Part shown: positions 1 to 64,000 of the stretch, one piece after another | Layout: each line of letters begins with the position of its first letter | Numbering within the stretch: position 1 is the stretch's first letter | From: Escherichia coli | GTDB lineage: Bacteria > Pseudomonadota > Gammaproteobacteria > Enterobacterales > Enterobacteriaceae | Length of the DNA: 64,000 nt | Assembly: GCF_003991155.1 (NCBI RefSeq) | Contig: NZ_CP031294.1 | Reading direction: 5' to 3' (one strand) | Notes under the pieces: model-generated | Databases searched by the model: none | What the model was told of the DNA's origin: nothing | The model's input: only the letters and a program-made list of their open reading frames with translations | Program-made: the position numbers and the translations under genes

Positions 1-1056
1 ATGAGCGAAAACGGCAATAAAAACATAGCGATCGTTGAAGCATTTTCAGAAACAGATAAAAAGACAGGCGAAGTTGTTACGTTGGTTCCTAACACTAATA
101 ACACTGTTCAGCCTGTTGCTTTGATGCGTCTGGGCCTCTTCGTTCCGACGCTGAAATCGACATCCAGAGGAAGAAAGGGGCAAATGGTCTCTATGGATGC
201 CTCTGCTGAACTCAAACAGCTGTCTCTGGCAAAAGCCGAAGGGTACGAAGACATAAGGATCTCTGGCCTTCGGCTTGATATGGATAACGACTTTAAAACG
301 TGGGTGGGAATAATCCACGCGTTTGCCAAACACAAGGTTGTTGGCGATACTGTCACGTTGCCGTTCGTTGAGTTTGTAAGGCTGTGTGGCATTCCGACCG
401 CCAGGTCATCAGCGAAGTTACGCAAACGCCTGGACAGTTCGCTAAGCCGTATTGCCACAAATACCATCTCGTTCCGTAGCAAAGGCTCTGATGAGTTTTA
501 CGTAACGCATCTTGTGCAAACGGCAAAATATAGTGTCAAGCACGATACGGTCGAACTGAAAGCAGATCCCAAGATTTTCGAACTCTACCAGTTCGACAAA
601 AAGGTTCTTCTGCAACTCCGGGCTATAAACGAACTCTCAAGAAAAGAATCCGCTCAGGCGCTTTATACTTTTATTGAAAGTTTGCCGCCTGATCCGGCAC
701 CAATATCACTAGCCCGTTTACGCGCCAGACTTAATCTGACAAGTCGCACTATTACTCAGAATGCGACGGTAAGAAAGGCTATGGAACAGCTGCGAGAGAT
801 AGGATATCTCGATTACACGGAAGTTAAGCGCGGAAACTCGGTCTACTTCGTCATCCACTATAGGCGGCCAAAGTTACGCCAGGCACAAATATCAACAAAA
901 ATCGATAATGATGAGACGGAATATAGCCTCCCAGATGAGAATCAAGATGACATTATCGACGTTGTGCCTGACGAAAAAGAAGGCAAAATGGTCATGTTGA
1001 GTAAAGAAGAACTGGCGCTTCTCGAAGAGTTGCGCAAGGCAAAGACTCGCAAATAG
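1..1056 (+). CDS. Putative plasmid-type replication initiator (RepA-like, iteron-binding)
   Basis: 351-aa ORF starting at window position 1, immediately followed by a dense array of direct and inverted short repeats (iterons). Family assignment is by context only, not by recognised motif. Confidence 0.5.
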
Positions 1057-1059
1057 CCC

Positions 1060-1540
1060 AACCACTGTAGTTAGTAGTAAGGCTCACTATCCACTGTAGT
1101 GAGCCTCACTTATATCTGTAATTCGCTATCCACTATAGTGAGTATCGTTATCTGTTGATAACCACTGTAGGCAGTAGAATGCAAATACTGAATTAAATGT
1201 TAGTGATCACTAACACTGATGAAACAAGGGCTGCGAGGTTAGTGGTCACTGGGTATCTTGGAAAATTTACTGTCTATAGTGGTTGTTGTCGCCCTCATCT
1301 TTGAGCGTATCCACTGTGGCGAGTGGATATCCACTGAAAACAGCAAAGGCTTACTCACCATAGTGGATACCCGCTGGACATCTCACTCCAATACTCACCA
1401 TAGTGGTTGTTTGATGCGAATGAAAGGTTGTCTACTCGCTACAGTGGTTAGCAGATATGTAGGAAGGGTTTGTTACTGACTACAGTGGATAATGAGCTGG
1501 ATACGAATGCGGTGAGCAGACTACTCACCGCAGTGGTTGG
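1060..1540. repeat. Iteron array: about 11 copies of a ~14-19 bp motif (core CCACTGTAGTGAG / CTCACCATAGTGGAT) in both orientations
   Basis: Read directly: copies near 1061, 1087, 1127, 1161 in one orientation and 1270, 1308-1335 (dyad), 1351, 1392, 1431, 1476, 1520 in the other. Confidence 0.75.
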
Positions 1541-1545
1541 TGCTA

Positions 1546-1758
1546 TTAGTGTATTTTCTTCAACAGACCCCAAAGTGTTCCGGCTTTTGTAGTCAGTTTT
1601 CCTGTTTCTGGATCGTACATACGCCATTCACGCCGCTGGTGGACGATATACCCATCTTCACGTTCCAGACGCTCAAGAATGCCAGGCTGCTTGAAACCCT
1701 TAGCACGCCAGTAGCCGCTTGTTTTCTCGATTTCCAGACCTGCCAGTGTTAATGCCAT
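1546..1758 (-). CDS. Hypothetical protein
   Basis: 70-aa ORF abutting the downstream gene (shared coordinate 1758); no recognisable motif. Confidence 0.3.
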   Translation of the reverse strand: MALTLAGLEIEKTSGYWRAKGFKQPGILERLEREDGYIVHQRREWRMYDPETGKLTTKAGTLWGLLKKIH

Positions 1759-2093
1759 TATCCAACCTCCTTGCAGTCATCGAAAAGGTAGCTTTGCTGA
1801 GAAGCGTGAACGCCATAGAAGCCCTTGTATTTGTTGTATACGAAGTGGTCTTCTCCGACGCCGGTTAATTTGCCATTACGATTTGTGAGATATGGGGATG
1901 ACAACACTCGATCGTCACGCACAACATAGAACTGGTCGCCGCTGTCTACGACCATCGCTCCATATGGTGCTTTTATGACGTCGGTAAGAGCGCCATTCTT
2001 AACGTCGGCTACAGACATTTCACACTGATAAACAGTGGTGTCGGCTACAACGATCGAAGAAAGGAACAACAGCGCGAATGGGATGGCCTTCAT
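1758..2093 (-). CDS. Hypothetical secreted protein
   Basis: N-terminal signal-peptide-like stretch MKAIPFALLFLSSIVVA. Confidence 0.45.
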   Translation of the reverse strand: MKAIPFALLFLSSIVVADTTVYQCEMSVADVKNGALTDVIKAPYGAMVVDSGDQFYVVRDDRVLSSPYLTNRNGKLTGVGEDHFVYNKYKGFYGVHASQQSYLFDDCKEVG

Positions 2094-2308
2094 GCTGCCA
2101 CCTCTTTGATTACATCAAATGCTGAATTAAATACGAGCACGATAGCCAAAGCGTTTATGACTACGTCGTGCACCGGGGAAAAGACTTTACGAATGACACC
2201 AGTGAAAATGCAGTCGATGACAAAAGCTATTGAAACGATGAGTAACAAGTATTCAATAAAAATCTTCATGATAGGTAGATACTAACTTATATAAATTTTA
2301 CTGTAAAC

Positions 2309-2584
2309 TCACTCAAAAGTGCTGATGCTTAAAATACGCTCAAGATGTTCGGCATCTTCATCACTGATTTGTTGAGTCTCTTCTACGTACCAACAGTTGC
2401 CGTTATGCCAACAAACACCATCATCATCAACCATCACTGAATCAGCGTCATGACCTGTATATTCAACGAGAATACGCTGGATCAGCGCGTCAGTTTCTTC
2501 GTCGTTAAGGCCATCGGCTTTGACCATAAAAAGCGGAAACACGTCATAGACAGTGCTGGTAACGATTCGAACTAAAACTCTCAT
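2309..2584 (-). CDS. Hypothetical protein
   Basis: 91-aa acidic ORF in the minus-strand gene run. Confidence 0.35.
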   Translation of the reverse strand: MRVLVRIVTSTVYDVFPLFMVKADGLNDEETDALIQRILVEYTGHDADSVMVDDDGVCWHNGNCWYVEETQQISDEDAEHLERILSISTFE

Positions 2585-2639
2585 GTGTTTTTCCTTTTGT
2601 GGTTAGTGTTTACTTATTTTGTTAGTTATGAATAGGCGA

Positions 2640-3065
2640 TCAATCTTCTTGTTTAGGGAAAAACTGTTCAATAACTCTGTCAACGGCTGTGTCTATATGG
2701 AGTAGATGCCACACAACCATATCTTTGCTTCCCATGCCTTGTGTGAATATCACGTCATACTTACGCCATGCGCAGTGGAACCAATATGCTGAGTCATCAA
2801 TTGGTAAATCCTCTCCCGCCTCTTTGAAGTATTTCAGCAGCATTGCCTGCTCTGCCGTTGGCGTTGGACCTATTTCCTGAGCGTACATACGGATGAATCG
2901 CTGCCAGTCTGTCTCGTCGGGGGTTGGATCTGGTGGGGTCATTTCTGCGATAGCGTTTCGTAGCTGATGCGCCCAATCAGGTTCAGGAAAGCCTTTTGCT
3001 ACTTCATCATCAATAACATCCAGAGCCACGTTTGCGGCATCGTAGAGTTTCTTAATAACTGTCAT
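2640..3065 (-). CDS. Hypothetical protein
   Basis: 141-aa ORF preceded by an AAGGA-type RBS and the conserved palindromic upstream motif at 3077-3100. Confidence 0.45.
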   Translation of the reverse strand: MTVIKKLYDAANVALDVIDDEVAKGFPEPDWAHQLRNAIAEMTPPDPTPDETDWQRFIRMYAQEIGPTPTAEQAMLLKYFKEAGEDLPIDDSAYWFHCAWRKYDVIFTQGMGSKDMVVWHLLHIDTAVDRVIEQFFPKQED

Positions 3066-3110
3066 GTTTTCTTATCCTTTTAAACAAATTGTTTTCTTAA
3101 TAAGATAATT

Positions 3111-3140
3111 GCGATAAAAAAGGCGTCCAACTGGACGCCT
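3111..3140 (-). terminator. Rho-independent terminator (minus strand)
   Basis: Hairpin AGGCGTCC-AACT-GGACGCCT followed on the minus strand by a T-run (plus-strand AAAAA at 3116-3120). Confidence 0.5.
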
Positions 3141-3156
3141 GAACTTTTTAGGGGAG

Positions 3157-3987
3157 TTATTTCACTGTAATGAAAGGAGTGTTAGCCCCTTGAGTCATGT
3201 ACTGCGGTAACTGGCCATTCCATTTATTGATGGCTTCCAGTTCCATAACGTTCGGGTTTTGACGCAGAGCTTCACCGCGCAGACGAATGGCGTCCGCTTC
3301 TGCTTGCGCACGAGCACGGATAGCATCAGCTTCACCATTAGCCTGTTCACGTAGCATATTCGCCTCAGCTTTACGTTGTTCAACTTCCTGCTGACGTTGC
3401 AGAGTACGCTGGTTAGCCGTTACTTTGGCGTTAATAGATTCAATGACAGTTTTTGGGTAATCAGGCTTTCCAACCCATGACAGGCTCAGTACCTCAATAC
3501 CAACCGGAGACATCTCTTTCTGAATATCTTTCAGTGCGTTGTCCAGCAATTGTGCCTTACCACCGTCGATAAATGAGTCAGTGGTCATACGGCTGGCCAA
3601 ACGGTTTAGAGAGTCGGCAATTTTCTGACGCAGATCTGATTCGGTGATATCGTCTACGCCTTTGCGATAGGTCTGGAACACCGTCGTTACCTTGTCACGA
3701 TTAACCAGATACGCAACGCCAATTTTGTGACCAATAGCAGTACCGTCACTCATCTGGAATGTGAACGGCTCGTCGTAGGTCTTCATTTGTTTGAAGGTCG
3801 GGAATACGTAAAGTTCGGTGTTAAGACCTGTCCATTGGCGACCAACGCCAACCACTTCACCAATCCCTTTGTCTTCACCTAATTTGTTTACTTTGATGCC
3901 AACGTATCCAGGCTCCACGCGATCGCAGCCAGTAAGACCCATTGTGCAAATAGCCGCCAGAGCAACTGCAAGTAAACCTTTCTTCAT
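3157..3987 (-). CDS. SPFH/band-7 (HflK/YqiK-like) lipoprotein
   Basis: Signal peptide with lipobox LTGC; C-terminal Ala/Glu/Arg/Gln-rich coiled region typical of the SPFH family. Confidence 0.55.
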   Translation of the reverse strand: MKKGLLAVALAAICTMGLTGCDRVEPGYVGIKVNKLGEDKGIGEVVGVGRQWTGLNTELYVFPTFKQMKTYDEPFTFQMSDGTAIGHKIGVAYLVNRDKVTTVFQTYRKGVDDITESDLRQKIADSLNRLASRMTTDSFIDGGKAQLLDNALKDIQKEMSPVGIEVLSLSWVGKPDYPKTVIESINAKVTANQRTLQRQQEVEQRKAEANMLREQANGEADAIRARAQAEADAIRLRGEALRQNPNVMELEAINKWNGQLPQYMTQGANTPFITVK

Positions 3988-3990
3988 TAC

Positions 3991-4191
3991 TTATTTCCCC
4001 TTTGCTTTGATTAATGAGTTGATAAACTTACGACCAGCAATAAGACCGATTACAGGAGCACCAAAACCAACGATAACTCCAAACATGACGGCTAAATCAC
4101 TCTTGGTAGAAATCAGCGACGGAACCAGTAAACCGTAGATGAGAGCCACTGAAAGGCCTGTGGCTACTGCCAATAGATAGATTTTGATCAT
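3991..4191 (-). CDS. Small integral membrane protein (possible NfeD-like partner of the SPFH protein)
   Basis: 66 aa with two hydrophobic helices; stop lies 4 nt before the SPFH start. Confidence 0.4.
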   Translation of the reverse strand: MIKIYLLAVATGLSVALIYGLLVPSLISTKSDLAVMFGVIVGFGAPVIGLIAGRKFINSLIKAKGK

Positions 4192-4251
4192 GTGTTTTCC
4201 TATGTGGTTGTTATGCGAAAATAATAAGTAAGTGCTTATATATTTTCAAGA

Positions 4252-4279
4252 GATAAAAAAGGCGTCCTGTGGACGCCTT
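4252..4279 (-). terminator. Rho-independent terminator (minus strand)
   Basis: Hairpin GGCGTCC-TGT-GGACGCC with a T-run on the minus strand (plus-strand AAAAAA at 4255-4260). Confidence 0.5.
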
Positions 4280-4283
4280 GTGT

Positions 4284-5357
4284 TTACTCTTCTACTGACT
4301 CGGTGGGGTTGTCTTTTGCTCTTCGGTCGTCGATTGCCTGCAAAGCCGCAATGATTTCAGCCAGTGGCTTCTCCCGATACATCTCGACGATCTGCGATTT
4401 GGTGTATTTCTTGTCACCAATTTCAACTCGCCCGCTGGCGTTCTTTGGCAGGTATCCTTCTTCCAGCATGTACTCGACGAGCGATTCGATAACGTCGAGG
4501 CCACGAGTAGGATCGAAGTAGAATTTCCAGGTGCATTTGCCATACGGTGGTGCAACTTTGTTTTTGATGCATTCTGCGCCTACGTCCTGGCCGATCTTCT
4601 CTTTACCATCCTTCATCACCGATGCACCAAGACGGATACGTACAGAAGCGTAGAACTTCGGTGAATCTCCACCTGGCGACGTAGTAGGGTCGCCAAACAT
4701 TACACCGATTTTTGTGCGAACCTGATTCAAGAAGATGATGCAGGCGTTGTATTTGCGTGCCCACAAAGCCAGAGTAGGGAAGTTCGCACTCGTCGCACGA
4801 GCCAGTGCCGTATTGTCGTTCATGTTTAGCTGATCTTTGTCTTTGGCAGTGCCTTCAGCCATCTTTTCGAACTTCTCGGCTTTGGAGTTCGGAACCATAG
4901 ACGCAAGAGAGTCAGCCACGATACAGATTGGTGCTGATTCGGGGATAAGCTCTTCATCACGAACCAATTTAAGTATTGTGCCGATCAACTCTACAGAGTC
5001 TTCGAAGGTATCTGGCTGCTTGTATACCCACTGACCGTCATCCTCATCTGCGTTCAGGCCATTGGCGACAGCCAGGCCAACGTCAAAACTGTTTTCATGA
5101 TCGAGGAATACCGCCAGACCATCTTGTTTTTGAGCGGAGATCATCGCTGCTGTTGCAAGGAACGTTTTCCCTGCACTTGGAGGACCGAATACTTCGACGA
5201 TACGACCACAAGGGAAGCCGCCATCGTAACGACCAGAAATAGCTTTGTTTAACGGTGGAAAGCCTGTATCAATCCAATGAGTTACTTTCTGAATTTCGTC
5301 GTTGCTACCGATTTTCTTTTTCAGAGCAAGTGCCAGTGCGGATTTTCCTTTTGCCAT
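4284..5357 (-). CDS. RecA-family recombinase (RecA/UvsX-like)
   Basis: Walker A GPPSAGKT, Walker B-like ICIVADS, RecA-like core of 357 aa. Confidence 0.65.
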   Translation of the reverse strand: MAKGKSALALALKKKIGSNDEIQKVTHWIDTGFPPLNKAISGRYDGGFPCGRIVEVFGPPSAGKTFLATAAMISAQKQDGLAVFLDHENSFDVGLAVANGLNADEDDGQWVYKQPDTFEDSVELIGTILKLVRDEELIPESAPICIVADSLASMVPNSKAEKFEKMAEGTAKDKDQLNMNDNTALARATSANFPTLALWARKYNACIIFLNQVRTKIGVMFGDPTTSPGGDSPKFYASVRIRLGASVMKDGKEKIGQDVGAECIKNKVAPPYGKCTWKFYFDPTRGLDVIESLVEYMLEEGYLPKNASGRVEIGDKKYTKSQIVEMYREKPLAEIIAALQAIDDRRAKDNPTESVEE

Positions 5358-5359
5358 GA

Positions 5360-5632
5360 TCAGGCTCCTTTTGTTTCGTTGATTCGTTTTAAAGCGGCGG
5401 ATTCATCGAATACAATCGCATCGTGGTTAAGGAGTCTGGATACACGAGCGAGGATTTTTACGACCTGCTCGCTGACTAATCCAAACTCGCGATCTGTCGC
5501 TTTCATTCCGGCAGCGCCTAGAATTGACGGCAGTGCGATGACAGCGTACTCACCGTGATAAAAGACAATCTCTTTTGCCAGTTGGGCAGGGGTGGTTGTA
5601 GCGCCATTGATAATCGATTTAAGCATTAGCAA
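5360..5632 (-). CDS. Hypothetical protein
   Basis: 90-aa ORF tightly packed between the recombinase and flap endonuclease genes. Confidence 0.35.
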   Translation of the reverse strand: MLMLKSIINGATTTPAQLAKEIVFYHGEYAVIALPSILGAAGMKATDREFGLVSEQVVKILARVSRLLNHDAIVFDESAALKRINETKGA

Positions 5633-6621
5633 TACCTTTCGAATGGAAGAACAAACACTTCAAGGTCTTCAAGGAACGAACGGAAATTCAGCTCGTAGCA
5701 CAGTTGCTCGAATGCTTTCACGTCACGATTGCCTTTGATTGTTTCGATTTCGGTAGGCGGAAACTTCGTCTCAATCAGGTTCATTAGCGTGATGTTTCTC
5801 TTGAACGCTTCGAGCATTCGACAGCCTGTTTTCTCGTTGAAGGCATTCTTCGCTAGTTTGTTGAAGGCGGTCTTATGACGCCCTTTATTAACCACGATTG
5901 AGCCGTCGTTGATGCCGCGTACCATCGTTGCGACACTTCCCCATTCATGCAGCAGCTCTTTCGCACCGCCAGCACCAATGCCACCAACACCGCTAATGTT
6001 GTCCGAGTTATCGCCTTGTAATGCTTTTGCTTCCAAAAATGCGCGAGGCGTGGCGAATCCTGTCAGCTCCGCAAATTGCTCAAAATTAACCTGCTTGTTT
6101 TTGGCGTCTTCACGCAGGCTTACCCAGCTTACGTTTTCACGAACTAACTGAAGCCAGTCGCTATCGCCTGTTAACAGATAGATGTGTTCAACGGTTGGCT
6201 GCGGTGCCATGCGGGATACCAGCAGCCCGGCCAGATCATCCGCTTCTGCATCTTTTGCAATGAGTTGGGTAACTCCAAGCGCGGTCATCATTTTGAGGAT
6301 GTATGGCTTCTGGATAGCAAAGCCTTCCTTCATCTTTTTCATATCAGGATCGTCGTCGCGATTTGCTTTGTAGTCCGGGTAAAAGTCGCGACGCTTGTCA
6401 CTAAATCCATCCCAAAGAATCATAGGTCGGGCATGGAGGATGGAGGCATAACGACGGACGTTCTTAACAAAGCCGAAAGCAGCCTGTACTTCCATTTCGC
6501 CGTTGTGCAATTTGTCAGATTGTTGGTGGTAATAACCCAGGCTATTGCCATCTACGAAGAGATAATTCACCGGTACATTCCTTCCAAAAAGTAAGGCGTC
6601 CGTAGACGCCTTACTGGTCAC
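5626..6621 (-). CDS. Flap endonuclease / 5'-3' exonuclease (RNase H-like, FEN family)
   Basis: Acidic catalytic clusters (AKDAEADD, TGDSDWLQL) and an H3TH-like glycine-rich segment (NISGVGGIGAGGAKELL). Confidence 0.7.
   Translation of the reverse strand: MTSKASTDALLFGRNVPVNYLFVDGNSLGYYHQQSDKLHNGEMEVQAAFGFVKNVRRYASILHARPMILWDGFSDKRRDFYPDYKANRDDDPDMKKMKEGFAIQKPYILKMMTALGVTQLIAKDAEADDLAGLLVSRMAPQPTVEHIYLLTGDSDWLQLVRENVSWVSLREDAKNKQVNFEQFAELTGFATPRAFLEAKALQGDNSDNISGVGGIGAGGAKELLHEWGSVATMVRGINDGSIVVNKGRHKTAFNKLAKNAFNEKTGCRMLEAFKRNITLMNLIETKFPPTEIETIKGNRDVKAFEQLCYELNFRSFLEDLEVFVLPFERYC
6584..6612 (-). terminator. Rho-independent terminator (minus strand)
   Basis: Hairpin AAGGCGTC-CGTA-GACGCCTT with a minus-strand T-run (plus-strand CCAAAAAG). 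Confidence 0.5.
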
Positions 6622-6630
6622 GTAATGGGA

Positions 6631-7659
6631 TTACAGAGAGTCCAGCTCTCTCAGTAGGTCATCCAGACCTTCATCTTCCGTCGCAGATGCGGTTGCTACA
6701 GATGTCGCTGCGACTGCTTCAGACTCTTTGACTGATACGGCAACGGCAGCGGAACTTGCCTCTGGTTTAAATTCAGTTTCAACGGCACGGAGGATTTCTT
6801 CATCAACCAGACTGGTTGGTTCAGAAGCCGGTGTGTGCGCGGTTGCTACAGCCGTCGCTCCTTCTGTATGACCAGTGACAGAGCCAAATCCAGGCAGTGC
6901 CGCGGTCGATGTTTTCGCGGTAGAGGAAATTGCTGGTGCAGATGCAGAGGCAGTTGGTGCTGCGATGCCAATCAGACGACCCATAGTGCGAACTGTCGAG
7001 AGAAGACGAGTTTCATCAGCCTGATTTGCGTATGCGATCAGGTCATGCTGGGTATTCCAGAATTTATCTTCGATATCGCCTTTGTAGACTTTACGCTTAG
7101 GCGAGACGTCATATTTGGTATCGCGACCAGAGCCAGTACGTTTAATCAGGAATGCGTAGCCTTCCTCTTTGCTCAGTGGATTGCCGATATCATCAGCGAT
7201 GTCTTCGGTGATTGCTTTGCAGATATCATCGAATACAGTAGACGGCAGCTCGATTAACTGGCATTTCTCAGCATCTGCGAAATCCTCACGAGCAGAAAGA
7301 ATGCCGTTGACCAGGTAGCGAGGCGTGGCACGCATTTGACCGATGCGTTCTTCCATTGCTTTGTTACCCTTGTGACGAGCGCGACCTTCCATCACCATTT
7401 CGCATAGCTGACAAGCGCGACCGTGAGTATGTTGCTCACAAATATAAGCGTTGGTTGCTTCTTTACCTTCCTCGTTCTGATACTTAACGTAGTGCATACC
7501 GAAAGTCTGGAAGAACTTACCGTTTGGGTCGTCTTTATTCGGGAAGATGCGGATATAGTTGACGCCGTCTTTTAAGCGAGTCAGATCAACGTTGTTACCA
7601 CGTTTGGCGGCAATGTCTTCACGAGTTTTGTTAAGCAAATCAAGTAATGTCTTAGACAT
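6631..7659 (-). CDS. Putative ssDNA-binding protein (gp32-like)
   Basis: Cys/His cluster CEQHTHGRACQLC resembling a zinc-binding subdomain, Ala/Ser/Thr-rich linker and acidic C-terminal tail (EDEGLDDLLRELDSL); sits between nuclease and polymerase genes. Confidence 0.4.
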   Translation of the reverse strand: MSKTLLDLLNKTREDIAAKRGNNVDLTRLKDGVNYIRIFPNKDDPNGKFFQTFGMHYVKYQNEEGKEATNAYICEQHTHGRACQLCEMVMEGRARHKGNKAMEERIGQMRATPRYLVNGILSAREDFADAEKCQLIELPSTVFDDICKAITEDIADDIGNPLSKEEGYAFLIKRTGSGRDTKYDVSPKRKVYKGDIEDKFWNTQHDLIAYANQADETRLLSTVRTMGRLIGIAAPTASASAPAISSTAKTSTAALPGFGSVTGHTEGATAVATAHTPASEPTSLVDEEILRAVETEFKPEASSAAVAVSVKESEAVAATSVATASATEDEGLDDLLRELDSL

Positions 7660-7776
7660 GTGTTTCTCCTTGTTGTGATTTGGCCGATGGCGCTATGCGC
7701 GTTGGGCTTTCGTTCATTCGTGGCTCTTTCGAGCTGTTAAATGATAGATCAGTACTTACTTATTATCTATCAAAAA

Positions 7777-8208
7777 TCAACGGGGAGTAATAAAGCGTTC
7801 AGAGCCTAATCGCTCTAATTCAACGATGGCCATCTTTGACGCCTGAACGATCATGTCTCGGCGATGCGAAAAGGCGGCGACAGCATGTTTGTATATGTCT
7901 GCGATGTGCCGTGCTTCATCCAACTTCTGCCGTTTAGACAGATACTGTGGGTTTGTTTTAACCTTAGCGTCCAGTACAGATTCGTTGAACTTAATGCCAT
8001 TCATACTCAAGTTCTTACGCTCTGTGTCGTATAGCTTTGCTTCAACAGCTTCAAGGTTAAGTTTTGCTTCTGCGACACTTCTTTCTGCATGGGCGAGTTT
8101 TGAGCCATATTCCATCAACAGGCGGGGTTGTCTACGCCAGACTTCTTCCAGATTGTCTCGGTCAAACTCGAGATCGGACATGATTTTTTCGTATATATTG
8201 GTGCTCAT
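7777..8208 (-). CDS. Hypothetical protein (predicted coiled coil)
   Basis: 143-aa ORF with no recognisable catalytic motif. Confidence 0.4.
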   Translation of the reverse strand: MSTNIYEKIMSDLEFDRDNLEEVWRRQPRLLMEYGSKLAHAERSVAEAKLNLEAVEAKLYDTERKNLSMNGIKFNESVLDAKVKTNPQYLSKRQKLDEARHIADIYKHAVAAFSHRRDMIVQASKMAIVELERLGSERFITPR

Positions 8209-8452
8209 TTTGATAGATTCTCACTTATCATGATGTATTGATTATAGAGCTTAAATTAACGCTAATCCAAGATAGACCGTTATGCTATCTGCTCGAACAA
8301 CCATTTCTTAGGGCTTGTTAATTGCAGGAGTTTCTCCTATTGTGTTCGTGGATTTAATCGAAAGAAATATGGGTTTTGAAAAGGATAGAATCTTCATGTT
8401 TCCGCACAGCATTTATCATTAATTATTCAAATTAAAAGGAAATATTATCCTC

Positions 8453-9043
8453 ATGTTTGATATTTATAATTTATTAAAGCAAATAGCAGAGAACACGAAA
8501 CCTGACCATTCTGCTATTTGGATTGCTGTAATATCTTCAATATCAGCTATTGCAGGCGCTGCTATTGGTGCATATTTGTTATATCGAGGCACAAACGAAC
8601 AAATTAATTCTGCTGCTGCTATTGAAGATAAAAAATTAAAAGCAACTATAATTACCGCAGAAAGACTTCGTTGGCTTCAAGAGCTAAGGTCAAGAAGTAG
8701 TGAGTTTTATGCGAATCTCGATATGAATTACAACTTATTAAAACGACCGATAAATCCGCAGGCAATCCCGACATATCAACAAGCTGGGGACGAACTGGCG
8801 AAAATTGTAATGATTCAATGCAATCAGATAATTGTATTGCTTAATCCTAAAAAAACTCATCAGCAAACTATTTTTAATAAATGTAATGATGCACTTAAAT
8901 TTTTCATGGAATGCGTCGAAGAAAAAAATAATGGTAATCTGAACTTTGATGATTCCAAGTATGCGGAAATAAAAAACGATTACTTTAATGCTTTAACTGA
9001 AATAGGTATTGAAACTTGGAAGCAGATAAAAGAGTTAAGTTGA
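8453..9043 (+). CDS. AT-rich accessory gene: membrane-anchored protein of unknown function
   Basis: Plus-strand ORF inside a minus-strand block; visibly lower GC than flanks; hydrophobic helix at residues ~20-45; own downstream terminator. Confidence 0.5.
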   Translation: MFDIYNLLKQIAENTKPDHSAIWIAVISSISAIAGAAIGAYLLYRGTNEQINSAAAIEDKKLKATIITAERLRWLQELRSRSSEFYANLDMNYNLLKRPINPQAIPTYQQAGDELAKIVMIQCNQIIVLLNPKKTHQQTIFNKCNDALKFFMECVEEKNNGNLNFDDSKYAEIKNDYFNALTEIGIETWKQIKELS

Positions 9044-9104
9044 TGTCTTATTGGCGGAAGATAATTAATAACTATCACTACACGGAATCTGCAATTAATA
9101 AATG

Positions 9105-9133
9105 AAACCCGCGATTGGCGGGTTTTTTATTTA
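9105..9133 (+). terminator. Rho-independent terminator (plus strand)
   Basis: AAACCCGC-GATTG-GCGGGTTT hairpin followed by TTTTATTTAT. Confidence 0.6.
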
Positions 9134-9261
9134 TGCGACTTTCTTACCCAAGATGTTGGATAGAGTGACTCTGGTCTGGCGTTTCAGCCTGTACTATCTC
9201 ACATCGCCAATCTTGTTTACTTTCATAAACTCTTTGGCCTCCTTTATGGTGTTTTCTTTAT

Positions 9262-12200
9262 TCATTTGCTAATAGTCTCCGCTACCTCTGCCAGAATTGC
9301 TTCCAGCTTTTCGCCTTCCTCTGGGCGAAAGTACAAAATATTCGGGTTAAATCCGTAGAAAACAGTCACATCCAGCTCCGGCAGATACTCTTTGCGTCCA
9401 ACCAGGTCGGATGGTTTGATCTTGTTGTTGAAGAGCGACGTTGCCCGGCTGCCACACGTCAGCACATAGGTCGGACGCACCAGATTGATCTCTTCACGCA
9501 TAAAGTCGGTGAACTGGCCGATCTCGTCTTTGGTGTAGTCTTTTTCTTTGTCTTTAACCTTCTTGCAAACGCCTGTGACATAGAGATCGCCCATGCGTAA
9601 ATCTCCAGCCGTCAATAGCTTGGCCTTAAAATCGTCGTATCCGTTCTCCATAAAGTAACCGGTTCGAGCATCATTGCCGTTCGCATTGTCCAGAATGATC
9701 ATGATTTTCGGCTTAATACCAATGCTGGGGCGGATTAGTTCATCACCTAAGCCCATTTCAGCCGCCATCCGTGTCATGAGCACGTTAATCTCAGCCGAAC
9801 GTTTGGGGTTCATCTCAAACGGACGAGAGGCTTTAACTGCATCTATGACAAGGTTTCCCATCAATTCAGCCTGGTCGCGGAGGCGCTCTGGATCAGTTGC
9901 TGGCAGACTACCTGGCTCGATGGATGCAAACGCCCCTACTTTTTGCAGCGATTCGCGCACTCGACTATTACAGGCACGTTTCTCGACAGCTTCTTCGAAT
10001 TGCGCAAGTGACTCGAATTTGCCGCCAACCTTTTCTCGCGCTCTCATGATGGCCTGGCAGCCATTCTCAGAACACCCCTTCACAGCAGAGAAGGGCGCAT
10101 ACAGCACCTGGCTGCCATCTTCAAGCGTGCGGATCTCGATTCGGTTAGATGACACGTTAACGTCTGGTGGCAATACGCGAATACCATAGGTCAGCGCATC
10201 TTTAACCAGCCCCTGGTGTTTATCTTCGCCAAGAATAGTGAGAGCAGCAGCGAAAAACTCTGCGGGATAATGAGTTTTCAACCACATAGATTGATAACTG
10301 ATTAAGGAGTAAGCAACAGAGTGTGATTTGTTGAACTGGTAGGCACCATTCTTTTCGAATGCGGTCCAGATCTCCTTCGCTTTCATCTCTGATAGCCCTG
10401 GATGTGACGCTGTAACGCGTACTGCGTTTATAGGTAGTTTTGCACCGAACTCAAGTGCCTCTTCGACAGTTTTCAGAGTTCCGTCTTCGCATTTAAAATG
10501 TTCCGCACGGTGAATGCGCTGTGTAGTGCCATCTTCCAGCTCAACGTCGATCCAGCCAGCTTGAGCCTGAACGATGAACTTCTCACCCATGCTCTTCATT
10601 TTCTCCATGTCTTTTTTGCCGATCGCTTTACGAACGCCGTCAGCTTCAGCCATTGTGAAGCCGGCAAGCAATCGAGTCGCGTTCATCGTCTGTTCCTGAT
10701 AGAGAATCACGCCATTTGTTTCTGCGGTAAGTTCATCAAGAACGGGGTGTAATGATTCCGGCGTCATAAAGCCTTTGGCGACAGAAACATAATCATCCAA
10801 CATGCCTGACTGAATTGGCCCCGGCCGGAAGAGCGCAGTCGTAGCAACGACCGTTTTAAAGCTCATTGGCTCAATTCCACCACCTAAATCTTTAAGCAGC
10901 TTGCGCATTGGGCCTGATTCAAGCTGGAAAACACCTTGAGTGTACCCAGCAGCAAAACCATCCAGCACCTTGCGATCTTCAAGAGAAATGGCATCAAGAT
11001 TGATATCCTCACCTGTGTTCTCTTTAATGTAGCGTTTTGCACTATCGAGCAAATCGAGAGTCGCCAGGCCAAGTACGTCCAGCTTAATTAGGCCCATAGC
11101 CTCGCAGTAACGCTTGTCAAATGCGATACAACGCGCGTCACCACGTCGTTCAACCGGTGTTCGTTCTGTCAGAGGAACACCTGCTACGATCATCCCTGCC
11201 GCATGTCTACCATAGCCACGCATAAGGCTTTGTAACTTGCAGGCTGCATTGAATGCATCAGGATATTTTGTCGCGTATTTGTCGAGGCTTGCCAGTTGTT
11301 CGCGCAGCTCTTCCAATGGAAGGCTATCATCCTCGACGTTCTTCAGTTCTTTTGATACCGCCATATCTGCGGACTCCACACCATAAATACGAGCGGTGTC
11401 ACGTAGTGCAGAGGCCGCGCCCAGGTAGGTGAAGTTCGGAATGCCTGCAACGTAATCTTCGCCGTAGCGTTCATTCAGATACTCGATCACCTCATGGCGA
11501 CGTGCCTGGCTGAAGTCCAAGTCCGCATCTGGCAAGTCGAGACGCTCAGGGTTGATGAAACGTTCAAACAGAAGACCGTGACGGATAGGGTCGACGTTGG
11601 TTATGCCTATGCACCATGCCACCAAAGAGCCAGCGGAGGAACCACGACCAGGCCCGACAGGAATGCCAGTTTCACGGCTGTGATTCATCAGATCGCGTAC
11701 CATCAGGAAGTAACCACAAAATCCCAGGCGAGTAAGCGTGTCCATTTCGTACTTAAGTCGCTCAACATAAACCCTGTTCTCAGAAGCCGGTGGTGTGTAG
11801 CCAAACTCTTTTGTGGTAAGACGTTTACGCAGCCCAGCAACGGCCAGTTTCATCAGCGTTGCAGGCTCGTCGTCTGCCATCTTTGGCAGTGCTGGTGGCA
11901 ATTCATGCCAGCGCCATGTGCAGGCATCGATAATGGTATCCTGCGTTGTTGAGGCCATTGCGGCTGTTACCGGCACATCCATGCGAACGGAGAAGGCTTT
12001 CAGCGCCTCAAGGAGATGGCGGCGACCATTGACGGCGTTATCTCGCTGGTGGGGGATACGCAGACGATGCGGCTGGTCGATTTTGATGTTGTTCGTAACC
12101 ATGTGCGCAATGTCTTTAATGTCTGCATCGTCGATCGATTCGTAATAAGCGGGATAGAACGCTACTGGCTCTATTTTCAGTGCGCTGGCGACTTTCATCG

Positions 12201-12780
12201 CCCGGACGTTAATCTGGTCGTAGAATGGGGTAGGGTGCGGATAAACCACACTATAGAAGTTGTTTTTTCCACCCGCTGTAATCAGTGAGCTTATGATTTT
12301 TGCAAAATCGTTGCGTTGGTACACGCTACCGATGTCGGCAGTGAGCAGGATGATGTTGCCTTTGGCATATGTAGAAACCAACTGTTCGAGCGAGAGACGC
12401 GGTACAAAGTAGAACTGTTCTCGTGTGTTGGCCGCCGTCATTAGTTCGCAGATGTCTCGATATCCCTGCTCATTTTTAATTAGAGCGGTAAAGGAGTAGT
12501 TCCGCCCACGCTCTAATGATTCCATACATCCCATAGACTCTTTAGCAAGTTTAGCCCGGTGCTCGTATGTGGGATCATCAACAATGTTTAGTTTCACACC
12601 ACAAATAACCGCCATGTCGTCACCAGCGGCACGTTGTAGTGGAATAACACTCGCAATATTCATGCTATCTGCCGAAATTACAGCGGTGTAGCCAGCTTCT
12701 CTGGCAATCTTCACCGCGTTTTCTGCTTTTAGAGCCGACTCCCCAAGAGAGAAGTCAGTTCGAACCATCAGAGCCTTCAT
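9262..12780 (-). CDS. dnaE: DNA polymerase III alpha-type replicative polymerase (DnaE family) with N-terminal PHP domain
   Basis: 1172 aa; PHP-like N-terminus and the conserved DnaE core segment GFCGYFLMVRDLMNHSRETGIPVGPGRGSSAGSLVAWCIGITNVDPIRHGLLFERFINPERLDLPDADLDF. Confidence 0.85.
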   Translation of the reverse strand: MKALMVRTDFSLGESALKAENAVKIAREAGYTAVISADSMNIASVIPLQRAAGDDMAVICGVKLNIVDDPTYEHRAKLAKESMGCMESLERGRNYSFTALIKNEQGYRDICELMTAANTREQFYFVPRLSLEQLVSTYAKGNIILLTADIGSVYQRNDFAKIISSLITAGGKNNFYSVVYPHPTPFYDQINVRAMKVASALKIEPVAFYPAYYESIDDADIKDIAHMVTNNIKIDQPHRLRIPHQRDNAVNGRRHLLEALKAFSVRMDVPVTAAMASTTQDTIIDACTWRWHELPPALPKMADDEPATLMKLAVAGLRKRLTTKEFGYTPPASENRVYVERLKYEMDTLTRLGFCGYFLMVRDLMNHSRETGIPVGPGRGSSAGSLVAWCIGITNVDPIRHGLLFERFINPERLDLPDADLDFSQARRHEVIEYLNERYGEDYVAGIPNFTYLGAASALRDTARIYGVESADMAVSKELKNVEDDSLPLEELREQLASLDKYATKYPDAFNAACKLQSLMRGYGRHAAGMIVAGVPLTERTPVERRGDARCIAFDKRYCEAMGLIKLDVLGLATLDLLDSAKRYIKENTGEDINLDAISLEDRKVLDGFAAGYTQGVFQLESGPMRKLLKDLGGGIEPMSFKTVVATTALFRPGPIQSGMLDDYVSVAKGFMTPESLHPVLDELTAETNGVILYQEQTMNATRLLAGFTMAEADGVRKAIGKKDMEKMKSMGEKFIVQAQAGWIDVELEDGTTQRIHRAEHFKCEDGTLKTVEEALEFGAKLPINAVRVTASHPGLSEMKAKEIWTAFEKNGAYQFNKSHSVAYSLISYQSMWLKTHYPAEFFAAALTILGEDKHQGLVKDALTYGIRVLPPDVNVSSNRIEIRTLEDGSQVLYAPFSAVKGCSENGCQAIMRAREKVGGKFESLAQFEEAVEKRACNSRVRESLQKVGAFASIEPGSLPATDPERLRDQAELMGNLVIDAVKASRPFEMNPKRSAEINVLMTRMAAEMGLGDELIRPSIGIKPKIMIILDNANGNDARTGYFMENGYDDFKAKLLTAGDLRMGDLYVTGVCKKVKDKEKDYTKDEIGQFTDFMREEINLVRPTYVLTCGSRATSLFNNKIKPSDLVGRKEYLPELDVTVFYGFNPNILYFRPEEGEKLEAILAEVAETISK

Positions 12781-12958
12781 GTGTTTTTACCTTTCTGGTT
12801 TTTTTGATTTTGTCATTGGGGAAGCCTACGAACTTCCCATACATCGAAATCGCAACTTCTTTTGCTGATTGGTGACAATCGGGCTTGTCTGGACACACCA
12901 GACAAGCCTTGCCAGTTTCAGAAGCAGCGATAAGAGAGCCGAAACATCCTTTACGCAC
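12755..12958 (-). CDS. Small Cys-rich hypothetical protein
   Basis: 67-aa ORF overlapping the dnaE start by ~26 nt; contains CLVCPDKPDC; may not be expressed. Confidence 0.25.
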   Translation of the reverse strand: MRKGCFGSLIAASETGKACLVCPDKPDCHQSAKEVAISMYGKFVGFPNDKIKKTRKVKTHEGSDGSN

Positions 12959-12960
12959 GA

Positions 12961-14196
12961 TTAACCAAATATTTTTTGAACAACTTCACGTGCCGCTTGC
13001 GCAGAAGCTGAAGGGAGTTTGTTAATGAAAGAACGCTCAATACCTGTCACAAAGTCGCCTCGCATCATTCCAATCTTGGCCGACAACAAAAGTTCACGAG
13101 GGCCAATCGGCTGACTGATCAGGTGTTCTTCGTATCCATCGCGAACGATACCGGCAAACTTAACCATCTTTTCAGCGTATTCATCCACGATGCCAGCATT
13201 TATCAACATGTTGATCTCTGCCTCTTTGCTCATGTATTTCACATTCGAAACGATGCCAAAACGCGAAAAGTTAGCGGCGTTCTGGATGTTTGTACCCTGG
13301 TACAAGCCGGTTTCATCACCAGATCCGTTCGTGTTGCCAGTGCCAATGAAAGCAAACCGTTCATGCGGAGTAATGCGACGCCATTCTTGAGTCGCCTCTT
13401 TGATGACCAACGCTTCACCTTCCAGCACTGGCTGATACACGCCAAGAATCTGTGGAAACGCAAAGTCGTATTCATCCGCGAGGTAAACCCAGCCATGCTT
13501 CATTGCGAGCGCAAGCAAGCCAGGCTCGAAATACGTAGAGCCATCACGCGCCAGAATTTGTCCCGTAACATGAGCCTCTTCCATTGATGCTGTATGTTGG
13601 GCACGGATTAACGGACGATTGAGCAAAGCACATAGTTGTGTAGGCAATGAAGATTTGCCTGTTCCTGCATGACCCCACAAATAGCCTGGTATGCCAAGTT
13701 CAAGCATCATGAAAATGTCTTTGATCAGTTCGAAGTCGCCATATACGTATCCCTTCTTCACTTCTGGAACGAACTCTGGAAACGGCGTATTGACGTTGAC
13801 GCTAACCATGAGCGGCGTCCCACGTTTTGTTCCGAGTTCTTTCACCGTTACATTTAGCAGTTCGTGAGCTGCGACCAGATCTGTCTTGTACTCAACTGTG
13901 CCTGTATAGCCTGGGCTATTGGTCACGCCAGATGATTTGGCCATTTCGCTTATTTGCTCGGCACGTTTAGCTTGAATTGCATCAAGTGCCTTTTTCGATA
14001 GCGTTGGCTCATCTGGAAACTGCGTTGTGTACATTTTCAGTACGGTGTCAGGATCGGCATCTTTTACTGACTCAGGAATGCCCTCGCAATTACCATTGGC
14101 TACATGGGACTTAAAATAGTGAAATGATTTTCCGCACCACTTGCAAACAAGGTAATCAGAAGGATTTTTTTCATTTTGCAGTGCAGTAGTAGTCAT
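12961..14196 (-). CDS. AAA+ ATPase, CobS/MoxR-like
   Basis: Walker A GHAGTGKSS, Walker B VYLADEYD, N-terminal Cys/His cluster (CKWCGKSFHYFKSH). Confidence 0.65.
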   Translation of the reverse strand: MTTTALQNEKNPSDYLVCKWCGKSFHYFKSHVANGNCEGIPESVKDADPDTVLKMYTTQFPDEPTLSKKALDAIQAKRAEQISEMAKSSGVTNSPGYTGTVEYKTDLVAAHELLNVTVKELGTKRGTPLMVSVNVNTPFPEFVPEVKKGYVYGDFELIKDIFMMLELGIPGYLWGHAGTGKSSLPTQLCALLNRPLIRAQHTASMEEAHVTGQILARDGSTYFEPGLLALAMKHGWVYLADEYDFAFPQILGVYQPVLEGEALVIKEATQEWRRITPHERFAFIGTGNTNGSGDETGLYQGTNIQNAANFSRFGIVSNVKYMSKEAEINMLINAGIVDEYAEKMVKFAGIVRDGYEEHLISQPIGPRELLLSAKIGMMRGDFVTGIERSFINKLPSASAQAAREVVQKIFG

Positions 14197-14291
14197 GCGT
14201 TTTTCCTTTGTTTTCTAATGAGCTTTCAACTTCTTATATAAATATACCATCAAATATCGTAAGTGATTACTTATCATTAAGGCTGTTCTAA

Positions 14292-16400
14292 TCACTTCAA
14301 AATGATACGAGATAGTTCAGTAACTACAGATGAACCAAGACTATCAACGCTCGTTACCAGGGCATGGTTTGCGTAAAATCTCTCCGGTGCGTCAGTCATG
14401 ATGCCAATTGCCATCAAATCAATGTCAGTCTGCGTTTCAATTTGCTTCGCAACCGAACGCAAATGAGCGTCAAAACCTCTCCCAACAGCCCACGGCGCGC
14501 CATCGCTTAGAACAAGCATGATCTTCTTGTCCTCCATGCGACCAGAAAATAACGATGCAAGGCTGGCTATGCTTTCACCATCCACGTTATTAAGAAGTGG
14601 GAATGTGTAGCCTACGCACCCCATACGTGAGCGAACTTCGCGAGAATTGGCCTTTTCATTCCAATTTTTGATGATAGGTAGCATTAAAGATTCAAAGCGA
14701 GAGAACTCATACTTGATTGCCTTAAGCTCTCCTGCTGCCATATGACTACCAAATGTAGTGAAGCCGGTGATAATGTTGGGAACATTTATTCGATCAAGGG
14801 CATCGGCGATGGTATATGCACTTGCAAGAGCCAATTGTATCGTTATACCACTCATTGAACCTGATAAATCAATCACTTGTTGAACACAGGCGTTAACGGC
14901 TTTAGATTCTTCTTTTTTACGAAACACGCGATCATCATTCATTGCTAATCTGTAGATACTAGAACCATGAATGCGCCCCCGACGCTGGCCCGGTATAAAC
15001 TGAACTCTGTTTCTGCTTGCTATTGCTCGCTCCAGGTCTTTTGCCAGCGTCGACGAAACACCTGACGAAAGATGCTTTTCAATATATTTGTCGAAGAGCT
15101 GGTTGCCTTCAGGAACGATGCGATAGCGGCTGATTGGATATCCTCCTAAATCAATATCGGAGAATGTTTTAATAAGCCGTTTGATATGGGCTTCTGCCTG
15201 ATCAATCGAGCCGATGAAGTCGTATGAGCGATTGTATGGCCTGTATTCGCTTTTCGAGCTTTCTGTTAACTCGCTTTTAATCGTTTCGGATAGAGCATCT
15301 TCTGTCATACCTCCGACTTCATCTTCTATGCTATCCAGCTCCTCTAAAGCCTCTTCCAGACTCATTTTTGACGGAGTTGGAATATCTGAAGAGCCGTCTT
15401 CTGTCGTTTTTCTTTTTTCGTGGTCAGCGGTTAATGATTCTGACGCCGCGTTATCAGAAGCATCAGAATCTGATACCTCTTTATCATTTTCTGTATCATC
15501 GAATATTGTTTCTGATGATTCAGAATTATCTGAATCATCACTGTCGTTATTATCATGTTTGTGCTTACTGTGTGGTTCTGATTTGATAGATTTGTGATTA
15601 TCTAACATTGAGGGTGTCTCATGATCTTCGTTATCTTCATTGTTTTCTCTAGAGGCATCCGTCTGGTCAGCGTCTGAAGGATCGGAAGTTTTTCCCGGAG
15701 CTGACTCCTTACCTTTGCTTTCACTTTCAGTGTCTTTGAGGATCTTAGCTATGGTCGCAGCCACCTTTACACAATCATCGGTGCAAGACATGTTACGCAC
15801 GGCCACATCGATACCATGTTCTTTTAATAATGAAATTGGTTTCTCAATGACAGGCCAATATTCATCCATGAAATCTACGAACGGTGCTTGGCCATCCCAG
15901 GCTCTTACAACCGGACAGAGAAAGAAGTTTAGAAAAAGCGCACGCTGATCTTTGCCACAATAAGCAATAGCCTCTGAAGCCTTTGGTTTAAAGACTTTTT
16001 CGATTATAAGGCGCTGAGTTGCCATCAGATTACGTCTTGTTCCGTTAAAGACCTGACCCATTTTTCGCTCGATGAACACGTCTTCTAAGGCATTCCATAG
16101 CGACCAGGAAGGAACGCGTCCTTTTTCTCTCATTTTGTTGGACACACGAATATCGGTAAACAAAATGTGAGCAACCTCATGATCGAGAAATCCGCGCACA
16201 GCATTCATCAATGCCGGTGTTGCGTTATCCGGGATTGATGGGATGTTTACGAGAATTGGCTCTCCATCATCGTTATAGCGTACATAAGCGTCGTCCCCTC
16301 GTTCTGCAACAGGGATGTTTTTACCTGAAAGGAGAGCGACTACTCGTTTTACACTGTCACGGAAGTCCTGAACCTCTTTGATGGAACGTTTTTTAGACAT
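14292..16400 (-). CDS. CobT-like protein with C-terminal von Willebrand factor A domain and long acidic low-complexity insert
   Basis: 702 aa; ~150-aa Asp/Glu/Ser-rich central segment; C-terminal VWA-like region (DLSGSMSG resembling a MIDAS DxSxS motif); adjacent to the AAA+ partner. Confidence 0.6.
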   Translation of the reverse strand: MSKKRSIKEVQDFRDSVKRVVALLSGKNIPVAERGDDAYVRYNDDGEPILVNIPSIPDNATPALMNAVRGFLDHEVAHILFTDIRVSNKMREKGRVPSWSLWNALEDVFIERKMGQVFNGTRRNLMATQRLIIEKVFKPKASEAIAYCGKDQRALFLNFFLCPVVRAWDGQAPFVDFMDEYWPVIEKPISLLKEHGIDVAVRNMSCTDDCVKVAATIAKILKDTESESKGKESAPGKTSDPSDADQTDASRENNEDNEDHETPSMLDNHKSIKSEPHSKHKHDNNDSDDSDNSESSETIFDDTENDKEVSDSDASDNAASESLTADHEKRKTTEDGSSDIPTPSKMSLEEALEELDSIEDEVGGMTEDALSETIKSELTESSKSEYRPYNRSYDFIGSIDQAEAHIKRLIKTFSDIDLGGYPISRYRIVPEGNQLFDKYIEKHLSSGVSSTLAKDLERAIASRNRVQFIPGQRRGRIHGSSIYRLAMNDDRVFRKKEESKAVNACVQQVIDLSGSMSGITIQLALASAYTIADALDRINVPNIITGFTTFGSHMAAGELKAIKYEFSRFESLMLPIIKNWNEKANSREVRSRMGCVGYTFPLLNNVDGESIASLASLFSGRMEDKKIMLVLSDGAPWAVGRGFDAHLRSVAKQIETQTDIDLMAIGIMTDAPERFYANHALVTSVDSLGSSVVTELSRIILK

Positions 16401-16498
16401 GGCTAATCCTTTGTTATGAAAACAAATTATTTACTAGTGTGTTTAATGTAGCACTGCGCGAACAGGGAACTAAGCCATTCGCGCAGGGAGAAGAGGGG

Positions 16499-16711
16499 TT
16501 AACAGATTCTGACGGCTAAAGACCCGGAGCCGGTATTGAGAAGCGTGAAGCGTTTGTTGTTAAGTTCGAATATAAAGCCAGTTGTGTCATTCACACCAAC
16601 CTGAATCTGCTCATTCGGTAGATCGGTGAGGATGTCAGCTACACACTCAACAGCTAATTTTTGTACGTGTCCGATCTCAAGAGCGATTAGGCTGGAAATA
16701 GTGGTGTTCAT
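16499..16711 (-). CDS. Hypothetical protein
   Basis: 70-aa ORF; weak support. Confidence 0.3.
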   Translation of the reverse strand: MNTTISSLIALEIGHVQKLAVECVADILTDLPNEQIQVGVNDTTGFIFELNNKRFTLLNTGSGSLAVRIC

Positions 16712-16888
16712 TCAATCAATCCATTCTAACTTATACTATGGTAAGGAATACTACTAAAATTTGTATCAATACTGAATACATTCATATCATATGCAAGTTA
16801 CTTTTCTTACCTATTTTGGGCTAATTTTTCTCCGTGCAATGGCCTTTAACCGGTCTTTTAAGTGCCTATCGAAAAAAATGATAATAGC

Positions 16889-16916
16889 TTTACAACCCTA
16901 ACCTTTGATGTAATAT
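16889..16916 (+). promoter_or_regulatory. Candidate sigma70-type promoter for the HTH regulator gene
   Basis: TTTACA, 16-nt spacer, TAATAT, about 45 nt upstream of the ATG at 16963. Confidence 0.4.
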
Positions 16917-16962
16917 CGGTAAGCACTTACCAGAGAGAATTGAACGCGCAAAGGTTGTAACC

Positions 16963-17349
16963 ATGTCTGATAACAAGATTGAATTTATAGAAAGTCGCTA
17001 CGCTGCTTTTATCGCAGGGTTGATTGAATCCTCACCTATGAGCCAGGCCCAGATAGCCAAAACAATTGGGTATAAAAACGCCAACAACCTTTCTTTAATT
17101 AAAAGCGGCAAAATTCCTTTGCCTATCGATAAGGTTCGTCCGCTGGCGCTGGCACTGGGCATTGAGCCAAGTCGTCTTATGATGATGGTGCTGGAAGAAC
17201 GCCAACCCGAACTCGCAGCATTTTTATACAAAGAAGGCACTGCTCCTCTTAACGAGGACGAAAAACAGGTTCTTGCTGCATATAACGAGCGATTCGGTAA
17301 AGAGAAAGGCGCATCACAAAAGGTTGTTGAGGCCATAAAGTCTCTATGA
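16963..17349 (+). CDS. HTH transcriptional regulator (XRE/Cro-like)
   Basis: Helix-turn-helix signature SQAQIAKTIGYKNANNLSLIKSGK; 128 aa; convergent with the recombinase gene. Confidence 0.6.
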   Translation: MSDNKIEFIESRYAAFIAGLIESSPMSQAQIAKTIGYKNANNLSLIKSGKIPLPIDKVRPLALALGIEPSRLMMMVLEERQPELAAFLYKEGTAPLNEDEKQVLAAYNERFGKEKGASQKVVEAIKSL

Positions 17350-18447
17350 AAAATTTACACGAATAAGCTCTGTTGATAGACGATCTCCCTTAAATTTGTG
17401 GTCAATTTCGTCTAAATCCGGTTGCTCTACGATTGATGCGATGTACGTCGAGAAACTTTCTAAGGCGTCTCGCATCTCGTCCATATAATCGTGCCGGTCG
17501 TAGACCCGATCTATCCCCTCAAGACTGTGGTTCATGATTTTACGTGATACCTCCTGGCTTATGCCTAATGCTGGGAAGTAACTACGCGCAGTACGGCGCA
17601 AATCTCGGGGTGTAAATGGCTCAAGCTCCATCAGTTCTGGTCGTTCCAGAATACGACGTAATGCCTGGGCTATTGCCACTTTAGACATAGGAAGGTCTTT
17701 CCCGATTTTTTTATTCGAAGGCACGAGCCACTGGCTGTCTTTACCATATTCGAACAACTCTTCAATACAAGTGCGCATTAATGAGCTTAAAGGCAGAGAA
17801 TGCTCACGGGCAGATTTGTTCCTCTTGCCTTGATTCCAAACCCCACGCTTAAGATTGAACTCACTTTTTTTAGCCCGCAGTACTTCGTCAGGTCGTCTTG
17901 CGGATACAAGACATAGCCTGGCCGCCCATTTTGTACCAGCGCACACATTGAAGTAGTCCCATATATTCCAGAACACCCATACCTCTGCGTCGGTCAGCTT
18001 CCGCTCGCGAGGTGTGGGCTTTGCGCCACCGGCAACTTTGTTAAGTGACATATCGTTTAACGGTGACACGTCTATCATCCCCTGGAAGGCGCACCAGCTA
18101 AGGAACTGCTTCATCAGAGAGAAAACGCGGCGGCCCATAACAATTTTGCCATCCAGTATTAGTGGGTTGACCAGTTGGTTCACCATGAACCTATTAATGT
18201 CACTTACTTTTACATCGGCAATGTGCGGCAAAACATGTATCAAAATACAATGAACAGCGATCTCTGGCCGACGTCTGGTTATCAGCAGAGATAAGCGAGT
18301 GAATAACATGAATGCGTCCGAGAATCTCATGTCATTGCTGACCTGGGAGATCATAACGGCCTGCATTTGAGATGCTCTTTCGAGATACTCTATCGCCTCT
18401 TTTGAGGTGTTCTCCGCAGCGCGTGCTCTGTCAAAGCTATTTTTCAT
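17344..18447 (-). CDS. Tyrosine site-specific recombinase (integrase/resolvase family)
   Basis: Catalytic-domain boxes: ARLCLVSARRPDEV (box I Arg), HSLPL, FTPRDLRRTARS, and HSLEGIDRVYDRHDY with the terminal Tyr. Confidence 0.7.
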   Translation of the reverse strand: MKNSFDRARAAENTSKEAIEYLERASQMQAVMISQVSNDMRFSDAFMLFTRLSLLITRRRPEIAVHCILIHVLPHIADVKVSDINRFMVNQLVNPLILDGKIVMGRRVFSLMKQFLSWCAFQGMIDVSPLNDMSLNKVAGGAKPTPRERKLTDAEVWVFWNIWDYFNVCAGTKWAARLCLVSARRPDEVLRAKKSEFNLKRGVWNQGKRNKSAREHSLPLSSLMRTCIEELFEYGKDSQWLVPSNKKIGKDLPMSKVAIAQALRRILERPELMELEPFTPRDLRRTARSYFPALGISQEVSRKIMNHSLEGIDRVYDRHDYMDEMRDALESFSTYIASIVEQPDLDEIDHKFKGDRLSTELIRVNFS

Positions 18448-18620
18448 ATGACAATCACCGAGTTACGCCGATGCACTGTATAAGTAAACAGTATATTAGG
18501 CATAGATTCTTATAGGATCAAGAGTAAAAGTAACTCATTTTCAGCAATGATTCCATACATAGTAGGTATGGAATCATTTAAGGGAGGAATTTAAATTCTG
18601 AGGCGTTATTAATATGATTG

Positions 18621-19031
18621 TTAAGGGTTAGTGAGAGCTTGAAATGCGGCCGCGTAGGTAGCGATATCGACCATAATTTTTGGATCTTTCGCGTACTGAT
18701 GTGCGTTGTTAGGGAAGATTGCCAATAGGCTATACACATCTTGGAAATGTGCATGTTGACTGTAAACGAGTGCACGGTCGCTTGTGCAATTGAATCTGCT
18801 GCGGCTGCTGGTTCGTTCTTGCTTCGTGAACAAGAGATGAACGTGATAAACGCGGGAGGACACGATAGCACCAGGAGCCGTATACGGGCCATCTTTGCCG
18901 AATATGGCTGGGTACATGCCTTGTTTAAACGACTTGAAATCGTTGAGTAACGTAATCTCTAAGTCAGGCTTTATATCGAAGGTCGGCTTTAAAAATTGGG
19001 CGTAACTATCACTGTTCCATGTGATCTTCAT
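18621..19031 (-). CDS. YafO-like toxin domain protein (putative type II toxin)
   Basis: 136 aa; segments FGKDGPY, VYHVHL and LLAIFPNNAHQYAKDPKI resemble my recollection of E. coli YafO; unverified. Confidence 0.4.
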   Translation of the reverse strand: MKITWNSDSYAQFLKPTFDIKPDLEITLLNDFKSFKQGMYPAIFGKDGPYTAPGAIVSSRVYHVHLLFTKQERTSSRSRFNCTSDRALVYSQHAHFQDVYSLLAIFPNNAHQYAKDPKIMVDIATYAAAFQALTNP

Positions 19032-19040
19032 CGTTCAACC

Positions 19041-27946: not shown

Positions 27947-29191
27947 TGCTGCAATGCCTTTCACCTTGCTTAAGAGTTCAAGCTGTCGTGAGTAAGGTTT
28001 TGCGCAATAGTAGGCTTTGATAATCTGCCCCGGGGTCGCATCGCCGGGGTCGAGTCCTTCCTCGCCCAAACATGCAATTTTCACATTAAGACCAATACTG
28101 CTCAGTCGCCTGGCTGCGGCCATAGTGTTGCGTATAGCTTGCTTTTCACTATCCCACATCATGATCACATTACGTAACCCACGCGCCTTGAGCGTCAGGA
28201 ACGCGCCTAACTGATCTTCTGCATCCTGAGTGGTGTTACCAGATAGATGCATCCCGAACGTTCCTATTGGTTCCACGTAATCACGTAATGTTTCTTCGTC
28301 AAAAATAGCTCGTTTAACCCCCATAACATCGAACGCCCCCTCACAGACAACTACAGTCTGTTTGCCGACTGCATTATGGCCGTTGTAGAGAAACTTACCT
28401 GAAGCTGGAAGCTGCATAGGAAAGAGGTAGCGGCGTTCTGCTGTACCGGTAATGTCTCGTCCCTGAAATGTCTTCATTACCCCATCCAGATCGTAAACCG
28501 GTATCAGTATTCGCATATCGAATATCTGCCCTTTTACCTGATCTGTATACGGATCTACATAAGCGTGCTTGCCTTCGACGCAGTATCGTAGGTCAAAATA
28601 CTTTGCCATTTCAGGTGATATGTTTCGTTCAACCAGATAGTCTGGAAGACGGCCATCTATAGGAAGCTCGTAATGACGAGGGAGTGCAACTGGCCCCTCT
28701 AACTCGACTGTGCTTGCAAGCACTAGCTCTTCTTTCTTTGGTGCCCACCCCTGGGAAAGAAGGGCGTTCTGCACATATTCCTCGAACTGTCGTCGTGATT
28801 TGCCGCTGTAGTGCTTGAGGAAGACCAGCTTATTGAACTGAATCTCTTCGGGATGATCACCAGCGAAGCATTTACCGACGCCACTGGTCAGATTGAAATA
28901 TACCTTCCAGTTGGAGCTGCCGCATACCGGACACTCTTTGATATTCACTTCACGACCGCGAGCACTCACACCTCCACGTCGATAAACGATACCTTCAGTA
29001 TCCAACCATTGTTCAAAATCTAATTCGGCAATTAGCTCTTTCAGCTCGCTCACGATAATTCCACTTTTAACAGGCAATATTGTGACCAACCTAAATGTTG
29101 ATATAACATAAAGGCTCATGTGTTTTTCTTTTGTGGTTTGGCAAAAGAAAAGTTGTTTCACCAATGAATCAAGCGTGGAGGTGTTCTCCAC
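27938..29191 (-). CDS. DNA primase (zinc-ribbon + TOPRIM, T7 gp4-primase-like)
   Basis: Zn-ribbon CPVCGSS...GKCF, TOPRIM-like VVVCEGAFD and acidic MWDSEK. Confidence 0.7.
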   Translation of the reverse strand: MENTSTLDSLVKQLFFCQTTKEKHMSLYVISTFRLVTILPVKSGIIVSELKELIAELDFEQWLDTEGIVYRRGGVSARGREVNIKECPVCGSSNWKVYFNLTSGVGKCFAGDHPEEIQFNKLVFLKHYSGKSRRQFEEYVQNALLSQGWAPKKEELVLASTVELEGPVALPRHYELPIDGRLPDYLVERNISPEMAKYFDLRYCVEGKHAYVDPYTDQVKGQIFDMRILIPVYDLDGVMKTFQGRDITGTAERRYLFPMQLPASGKFLYNGHNAVGKQTVVVCEGAFDVMGVKRAIFDEETLRDYVEPIGTFGMHLSGNTTQDAEDQLGAFLTLKARGLRNVIMMWDSEKQAIRNTMAAARRLSSIGLNVKIACLGEEGLDPGDATPGQIIKAYYCAKPYSRQLELLSKVKGIAALV

Positions 29192-29200
29192 GCTTATTTT

Positions 29201-30541
29201 TTAGGTAACGTCTAAGATTCGCTCAATGAAGCGCATTTGTTCGAGGTTTTGTTTAACGCGAATGCTGATCCCTCCCTGCTGGTTACGCGAACCAGCAAAG
29301 TAGAGACGAGCCTCTCCTTTCGCTTCTTCTTCTTCGGTTTTGTTGATCGTTATTACCAGGTCAGCAATACGTACTTTTTCGATGTTGTCGGCAGCGTGCA
29401 TCATTGTGGCAACTTCTGACGCGCCACCTTCACGGTTTGTTTGCGATGCTGTGATACCAGCAACGTTGTGTTTGTCATAAAGAGCACGTAAATCGGTGTA
29501 GATACTACGAATGTTGGCGCGATCATCACGAAGGTCATAACTGGCACGCATCAAATCTGCGTAGTCGACAACAAGCATGTCAGGCACCATGCCATTGGCT
29601 TTCATGCTGTTAAGCATACGGTCCAGATCTGCCGGTGACATACTTCCTGACGGACGCTCAACAACCCACAAACTACCAATCCCCTTAGTGGCTCCCAACT
29701 CTGCCAACTTACGATGAACTTCATCGCGCCGTTCCACCAGCTTGGACATTTCCGTCTCCGACAATCTTGCATCAAAGCGGTCGGACAAAATGTTGGTGTG
29801 AACCTCCAGCGAGAGATACAGAACATTGTAGCCAGCAAGCGTTGCGTTTATGGAAAACTCACCCATTGCGGTCGATTTACCGGATTTAGCGAACCCCATG
29901 AAAAGCACCATTTCGCGCTTTGCCCAGCCTTTTTGGTACAGCAACCTATCGAGAAGAGGGAGTCCTGTTGTAATACTGTTTGGTACATACTCCTCTGAAG
30001 CCTCATATTCACGCGCTTTCAATCGCTCACTTGCGGAGGTGTAGTAGTCATAGATTCCGGTCGCTTCGTTCGATCCAATCTGCTGAACCTTGGCCATGAT
30101 TGCCATCGCCCCCTGAAAGTCGCCTTTCTCTTTCAGTTCAGCAGCCTTAATCAGAGCATCATCAAACGCTACGCTTTTTGCGAAGGTTGATACCTGGTCA
30201 ACCATGTACGAGGTATCGGACAATTTTTCTGCAAGGATGCGCTTAAACGCAGCAACAACATCGGCGAATAGTTCCTCACGGATAGTCTTATCGCGTTTCG
30301 CACGCTTAAGCATATCCAGAATTGCAGATGAAGAGGGCGCGCTCTTGTACATACGGTAATAGCCCGAAACCATATTAACCAATATGGCATTGGCCGCATT
30401 GGCAAATTGGCTAGGCACAACCAGATCTCCCGCACGAGTAAGAAACTCGTGATCACGACAAAAATATGCCGTCAGTCTGTTCTGGAAATCTTCATCAAAC
30501 TCTTCGGACAGCCCGCGTCCTGTATGGCAAAGTTCGGTCAT
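29201..30541 (-). CDS. Replicative DNA helicase (DnaB-like)
   Basis: Walker A GFAKSGKST, Walker B LVVDYADLM, RecA-like C-terminal domain. Confidence 0.75.
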   Translation of the reverse strand: MTELCHTGRGLSEEFDEDFQNRLTAYFCRDHEFLTRAGDLVVPSQFANAANAILVNMVSGYYRMYKSAPSSSAILDMLKRAKRDKTIREELFADVVAAFKRILAEKLSDTSYMVDQVSTFAKSVAFDDALIKAAELKEKGDFQGAMAIMAKVQQIGSNEATGIYDYYTSASERLKAREYEASEEYVPNSITTGLPLLDRLLYQKGWAKREMVLFMGFAKSGKSTAMGEFSINATLAGYNVLYLSLEVHTNILSDRFDARLSETEMSKLVERRDEVHRKLAELGATKGIGSLWVVERPSGSMSPADLDRMLNSMKANGMVPDMLVVDYADLMRASYDLRDDRANIRSIYTDLRALYDKHNVAGITASQTNREGGASEVATMMHAADNIEKVRIADLVITINKTEEEEAKGEARLYFAGSRNQQGGISIRVKQNLEQMRFIERILDVT

Positions 30542-30584
30542 GTGCTTTCCTTTGTTTTTTAAACAAATTGTTTTCTAGTATTAG

Positions 30585-31334
30585 TTAATTAGATAGGGGA
30601 TCAATAAACCGCCGTGCTTCTTCCAGTTCTTCTGGAAAGTGGGCGGAAATAAGGCGCTCTGGAACGATTTCCATTAGCCAGATAGCGGAGAAAATTGCGC
30701 GTATGCGCTTGCTGCGGGGGATGGTGCGTAAACGCTCCAGAATCCACTCAAAATAGCTTTCCTGGATCGGGTTGAACTGCATGTCTCCTATATGCTTAAA
30801 GCTAACCAGAGAGTCATCCAGACGGGTTGTTGCGCGTCTGGCTAATTTCTCTTCAAATATCTCAATCAGTTCTGGCTGCCACAAATGCTGTGGGCGAGGC
30901 AGCTTGTCCCACAGACGTCGTGCAGCTGCGGAAAGAACGGTGGAGATAAAGTAGTCGTATGAGCAGCAATAGCGGTCAGCAAACTGGCGTGCTTTCCATA
31001 GCGACGTTTTATTGGCAGTCGACAACTCCTGATAAGGCAGGCGTTTTAACCCGGTGGTGAACGGAGCTGTTTCAAAGTGTTCGCGACCGTGCGTCAGCAT
31101 GATATTTGAGTACTGACGTTTGTATGCCTCCGTAAACAGACAGGTGGCCATAAGAGGATGCATGTCGCGGTAATCAAACCACTTCGTATCGAAGAGTTCA
31201 GCCTCGTCTTTGCAGCGCGACAAACCAATGTTTTCAGCAACCCACTTATCCATAACAGCGGTATTCCACTCTGTCATGAAGTCGTACTGGTCGTTGTCGA
31301 TGGTGTCGAAAAAGATTTGGCTCATGTGGCTCAC
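30585..31334 (-). CDS. Hypothetical protein
   Basis: 249-aa ORF; upstream region carries both conserved intergenic motifs. Confidence 0.45.
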   Translation of the reverse strand: MSHMSQIFFDTIDNDQYDFMTEWNTAVMDKWVAENIGLSRCKDEAELFDTKWFDYRDMHPLMATCLFTEAYKRQYSNIMLTHGREHFETAPFTTGLKRLPYQELSTANKTSLWKARQFADRYCCSYDYFISTVLSAAARRLWDKLPRPQHLWQPELIEIFEEKLARRATTRLDDSLVSFKHIGDMQFNPIQESYFEWILERLRTIPRSKRIRAIFSAIWLMEIVPERLISAHFPEELEEARRFIDPLSN

Positions 31335-31503
31335 CTGGTAGGTAGTTACTTACTTATCACAATGAGCTGATGATAGCGATTGGTGGCAGTTTTTGGAAGT
31401 GGAAACGGAAGGGAGTTGTTCTGGTGGGTATCTTTTGAAAGACCTGCTTCCGTATATTTAATAAGTTACTTATTATTTATATACAGAAACAGGTCATGAA
31501 TAC

Positions 31504-33207
31504 TTAATTATTAAGCAATCTGCTCACACGTAGTTTGTTAAGACTTGATCTAGAGGCCAGTTTCGTTAATGCACCTATTGCTTTATTCGTGATTTTTTGC
31601 TGTTCTTCTGTTAGTTCTTGCATACTTTTGAATCTGAGCAACCCCTTTCTCACTAAATCCAAAGCATCCTGATTGCGGGATAATATCCACTTTAAATAAT
31701 CATCTTCAGAGAAACTGTTAAGATATGCTATGTCACTATGATTAAATTTGCCTTCAATTATTTTGTATAAAACATTCTCTAAATTAGTCTCTTCAGGCTT
31801 CTTATCCATCAATTTTTTTTGAATTAGCAGACCTAACGTTTCGTTACCAAATATCTCTACATACAAATTCCGAAAAGCAGTATAAGCATCATCTTGGCTA
31901 ACAAAGGCATCTGCATATGCCTCTATATAACTATCACAATCAATCTCCAATCTATTTAAGATATCAATCAAGCCTATGAAGTGAGCAACAGGTATGTGTG
32001 AAAGATTGTCGTTAATTACACATTTTATCTTAGAAATAAACTCAGATTCATTGTCCTTGAATGAGTCACTAAAAATATCCCAAACATTGTTAACCTCACA
32101 TAAAGCCTTGTGTTCTTTATATTGTTTATTTTTTTCTTCTATTATACCTCGAATATTGCTTTCAGTAGAAAGATAACCATTCTTGAGATAAAAATCTATG
32201 TCATCATCGAAAGCAATTTCCGCTCGTTCATAAATAATATCAAGACTATTAATAAATGAATATACAGAATCATCCTTTTTATCATCTAACATGTAATCAA
32301 ATACATGTATGTTTTTAATTGATTCTTTAAACAAGGCATAATCAACACCTGGAACACCAGAATAGTAAACCACTGAAAACAGAACCAATCTATTGATAAA
32401 ACTTTCTCTAACCTTATCCTCTGCCAAGCTTAGCTCATTCCTAAGATTAACCAGAGATGTTTTTATTTTATTTAATATACGGATATTTTTAATGCCTAAG
32501 TCATTTGCTAAGACTTTTAACAAAAGAAAATCAGAATCAGTTTCATAAAAAACTTTACGTAAGTTCTTCTCAGGCGTAGGATCGTATTTTATTTCGACAT
32601 CAATTACTTTTTCTCTGTACTCTAAAAACTGTTTTTTTGCAGTTTCATCATGTAAATTATCTTCATTTAAAATTAGAACAACTTTGCAACCTTTTCTTCT
32701 TGCTAATTCATCAATTACCCCCATAATTTCTTTAACTTCTAGCGAATTACCTTTTCTTTCAACATCATCAATACAAACCAAATAATTATTAACAAATTTA
32801 TACTCAAGAGATGACAGCAGGTTATCTGTTTTGAACCCAAAAAAATCGTTCTTTCCGAAATGTATTAAAAATTTTGACAAGGAGTTGTATTTCAACCATC
32901 CCCAAAACCCATTTCTATAACGAATCATAGTTCGATCCGTTTCAGATAAAATTAGTTCTTTATATTTCTTTTCATTAATTGGTGTGGCACAATGATAAAG
33001 AGTTTTTTTAATATCACCAATAGAGTTAACCCCAAACAAAGAAACATACGAATATGCATTAAAATCTAATCCTTCAGAATGCTTAGTATAAAAACTATTC
33101 CAATAATGAGTTTTACCAACGCCCCAATCTCCTTTTATGACGGCAACCCGATGATCTGAAACTAGAAAATTTTTTAGAAATGATTCTATCGATTCCATTA
33201 GTATCAA
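31504..33207 (-). CDS. AT-rich accessory gene: P-loop NTPase, KAP-family-like
   Basis: Walker A GDWGVGKTH near the N-terminus, Walker B LVCIDDVER; 567 aa; markedly lower GC than neighbours. Confidence 0.5.
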   Translation of the reverse strand: MILMESIESFLKNFLVSDHRVAVIKGDWGVGKTHYWNSFYTKHSEGLDFNAYSYVSLFGVNSIGDIKKTLYHCATPINEKKYKELILSETDRTMIRYRNGFWGWLKYNSLSKFLIHFGKNDFFGFKTDNLLSSLEYKFVNNYLVCIDDVERKGNSLEVKEIMGVIDELARRKGCKVVLILNEDNLHDETAKKQFLEYREKVIDVEIKYDPTPEKNLRKVFYETDSDFLLLKVLANDLGIKNIRILNKIKTSLVNLRNELSLAEDKVRESFINRLVLFSVVYYSGVPGVDYALFKESIKNIHVFDYMLDDKKDDSVYSFINSLDIIYERAEIAFDDDIDFYLKNGYLSTESNIRGIIEEKNKQYKEHKALCEVNNVWDIFSDSFKDNESEFISKIKCVINDNLSHIPVAHFIGLIDILNRLEIDCDSYIEAYADAFVSQDDAYTAFRNLYVEIFGNETLGLLIQKKLMDKKPEETNLENVLYKIIEGKFNHSDIAYLNSFSEDDYLKWILSRNQDALDLVRKGLLRFKSMQELTEEQQKITNKAIGALTKLASRSSLNKLRVSRLLNN

Positions 33208-33249
33208 TCCTTTAATTCATATATTGGGCGTAACAAACGCCCAATATAA

Positions 33250-33609
33250 TCAACCTTTCTTCATCAACTCTCGTTTAATTTCATCGGTACGCATCGTAAC
33301 GTCGGCAGCTGTGATCGCCTCGTTAAGCTTCACGATGTCCTCGATTTCCTGCGGTGACTTCTCTGCCAGATGGAAAATGGCTGCTCGAATCACGTCAGAA
33401 CGAGTGAACTTCTCGAAGCGAGGGATGAACTTCATCATCTCCAGCAGTTCGAAGTATTCGTCTTCCAGTGACATTGTGCGGCTTTTAATTTTCTCTTTGC
33501 CACGAGTCGGGCGTCCCTGTGGTCTGACTGGTTGGCGCAAAGGAGTTGTGTTCTTAGCCGGTGCATCAGGCTCTTTGCGCTTTGCTAGGTCACCCATTTT
33601 CATGGACAT
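33250..33609 (-). CDS. Small basic protein downstream of parA (possible ParG/RHH-like partition adaptor)
   Basis: 119 aa, translationally coupled to parA (shared coordinate 33609); role inferred from position only. Confidence 0.35.
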   Translation of the reverse strand: MSMKMGDLAKRKEPDAPAKNTTPLRQPVRPQGRPTRGKEKIKSRTMSLEDEYFELLEMMKFIPRFEKFTRSDVIRAAIFHLAEKSPQEIEDIVKLNEAITAADVTMRTDEIKRELMKKG

Positions 33610-34277
33610 TATTCTTCTTCCTCCAGACTCAACAGATAATCTACAAATTCTTCAAACTCGGCTTCCGCCTTTTTGTCGCGCTCGTTACCGGTCATTTCAA
33701 AGATAGAACGACCAGACTCTTCCGCATCATCATAGACGTTGCGGTTATATAGATTGACTGGCGCAGACTCGATGCCAAACGTCTCAACAATCTCTTTAGC
33801 CGCCAGAATGCGAGACACTTGTGATGGCAAAGCCGGGCACTGGTTCATGACCGCGCGGACCTTCACTTTATCGTTTACATTACGAACATTGTCGATAATA
33901 GGATCAATGTCACGTAAAGATTTCAAATCACGACGCTTAGGACGCAGCGGGATAATGATAACGTCAGCCATCAGCATCGCTTGTCGCTGAATTTCGGAGT
34001 CGAAGCCACCAGCATCTACCACTACAAACTCAGCTCTACCCTGAAGCGATTTTAGGTGCTTAATGATGTCATCCTGAACGTATGCAAAAGGAATCAGCTC
34101 AAGGTCTTCGTTCTGTCGACGGTCTTCACACCAGCTCGTTGTCGTGCGCTGAATATCTATATCGGTAATATAAACCTTCTTCTTCTTTTTGACTTTCAGG
34201 CAAACGGCAATTTGCTGGGCAACGGTGGATTTGCCAGGCCCGCCCTTTGTGCCGCCAACCACAAAGATCTTGGTCAT
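33609..34277 (-). CDS. parA: ParA/Soj-family partition ATPase
   Basis: Deviant Walker A GGTKGGPGKST at the N-terminus, ParA-like Walker A' and B segments (VVVDAGG). Confidence 0.65.
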   Translation of the reverse strand: MTKIFVVGGTKGGPGKSTVAQQIAVCLKVKKKKKVYITDIDIQRTTTSWCEDRRQNEDLELIPFAYVQDDIIKHLKSLQGRAEFVVVDAGGFDSEIQRQAMLMADVIIIPLRPKRRDLKSLRDIDPIIDNVRNVNDKVKVRAVMNQCPALPSQVSRILAAKEIVETFGIESAPVNLYNRNVYDDAEESGRSIFEMTGNERDKKAEAEFEEFVDYLLSLEEEE

Positions 34278-34453
34278 TGGAGAGTTCCCTTTGCGTATAT
34301 AATTATCGTCTGAAACAACTTGTTTTCTTATATGTGATATAGCCTAAATGCCTACGGCTGTGGTGTAAAGGTTAAATGGTAGGTGCTGCCTTAGAATTTT
34401 TAGGCGAGAATTAATGGCTGTTAACAAAAAAGGCGACCAAAGTCGCCTGATTT

Positions 34454-35206
34454 TTAATCTTTTAGGTATAAACCTACTGGAGTTCTTGTTTTGCGGGAGA
34501 TGATAAGTACGATAAATTTCTGAACGTTAACTTGCACTTTGTTTGGGAGCCAAGAGCTTAACTCTGCATCAAGCAACAATCCTCTGTTCCACGGCAAAAA
34601 TCCGGTTTCTTTCCCCATCCCGTACTCACCTAACACATCTTCGAACGTTTCTGTTTTGGCATTGTATATACGCACATCGCCGGTTCGCATGAGAGGCCCT
34701 GCCCAGATCTTAGCACCAGGAATGGTTTGTGTATCGTCGCAGACTAAATGCTCATACCAATGAAGAAGAAAGAGATAGGTACGGTGACACAATCCTCGCT
34801 GACGACGCTCTCTGACAGTTTCGACACCAGCTACCTGGTAACATTCGATCTCATTACCGTCTTCAACAAAACTATATTCACGCAGAGCTATCCTACCAGC
34901 GATCGTATTTTTGTTTTCGTCCAGAAGCCCGGACTGGAGCACCTCTTTGATAATCTCTTCTTCAGGGGCATCTTCATCCGCTCGATCTAAGATGAATTCG
35001 CTCAGGTCGCCTTGGTCGCGCGCACCTACACGTTCCATAGAGACATACAGGCAAATGTCATCTTCTGGTTCAATGATTTCAATTTCTGAGATTTTATAGA
35101 GGTAGGCTTCATTGATAAGAAAGCCAAAACGAACAACACGAGTCTCCCCTTTATGAGGAAACTCGCTTAGATCTTTTGAATATGCGCTATCTAGTGTAGG
35201 AGCCAT
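34454..35206 (-). CDS. Hypothetical protein
   Basis: 250-aa ORF. Confidence 0.45.
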   Translation of the reverse strand: MAPTLDSAYSKDLSEFPHKGETRVVRFGFLINEAYLYKISEIEIIEPEDDICLYVSMERVGARDQGDLSEFILDRADEDAPEEEIIKEVLQSGLLDENKNTIAGRIALREYSFVEDGNEIECYQVAGVETVRERRQRGLCHRTYLFLLHWYEHLVCDDTQTIPGAKIWAGPLMRTGDVRIYNAKTETFEDVLGEYGMGKETGFLPWNRGLLLDAELSSWLPNKVQVNVQKFIVLIISRKTRTPVGLYLKD

Positions 35207-35574
35207 TTTGTAGCAGAATCATCAGCCTTAACCGTGCTGACAATGCTACCATGATTGCGTAAGAAGCGGCGAATAGAATGTTCAATAACCTCCGAAAAAG
35301 CCTCGATAAAACGAGACAGCTCAGGGTACTGTTTAGCTGGCTTGACTACAAAACGAACACGACCATTCAGGTAAATTGCTTCAGCTAATGGCTTCACGCT
35401 TGCACCAGCGCGCTCAACATCGTCTTTGAAGGTAACGATGAAGCGTGAGTCTTCCGGTTCAATAGCGTCATTATTGAGCTTACGTACTTCAAGCTTGTGC
35501 TGATTCAGCACATGAGTCTCGATAATACTCGTGCAATCGCGAATAGTTTGTATAGAACGTTTCTCGTTCAGCAT
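35191..35574 (-). CDS. Hypothetical protein
   Basis: 127-aa ORF overlapping the downstream gene. Confidence 0.4.
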   Translation of the reverse strand: MLNEKRSIQTIRDCTSIIETHVLNQHKLEVRKLNNDAIEPEDSRFIVTFKDDVERAGASVKPLAEAIYLNGRVRFVVKPAKQYPELSRFIEAFSEVIEHSIRRFLRNHGSIVSTVKADDSATKWLLH

Positions 35575-35798
35575 GTGTCCACCTTAGCCGTTAACACAAG
35601 TGTCATTGCGGCACCCCTCTCGGGGTTGAAGGCTACGAGGATGCGTAGCCTGTATGTGCCCACTTACGTGGATGCCTAATAAATCTACATCAAATTACTA
35701 AATGATTCAACATGAGCTTGAGTGAACAGGCGTGTATATGAGTGAAGATGCCATCTTTAGGATAAAAGGTAAACTGAGACCACTCATCAATCATCGCC

Positions 35799-36026
35799 TC
35801 AGTTCAGGTGCCCCCACTCACACAGCCTTTCACCTATCGTATTGTGGATAAGCAACTGTCGCTCCGTTTCCTCAGTCATAAAATCCTCTCTACTCACATA
35901 GATAGGATTTGCAGCATCGCAGAATAGCACGCCTGGAGCCTGCGTCTTAATCACGCACCCATTTATCAAGCAGCTCGCGATGAACACCAGAGGCATCTTT
36001 TTGCCGCACTTCATTAACCGTTTCAT
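35799..36026 (-). CDS. Putative o-spanin (Rz1-like outer-membrane lipoprotein)
   Basis: Inside the 35799-36131 ORF, internal start MKRLMKCGKKMPLVFIASC gives a signal peptide with lipobox; overlaps the 3' end of the i-spanin gene in another frame. Confidence 0.4.
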   Translation of the reverse strand: MKRLMKCGKKMPLVFIASCLINGCVIKTQAPGVLFCDAANPIYVSREDFMTEETERQLLIHNTIGERLCEWGHLN

Positions 36027-36198
36027 TTTTGACATCCACTGTGCTTTGAAGTCGTTTTCTGTCTTCCTGTTTTGCCTTCTCTTCCATTGCTCGTCGCGCC
36101 GCATTTCCGCCCATCGTGTAAGCGCCGACAAGAACGAAAAGAACGGCAGCCAGCGTAATCAAAGCAACTTTTAGCTTTGTCATCAGGCTGCCTAGCAT
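35947..36198 (-). CDS. Putative i-spanin (Rz-like)
   Basis: N-terminal TM helix then charged periplasmic domain; directly downstream of the putative endolysin. Confidence 0.4.
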   Translation of the reverse strand: MLGSLMTKLKVALITLAAVLFVLVGAYTMGGNAARRAMEEKAKQEDRKRLQSTVDVKNETVNEVRQKDASGVHRELLDKWVRD

Positions 36199-36199
36199 A

Positions 36200-36919
36200 T
36201 TAGACCATCCCTTTCTGGTGTCTTCTTACCTGCGACCAGGCGATAAATCCAGCCACAACAATAGTGGCAATACCGAAGATGATGCGTACTGTATCCCCGC
36301 TAGAGATATGACCTTGTGCTTTATCCATAGCAGCGGAAACCTGCGGCATAACATCGGCCAGCTGCGCCAGACCAATACCTGCTGTAACAGTTGCGCCAGC
36401 GGTTTCTTTAGTTACAGGAACAGCCTTCACGGTTTTCACCGGCTTAACGACGCCAGCTCGACGCAGACCTTCCTCAATAACTTCTGCCGCATACCAGGTG
36501 TTCAGCGTTTTTAGTGGACCTCGACCATTCTCGTGGCGAATGATTGCCTCAACCAAAGGTCGAAGGATGTCGTAATCATGCAGATCGATGATCATGTCTG
36601 CGGTTACACCAACGGCTTTAGACACCTCATTAATGTAGGCGTCAGTGTTGTTTTCATTCGGCGGTGCCCAACGTTCAATAACTTCACGAATGGTATCGAT
36701 ACTTGAGCCGTCTTTTGCGCGACGTTTGTCGTGGTAGGTAATTAGAGTCACCGCCAGCGCACGAATCCCCCAAACAGGGTCTTTAAACGTGCAAAAGCGC
36801 GGTTCGTCTGGATTCGCAACCAGACCTTGCCACGGTGATCCTTTATCAAGATTACCGGGGTTATTATTACGAATGCCTCTCGGAGTCTTCATCCTTGATC
36901 TCCTGTTATTGCAGTCCAC
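36200..36919 (-). CDS. Putative endolysin / peptidoglycan hydrolase with C-terminal membrane anchor
   Basis: Position between holin-like and spanin genes; conserved-looking N-terminal segment GIRNNNPGNL; C-terminal hydrophobic helix (IIFGIATIVVAGFIAW). Enzymatic class not resolved. Confidence 0.4.
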   Translation of the reverse strand: MDCNNRRSRMKTPRGIRNNNPGNLDKGSPWQGLVANPDEPRFCTFKDPVWGIRALAVTLITYHDKRRAKDGSSIDTIREVIERWAPPNENNTDAYINEVSKAVGVTADMIIDLHDYDILRPLVEAIIRHENGRGPLKTLNTWYAAEVIEEGLRRAGVVKPVKTVKAVPVTKETAGATVTAGIGLAQLADVMPQVSAAMDKAQGHISSGDTVRIIFGIATIVVAGFIAWSQVRRHQKGMV

Positions 36920-37241
36920 TTTTTACGCCATACGCGGCTAACCCCAAAAGCAGTGCGGTAATAATGAACGACGTTATTTTAGAAACAATGCCGCCAAAGA
37001 ACCCACTTGAGATGGAATCTAACCGGTTAAGGAGTTTGTCCAGATTGGAGTGTTGAATACTATGTTGCGCCGGGGTCATATCACCAAAGTAGGTTTTCAG
37101 CTGATCATTGACCTCCTGGCCAATTTCTTCACGTAGCTCTTTACCTAATTTGCCAACAACCTCCCGAGCAACGATCGCGGCAATACGCTCAACTTGCTCT
37201 GTTGTAACGCCCGCCATCTCGTTCGACATGTTTTCCTCCAT
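36906..37241 (-). CDS. Lysis-associated membrane protein (holin-like)
   Basis: 111 aa with a single C-terminal TM helix; first gene of the lysis cluster. Confidence 0.3.
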   Translation of the reverse strand: MEENMSNEMAGVTTEQVERIAAIVAREVVGKLGKELREEIGQEVNDQLKTYFGDMTPAQHSIQHSNLDKLLNRLDSISSGFFGGIVSKITSFIITALLLGLAAYGVKSGLQ

Positions 37242-37431
37242 GAAAAGTCAAATCGGGATGGCGGATTTATATCACACTTCTCCTTTCAATTATAGGTATA
37301 TACTTACCTACCTATGCATATACCGTTTAACGGCTGTTCAAATTCGTATCTAGTAACTCACTAATATATCCCTATGATTGCGGCTGTGAGATCGCATTTT
37401 AAACCTCACAGCCATATAAATAATGTCTAAA

Positions 37432-40400
37432 TCAGTTACTTGTTGCCCCAACAGTACCTGCAAATTTCAGCCATTGACCTGACGGACTTCTATTACTACG
37501 GTAATGATAAACGAGGATTGCGTTTGTAACTCCACCGTAGTCAGCTTTATGTGACGTTGTTAAACGAATTGTATAATCACCGTTAGGTAGATTAAAAACT
37601 TCGATTATAGATTCTGCTAATTCTACAGCACCAAATCCCGTTATATTGTTGATACTGCCAGCATTGAATCCCATAGCATCGCCAAAGCCAATCCAATAAC
37701 TTTTGCTAAACGCCCCATTTGATTTTAGGTGGCTAATGAATGTGGACAAACTCATGCCCATATCCCCACCTGAAACAGAGGAAGTTCGCACAGTCATACT
37801 TGGAAGAGCACTGCTCTTCACATAGGAACTTAGAAGGTTTGTTACCTCTGTTTTCGTATAGGCATTAAGGTTAGCCGCAGTCAAAGTAATATCGGCAGAG
37901 CCATCAAACGCCACACCAGCAATTTTCCTTGCTGTCTGCAATTTTGTGGCAGTGGCAGCATTACCAGTAGTGTTCTGATTACCGGTTGTATTCACACCAG
38001 GTATTGAATCCTTAGCGGTATATACCTGCGCCCACGCAGACCATGCCGCATCAGTGGTATCTCTTCGGGAGCGAATGAAAACCGGCGCATGTGCACCGCT
38101 CGTACCACTCCAGCCAATAAGCAACTCGCCCTCACCAGCAGCACTCGCACCTTTCATGTGCAATACGTTGCCATACGTGGTCGGGTAGCTATTGCTGTAC
38201 GCCTCGTACATTTGAATGCCAGCAGTACCTTGAGCAGAACCGCTTAACGCCGTAACTCGGCCACGAGATACCAATGTATTAATGTTGATATCGCCTGAGC
38301 CATCAAACTTAACACCATTGATGTTTCTCGCTGTTTGCAACTTCGTAGCTGTTGAAGCATTACCGTTCAAACTACCATTTACGCCACCAGTCACATTTAG
38401 TCCATTACCAATTGATACAGCACCGCTGGTATTATTAATTGTAATAGGTCGCAAACCGTTCCATGAACCTAATGTGTCTCCTGATGCTGTTAGCATGAAA
38501 TATGTGTTCGATCCATCATTACGGATAAAGAACCCAAAGCTACCGTAAGCAATGCGGAAACCATTTGCATATTTTGAAATGATCTCGCCAGAAGATGTCA
38601 AACCTCCAGATAATGTACCACCGGTAAGAGGTAATGCACCGACATCAGAGGCTGTTGGTTTGTTTTTCGTGTTATATACTCTTCGCCATCCTGGAGAATA
38701 ATCTGTGCCATTAAATACATAGATAAACTCCGCATTAGTGAGAGCACCAGAGACACTCGTCGTTGTGGCCGTTGTTATACGGATCGTATAATTGTTTGAG
38801 CTACTACCGTTATTAAATACCTCTATAACAGCTCCTGCCAATGGAATAACGCCACAACCAGTTTCACTATTTGGTATGGTTGCACTATTGGCATAGGCCC
38901 ACGCACATCGAGCAATCCATGACTTTGTGTTAAATGCTCCATTATTTTGCAATAACGTCACTAACTGTGCTGTTGTTATTGCTCCGCCATTACTTCCTGT
39001 AGTTAACCAACCAGTAGGAGATGCCGGGCAACCTATATTTGCTGGCGACAAGGAAATATTTGCCGAGCCGTCAAACGACACCCCATTAATAGTACGCGCA
39101 GTCTGCAACTTCGTAGCAGTAGCCGCGTTGCCCGTTGTATTCTGATTACCAGTCGTATTAACACCTGGCAAATTAATATTCGCAGTACCATCAAAGCTCA
39201 CGCCGCCGATAGTTCTTGCCGTCTGAAGTTTTGTAGCAGTTGCAGCATTACCAGTGGTGTTCTGATTACCCGTAGTATTTACACCTGGAAGGTTGATATT
39301 TGCAGAACCGTCGAAACCAACTCCACCGATAGATCTTGCCGTCTGCAATTTCGTGGCTGTACTTGCATTACCATTCAATGAACCAGTTAATCCACCTGTA
39401 ACAGACAACGGACCTGAAACTGTTCCTCCGGTTGTTGGCAGTGCTCCAATATCTGATGGTGTAGGTTTCTGATGTGAGCTATACATCGTATAAACAACAC
39501 CATCGGTAACGCTGGAAGGCTTACTCGCTGAATATGTTGGCGAGGTATAAATAGAAACTGTCGCATTTGCAGTACAATCCCAATGGATATTTACACGAGT
39601 CGCATAATTGCCAATCTCAACGTAAATATCATATGTATCGCCGGATGTGTTGATCCAGGCGAAATTCGTTAATCCGACAGCTGTACGCTTCCACAAAGCA
39701 CCTGTAATCCCTTTGGGGTTTCCATTGCCTGCTCGTAGAACCAGTTCTGAAATGCCTGCCTGATGTGGGGAGCCGACGTTGTAACCAGCGCCACCAATCA
39801 ATGCGATGTAAACGATGGAACTCGCTTGTGGCATGGTAACCGTAGCCAGTTTGAACCACCCTGCCCCGCCAGAGAAAGACATCGTTACTGAATTTAAAGT
39901 ACCAATATCTTTCGGCGTTAATGTGATATCCGCAGTCAGTGCTTTACCGTTAACTTTTCGGTTAGATGGCACCCTGCTATTCGCATTGTCATTGGCTGCT
40001 TTAACTGCTTTTGGCGTTGCGGCCAGCGATTCACTGGTGCTGTCGACAGCACTGCTAAGTTTCACAACACCTTTAGTTGTAAGGCTTGCGTCTTCCATCG
40101 CAACTGCACCGGCAATCTCTTCAGCACGATCAGCAGCAGCTTCCGCACGGGTCGCAGCGGATTCAGCAGCAGTTTTGCTCTGAGATGCTGCCGTCGCACT
40201 GCCTGCCGCCTCTGTTGCTTTCGTGGATGCCGTCGTGGCACTGCCCTTCGCTGCTGACGCCTGTCTGGTCGCCTCATCTTTTGAAGCAGACGCAGATGAT
40301 GCCGATGACGCCGCCGAACTGGCGGACGATGCGGCAGCCGTTTTTGAGGATTCTGCGCTGGTTTCCGACGCTTTCGCGTTCGTTTCGGATGTCTTCGCTG

Positions 40401-41460
40401 CGGAAGCAGACCTCGCTGCTGCGCTGGCCTGTTCAGTGGCTTCGCCAGCCTTCGTTGTGGCTGTTGAAGCAGACGATGCGGCACTTTCTGCCGATTTTCC
40501 GGCGGCGGTGGCACTGGCTGAGGCCTGCCCGGCACTTGTTGACGCGGCACTGGCAGACGACGCAGCCGCTGTTTTTGAGCCTGCCGCAGCTGAGGCACTC
40601 TGTGCTGCTGCCGTCTCAGAAGACTTAGCGTTCGTCTCGGACGTTTTTGCCGCCTTCGCGGAATTGCCTGCCGCTGTTGCCGAGGAGGCTGCACTACTGG
40701 CGCTCAAGGATGCGTTCGTTTCTGATGATTTCGCTGCCTCTTTTGAGGCCGCCGCATCCCGGACTGAGGTGGCAGCTTCTGACGCTTTCGTGGTCGCGGT
40801 GGATGCAGAAGTGGCTGCTGATTGTTGTGACGCTGCGGCATTCGTTTCAGATTTTTTCGCAGCAGTTGCACTCGCACTTGCGGCACTTTGTGAGGATGCC
40901 GCAGCGGATGCACTTTGAGACGCTTGAGAGGCTTTTTCTCCAGCGGTATTGGCGCTTTCTGCTGCTGCGGCAGCACTGGCCGCCGCCTCACGAGCTTTGT
41001 CGCCAGCAGCATCAATCGCGTCAGTGTTATTTTTATACCACTCAACGTTTTCGTTGTGCTCGTTGACGATCTGCATTAGCGGCTTAACGGTTACTTCTGT
41101 ACCGTCTTCACGCTCGATTGTCACCTCATCCAGAGCAGTCAACCAACTGCGCATAGACTTGGAATCAGCCGACATACGCGACATTAGTGCTGTAAAGCGC
41201 GCGCTAAACTGTGTTAAGTCGCCTTCATAGGTCGTAATGATTCGGCACGGAACCTCAGACTGAGTTTCGCCGGTATAAGGTTCTGAGAGAACAATATTCG
41301 TATCGCTTATTACGCGCTTGATCTCATACAGCTTATTGTCGGGGCCAATGACGATCATCCCCGGCAACACACCATTAGCTGTTACGTTCCAGGCTGTCCC
41401 TGCCCCAACCAGAGTATTGCTACCCTGTGTAAATGTGATAGTACCTTCCCTGTACCACAT
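37432..41460 (-). CDS. Side tail fiber protein
   Basis: 1342 aa; long Ala/Ser/Thr-rich coiled segment; five copies of the fibre repeat ATKLQTAR.I.GV.FDG.A.I; C-terminal receptor-binding-like domain. Confidence 0.7.
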   Translation of the reverse strand: MWYREGTITFTQGSNTLVGAGTAWNVTANGVLPGMIVIGPDNKLYEIKRVISDTNIVLSEPYTGETQSEVPCRIITTYEGDLTQFSARFTALMSRMSADSKSMRSWLTALDEVTIEREDGTEVTVKPLMQIVNEHNENVEWYKNNTDAIDAAGDKAREAAASAAAAAESANTAGEKASQASQSASAAASSQSAASASATAAKKSETNAAASQQSAATSASTATTKASEAATSVRDAAASKEAAKSSETNASLSASSAASSATAAGNSAKAAKTSETNAKSSETAAAQSASAAAGSKTAAASSASAASTSAGQASASATAAGKSAESAASSASTATTKAGEATEQASAAARSASAAKTSETNAKASETSAESSKTAAASSASSAASSASSASASKDEATRQASAAKGSATTASTKATEAAGSATAASQSKTAAESAATRAEAAADRAEEIAGAVAMEDASLTTKGVVKLSSAVDSTSESLAATPKAVKAANDNANSRVPSNRKVNGKALTADITLTPKDIGTLNSVTMSFSGGAGWFKLATVTMPQASSIVYIALIGGAGYNVGSPHQAGISELVLRAGNGNPKGITGALWKRTAVGLTNFAWINTSGDTYDIYVEIGNYATRVNIHWDCTANATVSIYTSPTYSASKPSSVTDGVVYTMYSSHQKPTPSDIGALPTTGGTVSGPLSVTGGLTGSLNGNASTATKLQTARSIGGVGFDGSANINLPGVNTTGNQNTTGNAATATKLQTARTIGGVSFDGTANINLPGVNTTGNQNTTGNAATATKLQTARTINGVSFDGSANISLSPANIGCPASPTGWLTTGSNGGAITTAQLVTLLQNNGAFNTKSWIARCAWAYANSATIPNSETGCGVIPLAGAVIEVFNNGSSSNNYTIRITTATTTSVSGALTNAEFIYVFNGTDYSPGWRRVYNTKNKPTASDVGALPLTGGTLSGGLTSSGEIISKYANGFRIAYGSFGFFIRNDGSNTYFMLTASGDTLGSWNGLRPITINNTSGAVSIGNGLNVTGGVNGSLNGNASTATKLQTARNINGVKFDGSGDININTLVSRGRVTALSGSAQGTAGIQMYEAYSNSYPTTYGNVLHMKGASAAGEGELLIGWSGTSGAHAPVFIRSRRDTTDAAWSAWAQVYTAKDSIPGVNTTGNQNTTGNAATATKLQTARKIAGVAFDGSADITLTAANLNAYTKTEVTNLLSSYVKSSALPSMTVRTSSVSGGDMGMSLSTFISHLKSNGAFSKSYWIGFGDAMGFNAGSINNITGFGAVELAESIIEVFNLPNGDYTIRLTTSHKADYGGVTNAILVYHYRSNRSPSGQWLKFAGTVGATSN

Positions 41461-41553
41461 GTTGAATATGCTCCTTGATTTGGCGGGTTATCCTTGCCCG
41501 CCATTAAGTAAATACTTACCTATTTTTACCGATATAAAATTTTTTTTCCACCA

Positions 41554-44500
41554 TCACAGACGGCCAATTCTTACTCGTAGGACGTTGTTATCGTCATAAA
41601 CGTCAATCCGCTGACCATTTATAACCAATCTCCCATTGCCGCCGCTATTACCGTTGATCTCAAGCGTTCCATTTTTGCCGAACCGCCATCCAGATCTACC
41701 GCTAACAAAATTGGTAGATTGCAGATCGCCTACTTTTGCATTGGTGATTGTGCCATCCTTGATATACGCTCCATTCATATAGGCGATACTGTTTTCGATA
41801 ACAAATGGCGTTGTGATCTTCCCGTTAACAGAGTTGACCAAACCAAACCTGTCCGCCTGAACCAAAAACTGAGATAGCCCAGTGGTGTCAATACCAAGCG
41901 CAATACCGGCAACATACTTCTGCCCTCCGCTCGTTGAAGTCTCCATTTTCAACGTCCACGCGGTTGATACTTTTTTGTTGGTATCAGCAATAGCTGTTGC
42001 CTGCTGTTGAATTGTCGCGGTATTTCCATCCACCTCTGCTTTCAGAGTATCGATTCGCCCACTCAGAGCATTATCTGCCTGCGTTCTCGCTGTCGTTTCA
42101 GTTGTGACCGCCGCAGAAATGTTGGCTGCTGTTTGAGACTCTAAGTTTGTGATTTGAGTCGCCAATGCAGCATCTTGCTCTGTACGCGTTTTCGTTTCGG
42201 TTGCTACAGCCGCTTTAATATCCTCTTTGTATTGAGAGGTCAGCTTGGTGATCTGAGACGACAACGCCGAGTCAGCATCAGTTCGAGCCTGCGTTTCAAC
42301 TGCAACGGCCGCACTAATATCTTTCGCTGTCTGTGCTTTTAAACTTGAAACCTCTTTTGTTAAAGCGGTATCACCATCTGCACGAGCCGTTGTTTCTCTG
42401 GCAAGAGACGCCTCGAGATCATTAGCTTTTGCTGTAAGAGACGTAATCTGGGTAGACAATGCACTATCGGCATCAGTCCTTGCTTTTGTCTCTACAGCAA
42501 CCGCTGCGGCAATATCAGTTCCGGTTTGTGCTCGCAGGCTGTTAATTTCTCGTGAGAGCGCCTGGTCAGCACTTGCTCTGGCCTCCTGCTCCTGAGTGAT
42601 GGCCGCGGATATATCACCGTCAACCTTTGACTGAAGCTGGTTTATTTGTTTGGCTAACGCAGAGTCCCCGCTTGCTCGGGCCTCCTGCTCACTACGTATT
42701 GCAGCAGAAATATCATCATCAACCTTTGCCTGAAGTTGGGTGATCTGGCTTGCCAGAGCCGAATCTTCCGTTGCTCGGGCTTCTTGCTCTTCCTTAATAG
42801 CTGCGACGATATCGTTGCTTACTTTCGACTCAAGCTGAGTGATCTGTGTCGTCAGAGCTTCATCGGCAGATGTACGAGCCTCCTGCTCTGTACTAATCGC
42901 CGCGCTGATATCTCCTTCAAACTTAGATTGCAGCTGAGTGACACGCTTTGCCAACGCTTCATCGCCATCGGCACGAGCGGTGGACTCTTCCAGAATACTG
43001 GCCTTAATGTCTTCGCCAATTTCTACGCGAATTTCCTCAACCTTCGTGGCCATTGCAGACATATCATCAGCAAAGGTTTTCTGTGTTGTTGCGATCTTCG
43101 CGTTATTGACCATCTGCTTGTGCTGGTCTTCATCTTGACGAAGAGCCAGGTCAATATTTGTTTTGGCTAACGCCTCAATGTTCGTAGTCAGTTCTGCACT
43201 GGCACGATCGACCTCTGCAACCGTCTTTTTCATTTCTTCAACGGCAGCGGAGCTTTCCTCTACCGTTGACTGCAACACTTCCAGTTGTTTAGCGTTTGCA
43301 GCATCGCCTTCAACACGAGCCTCGCTTTCCTTAGCAATAAGAGCCGCCGCTTCATCTCTTGCAGCCTTTATTGCCTCGACTGTATTAGCGAGAGCTTTAT
43401 CGTGTTCAGATACGGTGTTTTCGATTTCAACAATTGCAGCATCAGTAGCATCAATTTTTTCAAACGCTTCATTGACCTTGTCGATCGTTGCCGAAACCTC
43501 ACCTTTAAGCTCGGTTTGTGCGTTCTCCAAAGCATCGCTACGCTCGTTGAATTTTATTTCAAAATCCGCGAGGTTATCGCTGAACTGCTTATCTAATTCA
43601 GCTATATCTTCCTTAACGTCGTTTACCGCCCCCTCCAAAGATTCGACGCTCTGGTTGATATGCTCATTTAACTCGTCAACTGCTTCTTGAGAGGCTTTGC
43701 TGTTGATGTCCTCAAGCAGAGCCTGACCAAGCTCGGAAGATGTAATTTTGCCAGTCAGGAACGACAGTACATCGCGAGTTGTCGCCTCTGTACCCAAGTT
43801 TGAGTTCGGAGGACTTAACATACCTCGCTTGTTCGATGCTCGAACCCAGTAATACCACGTTTCGCTATCCCCAAGACCAGCATGTGTAAAGGTGGTGCTT
43901 GCAGACTCTGCGATCAGTTTCGCCGTATCCAGATTGTTGGTCTGGGATGCGTAAACATTAATGTGATCAAGGTCTACCGAATCTGGATTAACCCAATTCA
44001 GTATCACATTACGATAGTCTCCAACGGCCGTTAATGACGTTGGGGCATCCGGCGGTGTCATTGTGCCCAACACCTGATAAACGGTACTGATAATCTCTGT
44101 TTTTTTACCGTTGAATGAAACCGCATACAGCTGGAAGTCGTAGCGTCCATTCTCCGCGACATTAACGATTTCGTATTGCTCTTCGGTTACACGCGCCGAT
44201 TGCCAGTTCGATACATTGTTTTCATCAGAACGTCGCCAACTGATCCAATACTCTGGAGATTTCCCTTCCCATGTTGCAGTCAGTTTTACTGACAGGTTGC
44301 CCGGGCTTGAGAGATAAGTCCCTTCAGTGATTTGCAGATTAGATGGCTTGGAGTAAGTTGGGTCCAATACCGTCGTATTCTGCGGGATCAGCGTTGCACC
44401 ATTGTCGATTGCCTCATATTTAGACGGATTGTTCTCAACAGCGGTGATGTCAAAGCTACCCGGCGTTTCCCCTTGCGCGATGTTAACGATGCGAACGCGC

Positions 44501-46287
44501 ATAGGTTCGAGGTCTGGTTCTGTAATAGTCCAGACGCCGTTCAAAACAGGCGTTTCAGCCGAAGACAGGGCTTTTGAAAACGTAACTTTTGTTATATTTT
44601 CGCCAGTTTCAAGAACATCGCGTTCAACGATTTTGCCTTCCTGATTCAGTATTCGAATAAAGCAGCCGCCTTTGGCTAACGACACAGGCGCATCGAGTGT
44701 GACGCTGTTTTTGGTAAACGCCACAATTCGACCTGAGTTACGTTTGCCTGCGCGATATTTGTTCTGAATCAGAACGGTTTCACCAGGCATCAGAAATGAC
44801 GCGTCTAAGCCGGCAGTAAATGTAATTACATCCGACTCCATTCTGGCGGTATATAAAAGCCACAAACCAACTCGGTGAGCCTGCCCTCGGCTTGTACAGC
44901 CAAATGCTACGACTTCTGTTTTACGCTCACCATAACGGCGCATTGCGTCCTGATCTTCGACGTACTCGATGTTTTGCTTATAACCGTCCTCCTTGTTGTT
45001 GTAGGTTACGAGCGCAACGGATGGGCGATCTTTACGCGCAGAACCTTTATAGGTAAACAATCCATCTTTGACGTTAGAGTTGGTAAACATCATTACCGGA
45101 TCTGATGGGCTATCCTGCATGATGTTAACCATCCCACCAGCCCAAAACACCATGCCGCGGAATGCTCCGGCAATATCCTGAATTAGCCGGTATGCGTCCT
45201 GTCGACTGGTGATCTGCGTATTGATTGCAAAGCGTTTCTCTTTGCCACCAAAGCCATCATCGACCTCTTCGTCACAATATCGACCAATCTGGTACAACTG
45301 GCCAAGGTCAATCATAGATTCCGACACATACTGACCAAGGCCATATCGAGCATTGGTCAGCAAATCAAAGAGAATCCACGCGGGGTTCGAAGAAGACAAC
45401 AGCTTAAAAGTGCCATCCCATACCCCAGCGTAAGTGTTACTGGACTCGTTATAGTTTGAAGGTACTCGAATTTTTAGGCCACGCACCAGATAAGAGCGAG
45501 ATGGCATGGTGCTGCCGAATTGCTCAGAGTTTACCTTCAATCCAACCAAAACAGAGTTTGGATAGTTCATCGGTGTATCGACAATTTCCCCGATTGAATC
45601 CACCCATGTATCGTTATAGAGATACTGGCTACTGTTATCATCGGTAATACGGACCACACGAACCTTGTATGCTCGTCCAGGCTTAGGCAGCTTCAGCTCA
45701 TAGCTACGGTAATAAACGCCGGTCTTCTTTGCTGTTAGCTTAATGCCAACGCTTTTTTCACCTTCAGCGACCACATCTACAAATGTTGAGTCGCCATTTG
45801 CTATCTGGAACTTGTACTCAACAGTCGTACCGTTCGTGTCACCAGTTTTTTTATCTATGCTTCGCAAAGAAGGAAACTTCATGATGACACGAACCCGATC
45901 AGCTTCATCGTTATCGATTGAAACCGTTACATAATGTGTTTTTTTTAACTGGATATTGACGGATTTAGGCGTTTCAACGAAATCAAAGCCAGACATTGGA
46001 GTCTGGTCTTGTGAACCGTCGCGAAAATCCCATGTGATTCCGCTGAAGTTGGAGGAACCGTCTTCATTTACAATCGGCAGATCGTCGATAAAAATAGATC
46101 TTGCGCCATTTACTAAGCCGCCAATTACCCCTTCCCCAAGAAGATCGAGGATAGCGGCCATTGCACGAGAATTTACGGTATCGTCGGCTTCAACCGGTGT
46201 ACGGCTGGAGCTTTTGCTGCTTTTTTTACCACCCGCACCGGCAATAAACAGCGGTAGCTTTTTCTTCTTGAACTGTTCCATGTTCAA
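41554..46287 (-). CDS. Central tail fiber / host specificity protein (lambda gpJ-like)
   Basis: Segments matching my recollection of lambda J, e.g. AFGCTSRGQAHRVGLWLL and C-terminal YVAGIALG...SQFLVQADR; 1577 aa with an inserted tandem-repeat coiled-coil region. Confidence 0.85.
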   Translation of the reverse strand: MNMEQFKKKKLPLFIAGAGGKKSSKSSSRTPVEADDTVNSRAMAAILDLLGEGVIGGLVNGARSIFIDDLPIVNEDGSSNFSGITWDFRDGSQDQTPMSGFDFVETPKSVNIQLKKTHYVTVSIDNDEADRVRVIMKFPSLRSIDKKTGDTNGTTVEYKFQIANGDSTFVDVVAEGEKSVGIKLTAKKTGVYYRSYELKLPKPGRAYKVRVVRITDDNSSQYLYNDTWVDSIGEIVDTPMNYPNSVLVGLKVNSEQFGSTMPSRSYLVRGLKIRVPSNYNESSNTYAGVWDGTFKLLSSSNPAWILFDLLTNARYGLGQYVSESMIDLGQLYQIGRYCDEEVDDGFGGKEKRFAINTQITSRQDAYRLIQDIAGAFRGMVFWAGGMVNIMQDSPSDPVMMFTNSNVKDGLFTYKGSARKDRPSVALVTYNNKEDGYKQNIEYVEDQDAMRRYGERKTEVVAFGCTSRGQAHRVGLWLLYTARMESDVITFTAGLDASFLMPGETVLIQNKYRAGKRNSGRIVAFTKNSVTLDAPVSLAKGGCFIRILNQEGKIVERDVLETGENITKVTFSKALSSAETPVLNGVWTITEPDLEPMRVRIVNIAQGETPGSFDITAVENNPSKYEAIDNGATLIPQNTTVLDPTYSKPSNLQITEGTYLSSPGNLSVKLTATWEGKSPEYWISWRRSDENNVSNWQSARVTEEQYEIVNVAENGRYDFQLYAVSFNGKKTEIISTVYQVLGTMTPPDAPTSLTAVGDYRNVILNWVNPDSVDLDHINVYASQTNNLDTAKLIAESASTTFTHAGLGDSETWYYWVRASNKRGMLSPPNSNLGTEATTRDVLSFLTGKITSSELGQALLEDINSKASQEAVDELNEHINQSVESLEGAVNDVKEDIAELDKQFSDNLADFEIKFNERSDALENAQTELKGEVSATIDKVNEAFEKIDATDAAIVEIENTVSEHDKALANTVEAIKAARDEAAALIAKESEARVEGDAANAKQLEVLQSTVEESSAAVEEMKKTVAEVDRASAELTTNIEALAKTNIDLALRQDEDQHKQMVNNAKIATTQKTFADDMSAMATKVEEIRVEIGEDIKASILEESTARADGDEALAKRVTQLQSKFEGDISAAISTEQEARTSADEALTTQITQLESKVSNDIVAAIKEEQEARATEDSALASQITQLQAKVDDDISAAIRSEQEARASGDSALAKQINQLQSKVDGDISAAITQEQEARASADQALSREINSLRAQTGTDIAAAVAVETKARTDADSALSTQITSLTAKANDLEASLARETTARADGDTALTKEVSSLKAQTAKDISAAVAVETQARTDADSALSSQITKLTSQYKEDIKAAVATETKTRTEQDAALATQITNLESQTAANISAAVTTETTARTQADNALSGRIDTLKAEVDGNTATIQQQATAIADTNKKVSTAWTLKMETSTSGGQKYVAGIALGIDTTGLSQFLVQADRFGLVNSVNGKITTPFVIENSIAYMNGAYIKDGTITNAKVGDLQSTNFVSGRSGWRFGKNGTLEINGNSGGNGRLVINGQRIDVYDDNNVLRVRIGRL

Positions 46288-46298
46288 AAAATCCTTGT

Positions 46299-46892
46299 TT
46301 ACATTAGCTGGTCAATCGTGATTGAAGAACTCACAACCTGTGAGCCAACCAGAATTTCCTCGCCATAGATAAGTTGTACTGGGTTGCCCTGGTTTTCTGT
46401 ATTTTGAGGGCCGTCGAAATAATAAGAGTTCGAGTTATCTGCCTGTCTCACACTTTCGTTAGTGGCTTGCGGCGATATGATTTGTGATATGCCGCCCATC
46501 ATCAGTGACAAACCGAGAGGTGCTAAAGCAGGCATCACTACCGCCGATACAACCAACAAAGCGGCCCCTACTACCGTCTGAAACCACCCAAAAGCAGATC
46601 CACCGCTTCCTCGCGGAACAGGTGTAATGCGGATTTTGGCAATGTTGTCAGACTGCCCCATCATCTGATATTCACTTTCGTCAACAGACCACTTGTGGCC
46701 CTGTTTATTGGTGATCTGGATGTGGTAACGGTCATAGGTTTTGATATTGCGCTTCATCCATGCTTTAAACCCAGGCTTGTTGGCCTCAATTAAATCCAGA
46801 GCCTGTTTTGTATTGCGCACCTTTAGATGCCAGTGGCGGCCAAAATGTTTGGCCATAGGGCCGCCAAGCTGCACATGAACTAACTCAGACAC
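46299..46892 (-). CDS. Tail assembly protein (lambda gpI-like)
   Basis: Position between K-like and J-like genes; C-terminal hydrophobic Gly-rich stretch; 197 aa. Confidence 0.55.
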   Translation of the reverse strand: MSELVHVQLGGPMAKHFGRHWHLKVRNTKQALDLIEANKPGFKAWMKRNIKTYDRYHIQITNKQGHKWSVDESEYQMMGQSDNIAKIRITPVPRGSGGSAFGWFQTVVGAALLVVSAVVMPALAPLGLSLMMGGISQIISPQATNESVRQADNSNSYYFDGPQNTENQGNPVQLIYGEEILVGSQVVSSSITIDQLM

Positions 46893-47704
46893 GTCTCATC
46901 TCCCTTGAGCAAGTCTCTGTGACGCAAGTGATGCGTCGTATGTTTCTGATACATTCCGCCGTAATAAGCACGACAACTAAGACGGTCGATCTGGTGATGA
47001 AGAATCATTCCATCGCCGATATAAACCGCGCAGTGATCTGGCATTTTCCCGTATTGAATAAAGAAGACGTCCCCACGTTGAGGCTCTGTTCCAGGTGCAA
47101 GCCGTACCAATCCCTCGTTTCGGTAGTTCTGGTCGAGAATGTCGTTATCGCCGGTGTACCACGATGGAATATGCAGGTGTGCGTTCGGGTTAAGCTCGAC
47201 GTTAAACTCACGCTTCAAATAGTCCCGACACAACATCCAGCAATCGAATACGCCAAATACATACGGTCTACCCAGGTATGGCATTTCGAAACCATCAGGT
47301 GTGATCACATTCATCTCGCTAAAATGGAAAGGGGCATCTCCCTCAACATTCTTGCGAATAGCCAGAATCATCCACGGAACTTCCGTCGCTTCACAGCCTG
47401 CACGATCGGCATCAGATGCTTCTGCTGATTCATCAGTATGTGAATGCCAGATTGCGATTACGTCACCTGCATCCTCTGCCGCCATAATGTCGTCAACGTG
47501 CATTACAAAAGTGTTCTGCGGGTTCTCCGAAACATTTCGCGCTTCCATAAAGCGATATTTGTCGCCATTAGTTCTCACCAGAAAGCCACACGCTTCATTA
47601 GGGTAGCGATTTATGGCGCAGAGATAGATTTGCTGCATAACATCAGAGCCAAGCTCAGGGATTGCTTTATTACCCATATCGCGTAGCTCCAATAAACCCG
47701 CCAA
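46880..47704 (-). CDS. Tail assembly protein (lambda gpK-like, MPN/JAMM + NlpC/P60 domains)
   Basis: MPN-type metal motif AIWHSHTDESAEASDADRAG; Cys/His peptidase-like C-terminal half; conserved gene order. Confidence 0.75.
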   Translation of the reverse strand: MAGLLELRDMGNKAIPELGSDVMQQIYLCAINRYPNEACGFLVRTNGDKYRFMEARNVSENPQNTFVMHVDDIMAAEDAGDVIAIWHSHTDESAEASDADRAGCEATEVPWMILAIRKNVEGDAPFHFSEMNVITPDGFEMPYLGRPYVFGVFDCWMLCRDYLKREFNVELNPNAHLHIPSWYTGDNDILDQNYRNEGLVRLAPGTEPQRGDVFFIQYGKMPDHCAVYIGDGMILHHQIDRLSCRAYYGGMYQKHTTHHLRHRDLLKGDETCLS

Positions 47705-48401
47705 AATGGATCACTCCGTTGGCAAAATAATTCCGACGCGCATTACAGGCGTCATAACGTTTTGTGCAGTAATCAGCACCAGACATAGACGTCTGCTGGT
47801 TATTTTTGTCGAAATATGGACCGGTATAGCCGCATTCTGGCCCTCGGTATTTCCACGGGCAGGTGTTTTTAATGATCTGACGATACGGCAGTTGCACCCC
47901 CATCAAATCGAACACACTGGACAATTCAAACTCGACAACCTGATGAGTTTCGAGAGTTTTCTGTTCGATAAACCACATTTCATCCGGGAAATGTTGGTTT
48001 GGATCTGCTGTTGGGTTGCCGTCTTTAAAATTAACGGCATCGAGGAAGCGAGCCAGCGTCATCTTGCGAATAATGCGGCAGCCAACAAGATCGTCGTTCG
48101 CCTGAACTTCCGCAGAGACGGTTCCGGCAAAGTTCGATACCTGAATTTTTGGACGTGGCAACGTTCCCTGGCCAGTTTTGTCAAAGCCTGATGCTTTGAT
48201 TGGCCACGGCTCGTATGTCACTCCTTGCCAGACGACCGGTTGCATCAGTTCGTTTGTTCCGGCGTGGAAGAATAACTTCCCCCCTGAAGTTGTGTTCGAC
48301 ATATCCAGTACGAACAACTCAATGAGTGCAGAGGGAGATAAGCTCTGAATATCAGCTTTAATTCCCATTGTTTCATCCTTGAAATAAGTAGGCGCTAACA
48401 T
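47670..48401 (-). CDS. Minor tail protein (lambda gpL-like)
   Basis: Matches my recollection of lambda L (RFLDAVNF, CPWKYRGPECGYTGP with conserved Cys cluster); true start may be the internal Met at ~48368. Confidence 0.8.
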   Translation of the reverse strand: MLAPTYFKDETMGIKADIQSLSPSALIELFVLDMSNTTSGGKLFFHAGTNELMQPVVWQGVTYEPWPIKASGFDKTGQGTLPRPKIQVSNFAGTVSAEVQANDDLVGCRIIRKMTLARFLDAVNFKDGNPTADPNQHFPDEMWFIEQKTLETHQVVEFELSSVFDLMGVQLPYRQIIKNTCPWKYRGPECGYTGPYFDKNNQQTSMSGADYCTKRYDACNARRNYFANGVIHFGGFIGATRYG

Positions 48402-48450
48402 CCTGTCAGCGCCACAATGATAGTAAATTAGTACTTACTTATCCAGATAC

Positions 48451-48786
48451 TTAAGCCTCAAATACTTGTCTGAATGTAGCAGTTAAGACACAGTACCCCT
48501 GATATCGCTTGACCGTATGACTGTCACATACAACTACAATCCGTTTTCCTCTTGGATTAACCCAATAGAACGACTCAACGCCTGCTCGCTCAGTCAGGAA
48601 GTCATCGATTGCATTAATTTCGTTGTATGATCTGGTAAAGGTTAACGACCATTCTTCTTTAATACGATTAAGACCTTGAGCCTGTCGCTGCTCGTAGTCA
48701 TCACCAAAATTAAGTACCGTTACATTCGGTTTTACGCTTTTTTCAGATTCGTAATCTGGATACCAATTAAACGTTTGTCTTTCCAT
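48451..48786 (-). CDS. Minor tail protein (lambda gpM-like)
   Basis: 111 aa, located between the tape measure and L-like genes. Confidence 0.6.
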   Translation of the reverse strand: MERQTFNWYPDYESEKSVKPNVTVLNFGDDYEQRQAQGLNRIKEEWSLTFTRSYNEINAIDDFLTERAGVESFYWVNPRGKRIVVVCDSHTVKRYQGYCVLTATFRQVFEA

Positions 48787-48828
48787 CTCACATCCTTGTG
48801 AGACTGCCCCGGTCGGGGCAGTCGATAG

Positions 48829-51800
48829 TTAGTTACGTTGAGTGTTTGGGTTGAGTGATCCGCCAGGGCGTTTCTCTTGAGCGATAGTCTCAAGCGCGAT
48901 TGCTTTCATCCGTTGAGCGGCATTGTTCCATATGCTTTCTGTATCGCCGGATTCAGTTGTGCTACCGTCACTATGGACGTTGATCTCAATTGATACAGGA
49001 GAAAGAACATTTCCTCCTCCACTCATACCATCGGTACTGAGCGTTACAGGGATTGTTCGACCATCAGGCAATGGAACATACGCCTCATTCATATCGCCTT
49101 CCCCAAACAACGCCAATTGAGGTGAGTTGGCGATACCGCCTTTCTGGTATGCCCGGAGCGGGATCACGCCGTCTTTTCCGAATATGCCACCATTTGCAAA
49201 CTTCGGAATTGCAGGAATACCATTCGTGCCATCGGCAGCAGAACTGGTCAGATTGTTGAACCCGGAAGTTGAGCCAGAAGAACCGGACATCAATCCATCG
49301 AATCCACCACCAGCCCATACTGAAACCAAACCAGATGCAACTGTCGCGCCGAAATTCAACCACTTATTACCAGAGCCGGAAGCATTAGCTCCAAGCATTG
49401 CAAACGCGGCAGACAGAGCGCCGGTAACAGAGCTGAGGTTCTGCATCGAGAAGATGGAGTCCTTCACTGCTTTTGTCTCAGCATCTTTGGCTTCGGTGCT
49501 ATTAAATAGCCCTGATACCCAGCTACCAATCGCATTTGTTGCTGTGCCAATTGCGCTGGTGGTCTGCTGTGTCGTTTGCCCCAATCCAGTTACCGAACTG
49601 GACGTCTCCTTCGTGGCTTCTCCTACCGACTTGTCGCCATTAACAGTGTTGCTTATGCGCACACCTTGATTGGCAACTGCGGAAGCAACCCCGGTGAGCA
49701 AATTACCACTCTGTGAACTACCAGCTGCGGTGGTTCCCATCCCCAACATGTTCATTAGAGGCAGCGTGATCTGCGACTTCACGACCATATTGGTGATATC
49801 TTTCAAAATGGACTGAGATAGGCTGGAGAAGCTCATCTTCCCGTTAATAACGAAATCAGTCAGGACATCAGTTAAGCCACTAAACAAATCAGTCCAGGTG
49901 CTTTCGATCTGCTCTGCCAGATTTTCGTATTCCAGTGCCAACTTCTGCGTCGCAGTCCCCGTCTCTTTAATAAGCGCGGTATTGCCAGCAGCAATCAGTT
50001 GATTGATTTTCTTTGTATAAAGCGCCACAACTTTAGGATCAGACGCCTTATCACGAAGTTCTATCAACGCTTTGAGATTGCGGTTGTAGGTGTCTTCGAA
50101 ATCAGCAACTTTCTCTTCGCGAGACGGCGTATAGCCAGCACTAATAATGGAATCCGCCTCCGGTGCCCAAGTGGAGATCATCTGCTCAACATTGCGGCGA
50201 TTAAACATCTCACGATATTCAGGTGTCGCATTTTTGAGGTCTTCAAGACGTTTTTTCGCCTTGTCGATCATCTCTTGAGTGATGAACTCGTTAGGAACCG
50301 CATTAGCCAAATCTGTCAGCGATTTCGTTGTATCGCGAAGAGACTGATCAAACGATACCGTAGCCTTAGAGCTTTCACCCATTTGCCCCATAAGCTGATC
50401 GGCTTTGTCCAGAGCCTTCTGGTATCCGGCTGCCAGTTTCTGTTGCGCTGCCTGTTCCTTCTTGGCCGCACGCTGCGAGGCGTTAGCTGATCGTTGGGCT
50501 GCTTTCTCGGCAGCTGCTGCATCCTGTTCACGAGCTTTAGTAAGTGCGGCAATGGCTGCGGCACGCTCTTCATCGCTCATTTTCTCCAGAGAGCTGGCAC
50601 TGGATGCTTTCTGCAAATTAAGCTGCGTCTTGAGTTGTTTAGGCCCAATAATCGGCTTACCTTCGAAGTCCATCATCGGAGTGCCGTCAGGCAAAGTACG
50701 CTGATAAGTCGCAGAATCCATCTGGTTTCGCATATATTGCGCCAACGCCTTCTGAGCAGCTTTATCAGTTGTACCTAACCCAAGAACAGTCCCCTGGTTT
50801 GACATTACGCCCTTACCAGTTTTGGCCGCGTTATCTCTCTCGAACTCTGCCTGAGTAAGTTCCTGAGCAACGGCTTCCAAATGCTCCTGATAACCACGAA
50901 TACTGCCTTGCAGTTTCTGGATTTGCTCGGTATTGCCATCCTTTTTGGCTTTTTCAAGCTGATCATTAAGAGTCGCGATTTGCTTCTCGGTCGCATTCTT
51001 ACGAGAAGAAAGTGAATCAACCAGTTTTTGCGCAGGCTCCAGATAGCTTTTGTTTACCGTTTCACGTAACGGTGCCAATAGCTTGTTCTTTTCGTCATCT
51101 GAAAGTGAACCGTCATCATTGATTTTCTGGATCTTATCCAGAGCCTCCTGCCGGGCTTTCACGAATGTTGCCGCGAAAATCTGGTTTTCCGCTCGAATTT
51201 TCTCAATCTGAGATTCGGCAGCCTCTTTAGCCAAACGCTTTGCTACAGCGCCGTCACCAAGAGCTATCGTGCCGGTTATCTTTTGATACTCTTCCTGATT
51301 TTTTTTCAGGCGTGCTTCGATGTCAGCCTTCGACTCTTTGTGAGTAATAACACCGGCAGAGTTAGATACGTAATTAACACCCTCACCAGTTTTTAATGCT
51401 CGTTGATCAGCAAGAATCTGCTTTTCGAGCTTTTCTGCGCGGTCGGCCATTTGTGCACGTTTGGCCGCCGTCATCGCCTCTGGTATTTTCCTAATCTCGT
51501 CAACGACCTTTGAAGTTTCGCTGCGGAGCATGGTCATGTACGTGATTAGGCCAGCAACAGCTACAGTGGCAACTGTAAATGCTGCCCCTATAGGGTTTGC
51601 TGCAATGAACGCCGTTAATCCAGCAAAAGCGCCTTTAAGCCCCGTAATCGCCCCACGGATGGCGAAAATAAGAGAGGGGATCGGAGCCAGCCCCATACGT
51701 GCCGCACGATTGAATCGGGTTACTGCTGTAGCGCCGAGGTTAAATGGAGTCTGTATGGCGGTCGCCATCGTGGCAAAGGTGCTAACCATCTGGCTGCCTG

Positions 51801-53421
51801 CGCCAACTACCCCCATGATCCCTGCTCGCATCAGTTTGAACGCAACCATCGCGGCCACGACCTTACCGAGATTAATTACCAGCTCTTGGTTCTTTGCTAA
51901 CCATTGAGCAAGCTGACGCAACCCATCGATTGCCGTCGTTAACCCCGAGCCTAAAGAATTGGCAAACGAAATCCCTTCGGCGCTATTCATGATTGAAGCC
52001 AGTTCTTTCATCCCCTTCGATAGAGAATCCAGATATCCGGCCTGACCAACCCGATCAGCAAATAACGTGAATGACGTCTGAAGTTGCGCCAGCGCACCTG
52101 TGTAGGTTTGCATCATGTCTTTCGCTGCGTTCTCATTCTCCGCACGCAGACCAACAAACATCAGAGACAACGCCTGTTTTGCCTCAACCGTACCGCTGGC
52201 AACGGCTTTAGTCAGTTCCCCCATAGTGATGCCTGCGGCGTCTGCCATTGCCTGCATCGCGTTAGGAACGGCTTCACCTAATTGCTGACGTAGCTCTTCC
52301 ATTGACACAACGCCCTTACCGGACATCTGCTGAACGGCCACAGCCGCACGTTTCAACAGCTCACTATCACCACCAAAACGAGCAACGGAGTCCACCAGCG
52401 CCTTCAGAGAACCATCGGTTGGATCTAAGCCAGCAGAACGAAACTTCACGAAGGAATCTGTTAACGCCTGCATCGCGAACGGCGCATTTTGCGCCATGTC
52501 TACGATGTACTTCATATCATCAGCGGCAGCCTGGCCCGGGTTGGACTTCTCCTTATTCAACCCTCGAAGCATCACCCGCATACGTTCCATTTCGGCCGCA
52601 GCTTCAACAATAGGCTTCTGCCACCCAAACATGATGTCAGTAACCGTTCTGGCTGCATCTCCGATCTCGCCAAGCAGGAAAATGTTGCCACGAAGGCCAG
52701 AGAACATACCTCCTTCGTTACTTTTACCGCTATGGCCAGAAGCGCCGCTACGCCGCCCGCTACCACCATCGCCACTTCCAGATGTACGAACGCGTACCGG
52801 CTTGCTAATCAGTTGCTGACGTCCGATAACTTCGTCCATCTGCTCACGAACCTTTTTCAGTCCCTCGGCAGCCTGACTCGTTGTGACACCCCAATTACTG
52901 AGTCGCTTCGTCGTGGTATTAAGGCGCGTATTCATGCCACTCACGGACGCAGAGGCTTCTTTGGCCTCCGTACCAAAGCGGCTTGCGCTTTTGCTTGCAT
53001 AGGTCGCCCAATCAGAGAAATCATTTAGCTCTGATTGCACTTTACGTAATGACGCGGTGAGTTTATCTACTGAAGAAGTTGTCGTATCGACGCGCTCAAT
53101 CAGGGCTTTAAGACCAGAATTGAGGCTGGTGATGTTGCCACGCATTTTACGCGTAGCATCTGAAGCAAGCTCAAAACCGGCAGCTACATCCTGTAGTTTA
53201 TCTGCCGTAGAATCGAGCTTGCTTTCCAGAACGCCAATGATACGGGCGACCGAACCCAAAGAGCGTTCAAAGGTTTGGATTTTTTGAGCAGGCTTTGTTA
53301 CCTGCTCACCAAATCGAGTAAGCAGTTTCCCCGCACGATCGATTGACGCTGTAAACTGTTTGTCTTCCAGCGACAGGATAAACTCTACGTTTTGTGACAT
53401 TCCCTTGTCATCCTCTGCCAA
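48829..53421 (-). CDS. Tail tape measure protein
   Basis: 1530 aa, extended predicted coiled coil, hydrophobic Gly/Ala-rich internal segment, position after the G/T chaperone genes. Confidence 0.8.
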   Translation of the reverse strand: MAEDDKGMSQNVEFILSLEDKQFTASIDRAGKLLTRFGEQVTKPAQKIQTFERSLGSVARIIGVLESKLDSTADKLQDVAAGFELASDATRKMRGNITSLNSGLKALIERVDTTTSSVDKLTASLRKVQSELNDFSDWATYASKSASRFGTEAKEASASVSGMNTRLNTTTKRLSNWGVTTSQAAEGLKKVREQMDEVIGRQQLISKPVRVRTSGSGDGGSGRRSGASGHSGKSNEGGMFSGLRGNIFLLGEIGDAARTVTDIMFGWQKPIVEAAAEMERMRVMLRGLNKEKSNPGQAAADDMKYIVDMAQNAPFAMQALTDSFVKFRSAGLDPTDGSLKALVDSVARFGGDSELLKRAAVAVQQMSGKGVVSMEELRQQLGEAVPNAMQAMADAAGITMGELTKAVASGTVEAKQALSLMFVGLRAENENAAKDMMQTYTGALAQLQTSFTLFADRVGQAGYLDSLSKGMKELASIMNSAEGISFANSLGSGLTTAIDGLRQLAQWLAKNQELVINLGKVVAAMVAFKLMRAGIMGVVGAGSQMVSTFATMATAIQTPFNLGATAVTRFNRAARMGLAPIPSLIFAIRGAITGLKGAFAGLTAFIAANPIGAAFTVATVAVAGLITYMTMLRSETSKVVDEIRKIPEAMTAAKRAQMADRAEKLEKQILADQRALKTGEGVNYVSNSAGVITHKESKADIEARLKKNQEEYQKITGTIALGDGAVAKRLAKEAAESQIEKIRAENQIFAATFVKARQEALDKIQKINDDGSLSDDEKNKLLAPLRETVNKSYLEPAQKLVDSLSSRKNATEKQIATLNDQLEKAKKDGNTEQIQKLQGSIRGYQEHLEAVAQELTQAEFERDNAAKTGKGVMSNQGTVLGLGTTDKAAQKALAQYMRNQMDSATYQRTLPDGTPMMDFEGKPIIGPKQLKTQLNLQKASSASSLEKMSDEERAAAIAALTKAREQDAAAAEKAAQRSANASQRAAKKEQAAQQKLAAGYQKALDKADQLMGQMGESSKATVSFDQSLRDTTKSLTDLANAVPNEFITQEMIDKAKKRLEDLKNATPEYREMFNRRNVEQMISTWAPEADSIISAGYTPSREEKVADFEDTYNRNLKALIELRDKASDPKVVALYTKKINQLIAAGNTALIKETGTATQKLALEYENLAEQIESTWTDLFSGLTDVLTDFVINGKMSFSSLSQSILKDITNMVVKSQITLPLMNMLGMGTTAAGSSQSGNLLTGVASAVANQGVRISNTVNGDKSVGEATKETSSSVTGLGQTTQQTTSAIGTATNAIGSWVSGLFNSTEAKDAETKAVKDSIFSMQNLSSVTGALSAAFAMLGANASGSGNKWLNFGATVASGLVSVWAGGGFDGLMSGSSGSTSGFNNLTSSAADGTNGIPAIPKFANGGIFGKDGVIPLRAYQKGGIANSPQLALFGEGDMNEAYVPLPDGRTIPVTLSTDGMSGGGNVLSPVSIEINVHSDGSTTESGDTESIWNNAAQRMKAIALETIAQEKRPGGSLNPNTQRN

Positions 53422-53677
53422 ATATTTGCATCAGTTGCTCTTTGGCGTCAGGGTCTGCCTTATCCTGGCTTGGATCGTAGACTTTATCTGTTACGACTGG
53501 TCTTCCAATCCTGAGTTGCAAACCCTCCATGAACGCCTTCACAGCCTCGCCATCCGCCTGGGACGCACGAGCGACTTGTAAGTTGCGGACATCCTCTTCC
53601 GCACGCAGACGGTCTATATTGCGACTGAGCATCCAGAACATCGTGAGAGGAACGTTCAGTAGCTCTAATGGCGACAC
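53408..53677 (-). CDS. Tail assembly chaperone, T-like frame (probable -1 frameshift extension of G)
   Basis: Reading frame is -1 relative to the upstream G-like ORF and stays open back into its 3' end; overlaps the tape measure start. Confidence 0.4.
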   Translation of the reverse strand: MSPLELLNVPLTMFWMLSRNIDRLRAEEDVRNLQVARASQADGEAVKAFMEGLQLRIGRPVVTDKVYDPSQDKADPDAKEQLMQIFGRG

Positions 53678-53757
53678 GGCGTAGTGAGCAACTACACGAC
53701 TGAAATAGAATCCGAGATCTATTGAGACGGTCCTTGTCCCGGATTCATCGCGGGAAA

Positions 53758-54075
53758 TTACTTTGCCCCTTCGCCAGCCGCTTTTTCGTTTTCTTCATCA
53801 ATCACTTCCATAGCGAAGGTGAAGATCTGCTGGAGTTGCGGAACAGTCAGTTTTTCAAGAACTTCGTCAGGTACTGAAGGGATAACCTTACGAACCAGAT
53901 CTGCATAAGCTGTCACTTGCTCAACAGGAGACATGTTCATGAGATCTTTGCCTTCCATCTGCTTGATGGAAACGAACAGACCTACCGTCATTTCAACGAT
54001 GGGATATTCCTGACCGCCAAATTTGATGCTTTTCTTCGGAGGCAGAATGGAATCGAGATCGAGTAATTTGGTCAT
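53758..54075 (-). CDS. Tail assembly chaperone (lambda gpG-like)
   Basis: 105-aa acidic protein immediately downstream of the major tail gene and upstream of the T-like frame. Confidence 0.5.
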   Translation of the reverse strand: MTKLLDLDSILPPKKSIKFGGQEYPIVEMTVGLFVSIKQMEGKDLMNMSPVEQVTAYADLVRKVIPSVPDEVLEKLTVPQLQQIFTFAMEVIDEENEKAAGEGAK

Positions 54076-54130
54076 TGGTTAAAATCCTTTTAAAAGAGAG
54101 GCCCATCCTGAGCCTCTGCTTAATTACTGA

Positions 54131-54913
54131 TTAATCTGCGGGGTTAATCGTTACTGACTTAGTTGCCTTCTTACCACCGCTATTGCTGGTGAAGGAGATA
54201 TTTGTAGAACCCTGCGCCACACCACGTACCAGACCCGTTTGATCTACCGTGGCCTTTTCCTGGTCTTCGGATTCCCAAACACCGGTTTTGTCTGCGGCAT
54301 CAGCTGGAGTGATTTCGGCTGTCAGTTGCACAGTTTCTCCAGCTTTTACGGTTGGAGATTCCGGTGAGATCGACACAGTTTTTACCGGTTTAGGACCGCT
54401 CATTTTGCCCAGAACGCCTTCATCATCCGGGTATGCGCTGAACTGAACAGAGAACACACGAACATCATCAGACTGGTAGGTCATAGTGAAGTTGCCCGCG
54501 GTTGCCGCTTTCGGGATGGTCAACACATAGTCGGTGGTGTCCTGCGGAGTCAGAACCAGCTCCTTCGCCACATCAATCAGGTTAACGCCCTGTGCAGATG
54601 TGATCGTGACAGAGTTGTCATCTTCGCTCAGAGTAGAACCAGGCATCAGGTCAACCATGTTTTGGAGTACAGACTCAGCCAGAGGCGCGGTGATGGTAAT
54701 GTTGCGCCCCTGAACTAATTCGGAAATTACGGTCTGCCCCAACTGATCGACGGTGACTTTCAGCGTTTCAGTGGCTACTTCAACCTGAACACCACCTTTG
54801 GTGTAACCCAAATCCACACCACCAAACGACACCTTACAGGCACCAAGTTTGATGTTTTTTACATGGGTATTAGACATTGATGGAAAACTCCTTTTTCCGT
54901 TAATTCTACGCAT
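54131..54913 (-). CDS. Major tail tube protein with C-terminal Ig-like (Big_2-type) domain
   Basis: Position upstream of G/T; C-terminal segment VSISPESPTVKAGETVQLTAEITPADAADKTGVWESED resembles a bacterial Ig-like domain, as in lambda gpV. Confidence 0.65.
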   Translation of the reverse strand: MRRINGKRSFPSMSNTHVKNIKLGACKVSFGGVDLGYTKGGVQVEVATETLKVTVDQLGQTVISELVQGRNITITAPLAESVLQNMVDLMPGSTLSEDDNSVTITSAQGVNLIDVAKELVLTPQDTTDYVLTIPKAATAGNFTMTYQSDDVRVFSVQFSAYPDDEGVLGKMSGPKPVKTVSISPESPTVKAGETVQLTAEITPADAADKTGVWESEDQEKATVDQTGLVRGVAQGSTNISFTSNSGGKKATKSVTINPAD

Positions 54914-54951
54914 TCATTGCGCTAATAGTAAGTATATACTTACTAATTGAG

Positions 54952-55458
54952 TTAATTCAATAAATAGCCAGCAAATTCAACAGGAATGCCTGCTTCTATT
55001 AATGCCCCATCATTTTTGGGATAAATGATTGGCATCGCCATCGGTCGTACAAGTCGAAAATAAACACCACCAGATTCCGTTTCCTCTACTGGAAACATCT
55101 CAATGATTTTATGGGCTTTCTCAACCGTCGTAGTAATTGACGAACCACGCACAATGATTGTGAATGATTCGTGATAAAAGCCCTGTAGCTCATGATCGAT
55201 GCTGATGCCGGTATTTGGGTTAATAAGCAGGACGCCAGATTTCACATTGGCAGGCAAGTAGTGACAGAAAATGTCAGTCCCGACCGTGCCAATCTTTGCC
55301 TTCTGCATCAAACTTGCAAACGCTTCAATAAACACATTAACCTCTCGTAAATCCGGCTTTTCTGGCAGCCTCAAGAATCGCTTCTGAGAACTGCTTCTCG
55401 CTAATTTCCACCGCTCTTTCCAGAAAGTGTGGCCCAACACGGGGTTTAACACCGGCAA
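54952..55458 (-). CDS. Head-tail joining / tail terminator candidate
   Basis: Position only; real start is probably the internal Met (~55308), since the long ORF overlaps the upstream gene by ~120 nt. Confidence 0.35.
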   Translation of the reverse strand: MPVLNPVLGHTFWKERWKLARSSSQKRFLRLPEKPDLREVNVFIEAFASLMQKAKIGTVGTDIFCHYLPANVKSGVLLINPNTGISIDHELQGFYHESFTIIVRGSSITTTVEKAHKIIEMFPVEETESGGVYFRLVRPMAMPIIYPKNDGALIEAGIPVEFAGYLLN

Positions 55459-55810
55459 TTGGTGGGTTTGTCACGTTCTTCATTCGAGAAAGATAACCGA
55501 GTCGGTATTTACCCAGCTCCATGTACTTAGCATAGTCACCTACTTCTACGCCCGGATGCCCCTGACGTGGTTTTGCTCCAGACACAGAAAGCTCAATACG
55601 CAGCCCTGAATAACCTTCTTTAATCACCCTGGCAAAGATGGCTGTCTCCAGAGATCCGGTTTCCAGCGGGGCCATTGCACGGCTGAGACGCTCAACCAAA
55701 CGCGCCAGCTTTTCCATGTCCCGGATAAGATATCGCTTAAATGCTTTCTGGCTGTTGTTGAGTCGATTCCCCGCACGTTTGAACTGATGCGCATCGTATT
55801 TCAGACCCAT
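55337..55810 (-). CDS. Head-tail connector candidate
   Basis: 157-aa ORF within the head-tail joining block; position only. Confidence 0.35.
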   Translation of the reverse strand: MGLKYDAHQFKRAGNRLNNSQKAFKRYLIRDMEKLARLVERLSRAMAPLETGSLETAIFARVIKEGYSGLRIELSVSGAKPRQGHPGVEVGDYAKYMELGKYRLGYLSRMKNVTNPPIAGVKPRVGPHFLERAVEISEKQFSEAILEAARKAGFTRG

Positions 55811-56241
55811 ATATTCGCCCCTACTTCAAGATGCCCAGGTCTTCCTCGTAGCCCCCAGCGGCGATGAACACTGGACACCTTTAATTTTTGACCTTCAAGG
55901 ATCAGCACATCATCAAGTTGTACAGCCGCTTCTAAAGGGACAACTAACACAGCATCAAACAGCTCCAGACTCGCCTTACCACGACTACCAGAGCTATCAG
56001 CACGAACTGACGATTTCTCATTACTCTGTTCGAACTTAACCACGCCGACATTCGTCTTCCTGACGAATTGTAATTGCGCCTCGCCGTAAACGTTCTTTGC
56101 GCCAAAGCGGTAGATCGCAATTTCTGTTTGCCACGAAATATTCATGCTCTCTCTCTGTTGTTGTCGGTCGCTCTCATTACTGGCCAAAAACCCTTTCGAC
56201 CAAAAGTAAATAATGCGACTGGCGTTACGCACGGCGAACAA
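55801..56241 (-). CDS. Head completion / head-tail adaptor candidate
   Basis: 146-aa ORF, overlapping neighbours by a few nt; position only. Confidence 0.4.
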   Translation of the reverse strand: MFAVRNASRIIYFWSKGFLASNESDRQQQRESMNISWQTEIAIYRFGAKNVYGEAQLQFVRKTNVGVVKFEQSNEKSSVRADSSGSRGKASLELFDAVLVVPLEAAVQLDDVLILEGQKLKVSSVHRRWGLRGRPGHLEVGANIWV

Positions 56242-57058
56242 TCATACGGTTGTTGATGTAACTGACCAGCAAGCGCCAGGTACTGCGAGCCACATGAACG
56301 TTTGCAGCTTTACCGGTACGGTACATGTTGGTTGTTTCACCGATTGACTCTGACAAAATGCCATCCTCTCGTGCTGCGGCAACATCATTGCCATTTGCGA
56401 TCTCACACGCTTCGTTGACAACGGCAAGCATCAACGCTTCTTTGAAGTAGTCAGGGAACTCTTCAAACTTCTCCTGCGTCATCTTTTCCCAATCGACTAA
56501 ATCATGCCGGTACGCTCCATCTGCTCCCCACGGAATGTCATACACATTCAGCATATTTTGAGGGCGATCGTATCGGTCAAAGTCGATACGTAGAATTTTG
56601 CGGATTGAGAACGGTAAAGTTTTAATTCGTCTGGTAGCCTCAATGAGACGCTTGCGCATTAAGCCTTCACCATCCGACAGCAAAGTGTCCCCATTCAGCA
56701 TATCGATCGCCTGCATTTGAGCATCAGCGACAGTTGCAAACGACTGTTCTGGTATCGACAGTTCAAAACTATTCAGCAGAACATACATTTGCCGCTCTTC
56801 ATGCGTCAGACCCGATGCAACAGCCTTCACAATGACGTACCGCAGATCGCGTTCTTTCTCAGAGAGCTGGTTATATTCAGCCGACACGACAACCGGAATC
56901 GACATTTGACCGCTGGTAATTTCTAGCGGCTCGCCATCAACGAGAATAGCCCCGGTGCTGTCCTTTACTGTGTAGGTAGCAGATTCGATATCCAGCACGT
57001 TGAAGGCAAATGAAAGGGAAACAGCTTCACCGCTACGATACGAGTCGATCTGCGCCAT
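56225..57058 (-). CDS. Hypothetical structural protein
   Basis: 277-aa ORF in the head module. Confidence 0.4.
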   Translation of the reverse strand: MAQIDSYRSGEAVSLSFAFNVLDIESATYTVKDSTGAILVDGEPLEITSGQMSIPVVVSAEYNQLSEKERDLRYVIVKAVASGLTHEERQMYVLLNSFELSIPEQSFATVADAQMQAIDMLNGDTLLSDGEGLMRKRLIEATRRIKTLPFSIRKILRIDFDRYDRPQNMLNVYDIPWGADGAYRHDLVDWEKMTQEKFEEFPDYFKEALMLAVVNEACEIANGNDVAAAREDGILSESIGETTNMYRTGKAANVHVARSTWRLLVSYINNRMIVRRA

Positions 57059-57492
57059 TACTCACCGCCTTGTGCTTTCAGGATGCCTTCAATCATCTCG
57101 ACAATTCCTTTCGCTTTGACACCAACCTGATTACCAATCACACGTAGACCGGCAATGCCTTCATTGTCTGCAATTGACTCCAACTCTTCTCGTGTGAAAG
57201 TCTGGATCTGTTTGGCCGGTTCATCTGGTGTCCCACGTTTCATTGGCACAATGTCAGGTGCTGCTGGCTCGGTAATCAGGTCTGCGGTCAACTCGCCACG
57301 ATCACTGTATGCGGCAGACGGAGAAACATTTTTGCCCTCGACTGTTGATGCTCGCATTGAGGCACAAATCCTTTGCTGATCGATAAAAGGCAACTCCGCT
57401 ACGGACACCCCGTTCTCGAACTGAACGCCGCACAACATTCCCGAATAACCGGAAAATTGCGGTTCTAATAAAACAATTTTTGCTGGTTTCAT
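57058..57492 (-). CDS. Hypothetical structural protein
   Basis: 144-aa ORF sharing coordinate 57058 with the downstream gene. Confidence 0.4.
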   Translation of the reverse strand: MKPAKIVLLEPQFSGYSGMLCGVQFENGVSVAELPFIDQQRICASMRASTVEGKNVSPSAAYSDRGELTADLITEPAAPDIVPMKRGTPDEPAKQIQTFTREELESIADNEGIAGLRVIGNQVGVKAKGIVEMIEGILKAQGGE

Positions 57493-57536
57493 AACGCATT
57501 CTCTCTACATGGGCGGCTTTCGCCGCCCAATATTGA

Positions 57537-58457
57537 TTATTCCTGTGCAGCAGTGACTTCTACGGTCGCTGTCGCTTTGTGGCTACCATCTTGGGTAGTA
57601 ACCTCGATTGTGGCAGTACCAGCCGCAACGCCAGTTACAACACCGGTTTCGCTATCCACCGTTGCAAACTCGGTATTTTTGGATTCCCAAGTAACGGTTT
57701 TATTTGTTGCTCCTGCCGGCTCGACATTTGCGGTCAGCTGAACAGTTTTGTTTGCCTCAACGGTTGTGCTATTTGGGTCGATTTCGACGCCGGTAACAGC
57801 CACAACAGGCGCAGTTACTTCCACCGTTGCAGTTCCCTTTTTGCTGCCATCTTGGGAAACGATCTCAATCGTCGCAGTGCCAACTTCTACACCAGTAACG
57901 TTCCCGCTCTGGTCTACCGTTGCCTTGTCTTCATTTTTGGAAGACCAAGTAACTGCCTTATTCGTCGCATTTGACGGCTGAACATTCGCTTTCAGACTGA
58001 CTGATTTCCCTTTCTCAACAGAGGTTGAGTCTGGCGTTACCGTTACGGATTGAACGGCTACCGGATTTACGGTGACTTCCACTGACGCGGAAAGCTGGGT
58101 TTCCTGATCAGTTGCGGTAATTTTCACTTTGCCTGGTGCTACGCCAGTTACTAATCCAGTGCCGTTGACGGTTGCAATTTGATCATTGGCTGACTTCCAG
58201 GTGAATGAACTGGCACTCTTACCCATAGTAATACCTGCACTAAGTTGAACAGTTTTCCCAACCAAAACTGACGGTGAAGCCGGGGTTATGTTTACGGATT
58301 GGGAGAAGGGAACCGCCTGCAAACAAGCAGATAGCTGACTTTGTTGTCGCTCGGTTAAAGGTTCATCGGAGATAGAATTGGTAAATCCGGCACGGCACAT
58401 ATGCCCCGTAAAATCCGAAAATGCCTCTTCCGTAATCTTCATCTTTTGTTCTGGCAT
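57537..58457 (-). CDS. Ig-like domain protein (three Big_2-type repeats); probable capsid decoration or head fibre
   Basis: Three ~85-aa repeats of the pattern VT...V..GK...L.A.V.P..ATNK.VTW.S.N...ATVD..G.VTGV..G.ATI; directly downstream of the capsid gene. Confidence 0.55.
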   Translation of the reverse strand: MPEQKMKITEEAFSDFTGHMCRAGFTNSISDEPLTERQQSQLSACLQAVPFSQSVNITPASPSVLVGKTVQLSAGITMGKSASSFTWKSANDQIATVNGTGLVTGVAPGKVKITATDQETQLSASVEVTVNPVAVQSVTVTPDSTSVEKGKSVSLKANVQPSNATNKAVTWSSKNEDKATVDQSGNVTGVEVGTATIEIVSQDGSKKGTATVEVTAPVVAVTGVEIDPNSTTVEANKTVQLTANVEPAGATNKTVTWESKNTEFATVDSETGVVTGVAAGTATIEVTTQDGSHKATATVEVTAAQE

Positions 58458-58500
58458 TTCTCGCTCCTACAAAAAGGGTGGGCGTATAGCCCACCCTTTA
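58458..58500 (-). terminator. Rho-independent terminator downstream of the capsid gene (minus strand)
   Basis: AAGGGTGGGC-GTAT-AGCCCACCCTT hairpin followed on the minus strand by TTTTTGT. Confidence 0.5.
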
Positions 58501-58530
58501 ACATAGATAATTACTTATCTACTTCACTGA

Positions 58531-59406
58531 TTAAATTTTTACATTGGTCAGTGCAGCGATAGCCTTATCGTGCTTATTCGCCAGAGAGCAGTACCACTTC
58601 ACACGGGTACGTACTGCGTCTTTGTTCTGTACAGTACCAATGTTTTCAACAACGATACCTGCGTTGTCGCCGCCATACAGACCAGTAACGCCGTTCTCTT
58701 CTGACAGATGCAGGCAGTAGATGCTTGCTTTGCCAGAATCGGTCGGGATGAAGTCGTTGATGATGAACGGAACGCCGTTATGACACAGCATCGGACGACC
58801 GAAGTTCTCCATCATGATTTCAGACGGACCTACGTTTACTGTACGCAGCAGCGCACGGTAAGCACGCAGGTGCTCTGAACGCATCATGATGCAGTCAGCA
58901 CCAAGATCTTTCACCGCATCGACCAGTTCGTCGAACATAGAGAAAGTCATAGATGCACCGGCGATATCGATCTTCTGATCTGCGTGCATCAGGCGTGGAA
59001 TGCCGTCAAACGCCTTGTTGTTGGAGCTGGAGTCACCCAAAATCAGGTTGCGACGGAACGCACGAGCCAGACCTTTAACTTTCTGACGAACCTGAATAGC
59101 CAACTGGTTGTTGGTGTCGGCCATAGTGGTCGCCAGGAATTTATCAACGTCTACGTCACCAGCCAGAATACGCAGTTTCGCAACGCATTCTTCGAAGGTT
59201 GCTGCACCTTCAGGGATGGTGTCGTTAACGTCGATGAAGGTAGCTTCACTCAGCGTTTTTTCACGGTTGTACAGATATGCCTTTGAATTAATTTTCATAA
59301 AAGGCAGGATGGCAAACAGGTCATCGCGATCGATGATAGTTTCGATCACACCCTGTTCAAGTTCGTTGTTAGACAGCTTTTCAGCTTCTTCACGCAGTAA
59401 TGGCAT
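58531..59406 (-). CDS. Major capsid protein
   Basis: 291 aa; position after the scaffold gene, strong terminator immediately downstream; no motif check possible. Confidence 0.55.
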   Translation of the reverse strand: MPLLREEAEKLSNNELEQGVIETIIDRDDLFAILPFMKINSKAYLYNREKTLSEATFIDVNDTIPEGAATFEECVAKLRILAGDVDVDKFLATTMADTNNQLAIQVRQKVKGLARAFRRNLILGDSSSNNKAFDGIPRLMHADQKIDIAGASMTFSMFDELVDAVKDLGADCIMMRSEHLRAYRALLRTVNVGPSEIMMENFGRPMLCHNGVPFIINDFIPTDSGKASIYCLHLSEENGVTGLYGGDNAGIVVENIGTVQNKDAVRTRVKWYCSLANKHDKAIAALTNVKI

Positions 59407-59431
59407 CTATCAATTCCCTTTGATTTAGATG

Positions 59432-60319
59432 TTACTTAAGTCCAATTTTCCCCAGACCGGAGGCCAACTTATCCATAGTCGACTTGTTCTTCGGTTGGGA
59501 TATTGTGTAGGTCGATTTGGAATGTGAGCCTACACCCTGCTTGGCTTCGCTACGCATCAATGCGTCAGCTTCCGGATCTGCCCGCACAATGCGTTCAATC
59601 GCGGATTCAAACGGCAACGGCTTACCTTCACCGTCAACCAGAACAGCTCGTTCTTTGTGACCTGCCGGTTTGTCATAACCCACTACGCTACCGTCTTCAC
59701 CCACTTCAAAATGAGAACCGTAGATCACGCGGGCTTTTGCCGGGGTCATCAGAACTTTGTCACGTAGGAAGAGAGAGTTACTGAAGGAAGCGCCCACGGT
59801 CATCTCGACTAATTGAGATTTCAGTGATGCGTTTTCACTTTCCAGTGCTGCATAACGTTCGTCACGCTGTGCCAGCTCTGCCTGGTGTGCTTCGATCATC
59901 TGTTTTTTAACAGCATCGAACTCACCACGACGCTCCAGTTCAGCTTGCTCCGCCTCACGACGTGCGTTTTCTGCGGCCTGTTCAGCTTCTAAAAGCTGGC
60001 GAGCACGAGCCGGATCGATATCACCGTACTGAGCAAGCTGATCGGCCAATGTGCGCTCTTTCTCTTTGCGCTTCATGTTCTCCTTCAGCAGTTCAGCACC
60101 AGCTTTCTTGGTTTTACGAAGTTCGGCCAGTAACTCTTCCTGAGTCATGCCAGCGTATTCGTCATCGCCCTTCGGCTGCTCTTTTTGTTCACCCTGTTTG
60201 TCAGGATCTTGTGTACTCTGCTCATTATCAGCAGCTACACCGCCAGCGCCTCCACGCTCATGCGCTTCAGCGACATCCATCAGACCACGACGGGCCAAAA
60301 GCATTTGCCACAGATTCAT
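59432..60319 (-). CDS. Scaffolding protein
   Basis: Highly charged Glu/Ala/Arg/Gln-rich predicted coiled coil, between portal and capsid genes. Confidence 0.5.
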   Translation of the reverse strand: MNLWQMLLARRGLMDVAEAHERGGAGGVAADNEQSTQDPDKQGEQKEQPKGDDEYAGMTQEELLAELRKTKKAGAELLKENMKRKEKERTLADQLAQYGDIDPARARQLLEAEQAAENARREAEQAELERRGEFDAVKKQMIEAHQAELAQRDERYAALESENASLKSQLVEMTVGASFSNSLFLRDKVLMTPAKARVIYGSHFEVGEDGSVVGYDKPAGHKERAVLVDGEGKPLPFESAIERIVRADPEADALMRSEAKQGVGSHSKSTYTISQPKNKSTMDKLASGLGKIGLK

Positions 60320-60340
60320 AAAAATTCCTTTTGTTACTTA

Positions 60341-61915
60341 TCACTCGTTCTCTTGAGTAGATGAGTCCCCATTCCCTCGGGGTTGATCTTGCCCGCTTTC
60401 TTGGGCTGCACCACGATCATAAGTAAGTACTGACTTATTTTCAAGGGTATTTAGATCATTTTTTGGAGGAAAATTCAAGAGATCTTTATCAAATTCCTTT
60501 TTCATCGCCTCAGTAATGTTCGGGAAAATCTTCTCAATAAGCATTTCCATCTGGTGACGACGTACAGAGTCCGGTGCCTGAAGTAATGACAGTTTCTCGG
60601 CAACAGAAAATTCATCAGTAAGGCCACGAATATCGAAACTTTCTGGATATGCAATTAAAGAGTGGTCTTCGTCCAGATCTACCCCCATCCATTTCGCAAC
60701 CAGTAGCATGATTTGGCGTTCAGCCCTTTCCAGACGCTCTGCTTTTGTGACAAGCAAGCTATTTACACGCTGGAAGTCATACATTTTTGCGGCACCAGAT
60801 GAATTATCGATTCCCTGTGCGTTGTCCTGCTTCGTTCGCTCACCAGCTACACCAACTGAATGGTAGATTTCGTTAATCACCGTCTTAATCGTAGTGATGA
60901 TCATCTGAGCTTGTTTCGGGTCTGGTGACAGATAAAACGGCTGGTTTCCACCTTCAGAATCGTAGGTGAAGACTCGCTTTGTGCCCATTTCAAGCACTTT
61001 AGTGTGGTTTTCATCACCAGGTAAAAGCGACTGTACCGGTATAGCCAACTGGCTAAATGTCTGATCCTGAATAATGGCATCAAGGTTTGACAGATAGTTT
61101 GCAACCGCACGATCAAGATAAGCGATATCATCGATCAACGATGGGCTGAAATACGGTGATTCACTTTCTCCAATACAATCAACAGGAAACACAGGAACTA
61201 CGCCGAGATTATGCTCACCGCTATCCTCTAAAATAACTTTTGCCTGACGGCGACCTGCTCCACCAGCGCCCTTCTTCACTTCCTCACGGAACAGATACCA
61301 CTCGTTTTGTGTCCACAGACGATAACGTTGGTATTCCTGACCTGTAGAAGTAAAAGGATCTGCGTCATCACGAGCGACTTCCACAATTAACGCCCACAAC
61401 ATATTCCCGTCGTCGTCCCATGCCACATCCAGCATTTGCTGAGGTGAAATCCAGTAGGCGTAGGCGCGAGCATCTTTCTTTTTCTCGTCAGCTACTGACT
61501 CAACATCACCACTCATCGTGCTATCGACAACAACCCATATGCGACCGTAAATAGACGACTGCAAATCAATAGCGGCCATAAATGAGTCAATAGAGGCATT
61601 CTGGCGAGTCGCACGTTTCCAGAAATTGCGGATCTGCTCTGGTGCCTCTTCGATATTTCTATGAATGTCTTCTTTAAAGAGATATTTGTTGATGAGGTTT
61701 ACCACCTCACGAGTGTGGTTGAAGCGATAAGCACGTTCAACTCGCTCCTTAAACTCCTGATCTCCCTCTTTAAAGTAACGAAAGATATTGTCTGTAAACC
61801 AACCACGCCCGCCAGCGTAAGTGCTGGCGAGGAAGTCCCAATGTTCTTTTTTCTTTTCGTATTCCGGGTGGCGTCGCGCCACCAGATCCTTAATTTGTTT
61901 GTCGTTCAATTCCAT
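60341..61915 (-). CDS. Portal protein
   Basis: 524 aa, immediately downstream of the terminase large subunit; position and size only. Confidence 0.6.
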   Translation of the reverse strand: MELNDKQIKDLVARRHPEYEKKKEHWDFLASTYAGGRGWFTDNIFRYFKEGDQEFKERVERAYRFNHTREVVNLINKYLFKEDIHRNIEEAPEQIRNFWKRATRQNASIDSFMAAIDLQSSIYGRIWVVVDSTMSGDVESVADEKKKDARAYAYWISPQQMLDVAWDDDGNMLWALIVEVARDDADPFTSTGQEYQRYRLWTQNEWYLFREEVKKGAGGAGRRQAKVILEDSGEHNLGVVPVFPVDCIGESESPYFSPSLIDDIAYLDRAVANYLSNLDAIIQDQTFSQLAIPVQSLLPGDENHTKVLEMGTKRVFTYDSEGGNQPFYLSPDPKQAQMIITTIKTVINEIYHSVGVAGERTKQDNAQGIDNSSGAAKMYDFQRVNSLLVTKAERLERAERQIMLLVAKWMGVDLDEDHSLIAYPESFDIRGLTDEFSVAEKLSLLQAPDSVRRHQMEMLIEKIFPNITEAMKKEFDKDLLNFPPKNDLNTLENKSVLTYDRGAAQESGQDQPRGNGDSSTQENE

Positions 61916-61941
61916 TTGAATAACCTTAGATAATTACTTAC

Positions 61942-63198
61942 CTATCGAGAACCACCAAGAATAACACGGTTTTTGACTGGATACCTACGATGTACTGGAT
62001 AGCCCAATGCGTCTGCACTATGCTCAATGCCACCTGTCTTATCCATATCTCGTGTTCCAGGCTTGTAGATGACTTTTTCCAGTGAATCAATCAAATGCTT
62101 GCACTTCGGATCGATATACAGCCGGATATCTCCAGATGCGGTCATCAGCATTCGGTTAACAGCATTAACACGATCCGCAATTGGCGGGTGCTTTTTCGAA
62201 TAATCGACACGTAAGAATCCCTTCTCTTTGAATATGTCGACGTCAGACTCCCCGCGAGCATGTTGGCGATAAGCACCTGCCGGATCTGGAAATACCGTTA
62301 TCTGTGATTTCCAGCGCCAGAAGCGTCTCTCAAGCTCATCACAAACCTCTGCCGTGTTAGAGGAAAAGAGCACCAATTCATCAATTGCCCATAGCTCACC
62401 ATTTGGCTGAGGTTGCAAAATTACTGAAGACATCGGGTCAATGTTGAAGTCCTGCCCTACCCATATAGGCAACCGAGGGTTGAACTGAAGCGGTTTTACA
62501 TGCACGTTACGATCGAACGGGTAGTAAACGCGCCCGGACATGTTCTCAAAGCTCGCCAGGTACTCCTGAGCGAACGATTTCGGGTCCATATCGTTCTTAG
62601 CAGCTTCAATTTCCGCCGTAGGTACAAACGGAGAATCGGCAGTTACAAACTGCCAGCTCTTCCACTGTCCCTTTCTTTGCAGCTCTACGTTCTGGCCTAT
62701 AGTCCACAGTTTGTGAAATTCCGAGAAGCCTTTTGGCGTACCAATGATCAGTGCACCGCCGCGTGTCGATGAAAGAGTAGGTCGTAACACCTTGTACCAG
62801 GTGTCAGCCTTCATATCCTGAAATTCATCAAGCACTACAAAATGCAACGCTACGCCGCGCAGAGTGTCAGGCTTATCAGCACCTTTGAGGGCGATCTCCG
62901 AACCGTTCTTCAACACGATTGTCATCGTGGTGTCGTTCTTTTTCCTAACCCACTTACGAGGCAGAACTTCCTGTAGATCGTCCCACAAAATCTGGCGAGC
63001 CATCTGGTAAGTAGGAGCGACATACCAGACTCTTTGCTTTTTTTCCTTTGCCGCCGCACGAATAATAGTGGAGATCGACAACCGGGATTTTCCCCAGCGT
63101 CGACCAGCACAAACAACTTTAAATCGATGCGGAGACTGGAAGACTTTCATCTGTCCAGAATGCAGTTGCACAAGACTGAGCGAGGACGGGATTGCCAT
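61942..63198 (-). CDS. Terminase large subunit
   Basis: Walker A CAGRRWGKS, Walker B VVLDEFQD, C-terminal nuclease-like region with acidic residues; 418 aa. Confidence 0.8.
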   Translation of the reverse strand: MAIPSSLSLVQLHSGQMKVFQSPHRFKVVCAGRRWGKSRLSISTIIRAAAKEKKQRVWYVAPTYQMARQILWDDLQEVLPRKWVRKKNDTTMTIVLKNGSEIALKGADKPDTLRGVALHFVVLDEFQDMKADTWYKVLRPTLSSTRGGALIIGTPKGFSEFHKLWTIGQNVELQRKGQWKSWQFVTADSPFVPTAEIEAAKNDMDPKSFAQEYLASFENMSGRVYYPFDRNVHVKPLQFNPRLPIWVGQDFNIDPMSSVILQPQPNGELWAIDELVLFSSNTAEVCDELERRFWRWKSQITVFPDPAGAYRQHARGESDVDIFKEKGFLRVDYSKKHPPIADRVNAVNRMLMTASGDIRLYIDPKCKHLIDSLEKVIYKPGTRDMDKTGGIEHSADALGYPVHRRYPVKNRVILGGSR

Positions 63199-63830
63199 TA
63201 TTCGTCCTCCCCTTCACTTCCATCATCTGTCGCATCAAATTCGCTTAGAGCTTCTTCTTCCAACGTCTCAAGCAATTCGTCATCGATGATTTCAGGCTCG
63301 TCGTCTTCCTGACGTAATTTCGCCACCTGGGAAGGCGTAAGCTCACCAAATACCAGGTTCGGAATTTCTTCCTCGTCATTTTCCGCATGATCCATGCCCA
63401 ATGCTTTGGACGAAACTTCAAAGCATTTTGCAAGGGTATTACTGGCTCTCTGTAAGCTCTTGAGAGAATCCTCAATCGCCCCTAAAGGCTTACCCTCACG
63501 TTTGGCCGTAGTGACTTCGACCATCACCATCTGCCCCAACGCATACGCCCAGCCGTCATAACGTGTACGACGTTCTTCTATCTTTTCCGCACGGGCTTTA
63601 GCGCGAAGCTCTGCGTCAGATTTAAGAGACTCACGAACCATCTTCCCAACAGAGTCCGCGCCTTTCTCTAATCCTCGCTTTTTGAAATGTCTGGAGAGTG
63701 TTTCACGACGAATGCCGTACTCTTCCTCCAGCTTTGAGAGTGTATATTCGCCTGACGTCCATTTGGCTTCAGCTTCGGCCCACTCCGCTGGTGTCAGGCG
63801 AGTTTTTACCTCGTCTTTTTCGACCGTCAT
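63198..63830 (-). CDS. Terminase small subunit
   Basis: 210 aa with acidic C-terminal tail and an N-terminal HTH-like segment; stop overlaps the large subunit start. Confidence 0.5.
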   Translation of the reverse strand: MTVEKDEVKTRLTPAEWAEAEAKWTSGEYTLSKLEEEYGIRRETLSRHFKKRGLEKGADSVGKMVRESLKSDAELRAKARAEKIEERRTRYDGWAYALGQMVMVEVTTAKREGKPLGAIEDSLKSLQRASNTLAKCFEVSSKALGMDHAENDEEEIPNLVFGELTPSQVAKLRQEDDEPEIIDDELLETLEEEALSEFDATDDGSEGEDE

Positions 63831-64000
63831 AGATCCCTCTAAAACACACAGAGCGCGTCCATGCGCTCTAAAACAACTTGTTTACTGCATCTGCTAACCA
63901 ACTTGTTTTCTGGGGTGTTTAATTAGGTCTGGCATGTCTTACGAAGCCTGCTTCCGTATATATTTAATAAGTTACTTATTATTTATATATACAGATGCAG

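Follow-up and report, generated by a model that had tools for sequence, protein, structure and literature searches.

A ten-unit, 33-residue repeat array in the central tail-fiber shaft of an SSU5/Cyrano-type Escherichia coli phage-plasmid, a candidate fold-switching shaft

The closest described systems to the protein considered here are the central fibers of the F-type pyocins (He et al. 2026 preprint, PMC12874032; Yang et al. 2026 preprint, 10.64898/2026.02.24.707460) and the gpJ protein of phage lambda (PMC11101478). The F2 and F7 pyocins have side fibers that dock on the coiled coil of the central fiber, and in the F2 fiber, PA0641, a trimeric coiled coil has been resolved at residues 907-1084. 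The F7 preprint describes a 163-residue coil that switches to a β-prism and so drives puncture of the envelope, a fold switch for which the pyocin evidence is a single unrefereed preprint. Three non-switching β-prism strands directly after the coil are given there as the seed, and placing Gln at small corner residues (987, 995, 1010, and 1017) abolishes killing. The motif SxSxxMxxLxS was published in the same work, with an Arg four residues from the acidic M position. Its survey took in 24 phage fibers, with five or six strands in the phage homologues, and its authors regard lambda and T5 as being without an extensive switch; the word "repeat" is absent from the text, which describes neither a repeat architecture nor copy-number variation. 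Lambda gpJ has FNIII-2, an α-helical shaft, and a β-prism, and its residues 841-861, at the C-terminal end of the shaft, change from helix to β strands on binding of LamB (PMC11101478).

The window analyzed here, the whole of a 64,000-nucleotide stretch of the Escherichia coli contig NZ_CP031294.1, encodes a member of the gpJ/TipJ family, hereafter J, which is read on the minus strand from an ATG at 46279-46281 (Table 1). The gene is 99.2% identical in nucleotide sequence to that for the "tail host specificity protein J" of Escherichia phage Cyrano (pLF82), which also has ten units, and 100% identical to a sequence on the E. coli plasmid NZ_CP172196.1; the element encoding it is an SSU5/Cyrano-type E. 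coli phage-plasmid. J is assigned to the PHROG "central tail fiber J," and its PDB matches are lambda gpJ and the F2 pyocin fiber, the phmmer comparison with lambda gpJ (8iyk_J) giving E=2.3e-124 and aligning lambda residues 3-837, which are the hub and FNIII part. In the N-terminal part Pfam recognizes FNIII-A_GpJ and Phage-tail_3 (PF24801, E=7e-30; PF13550, E=3e-34), together with two weak fn3 matches, and Phage_Tail_Tip follows at the C-terminal end, so that the tandem repeat does lie inside a gpJ-like central fiber protein and between J-like conserved blocks, as had been proposed in an earlier note on this DNA. The order FNIII, helical region, Phage_Tail_Tip is that of lambda gpJ, whose hub, FNIII, and Phage_Tail_Tip domains are homologous to those of J, and the array sits at the position of the lambda shaft, which is ~50 residues long and has no repeats. 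J ends only 17 residues beyond its PF09327 match and, with no Pfam domain after that match, lacks the additional C-terminal Ig-like receptor-binding domain of lambda gpJ; this domain belongs to the lambda-like members only and is not needed for membership of the gpJ/TipJ family. When the AlphaFold2 model described below was searched with Foldseek against the PDB, only the tip domain was recognized, matching the SU10 tail-tip fiber and the open-state lambda gpJ central fiber, and the long helix returned nothing informative. In Cyrano, whose locus is 99.2% identical, the genes are annotated in the order tape measure, M, L, K, I, J, side fiber, and the corresponding ORFs are found upstream of J in the window. 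Cyrano's annotation makes the side-fiber gene a homologue of the S fiber of phage P1, and by analogy with the F-pyocins its product is likely to be a partner that docks on the central-fiber shaft.

Table 1. Positions in the window of J, its parts, and the neighboring side-fiber gene
Feature	Residues	Position	Strand	Basis
gpJ/TipJ-type central tail-fiber (tip attachment) gene	1575 aa plus stop	41554..46281	-	ORF and translation
Hub and FNIII part of J (FNIII-A_GpJ, Phage-tail_3, FNIII-1, FNIII-2)	aa 1-849	43735..46281	-	Pfam
Non-repetitive helical shaft	aa 850-1097	42991..43734	-	Heptad-like periodicity; diverges fast
Ten-unit array, 33 aa (99 nt) each	aa 1098-1426	42004..42990	-	Register, periodicity statistics
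Array units 1-5		42892-42990, 42793-42891, 42694-42792, 42595-42693, 42496-42594	-	
Array units 6-10		42400-42495 (32 aa), 42301-42399, 42202-42300, 42103-42201, 42004-42102	-	
β-Prism tip domain (Phage_Tail_Tip / lambda "central straight fibre" type)	aa 1427-1575	41557..42003	-	PF09327, E=1.6e-41
Side tail-fiber gene, downstream of J	1342 aa	37432..41460	-	ORF and translation, tail-fiber PHROGs

A comparison of J with itself, which the earlier note had put forward as a check, does show a periodicity. The self-correlation of residues 1098-1427 is highest at a lag of 33 residues (47% identity), with 66 and 99 next, and 2000 shuffles of the same segment give a best-lag identity of 15% on average and 22% at most; on the DNA, the self-identity of the array is 52% at a lag of 99 and 25%, equal to background, at a lag of 81. 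Because protein and DNA self-identity are highest at these lags and not at 81, the unit is 33 residues, or 99 bp, and the ~27-residue unit of ~81 bp first read from the sequence, for which the accompanying consensus itself ran to 31 residues, has to be replaced. The estimate of roughly ten copies was correct, since ten units stand in register, all of 33 residues except for unit 6 with 32, and the interval originally assigned to them (42030-43000) was essentially right. Tandem Repeats Finder, run on the DNA, reports a period of 99 with just 2.2 copies (42572-42789) because the DNA units have diverged, and the repeat is thus defined at the protein level. Pairs of units are 40-69% identical in DNA, their longest exact shared word is 12 nt, and where two units share a residue they use the same codon in only 36% of cases; the upkeep of the repeat is at the level of protein, and the DNA units are old.

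AlphaFold2 was applied to a monomer comprising units 5-10 and the tip, with either a 38-sequence alignment or the single sequence, and under both conditions the six units form one continuous helix, for which pLDDT stays near 90 as far as most of unit 9. With the alignment, β strands are predicted at residues 1410-1417, 1420-1432, and 1438-1449, on positions of the motif treated below, whereas without it residues 1410-1439 are helical; in neither monomer run did the array adopt a β conformation, the switched part amounting to ~23 residues at the boundary. The C-terminal 348 residues of J match the F2 pyocin fiber PA0641 (25vf_A) with E=2.8e-25, units 6-10 corresponding to PA0641 residues 927-1072. 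The array alone matches three solved central fibers (E=1e-10, 3.5e-8, and 3.2e-5), the modest last value being that for the F2 pyocin; the similarity reported here is measured against F2 PA0641, and the E<1e-6 cutoff for homologues in the preprint refers to F7. By sequence, the array and the trimeric coiled coil in F-type pyocin central fibers are homologues, and this, together with the confidently predicted helix, bears out the long α-helical coiled coil that had been expected of it.

The helix of the array differs in kind from that preceding it. Upstream, residues 850-1097 have a hydrophobic period of 3.55, lack Pro, and are rich in A, E, and K, and their distal end is a conserved island (residues 1021-1097) that includes a degenerate half-unit recognized by the repeat HMM at residues 1067-1097. 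The canonical heptad periodicity of 3.5 is not found in the array, which peaks at 3.65-3.67 (33/9, or nine core positions per 33 residues) and at 2.06, and which consists of Thr and Ser to 22%. The period of 2.06 was considered as independent evidence for β strands and discounted, being a harmonic of the 33-residue period, and Chou-Fasman helix/strand values differ weakly (1.10/0.95 for the array and 1.14/0.93 for the upstream coil). Non-heptad trimeric coiled coils of the hendecad type (11/3) occur in fibrous adhesins and phage needles. The array resembles such static rods in its period, but small residues conserved at exposed positions and a motif that runs in two orientations are not known from them.

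This motif is the SxSxxMxxLxS of the F7 preprint, and it occurs in the forward direction over columns 12-22 of the unit and in reverse between column 30 and column 7 of the next one, in each case in 10/10 units. Altogether the array contains 35 matches, as against 12.6 ± 3.2 (maximum 25) in shuffled sequences. The ladder E2-R6-D10 does not vary, and R6 stands four residues away from both E2 and D10, which is the spacing given in the preprint. Across 473 units from 117 proteins, 87-100% of the residues in the "S" columns are small and 0% carry a charge, and the six conserved small, uncharged positions that each unit contains are predicted to be solvent-exposed in the coil. Turn-forming residues make up 62% and 38% of the two segments that we propose to be loops, compared with 4-18% of the proposed strands.

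The resemblance to the F-type pyocin fibers (F7 CFP and F2 PA0641) thus extends over a TipJ-type hub, FNIII domains, a helical shaft, and a β-prism tip, with significant sequence similarity in shaft and tip, the motif with its Arg four residues from Asp or Glu, β strands that open the tip domain (predicted in the case of J), and an adjacent side-fiber gene. The shaft of J is the longer one, with about 577 residues, 330 of them in the array, against 163 in the F7 switching segment, and it has ten clear 33-residue units, whereas in the pyocin region the repeat HMM clearly recognizes one unit, the last. J belongs to a DNA-injecting phage-plasmid and the pyocin is a tailocin, and switching is experimental in the pyocin and our inference for J. 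On the best reading, the J shaft would belong to the recently described kind of fold-switching central fibers, with a repeat architecture and a copy-number variation that are absent from the F7 preprint, and we found no earlier description of the SSU5/Cyrano J array in the literature.

Relatives of J carry 1, 4, 5, 6, 9, or 10 whole units, and there is accordingly no single fixed segment; in 66 SSU5-group sequences, the distance between conserved anchors on either side is 13+33n residues. By host, the number is 10, 9, or 1 in E. coli, 5 or 4 in Salmonella, and 6 in Yersinia and Cronobacter, and distant relatives have 20 or more. For example, Salmonella phage SSU5 J, of 1385 residues, shares the hub (90%) and tip (95%) and has five units. 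Two J genes that are 99.7% identical are set apart by a single complete unit of 99 nt, which has an 11-nt direct repeat at its borders, and in the one-unit variant unit 1 is fused to unit 10. Intact genes of this single-unit form are common and keep the same gene layout, so a long array is not essential. The unit type occurs in thousands of tail-fiber clusters, and lambda has a short helical shaft at the same place, which makes the word "insertion," used for the array in the earlier note, questionable.

Close relatives in E. coli do not vary in unit number. The J gene is present in 227 of 5426 complete E. coli genomes, plasmid-borne in every case, and in a spread sample of 60 of these 227 matches, all 38 uninterrupted copies (identity at least 94.6%) span 4723-4728 nt, corresponding to ten units. 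The age of the DNA units and the constancy of these relatives indicate that the locus is not hypervariable, and ordinary homologous unequal crossing-over is unlikely because the units are too diverged. The recombinational length variation predicted earlier is therefore upheld in that relatives differ by whole units and one such change is recent, but not as a frequent process; comparison of the sequences indicates that array length changes occasionally, by way of short homology. Among the SSU5-group variants, the hub is 88-97% identical, the shaft at residues 850-1097 60-69%, the island within it 81-95%, the array units 62-69%, and the tip domain 93-95% (in 1-, 5-, and 10-unit variants). Given a tip domain so similar across length variants, the array is probably not what determines receptor identity, and a change of receptor through array length appears unlikely; the effect on host range supposed in the earlier note is conjectural.

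The reading toward which we lean, with modest confidence, is that the ten units would form a metastable, fold-switching trimeric shaft with one hairpin per unit and with length changes by whole units. The array would make up the distal two-thirds of a trimeric α-helical shaft that keeps the β-prism tip domain at a distance from the tail-tip hub and that may be regarded as an expanded form of the short lambda gpJ shaft. When the fiber meets the cell surface, the first strands of the tip domain would act as a seed from which the helix is converted into a triangular β-prism, in which each 33-residue unit would supply one β-hairpin made of an 11-residue strand, a 7-residue loop, a second 11-residue strand, and a 4-residue turn. 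The fiber would then shorten from roughly 49 nm to about 10 nm, the tail mouth would be drawn to the outer membrane, and the tip would open, with the unit number of each lineage setting the reach and stroke of the device. As a straight helix the array by itself would measure about 49 nm (about 25 nm with five units), and the entire shaft, were it a single straight coil, about 85 nm with ten units or about 57 nm in SSU5. If each unit corresponds to a complete hairpin, the array should tolerate a gain or loss only where entire units are involved and the register is kept, which would give the series of 1, 4, 5, 6, 9, or 10. We prefer two strands per unit because the mutated corner residues of F7, by analogy, fit ~15 residues per strand; their spacing disfavors a unit that makes a single long strand or a single rung encircling the three faces of the prism. 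Counting against the hairpin model, a 20-strand prism would be unusually long compared with the five or six strands in phage homologues. The helical AlphaFold2 models of the array, the modest similarity of the array alone to F2, the single clear unit in the pyocin region, the dependence of the pyocin switch on one unrefereed preprint, what its authors say of lambda and T5, and the intact J genes with one unit also weigh against the fold-switch reading.

An alternative close to the stalk of the earlier note, which we consider unlikely though by no means negligible, is that the array is a static spacer, a rigid trimeric coiled-coil stalk that does not refold and whose unit number fits its reach to the thickness of O-antigen or capsule. 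The confidence of the helix prediction, the homology to a resolved coiled coil, and the absence of any β model for the array from AlphaFold2 are all as this explanation would have them, as is a length that differs by whole units between elements of different hosts. It leaves unexplained, however, why six coil-exposed positions in each unit are strictly small and uncharged, why the motif runs in two orientations with turn-forming segments at the spacing of hairpin loops, and why the homologous pyocin segment and the end of the lambda shaft convert to β structure. In addition, a heptad-type coil (3.55) is already present upstream, and the array departs from it in both period (3.65) and composition.

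It is rather improbable that the helical region serves mainly as a docking platform, binding the N termini of side fibers encoded by the gene at 37432-41460 and offering in its repeats multiple or adjustable sites. Docking of side fibers on the central coiled coil in the F2 and F7 pyocins is the precedent for it, and a large side-fiber gene directly 3' of J and a conserved island inside an otherwise divergent shaft are what it would lead one to expect. Yet the candidate conserved site lies upstream of the array and outside the units, one-unit variants retain an identical gene layout, and the units diverge where hub and tip are conserved. Docking is also compatible with a fold switch, as the pyocin has both. 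Finally, a contingency-type repeat, in which slippage or unequal crossing-over would produce frequent length heterogeneity and host-range switching, can draw on the recent single-unit indel and on four consecutive near-identical units in the P0017/P0121 lineage but is very improbable and, on the sequences compared, largely refuted by the divergence of the DNA units with shared words of no more than 12 nt, the uniform ten units of the sampled E. coli copies, and a tip domain that is unchanged in length variants.

It has long been asked how non-contractile tails obtain the energy needed to penetrate the outer membrane, and SSU5-type phage-plasmids are common in E. coli and present also in Salmonella Typhi, Yersinia pestis, and Klebsiella. 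Taking the fold-switching shaft one step further, we suggest, tentatively and as something we hold to be less probable than the switch itself, that the unit might be a quantized fold-switch module, equivalent to one prism hairpin after triggering or to about 5 nm of coil before it. The natural allelic series of 1-10 units (20 or more in distant relatives) would then adjust how far an ATP-independent spring for envelope penetration can reach, how long its stroke is, and how much energy it stores, with hub and tip unchanged. If the J shaft is such a pyocin-like device of countable modules, the 1-to-10-unit variants with their conserved hub and tip are a natural experimental series that could show how adsorption and ejection depend on the length of the shaft when the host is smooth, rough, or capsulated, and the relation of spring length to penetration would be directly testable in a DNA-injecting phage. 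A design rule for phage and tailocin fibers would follow, namely to add or remove whole 33-residue units. Should the array be a static stalk only, it would be an ordinary case of fiber length variation.

Shortened database entries were considered as products of assembly breaks at the repeat, an explanation rejected since their breakpoints lie upstream of the array. In the Klebsiella members of the group, J is replaced from about residue 900 onward.

The central tail-fibre protein J, of the gpJ/TipJ type, carries a real and well-defined repeat array of a kind that has only recently been described. What it adds to that kind is a regular architecture of 33-aa modules, and copy numbers that differ in quantised steps from one phage-plasmid to another. 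Self-correlation of J residues 1098-1427 peaks at a lag of 33 (47% identity), followed by 66 and 99, compared with a best-lag identity averaging 15% and reaching at most 22% in 2000 shuffles of the segment. An earlier note had described ~27-aa (~81-bp) repeats here, and the repeat and its location hold, but the period is 33 aa and 99 bp, with array DNA self-identity of 52% at lag 99 and only 25% at lag 81. The ten units align in register, unit 6 being one residue shorter, and E2, R6, D10, A12, L13 and L20 (numbered by column within the unit) are invariant in all ten. The units are old at the DNA level; they are 40-69% identical pairwise, their longest common exact word is 12 nt, and residues identical between units share a codon at only 36%. 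Tandem Repeats Finder reported just 2.2 copies because the DNA units have diverged.

A copy of the J gene with 100% identity is present on the E. coli GF66.1 plasmid NZ_CP172196.1 (110,673 bp) at nearly the same coordinates (41553-46280 there), so that the window is probably the opening 64 kb of this plasmid or of an identical one. In DNA the gene is also 99.2% identical to its counterpart in Escherichia phage Cyrano (plasmid pLF82), annotated "tail host specificity protein J", and ~78% identical across its first two-thirds to Salmonella phage SSU5, matches that identify the window as part of an SSU5-type phage-plasmid. The gene order is tape-measure, M, L, K, I, J and then a side tail-fibre gene, whose product is Ala/Ser-rich and of low complexity at about aa 150-440 and contains at least five copies of the motif GNA(S/A)TATKLQTAR...GV.FDGS; the Cyrano annotation gives it as homologous to the S fibre of phage P1. 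Two plus-strand ORFs lie antisense to the J shaft and are taken to be by-products of its Ala-rich repeat coding strand.

Features of J and its neighbourhood
Feature	Window position	Strand	J residues	Basis or size
J ORF	41554-46281	minus		1575 aa from ATG; ORF call and translation
FNIII-A_GpJ			102-236	Pfam
Phage-tail_3			358-521	Pfam
fn3, two weak matches			645-824	Pfam
Conservation island	42991-43221	minus	1021-1097	
Degenerate half-unit before array		minus	1067-1097	
Array of ten 33-aa units	42004-42990	minus	1098-1426	alignment in rows of 33
Phage_Tail_Tip (PF09327)			~1424-1558	Pfam, E=1.6e-41
Antisense ORF	42736-43170	plus		144 aa
Antisense ORF	43163-43690	plus		175 aa
Side tail-fibre gene	37432-41460	minus		1342 aa

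The Pfam search found no significant domain between J residues ~850 and 1423, and residues 18-860 can be aligned to lambda gpJ residues 3-837 and also to the F2 pyocin tail fibre. Lambda gpJ continues from FNIII-1 and FNIII-2 into an "alpha-helical shaft" of three helices, ~50 aa long, followed by a beta-sheet prism and then the receptor-binding domain; LamB binding turns its helix residues 841-861 into beta strands atop the prism (PMC11101478). The region of J in the position of that shaft is ~577 aa long and has two parts differing in composition and period: a first part of 248 aa that is A/E/K-rich with a heptad-like hydrophobic period of 3.55, and the array, which is A/T/S/Q-rich (22% Thr+Ser) and whose period is 3.65, equivalent to nine core positions per 33 residues. 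Among solved central fibres, the last 348 aa of J match 9l9p_S (E=9e-27), the F2 pyocin fibre 25vf_A (E=2.8e-25) and 23gd_D (E=5e-16) in alignments that cover both units and tip, and the array alone matches 9l9p_S (1e-10), 9ze4_N (3.5e-8) and the F2 fibre (3.2e-5, residues 969-1095). In F2, the side fibres dock on a trimeric coiled coil made by PA0641 residues 907-1084, with a stutter immediately before the predicted beta-prism (2026 preprint). The array is most economically read as making up the main part of a central-fibre shaft that is trimeric, helical and homologous to that of the F-pyocins.

In the F7 pyocin fibre, according to an unrefereed preprint (PMC12874032), a coil-to-beta-prism switch opens the tip so that the tape-measure protein is ejected, and Gln substitutions at small prism-corner residues abolish killing while assembly is unaffected; an AlphaFold-based analysis in the same work predicts the dual fold for 21/24 siphophage fibres. 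Its signature is SxSxxMxxLxS per strand in alternating orientation, an Arg four residues from an acidic M position, and a seed of three prism strands that do not switch (PMC12874032). Scored with S as A/S/T/V/G and L as L/I/V/M/F, the motif has 35 matches in the 330 aa of the array, compared with 12.6 +/- 3.2 (maximum 25) in shuffles. It lies forward at columns 12-22 (e.g. ALASQITQLQA) and in reverse across the unit boundary (column 30 to column 7 of the following unit, e.g. AAIRSEQEARA) in 10/10 units each, with an extra forward copy at columns 5-15 in six, and R6 is four residues from both E2 and D10. The six "S" columns hold A, S or T in 60/60 instances, and in 473 units from 117 diverse proteins, gathered with our own repeat HMM, they are 87-100% small and 0% charged. 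In the stretches separating these two constant matches, turn-forming residues make up 62% (columns 8-11) and 38% (columns 23-29), compared with 4-18% of the proposed strands. The F7 corner residues (987, 995, 1010 and 1017; PMC12874032) are spaced in a way that fits ~15 residues per strand, in agreement with two strands per 33-aa unit.

AlphaFold2 monomer models were made of J aa 1230-1575, comprising six units and the tip. With a 38-sequence alignment, a single helix spans model residues 2-154 (pLDDT ~90) and, after a brief interruption in unit 9, beta strands begin at aa 1410; without an alignment the helix continues to aa 1439 (pLDDT 90-95). Unit 10 is the only unit with predicted beta structure, its strands falling on motif positions, and it too is helical without the alignment. 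The modelled tip resembles the SU10 tail-tip fibre and the open-state lambda gpJ central fibre, and these monomer models produced no coil-to-prism switch of the array.

A fold switch in J is a proposal by analogy with the pyocin evidence. Each unit would encode one beta-hairpin of the post-trigger prism, and from inferred geometry the array would measure ~49 nm as a coil (330 residues x ~0.15 nm) and ~10 nm as a prism (twenty strands x ~0.48 nm). If each unit were a whole hairpin, this would account for gains and losses being confined to complete units; it would also explain why exposed positions are kept small, and why the shaft (57-69% identity between J variants) is free to diverge while the hub (88-97%) and tip (93-95%) do not. 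The array may also act as a static spacer or serve in side-fibre docking, and either role is compatible with a switch. The earlier note suggested that length variation may affect host range; that the array determines which receptor is bound is argued against by the near-identical tips of 1-, 5- and 10-unit forms.

Repeat numbers differ among related elements, as counted with a repeat HMM made from the ten units: there are 10 in Cyrano and CMS-2020a (SCU-175), 9 in PhiR41_1 and in a family 90% identical to J, 6 in Yersinia pestis and Cronobacter plasmids, 5 in SSU5, 4 in one Salmonella Typhi protein and 1 in the common 1229-aa E. coli J, whose single unit is the front of unit 1 fused to the back of unit 10. 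The intact one-unit variants show that the long array is dispensable. Across 66 sequences, the conserved anchors before the array and at the start of the tip are 46, 145, 178, 211, 309 or 342 residues apart, fitting 13+33n when the one-residue gap of unit 6 is allowed for. The PhiR41_1 gene is separated from that of SCU-175 by 16 substitutions over 4.7 kb plus a single indel of exactly 99 nt, which is bordered by the 11-nt direct repeat GCTGCTATTAA, and a lineage ~50% identical to J (P0017/P0121) has four consecutive near-identical units, TETKARTDGDTALGSQITSLKTQTA.DIKAAVA, pointing to recent unit duplication. The J gene occurs in 227 E. coli genomes, always plasmid-borne. The variation is not rapid, since in a spread sample of 60 of these records all 38 uninterrupted copies at identities of at least 94.6% span 4723-4728 nt; other lengths seen in the sample were 4626 nt (one copy), 4151 nt (nine copies) and 3690 nt (one copy). 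In plasmids of other genera the J spans are mostly ~4.0-4.2 kb.

A search of 1.84 billion cluster representatives, with five units and the tip as query, matched 3037 clusters at E<=1e-3, of which 1299 reached E<=1e-10, and the best 150 held up to 24 units per protein, spaced mostly 31-33 residues apart. By these matches the unit is a widespread tail-fibre building block, of which ten copies are unexceptional.

Klebsiella SSU5-like J proteins have only the first ~900 aa in common with J; in vB_KpnS_p4727, vB_Kpn_1825-KPC53 and the plasmid matches H90-H102 a different C-terminus of >1300 aa, in which other coiled segments alternate with globular modules, extends past the ends of the examined loci. 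Just before the array, J aa 1021-1097 form a conservation island within a shaft that otherwise diverges fast (28-75% at aa 861-1020). Identity in the island is 81-95% over five length variants and highest at TNIDLALRQDEDQHKQMVNN, which makes it a candidate hinge or site of side-fibre docking. Putative Cyrano virions have tails of 259 +/- 12 nm, compared with 230 nm expected from tape-measure length, in a paper that does not describe the tail tip (PMC9928086); the tip and central fibre may be part of the ~29 nm excess. In several otherwise close plasmids (matches H29, H35, H52 and H75) J is broken by IS1203-family, IS1, ISEc23 or unnamed transposase insertions, and some of these phage-plasmids are consequently probably tail-defective.

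Follow-up and report, generated by a model that had tools for sequence, protein, structure and literature searches.

The 64-kb window analyzed here, the whole stretch of 64,000 nucleotides, comes from an SSU5-like phage-plasmid and carries a recurrent 22-bp palindrome that is, judged by the independent variation of its two arms, a double-stranded DNA site for a dimeric protein. The best-supported candidate for the protein that binds it is an Xre-type repressor encoded in the same window. We hold with moderate confidence that this prophage repressor would bind the palindrome as a dispersed operator and directly occlude about 20 lytic promoters, in the manner of P1 C1. Searches of the literature for the motif string, for SSU5 promoters or operators and for D6/plasmid-prophage elements found no prior description of the motif.

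The window is 98-99% identical to E. coli plasmid-prophages. Over a 6-kb stretch around the palindrome at 48422-48443, identity is 98.8% to the E. coli plasmid-prophage CP053388, 97.7% to Escherichia phage Cyrano, which is the phage-plasmid pLF82, and 80% to Salmonella phage SSU5. Save for a few replaced modules, the window corresponds to Cyrano positions 1 to ~61,700 read in reverse complement, which explains why most of its genes lie on the minus strand. Its gene order is terminase, head, tail, lysis, par, replication, the integrase-repressor module and recombination genes. Cargo specific to the window, with no Cyrano counterpart, includes a Sel1-repeat protein, a KAP-family P-loop NTPase, a YafO-type toxin and a 302-aa protein, encoded at 26750-27946 (+), 31504-33207 (−), 18621-19031 (−) and 20164-21072 (+). 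The NTPase gene sits in a segment of 36% GC, and a Pfam scan of the 302-aa product of 20164-21072 matched no family.

Alignment of the matches reveals that a recurring 12-mer is the left arm of the palindrome GATAAGTAAGTA·CTTACTTATC. The operator consensus is (A/G)ATA(A/G)GTAAGT·ACTTAC(C/T)TAT(C/T), and the core common to the whole family is ATAnGTA-N6-TACnTAT. The preliminary description had proposed a recurrent upstream motif and named enrichment over a shuffled background as a check. The recurrence is real and the enrichment significant: TACTTACTTATC, with up to two mismatches, has 25 matches in the window against 4.05 expected (sd 1.9), a count reached by 0 of 100 shuffled backgrounds. The commonest 8-mer relative to expectation in the window, ATAAGTAA/TTACTTAT, is seen 15 times against 1.7 expected. 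A strand-symmetric search with ATAnGTA-N6-TACnTAT, which specifies 12 bases and tolerates up to two mismatches, yields 21 matches against 1.6 expected, and 15 of the 21 are intergenic in a window whose non-coding share is only ~7%. A position-weight scan identifies about 16 strong sites, nearly all intergenic and 13-fold above chance. The sites and their accompanying elements, with position-weight (PWM) scores, are as follows.

61925-61946, minus strand: palindrome at the large terminase/portal junction, 9 nt before the portal ATG (PWM 24.5)
60416-60444, minus strand: near-consensus sigma-70 promoter TTGAAA-N17-TATGAT, its spacer filled by the palindrome 60418-60439 (PWM 25.1)
58498-58519, minus strand: palindrome directly after the major capsid gene (PWM 18.7)
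~58496-58470, minus strand: strong intrinsic terminator directly after the 58498-58519 palindrome
54927-54948, minus strand: palindrome before the major tail (Ig-domain) gene (PWM 20.2; 58 loci)
54922-54908, minus strand: small hairpin after the 54927-54948 palindrome
48422-48443, minus strand: palindrome between tail genes M and L, reading GATAAGTAAGTACTAATTTACT on the minus strand (PWM 25.2)
48413-48391, minus strand: hairpin after the 48422-48443 palindrome
41503-41524, minus strand: palindrome before the tail-fibre gene (PWM 25.5)
41502-41482, minus strand: hairpin after the 41503-41524 palindrome
37291-37312, minus strand: palindrome before the holin/lysis cassette, its right end merging into TATAAT (PWM 20.4)
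31337-31358, minus strand: palindrome before the first gene of the helicase/primase block, an exact 12-mer match (PWM 24.8)
26070-26091, minus strand: palindrome before the CYRAN_34 orthologue (PWM 20.9)
22554-22575, no strand assigned: perfect palindrome GATAAGTAAATAAATACTTATC after the ligase operon, with 0 mismatches to the symmetric pattern (PWM 22.7)
20058-20079, plus strand: palindrome 84 nt before the window-specific gene 20164-21072 (PWM 21.3)
14254-14275, minus strand: palindrome before the CobS-like gene (PWM 17.2)
8208-8229, minus strand: weaker palindrome before the UvsY-like gene (PWM 17.9)
7743-7764, minus strand: palindrome before the gp32-like SSB gene, its right end merging into TATCAT (PWM 24.8)
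4221-4249, minus strand: sigma-70-type promoter TTGAAA-N17-TATTAT with the palindrome 4223-4244 in its spacer
2270-2291, minus strand: palindrome touching the ATG of a 59-aa ORF, the CYRAN_60 orthologue (PWM 20.9)

This catalogue corrects the motif as it was first outlined. Position 48430-48444 is real but is merely the left arm of the palindrome at 48422-48443. Ten of the eleven places originally listed are strong sites; the match near 60341 is only a weak one, with two mismatches and beside a ribosome-binding site, and the true site of that locality is 60418-60439, within the 3' end of the portal gene. The sites at 2270-2291, 4223-4244, 8208-8229, 20058-20079 and 22554-22575 had been missed. 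The proposed spacing of 15-60 nt upstream of genes does not hold, as distances to the start codon range from 0 to ~100 nt in the window and from 0 to ~130 nt in Cyrano. The association with minus-strand genes applies to most sites, but 20058-20079 precedes a plus-strand gene. The perfect palindrome at 22554-22575 lies ~750 nt upstream of a tRNA cluster, which occupies 21251-21808 on the minus strand and encodes Ser-TGA, Thr-TGT, Tyr-GTA and Asn-GTT.

The distribution of the motif follows gene function and is conserved among relatives. Cyrano and SSU5 have about 20 sites each and the Klebsiella element pJN2-26 at least 22, and downstream of every site in these three lie DNA-metabolism, head, tail or lysis genes or a ParB-domain operon. 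Genes other than late genes are also preceded by sites, among them those for SSB, UvsY, helicase/primase, NrdA, ThyX and a methylase. No site was found in the par, rep, toxin-antitoxin or integrase regions of the window, Cyrano, SSU5 or pJN2-26, and the full motif is absent from plasmid-maintenance and lysogeny genes. Orthologous junctions hold sites across 80 related IMG/VR loci, the shared ones being terminase/portal, the portal 3' end, post-capsid, pre-major tail and tail M/L. The terminase/portal site at 61925-61946 is kept in 78 loci though its arm sequence varies; the −35, −10 and palindrome of 60416-60444 are kept together in 76; the post-capsid site at 58498-58519 has orthologues in 73, many with perfect AGG/CCT palindromes; and the site at 48422-48443 has orthologues in 31. 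Across the 80 loci the sequences of the arms drift and the dyad symmetry persists. The core ATAnGTA...TACnTAT is identical in elements from E. coli, Salmonella and Klebsiella.

A hairpin begins 1-9 nt past several of the motif sites, and some of these hairpins carry T-runs. After the 54927-54948 site, pairing in the hairpin at 54922-54908 is retained in relatives through differing sequences (GCGCA/TGCGT, GTGTC/GACAC and GGCAC/GTGCT). Motif plus stem-loop looks like a conserved composite. A further hairpin of this type is present in Cyrano at 67909-67930.

The palindrome itself behaves differently from an RNA stem. Each arm fits the half-site consensus independently, which argues for a dimeric protein on double-stranded DNA and not for an RNA hairpin. 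At position 5, 21 of 38 sites agree with the mirror position, where 17.1 would do so by chance (P=0.12). Among 50 sites, 80.3% of cells are paired where shuffles give 80.5%, and covariation scores 0.158 (0.156 in shuffles). Mismatched A·C and A·A occur often, also mid-stem, and in the 40 Cyrano and SSU5 sites the information content is nearly mirror-symmetric in gene orientation. An RNA-level element, in which an mRNA hairpin serves as a processing site, a translational operator or a terminator, is therefore scarcely probable. The sequence is palindromic and sometimes adjoins the ribosome-binding site, and the family encodes a FljA-like protein with Sm-like features (Pfam Flag1_repress, 1e-80) that is a possible operator binder; however, covariation is no higher than column composition gives, about 20% of cells are unpaired, and the variation in distance to the start codon in Cyrano is wide. 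The hairpin suggested by compensatory-looking TAGGTA...TACCTA pairs was rejected on half-site independence together with the pair count. As a binder of the palindrome, the FljA-like CYRAN_114 was rejected, since its family is RNA-binding and it is a poor fit to a symmetric DNA site. The same protein family, named for the 'repressor of phase-1 flagellin', shows weak Hfq/LSM similarity, and its gene copies are found at Cyrano 100780-101301 (outside the window), SSU5_121 and pJN2-26 31722-32252.

In the consensus of the 40 Cyrano and SSU5 sites, the palindrome merges into a −10-like TATCAT that takes up motif positions 19-24. Near-consensus sigma-70 promoters are present at two sites (10/12), and a few others reach 9/12; the majority have only the −10-like hexamer and no recognizable −35. 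No other promoter-like match in the 20-kb late region is as good as the first of the two, TTGAAA-N17-TATGAT at 60444-60416; the region is otherwise depleted of such matches (11 against 22 expected). This promoter lies within the portal gene 3' end, ~98 nt ahead of the scaffold/major-capsid pair. The promoter at 4221-4249 lies right after the terminator of the RecA-like gene and ahead of a small membrane-protein gene, and its orthologues in Cyrano and SSU5 read TTGAAA-N17-TATCAT. The fixed position of TATCAT and the two near-consensus promoters with the palindrome in their spacers speak for the earlier suggestion that the motif marks element-specific promoters. Against it stand the general lack of a −35, the symmetric conservation of the A/T bases that flank the motif, and the 6 of 20 Cyrano sites that lie 0-16 nt from a start codon, an awkward distance for a promoter. 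We reject the view that the motif is a promoter served by a phage RNA polymerase or sigma factor. The other early suggestion, a transcription-factor site, fares better: we infer it from the dyad symmetry, the independent arms, the conserved orthologous junctions and the co-variation with the repressor described below.

The candidate repressor and its putative operator are located as follows.

16963-17349, plus strand: gene for an Xre-type HTH repressor of 128 aa, the CYRAN_45 orthologue (Pfam HTH_19; PHROG 8 'transcriptional regulator')
16918-16931, plus strand: partial site GGTAAGCACTTACC, equal to the inner 14 bp of the motif, at ~+1 of the repressor promoter; putative autoregulatory operator

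The repressor gene is adjacent to and convergent with the integrase gene, and its promoter consists of TTTACA at 16889-16894, a 16-nt spacer and TAATAT at 16911-16916. The only exact match to GTAAGnnCTTAC in the window is at this promoter. All lineages examined have GGTAAG(C/T)ACTTACC just past the −10 of the repressor promoter, with repressors 56-100% identical and flanks diverged. The recognition helix GYKN(A/P)NxLSLIK is kept between the E. coli and Klebsiella repressors, whose elements share the motif. In the L072/L222 lineage the recognition helix is GFPNVNTLSIIK instead of GYKNANNLSLIK, the half-sites are shifted to ATATGTA (position-5 T in 10/18 against 13/120 elsewhere; Fisher 4.6e-5) and the autoregulatory site is TGTATGTACTTAC, a co-variation of helix, half-site and autoregulatory site that comes from a single divergent lineage (9 sites). 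Missing from the autoregulatory site are the outer ATA/TAT, the positions that carry most information in the dispersed sites, and the outer part of those sites could be read by a protein other than the repressor. The region 16712-16962, between the repressor gene and the divergent CYRAN_46 orthologue, also contains inverted, half-site-like copies of GGTAAG at 16740-16748 and 16803-16811 and a second copy of TCGRTARGCACTTA at 16854-16872.

The co-variation also bears on a site for a host transcription factor, which would couple lytic genes to host physiology. The core is identical across E. coli, Salmonella and Klebsiella elements, and some motif-linked genes show a macrophage-specific rise, both of which speak for such a factor. 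The arms appear to fit the NarL/NarP heptamer, TACYYMT, and the ends to resemble a Fur box (GATAA...TTATC). Their spacing and orientation, however, are unlike those of Fur (7-1-7) or NarL (7-2-7) sites, the half-sites shift jointly with the phage-encoded repressor in one lineage, and a variant of the site stands at the repressor's own promoter, so that a host factor is very improbable.

The layout of the candidate operator has parallels in other systems. KorA/KorB of IncP plasmids and Arc/Mnt of P22 are small dimeric repressors that bind short palindromic operators over the −10 or the −35/−10 spacer, and IncP plasmids repeat the same operator at many promoters around the plasmid. The likeness to these systems is one of operator layout, with no sequence or protein homology noted, and the ParB-domain proteins encoded here have no recognizable HTH. 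The closer comparison is with P1 C1. In P1, one prophage repressor has many operators spread over a ~100-kb plasmid-prophage; these overlap sigma-70 promoters, cover separate operons and include sites at the repressor's own gene, as annotated in the P1 record. The arrangement proposed here would be alike, with clear overlap of a sigma-70 promoter at 60444-60416 and 4249-4221. P1 operators, in contrast, are asymmetric 17-mers (ATTGCTCTAATAAATTT) and not a 22-bp palindrome, and C1 is an unrelated 283-aa protein, whereas the candidate here is a 128-aa Xre-type HTH protein. Sites here also lie within the clusters for head, tail and lysis, whose P1 equivalents are served by Lpa-dependent late promoters instead. 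Strict membership in the P1 C1/operator family is ruled out by the different sequence of the palindrome and by the Xre-type candidate; the P1 system is an analogue only.

The late promoters of P1 provide the model for a different reading, in which lytic promoters depend on an activator: the palindrome would replace the −35, and a phage activator would recruit host RNA polymerase to a −10-only promoter. Its candidate is CYRAN_123, a small winged-helix protein whose gene immediately precedes that of the small terminase, outside the window. We regard this possibility as a plausible, though less likely, rival. Like P1 late promoters, most sites have an AAGT/ACTT dyad box directly upstream of the −10-like TATCAT and lack a −35; the motif center AAGTACTT resembles the P1 late '−22 region' AAGT(G/T)ACTT, set 4 nt ahead of the −10. 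A long inverted repeat before the small terminase includes AAGTAACTT (AAGTTACTT on the other strand), a further likeness. CYRAN_123 is present in 74 of 80 loci with an almost invariant recognition helix, occupies the usual place of late activators and is at background level in LB lysogens. Its homologues are all annotated 'hypothetical' and are found only within the SSU5-like family; a PDB search gave no informative relative for CYRAN_123 or CYRAN_117.

SSU5 retains its motif sites and has no repressor module, which also favors an activator. Tblastn found no copy of the repressor in SSU5, and its annotated map from the tRNA to the CobT-like gene has no integrase or repressor gene; the sites are kept nonetheless. 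SSU5 was reportedly recovered as a lytic phage, and this would be consistent with its having lost the immunity module. Retention of the sites without a repressor also fits a positive role in lytic growth. In addition, promoters without a −35 would be weak and would hardly need repression, which counts against the repressor reading.

Several observations weigh against the activator. An HMM built from 11 Lpa proteins (PF25716) found no homologue among six-frame ORFs of the window, Cyrano and SSU5 (best E=0.14), and Pfam BPP1_LPA matches P1 Lpa alone among the scanned proteins. The geometry differs, with an 8-bp box and a 3-nt gap between AAGTACTT and TATCAT against the 9-bp box and 4-nt gap of P1, and the dyad center is ~1.5 bp nearer the −10 than in P1 late promoters. 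Lineages further removed within the family do not keep the inner box AAGTACTT. The two near-consensus promoters are silent in LB although they require no activator. The half-site shift of L072 has no matching change in CYRAN_123, the other conserved DNA-binding candidate, whose recognition helix is unchanged in L072/L222. Finally, the motif precedes DNA-metabolism genes too. Membership in the Lpa-type late-promoter class is ruled out by the missing homologue, the different geometry and the presence of sites outside late operons.

A second, much longer inverted repeat was noted in the window and in Cyrano. It consists of GACCTGCTTCTGTATATA, an AT-rich center and TATATACRGAAGCAGG, and is present in the window at 31440-31520 and at 63945-64000, where it is cut by the window end. 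At its center is AATAAGTNACTTATT, and within this the P1 late '−22 box' AAGTTACTT. In Cyrano it occurs at 31174, 78094 and 108356, before the first gene of the helicase/primase block, CYRAN_80 and the small terminase. This repeat may be what had been described as the 'first' motif, and it could be a main early or late promoter or a terminator.

Some breakpoints of homology fall close to the palindrome. The upstream edge of the 26070-26091 site is the exact breakpoint of homology with Cyrano (26090/26091), and at the 8208-8229 site homology with Cyrano, SSU5 and pJN2-26 breaks off at 8208-8228. When the window was compared with each of these three elements, 2 of 18-23 breakpoints per comparison fell within 25 nt of a motif center against ~0.3 expected (P=0.02-0.04), with 8228/8229 and 26090/26091 as examples. 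Further breakpoints near motif sites lie at about 37275 and about 25182. A reading at the level of DNA mechanics, in which the sites are junctions for module exchange by recombination, or centromere or silencing sites for ParB-domain proteins, could account for these breakpoints and for the one Cyrano site that precedes a ParB-domain operon. It is nonetheless quite improbable: the enrichment is modest and is equally expected from exchange at operon boundaries, where operators give microhomology; the ParB-domain proteins have no DNA-binding HTH in Pfam; and the likely par operator upstream of parA uses another repeat, TAGGC.

The ParB-domain proteins and the ParG-like protein beside ParA were rejected as binders of the palindrome. 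Pfam finds only a ParB_N domain and no HTH in the ParB-domain proteins, and the upstream region of parA, beside which a ParG-like protein is encoded, has TAGGC repeats and not the motif. These TAGGC/GCCTA repeats, at 34300-34420 on the minus strand upstream of a small parA, probably serve as par operator or as centromere. Gene 33250-33609, next after parA, is called RelE/ParE in the Cyrano annotation and appears by eye to be of the ribbon-helix-helix ParG type.

Modules flanked by a shared box are familiar from the PeSL cassettes of T4-type phages, in which a repeated promoter-like box, often with a stem-loop, marks the borders of exchangeable modules. Here, too, motif box, stem-loop and homology breakpoints coincide between genes. 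PeSL boxes, in contrast, are ordinary early sigma-70 promoters, non-palindromic and without a repressor, in lytic phages.

Expression in lysogens bears on the sign of regulation. Per-gene RNA-seq of the Cyrano lysogen is available (S1 Table, PMC9928086), and in these data the repressor gene is expressed. In LB, transcripts of the genes behind both near-consensus promoters do not exceed the detection floor (PMC9928086). After 6 h in macrophages the genes behind the near-consensus promoters rise 20-80-fold, alongside the early gene CYRAN_46, and those behind the Cyrano sites 9017 and 59398 rise likewise (PMC9928086). The induced set comprises CYRAN_4-5, 12-13, 46, 56-57 and 60-62, and no Cyrano virion production was reported in macrophages (PMC9928086). 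The window counterparts of the induced genes lie at about 58531-60319, 53758-54913, 16499-16711, 3157-4191 and 1546-2269. The rise suggests partial derepression without a completed lytic cycle, although the step-ups at these four sites were selected post hoc.

Across motif junctions in general, transcript levels tend to fall (P=0.0004 in the B6 condition; P=0.011 with the comparison restricted to junctions whose gap is 25 nt or more). Lysogen RNA-seq shows no general step-up across all junctions, a further point against element-specific promoters, and induction does not correlate with −35/−10 quality (Spearman 0.01). The data fit silenced unit boundaries; coming from uninduced cells near the detection floor, they do not settle positive versus negative regulation.

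Taken together, the repressor reading proposes that a dimer of a regulator encoded by the phage-plasmid would bind the 22-bp operator on double-stranded DNA. Copies of the operator stand at nearly every lytic transcription-unit boundary, in DNA metabolism, head, tail and lysis; each would lie over a −10-like hexamer and, at sites with a −35, over the −35/−10 spacer as well. Because the operator overlaps these elements, the bound protein would occlude RNA polymerase. The plasmid prophage would thereby silence about 20 lytic promoters directly through the Xre-type repressor, which would also limit its own promoter via the weaker partial site. Repression is putative: from the sites, their symmetry, placement, conservation and co-variation, all of which are observed, we infer binding, the identity of the binder and the repressive sign.

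The motif may instead be an element of two layers, which we consider unlikely. The outer ATAnGTA...TACnTAT, which does not vary throughout the SSU5 supercluster, would then be the lytic-promoter core of the family, recognized by a conserved factor, and the inner 14 bp an immunity-specific repressor operator. As part of the same proposal, the 22-bp box would serve at once as promoter, as immunity determinant and as a microhomology junction for module swaps among heteroimmune phage-plasmids.

SSU5-like phage-plasmids, which include pHCM2, pLF82/Cyrano, pECOH89 and many Klebsiella and E. coli plasmids, are common in clinical Enterobacteriaceae and bear resistance genes. The searchable literature yielded no account of their lysis-lysogeny control. 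If the repressor reading is true, late structural operons are repressed directly and without a cascade, which is unusual among temperate phages. An operator consensus paired with its repressor would explain the silence of about 20 lytic units on a 100-kb plasmid, and together with the candidate repressor it would predict the whole lytic regulon and define immunity groups by sequence alone. Operator or repressor mutants would be simple handles for inducing or curing SSU5-like elements.

What the first reader, a model, noticed from the sequence alone, without database searches (positions are those of the whole stretch)
53408..54075. Candidate programmed -1 frameshift joining the G-like and T-like tail chaperone frames
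The T-like frame is -1 relative to G and remains open back into the last ~12 codons of G. The overlap contains GAAAAAG (G ORF codons GAA-AAA-GCG), where a lysyl-tRNA slip on A-AAA-G is conceivable, although no canonical X-XXY-YYZ heptamer is present.
Basis: partly seen in the sequence, partly recalled or inferred. Interest (0 to 1): 0.35.

Follow-up and report, generated by a model that had tools for sequence, protein, structure and literature searches.

The report
Tail chaperone frameshift, slip site relocated

Summary
The window is an SSU5-like phage-plasmid, 99.8% identical to Escherichia phage Cyrano. On the minus strand the order is tail tube, G-like (53758-54075), a -1 frame open from 53794 to 53408, then tape measure.

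A G-T -1 frameshift is well supported:
- The 28 codons after the G stop have no start codon, yet they are under purifying selection in the -1 frame.
- Candidate internal starts have no Shine-Dalgarno sequence.
- The G model matches tail-assembly-chaperone folds.
- Distant relatives carry canonical heptamers (G GGA AAG, A AAA AAG, G GGA AAC) at the same position.

The proposed slip site GAA-AAA-GCG is refuted as the conserved site. In 27 of 89 related loci, including SSU5 and Yersinia pestis pMT1, a -1-frame TGA lies downstream of it. Another 14 loci lack it.

All 89 loci keep NNA-AAG-TAR, the last sense codon plus the stop. These two codons hold the only synonymous positions invariant across five deep lineages. 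A_AAG is the most shift-prone tetramer in E. coli.

No public record annotates the frameshift. It is an ordinary mechanism in an unannotated family, with a minimal slip site next to the stop codon. No experimental evidence exists.

The parts
53758..54075 (-). G-like tail assembly chaperone ORF (105 aa, stop TAA at 53760-53758); phrog_893
53761..53764 (-). Proposed slip site: in-phase tetramer A_AAG (last base of Ala104 GCA plus Lys105 AAG). tRNA-Lys re-pairs from AAG to AAA in the -1 frame.
   Evidence: NNA AAG TAR is invariant in 89/89 related loci and in relatives at 48% and 38% G identity (L090, L091). The third bases of codons 104 and 105 are the only synonymous positions identical in all five deep lineages (1 of 15 four-fold-box columns, 1 of 9 two-fold columns). 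A_AA.G is the best tetramer in E. coli (PMC4066793).
53758..53760 (-). G stop codon TAA directly 3' of the slip codon; possible pause element (inferred)
   Evidence: The stop is TAA or TAG but always adjacent to the slip codon in the AK/VK-ending clade. In the wider family the commonest arrangement is a slippery dipeptide as the last two residues (GK 19, KK 17, GN 10 of 131).
53408..53761 (-). T-like -1-frame extension (GTA at 53761-53759 through TGA at 53410-53408; 117 codons). Predicted fusion G(1-105)+VISRDESG...FGRG = 222 aa.
   Evidence: Frame. phrog_1131 covers only the last 84 residues. The first 28 codons have no ATG, GTG or TTG, yet they contain the conserved SIDxGFYFSRV motif and show pN/pS of 0.26-0.6 in this frame.
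53781..53787 (-).
   Evidence: It lies upstream of a -1-frame TGA in 27/89 loci and is absent in 14/89.
53773..53773 (-). Third base of Gly101 (GGC here). It is T in SSU5, pMT1 and others, which creates the -1-frame TGA (53773-53771 equivalent) and narrows the usable overlap to 4 codons.
53708..53746 (-). Candidate downstream hairpin: GAAUCCG (53746-53740) pairs with CGGAUUC (53714-53708), 25-nt loop, starting 14 nt after AAG. Low confidence as a stimulator.
   Evidence: Present in the MFE fold. It is kept in enterobacterial lineages, with only G-U changes. It is no better than column shuffles, sits on conserved codons, the window fold z-score is only -1.46 (-0.8 for the 63-nt segment), and it is absent in L090.
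53677..53679 (-). GTG used as the start of the 89-aa 'hypothetical protein' in the Cyrano annotation; probably not a real start
   Evidence: No Shine-Dalgarno sequence (+0.9 kcal/mol, against -5.4 to -8.2 for the G, TMP and tube starts). Annotated starts differ between records (89, 77, 75 and 74 aa). The first possible start moves between codons 28 and 44 in most SSU5-clade lineages and lies downstream of the conserved SIDxGFYFSRV motif in all but the L006/L081 lineage.
48829..53400 (-). Tape measure protein gene. ATG at 53400 by homology to Cyrano CYRAN_15; the mechanical ORF list extends it to TTG 53421.
   Evidence: SD -5.8 kcal/mol before ATG 53400.
54131..54877 (-). Major tail (tube) protein with a C-terminal Big_2 Ig-like domain
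   Evidence: phrog_1280 at 1e-162 and Big_2 at 6e-26. Annotated start by homology. SD -8.2 kcal/mol.

Best explanation
The G-like and T-like frames are the two parts of a lambda G/GT-type tail assembly chaperone. Most ribosomes translate G (105 aa) and terminate at TAA. A minority slip one nucleotide backwards at the last sense codon. tRNA-Lys(UUU), paired with AAG (53763-53761), re-pairs with the overlapping AAA (53764-53762). The next codon read is GUA, and translation continues for 117 codons to give a 222-aa G-T fusion (...GEGAK-VISRDESG...), which ends just inside the tape-measure gene start. By analogy with lambda, the G part would coat the tape measure protein and the T part would recruit the tube protein. 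The site is a minimal Z_ZZN tetramer (A_AAG), not a heptamer. It looks like a degenerate descendant of the G_GGA_AAG / A_AAA_AAG heptamers that distant members of the same family carry at the same position. Shown here: the frame relationship, the conservation, the coding signature of the start-less stretch, the synonymous-site constraint on A|AAG, and the TAC-like fold. Inferred: that slippage actually happens, its efficiency, whether tRNA-Lys slips in the A site or in the P site while the adjacent stop codon waits for a release factor, and the roles of G and T.
For: Synteny is tube > G > T(-1) > tape measure. In 89/89 related loci T is in the -1 frame and NNA AAG TAR is invariant; in 27 of them only 4 codons of overlap remain, which pins the site. 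The same GCA AAG TAA/TAG occurs at 48% and 38% G identity. Distant relatives have canonical sites at the same spot: G GGA AAG TAA (L007, L093), A AAA AAG TAA (L094), G GGA AAC TGA (L095) and A AAA AAG (L096). Of 131 family representatives, 91 have GK, KK or GN in the last 5 residues, against a 4.7% background. The synonymous third bases of codons 104 and 105 are the only ones invariant across five lineages whose pS is about 0.4-0.7. The start-less 28 codons are under purifying selection and contain the conserved SIDxGFYFSRV motif. Candidate internal starts have no SD. The G fold matches named tail assembly chaperones. A_AA.G is the most shift-prone tetramer in E. coli, and A_AAG tetramer sites are used by IS1222 and occur in B. 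subtilis cdd (PMC4066793; PMC5009743).
Against: There is no experimental evidence for a fusion protein in any SSU5-like element. Tetramers alone frameshift near background in E. coli reporters and need a stimulator, and no convincing conserved stimulator was found: the hairpin is 14 nt away and statistically unremarkable, and the upstream SD-like sequences are not conserved. G and T hit no Pfam TAC family directly, and only 3 of 131 relatives hit Phage_TAC_7 weakly. The conserved terminal Lys could in principle also reflect a protein-level constraint, although that would not explain the fixed AAG and NNA third bases.
Confidence: 0.8

Rival explanations
1. One reading: tRNA-Lys slips -1 on A_AAA within GAA-AAA-GCG (53787-53779), giving a fusion ...EENEK-SGWRRGKVISR...
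For: The motif is in phase and inside the 12-codon overlap in this window and in 51/89 loci. A_AA.A is one of six tetramers above background in E. coli.
Against: In 27/89 loci a -1-frame TGA follows it, so a shift there aborts. In 14/89 loci the motif is replaced by GAA GCC GCN. A_AA.A is the weakest functional tetramer and A_AA.G the strongest. The site is not at the family-wide position of the slippery sequence.
Confidence: 0.04
2. There is no frameshift. T is a separate small protein started at an internal codon (for example GTG 53677, as annotated in Cyrano), and the upstream open stretch is fortuitous.
For: All public records annotate two separate hypothetical proteins. A GTG exists at codon 28 in many lineages.
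Against: Annotated starts are inconsistent (74-89 aa). The first possible start moves between codons 28 and 44, and in L005-type loci it is codon 44. No SD precedes any candidate start. The conserved SIDxGFYFSRV motif and purifying selection lie upstream of these starts. The -1 frame relationship and a 3'-terminal slippery motif persist across a family with 253 representative clusters.
Confidence: 0.08
3. Termination-reinitiation: ribosomes finishing G at TAA restart on a nearby non-canonical codon in the -1 frame (ATT at 53758-53756), giving a free full-length T.
For: In this window GTA ATT follows the slip point, and an SD-like AAGGGG lies 7 nt upstream.
Against: The ATT is not conserved: it is ATA in L003, GAA in L006, GTT in L047 and GTA in L091. 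The SD-like run is not conserved either.
Confidence: 0.03
4. Transcriptional slippage by RNA polymerase on an A run yields a -1 mRNA subpopulation.
For: A 5-A run (GAAAAAG) exists in the overlap.
Against: Five A's is short for productive slippage (my own knowledge). That run is absent or made useless in 41/89 loci. The conserved site has only three A's.
Confidence: 0.01

Closest known systems
Phage lambda gpG/gpGT programmed -1 frameshift (and the conserved G/GT arrangement of long-tailed dsDNA phages, Xu, Hendrix & Duda 2004; reviewed in PMC5009743)
   Same: Same gene order (tube, G, T, tape measure). T is in the -1 frame without its own start, and the slip is near the 3' end of G. The slipping A-site codon is the same (AAG to AAA by tRNA-Lys). 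G is small, helical and acidic-tailed with a TAC-like fold. Distant relatives of this G family even carry lambda's exact heptamer G_GGA_AAG.
   Different: There is no heptamer here. The preceding codon is GCA (GTA in sister clades), so the upstream tRNA cannot re-pair. The shift codon is the very last sense codon and abuts the stop. There is no detectable sequence homology to Pfam TAC families, and no experimental proof.
A_AAG tetramer (Z_ZZN) -1 frameshift sites: IS1222 G_CGA_AAG and other IS3-family elements, incidental B. subtilis cdd A_CGA_AAG (PMC5009743; PMC4066793)
   Same: A single-tRNA slip of tRNA-Lys on an in-phase A_AAG, with a non-slippery preceding codon. The host is an enterobacterium, in which one tRNA-Lys(UUU) reads both AAA and AAG.
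   Different: Those sites rely on identified stimulators (a pseudoknot or hairpin, or an upstream SD). Here none is established, and the 0-frame stop codon is immediately adjacent. The gene context is a phage tail chaperone, not a transposase.
E. coli dnaX A_AAA_AAG -1 frameshift
   Same: Same slippery Lys codon and the same tRNA. One distant relative of this G family (L094) has A_AAA_AAG followed by a stop.
   Different: dnaX has a full heptamer plus an SD and a hairpin as stimulators, and its shift leads to early termination rather than a long extension.

Membership tests
Tail assembly chaperone G/GT -1 frameshift (lambda paradigm) | Two consecutive ORFs lie between the major tail (tube) gene and the tape measure gene. 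| tested here: met
   Tube 54131-54877, G 53758-54075, T frame 53408-53794, TMP 48829-53400.
Tail assembly chaperone G/GT -1 frameshift (lambda paradigm) | The second ORF overlaps the 3' end of the first in another frame and lacks its own start and RBS. | tested here: met
   -1 frame with a 12-codon overlap. No start codon for 28 codons, with variable first starts in relatives. No SD at the candidate starts.
Tail assembly chaperone G/GT -1 frameshift (lambda paradigm) | A canonical X_XXY_YYZ slippery heptamer lies in the overlap. | tested here: not met
   There is none in this window (enumeration). Distant relatives do have G_GGA_AAG, A_AAA_AAG or G_GGA_AAC at the homologous position.
Tail assembly chaperone G/GT -1 frameshift (lambda paradigm) | The frame relationship and shift site are conserved across relatives, with a coding signature in the extension. 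| tested here: met
   89/89 loci. pN/pS of 0.26-0.6 in the start-less stretch. Synonymous-site invariance of A|AAG.
Tail assembly chaperone G/GT -1 frameshift (lambda paradigm) | The G protein belongs to a tail assembly chaperone family or fold. | tested here: inconclusive
Tail assembly chaperone G/GT -1 frameshift (lambda paradigm) | A G-T fusion protein is made at a low fixed ratio and is required for tail assembly. | not testable with these tools
   This needs a western blot, mass spectrometry or a reporter, plus genetics.
Z_ZZN tetramer -1 frameshift sites (A_AAG type) | An in-phase A_AAG in which the zero-frame AAG can re-pair as AAA. | tested here: met
   GCA AAG at 53766-53761 in the G frame.
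Z_ZZN tetramer -1 frameshift sites (A_AAG type) | A stimulatory element (downstream structure at about 5-9 nt, or an upstream SD-like sequence). | tested here: inconclusive
   The hairpin at +14 nt is conserved but not significant and is confounded by coding. The SD-like AAGGGG or GGTGA is not conserved. The adjacent stop codon is the only invariant neighbour.
Z_ZZN tetramer -1 frameshift sites (A_AAG type) | A measured frameshift above background that depends on the first A. | not testable with these tools
   This needs a reporter assay with the GCA>GCC mutant.
   GAAAAAG is phased GAA-AAA-GCG, so G_AAA_AAG would be in the +1 phase.

The most novel reading that the evidence does not exclude
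SSU5-like phage-plasmids, including Y. pestis pMT1 and hundreds of E. coli, Klebsiella and Salmonella plasmids, may use a minimal frameshift signal made only of A_AAG plus the adjacent stop codon. On this reading, the pause for release-factor binding at the stop replaces an RNA stimulator and drives a P-site -1 slip of tRNA-Lys. G:GT stoichiometry would then be coupled to termination efficiency or release-factor availability. This would be a natural, evolutionarily stable tetramer-plus-stop -1 recoding site in a phage structural gene, derived from an ancestral heptamer.
Probability: 0.3. Interest if true: 0.5.

Novelty: new member of a known kind. Interest (0 to 1): 0.3.

Why it matters
The G/GT frameshift is a textbook feature of long-tailed phages. 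Finding it here mainly corrects annotation: every record examined lists two 'hypothetical proteins', whether phage, PLSDB plasmid or RefSeq E. coli. The homologous G gene is in 796 PLSDB plasmids, and this G-T locus is in 231 of 5,426 complete E. coli genomes. The elements concerned are medically relevant, such as pMT1 of Y. pestis and Klebsiella and Salmonella phage-plasmids.

It is also a clean comparative example of a slippery heptamer decaying to a bare A_AAG tetramer next to a stop codon while the frameshift is apparently retained. That is a useful test case for frameshift predictors that require heptamers, and for asking how much stimulation a stop codon can give to -1 slippage.

Tried and rejected
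- **Pfam on G and on the -1 ORF:** no family. NCBIfam and PADLOC were not tried.
- **The search for homologous proteins with the 222-aa fusion:** it returned only six odd proteins from indel-laden or chimeric assemblies, and no annotated fusion. This was uninformative.
- **Profile search of the G family against PDB sequences:** only chance-level hits.
- **Downstream RNA structure:** the window fold z-score is -1.46. The alifold and pair counts show a conserved 7-10 bp helix, but with only one-sided G-U changes and no excess over shuffles. Per-lineage folds vary. I rejected it as evidence and kept it as a candidate.
- **Upstream SD-like stimulator:** AAGGGG (window), GGTGA (SSU5, L004) and GGAG (L005) are not conserved. 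Rejected.
- **Apparent 1-nt length difference in some E. coli plasmid hits (680 vs 681 nt):** checked by alignment. There is no indel, only an end-trimmed BLAST alignment.
- **+1 frame:** open for only 18 codons across the G stop. Rejected.
- **ATT reinitiation and transcriptional slippage:** rejected on conservation grounds.
Full report
**What the window is.** The region 53300-54950 is 99.8% identical to Escherichia phage Cyrano and 86% identical to Salmonella phage SSU5. So the window comes from an SSU5-like phage-plasmid. The genes lie on the minus strand in this order:
- tail terminator (Phage_tail_terminator_6);
- major tail protein with a Big_2 domain (54131-54877);
- a 105-aa ORF (53758-54075, phrog_893);
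- a -1-frame ORF ending at 53408 (phrog_1131);
- the 1,500-aa tape measure gene.

**Check of the observation.**
- The T-like frame is -1 relative to G.
- It is closed by TGA TGA at 53800-53795 and open from 53794 to the TGA at 53410-53408, which is 128 codons and 12 codons of overlap with G.
- GAAAAAG lies at 53787-53781, as GAA-AAA-GCG.
- No in-phase X_XXY_YYZ heptamer exists among the overlap codons (GAA GAA AAC GAA AAA GCG GCT GGC GAA GGG GCA AAG TAA).

**Is T really translated from G?**
- No public record annotates a frameshift. Cyrano, SSU5, a Klebsiella phage, pMT1, and Cronobacter, Klebsiella and Aeromonas plasmids all list two hypothetical proteins. So do the E. coli plasmids listed from 231 of 5,426 complete E. 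coli genomes.
- The annotated 'T' starts disagree: 89, 77, 75 or 74 aa.
- I collected 89 related loci. In most SSU5-clade lineages the first ATG, GTG or TTG in the T frame falls between codons 28 and 44 after the G stop.
- The stretch upstream of these codons encodes a strongly conserved motif, (V/L)SID(L/F)GFYFSRV.
- That start-less stretch evolves under purifying selection in the -1 frame. For example, pN/pS is 0.26-0.30 between the window and the 64-67%-identical Klebsiella lineages, the same as in the rest of T.
- Candidate internal starts have no Shine-Dalgarno pairing (+0.9, +0.4 and -0.9 kcal/mol). The G, tape-measure and tube starts give -5.4, -5.8 and -8.2 kcal/mol.

The stretch is therefore translated, and the only upstream source of ribosomes in that frame is G.

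- In 27 of 89 loci, including SSU5, Y. pestis pMT1, Cronobacter and one Klebsiella lineage, Gly101 is GGT instead of GGC. This makes a -1-frame TGA and leaves only the last four G codons in the overlap. A shift at GAA-AAA-GCG would abort there.
- In 14 further loci the motif is replaced by GAA GCC GCN.
- By contrast, NNA AAG TAR is invariant in all 89 loci: GCA AAG TAA/TAG, GTA AAG TAA/TAG, and GGA AAG TAA in Aeromonas.
- It recurs as GCA AAG TAA and GCA AAG TAG in relatives with only 48% and 38% G identity (L090, L091).
- Across five deep lineages, whose synonymous sites are close to saturated (pS 0.4-0.7), I checked the synonymous positions of G. Among 15 columns with four-fold-degenerate codons, only codon 104 keeps its third base (A). 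Among 9 invariant two-fold-codon columns, only Lys105 keeps its third base (G).

That is selection on the nucleotide sequence A|AAG itself, not on the protein.

**The wider family.**
- An exhaustive HMMER search with G found 253 representative clusters of 100-130-aa proteins.
- Of 131 full-length representatives, 91 have GK, KK or GN within the last five residues, against 4.7% of comparable upstream windows. In 46 of them that dipeptide is the very C-terminus.
- In the DNA of six sampled relatives, T is always in the -1 frame. The C-terminus carries a canonical heptamer: G GGA AAG TAA (L007, L093), A AAA AAG TAA (L094), G GGA AAC TGA (L095), or A AAA AAG seven codons before the stop (L096).
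- The SSU5 clade therefore has a degenerate version of lambda's G_GGA_AAG, in which GGA has become GCA or GTA and only the A_AAG tetramer remains.

**Identity of G.**
- There are no Pfam or PDB sequence hits, and only 3 of 131 relatives weakly hit Phage_TAC_7.
- An AlphaFold model built on the family alignment is confident (pLDDT 87.5; a beta-hairpin followed by four helices).
- In BFVD its best match is a protein named tail assembly chaperone (E 4e-5, TM 0.69), and many further TAC-named proteins are in the top 30.

Fold and synteny support a TAC. Sequence-family membership is not shown.

**Mechanism.**
- In E. coli, A_AA.G is by far the most shift-prone Z_ZZN tetramer: 5.6% with a strong pseudoknot, but near background without a stimulator (PMC4066793).
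- A_AAG tetramers are used by IS1222 and occur in B. subtilis cdd. E. coli has a single tRNA-Lys for AAA and AAG (PMC5009743).
- The window encodes tRNAs for Ser, Thr, Tyr and Asn but none for Lys.
- The proposed event: tRNA-Lys on AAG re-pairs to AAA one base upstream, and GUA is read next, giving ...GEGAK-VISRDESG... (222 aa).
- The slip could happen with tRNA-Lys in the A site (the classical tetramer model), or in the P site while the adjacent stop codon awaits a release factor. I cannot decide between these.
- The invariant adjacency of the stop in this clade makes the second attractive, but this is inference.

**Stimulators.**
- A helix GAAUCCG/CGGAUUC (53746-53740 with 53714-53708) is kept in the enterobacterial lineages, with only G-U substitutions.
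- It starts 14 nt after AAG, lies on conserved codons, does not beat shuffled controls, and is missing in L090.
- Upstream SD-like runs are not conserved.

So no stimulator is established. This is the main weakness of the model, although lambda-like systems need only a few percent shifting.

**Rivals.**
- Independent initiation of T, reinitiation at ATT, transcriptional slippage and the +1 frame are each contradicted by the conservation data.
It cannot be the selected site.

**Verdict.**
- The feature is a previously unannotated member of the well-known tail-chaperone frameshift class. Its mildly unusual point is a slip signal that is minimal (a tetramer) and adjacent to the stop codon.
- Interest is modest.

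Noticed in passing
window 21251-21808 (minus strand): A cluster of four tRNA genes (Ser-TGA, Thr-TGT, Tyr-GTA, Asn-GTT) is carried by the phage-plasmid. There is no tRNA-Lys.
   Followed up: no
window 53708-53746 (minus strand): A 7-bp inverted repeat, GAATCCG...CGGATTC, overlaps the codons for D-E-S-G and L-G-F of the T extension. It is conserved in enterobacterial relatives, with only G-U-compatible changes. It could be a frameshift stimulator or a by-product of protein conservation.
   Followed up: partly
window 53400-53421 and 54877-54913 (minus strand): The mechanical longest-ORF starts for the tape measure (TTG 53421) and the tube protein (ATG 54913) are probably wrong. The starts annotated in Cyrano (ATG 53400 and ATG 54877) have good Shine-Dalgarno pairing, and ATG 54913 has none. 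The T stop (53408-53410) lies 8 nt upstream of the tape-measure ATG.
   Followed up: partly
proteins P0001-P0006: The word-indexed protein search returned only aberrant predicted proteins: G or T fragments fused to unrelated sequence or carrying indels. One example is P0001, which switches frame exactly at the GAAAAAG run. These are most likely assembly or sequencing errors at homopolymers, not evidence of slippage.
   Followed up: no
related loci: NZ_CP009490.1 (Y. pestis pMT1), PLSDB, RefSeq E. coli: The same G/T locus is present in 796 PLSDB plasmids (Klebsiella 340, Escherichia 198, Enterobacter 90, Yersinia 62, Salmonella 49) and on plasmids of 231 of 5,426 complete E. coli genomes. It is never on a chromosome, and wherever annotation was seen it is listed as hypothetical proteins.
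   Followed up: partly
L005 / L083-L088 (Klebsiella lineage): In this lineage the -1 frame is open for 32 codons into G and the linker has one extra Glu (VISREEESG). The first start codon in the T frame is only at codon 44, the most extreme case of a start-less T.
   Followed up: no
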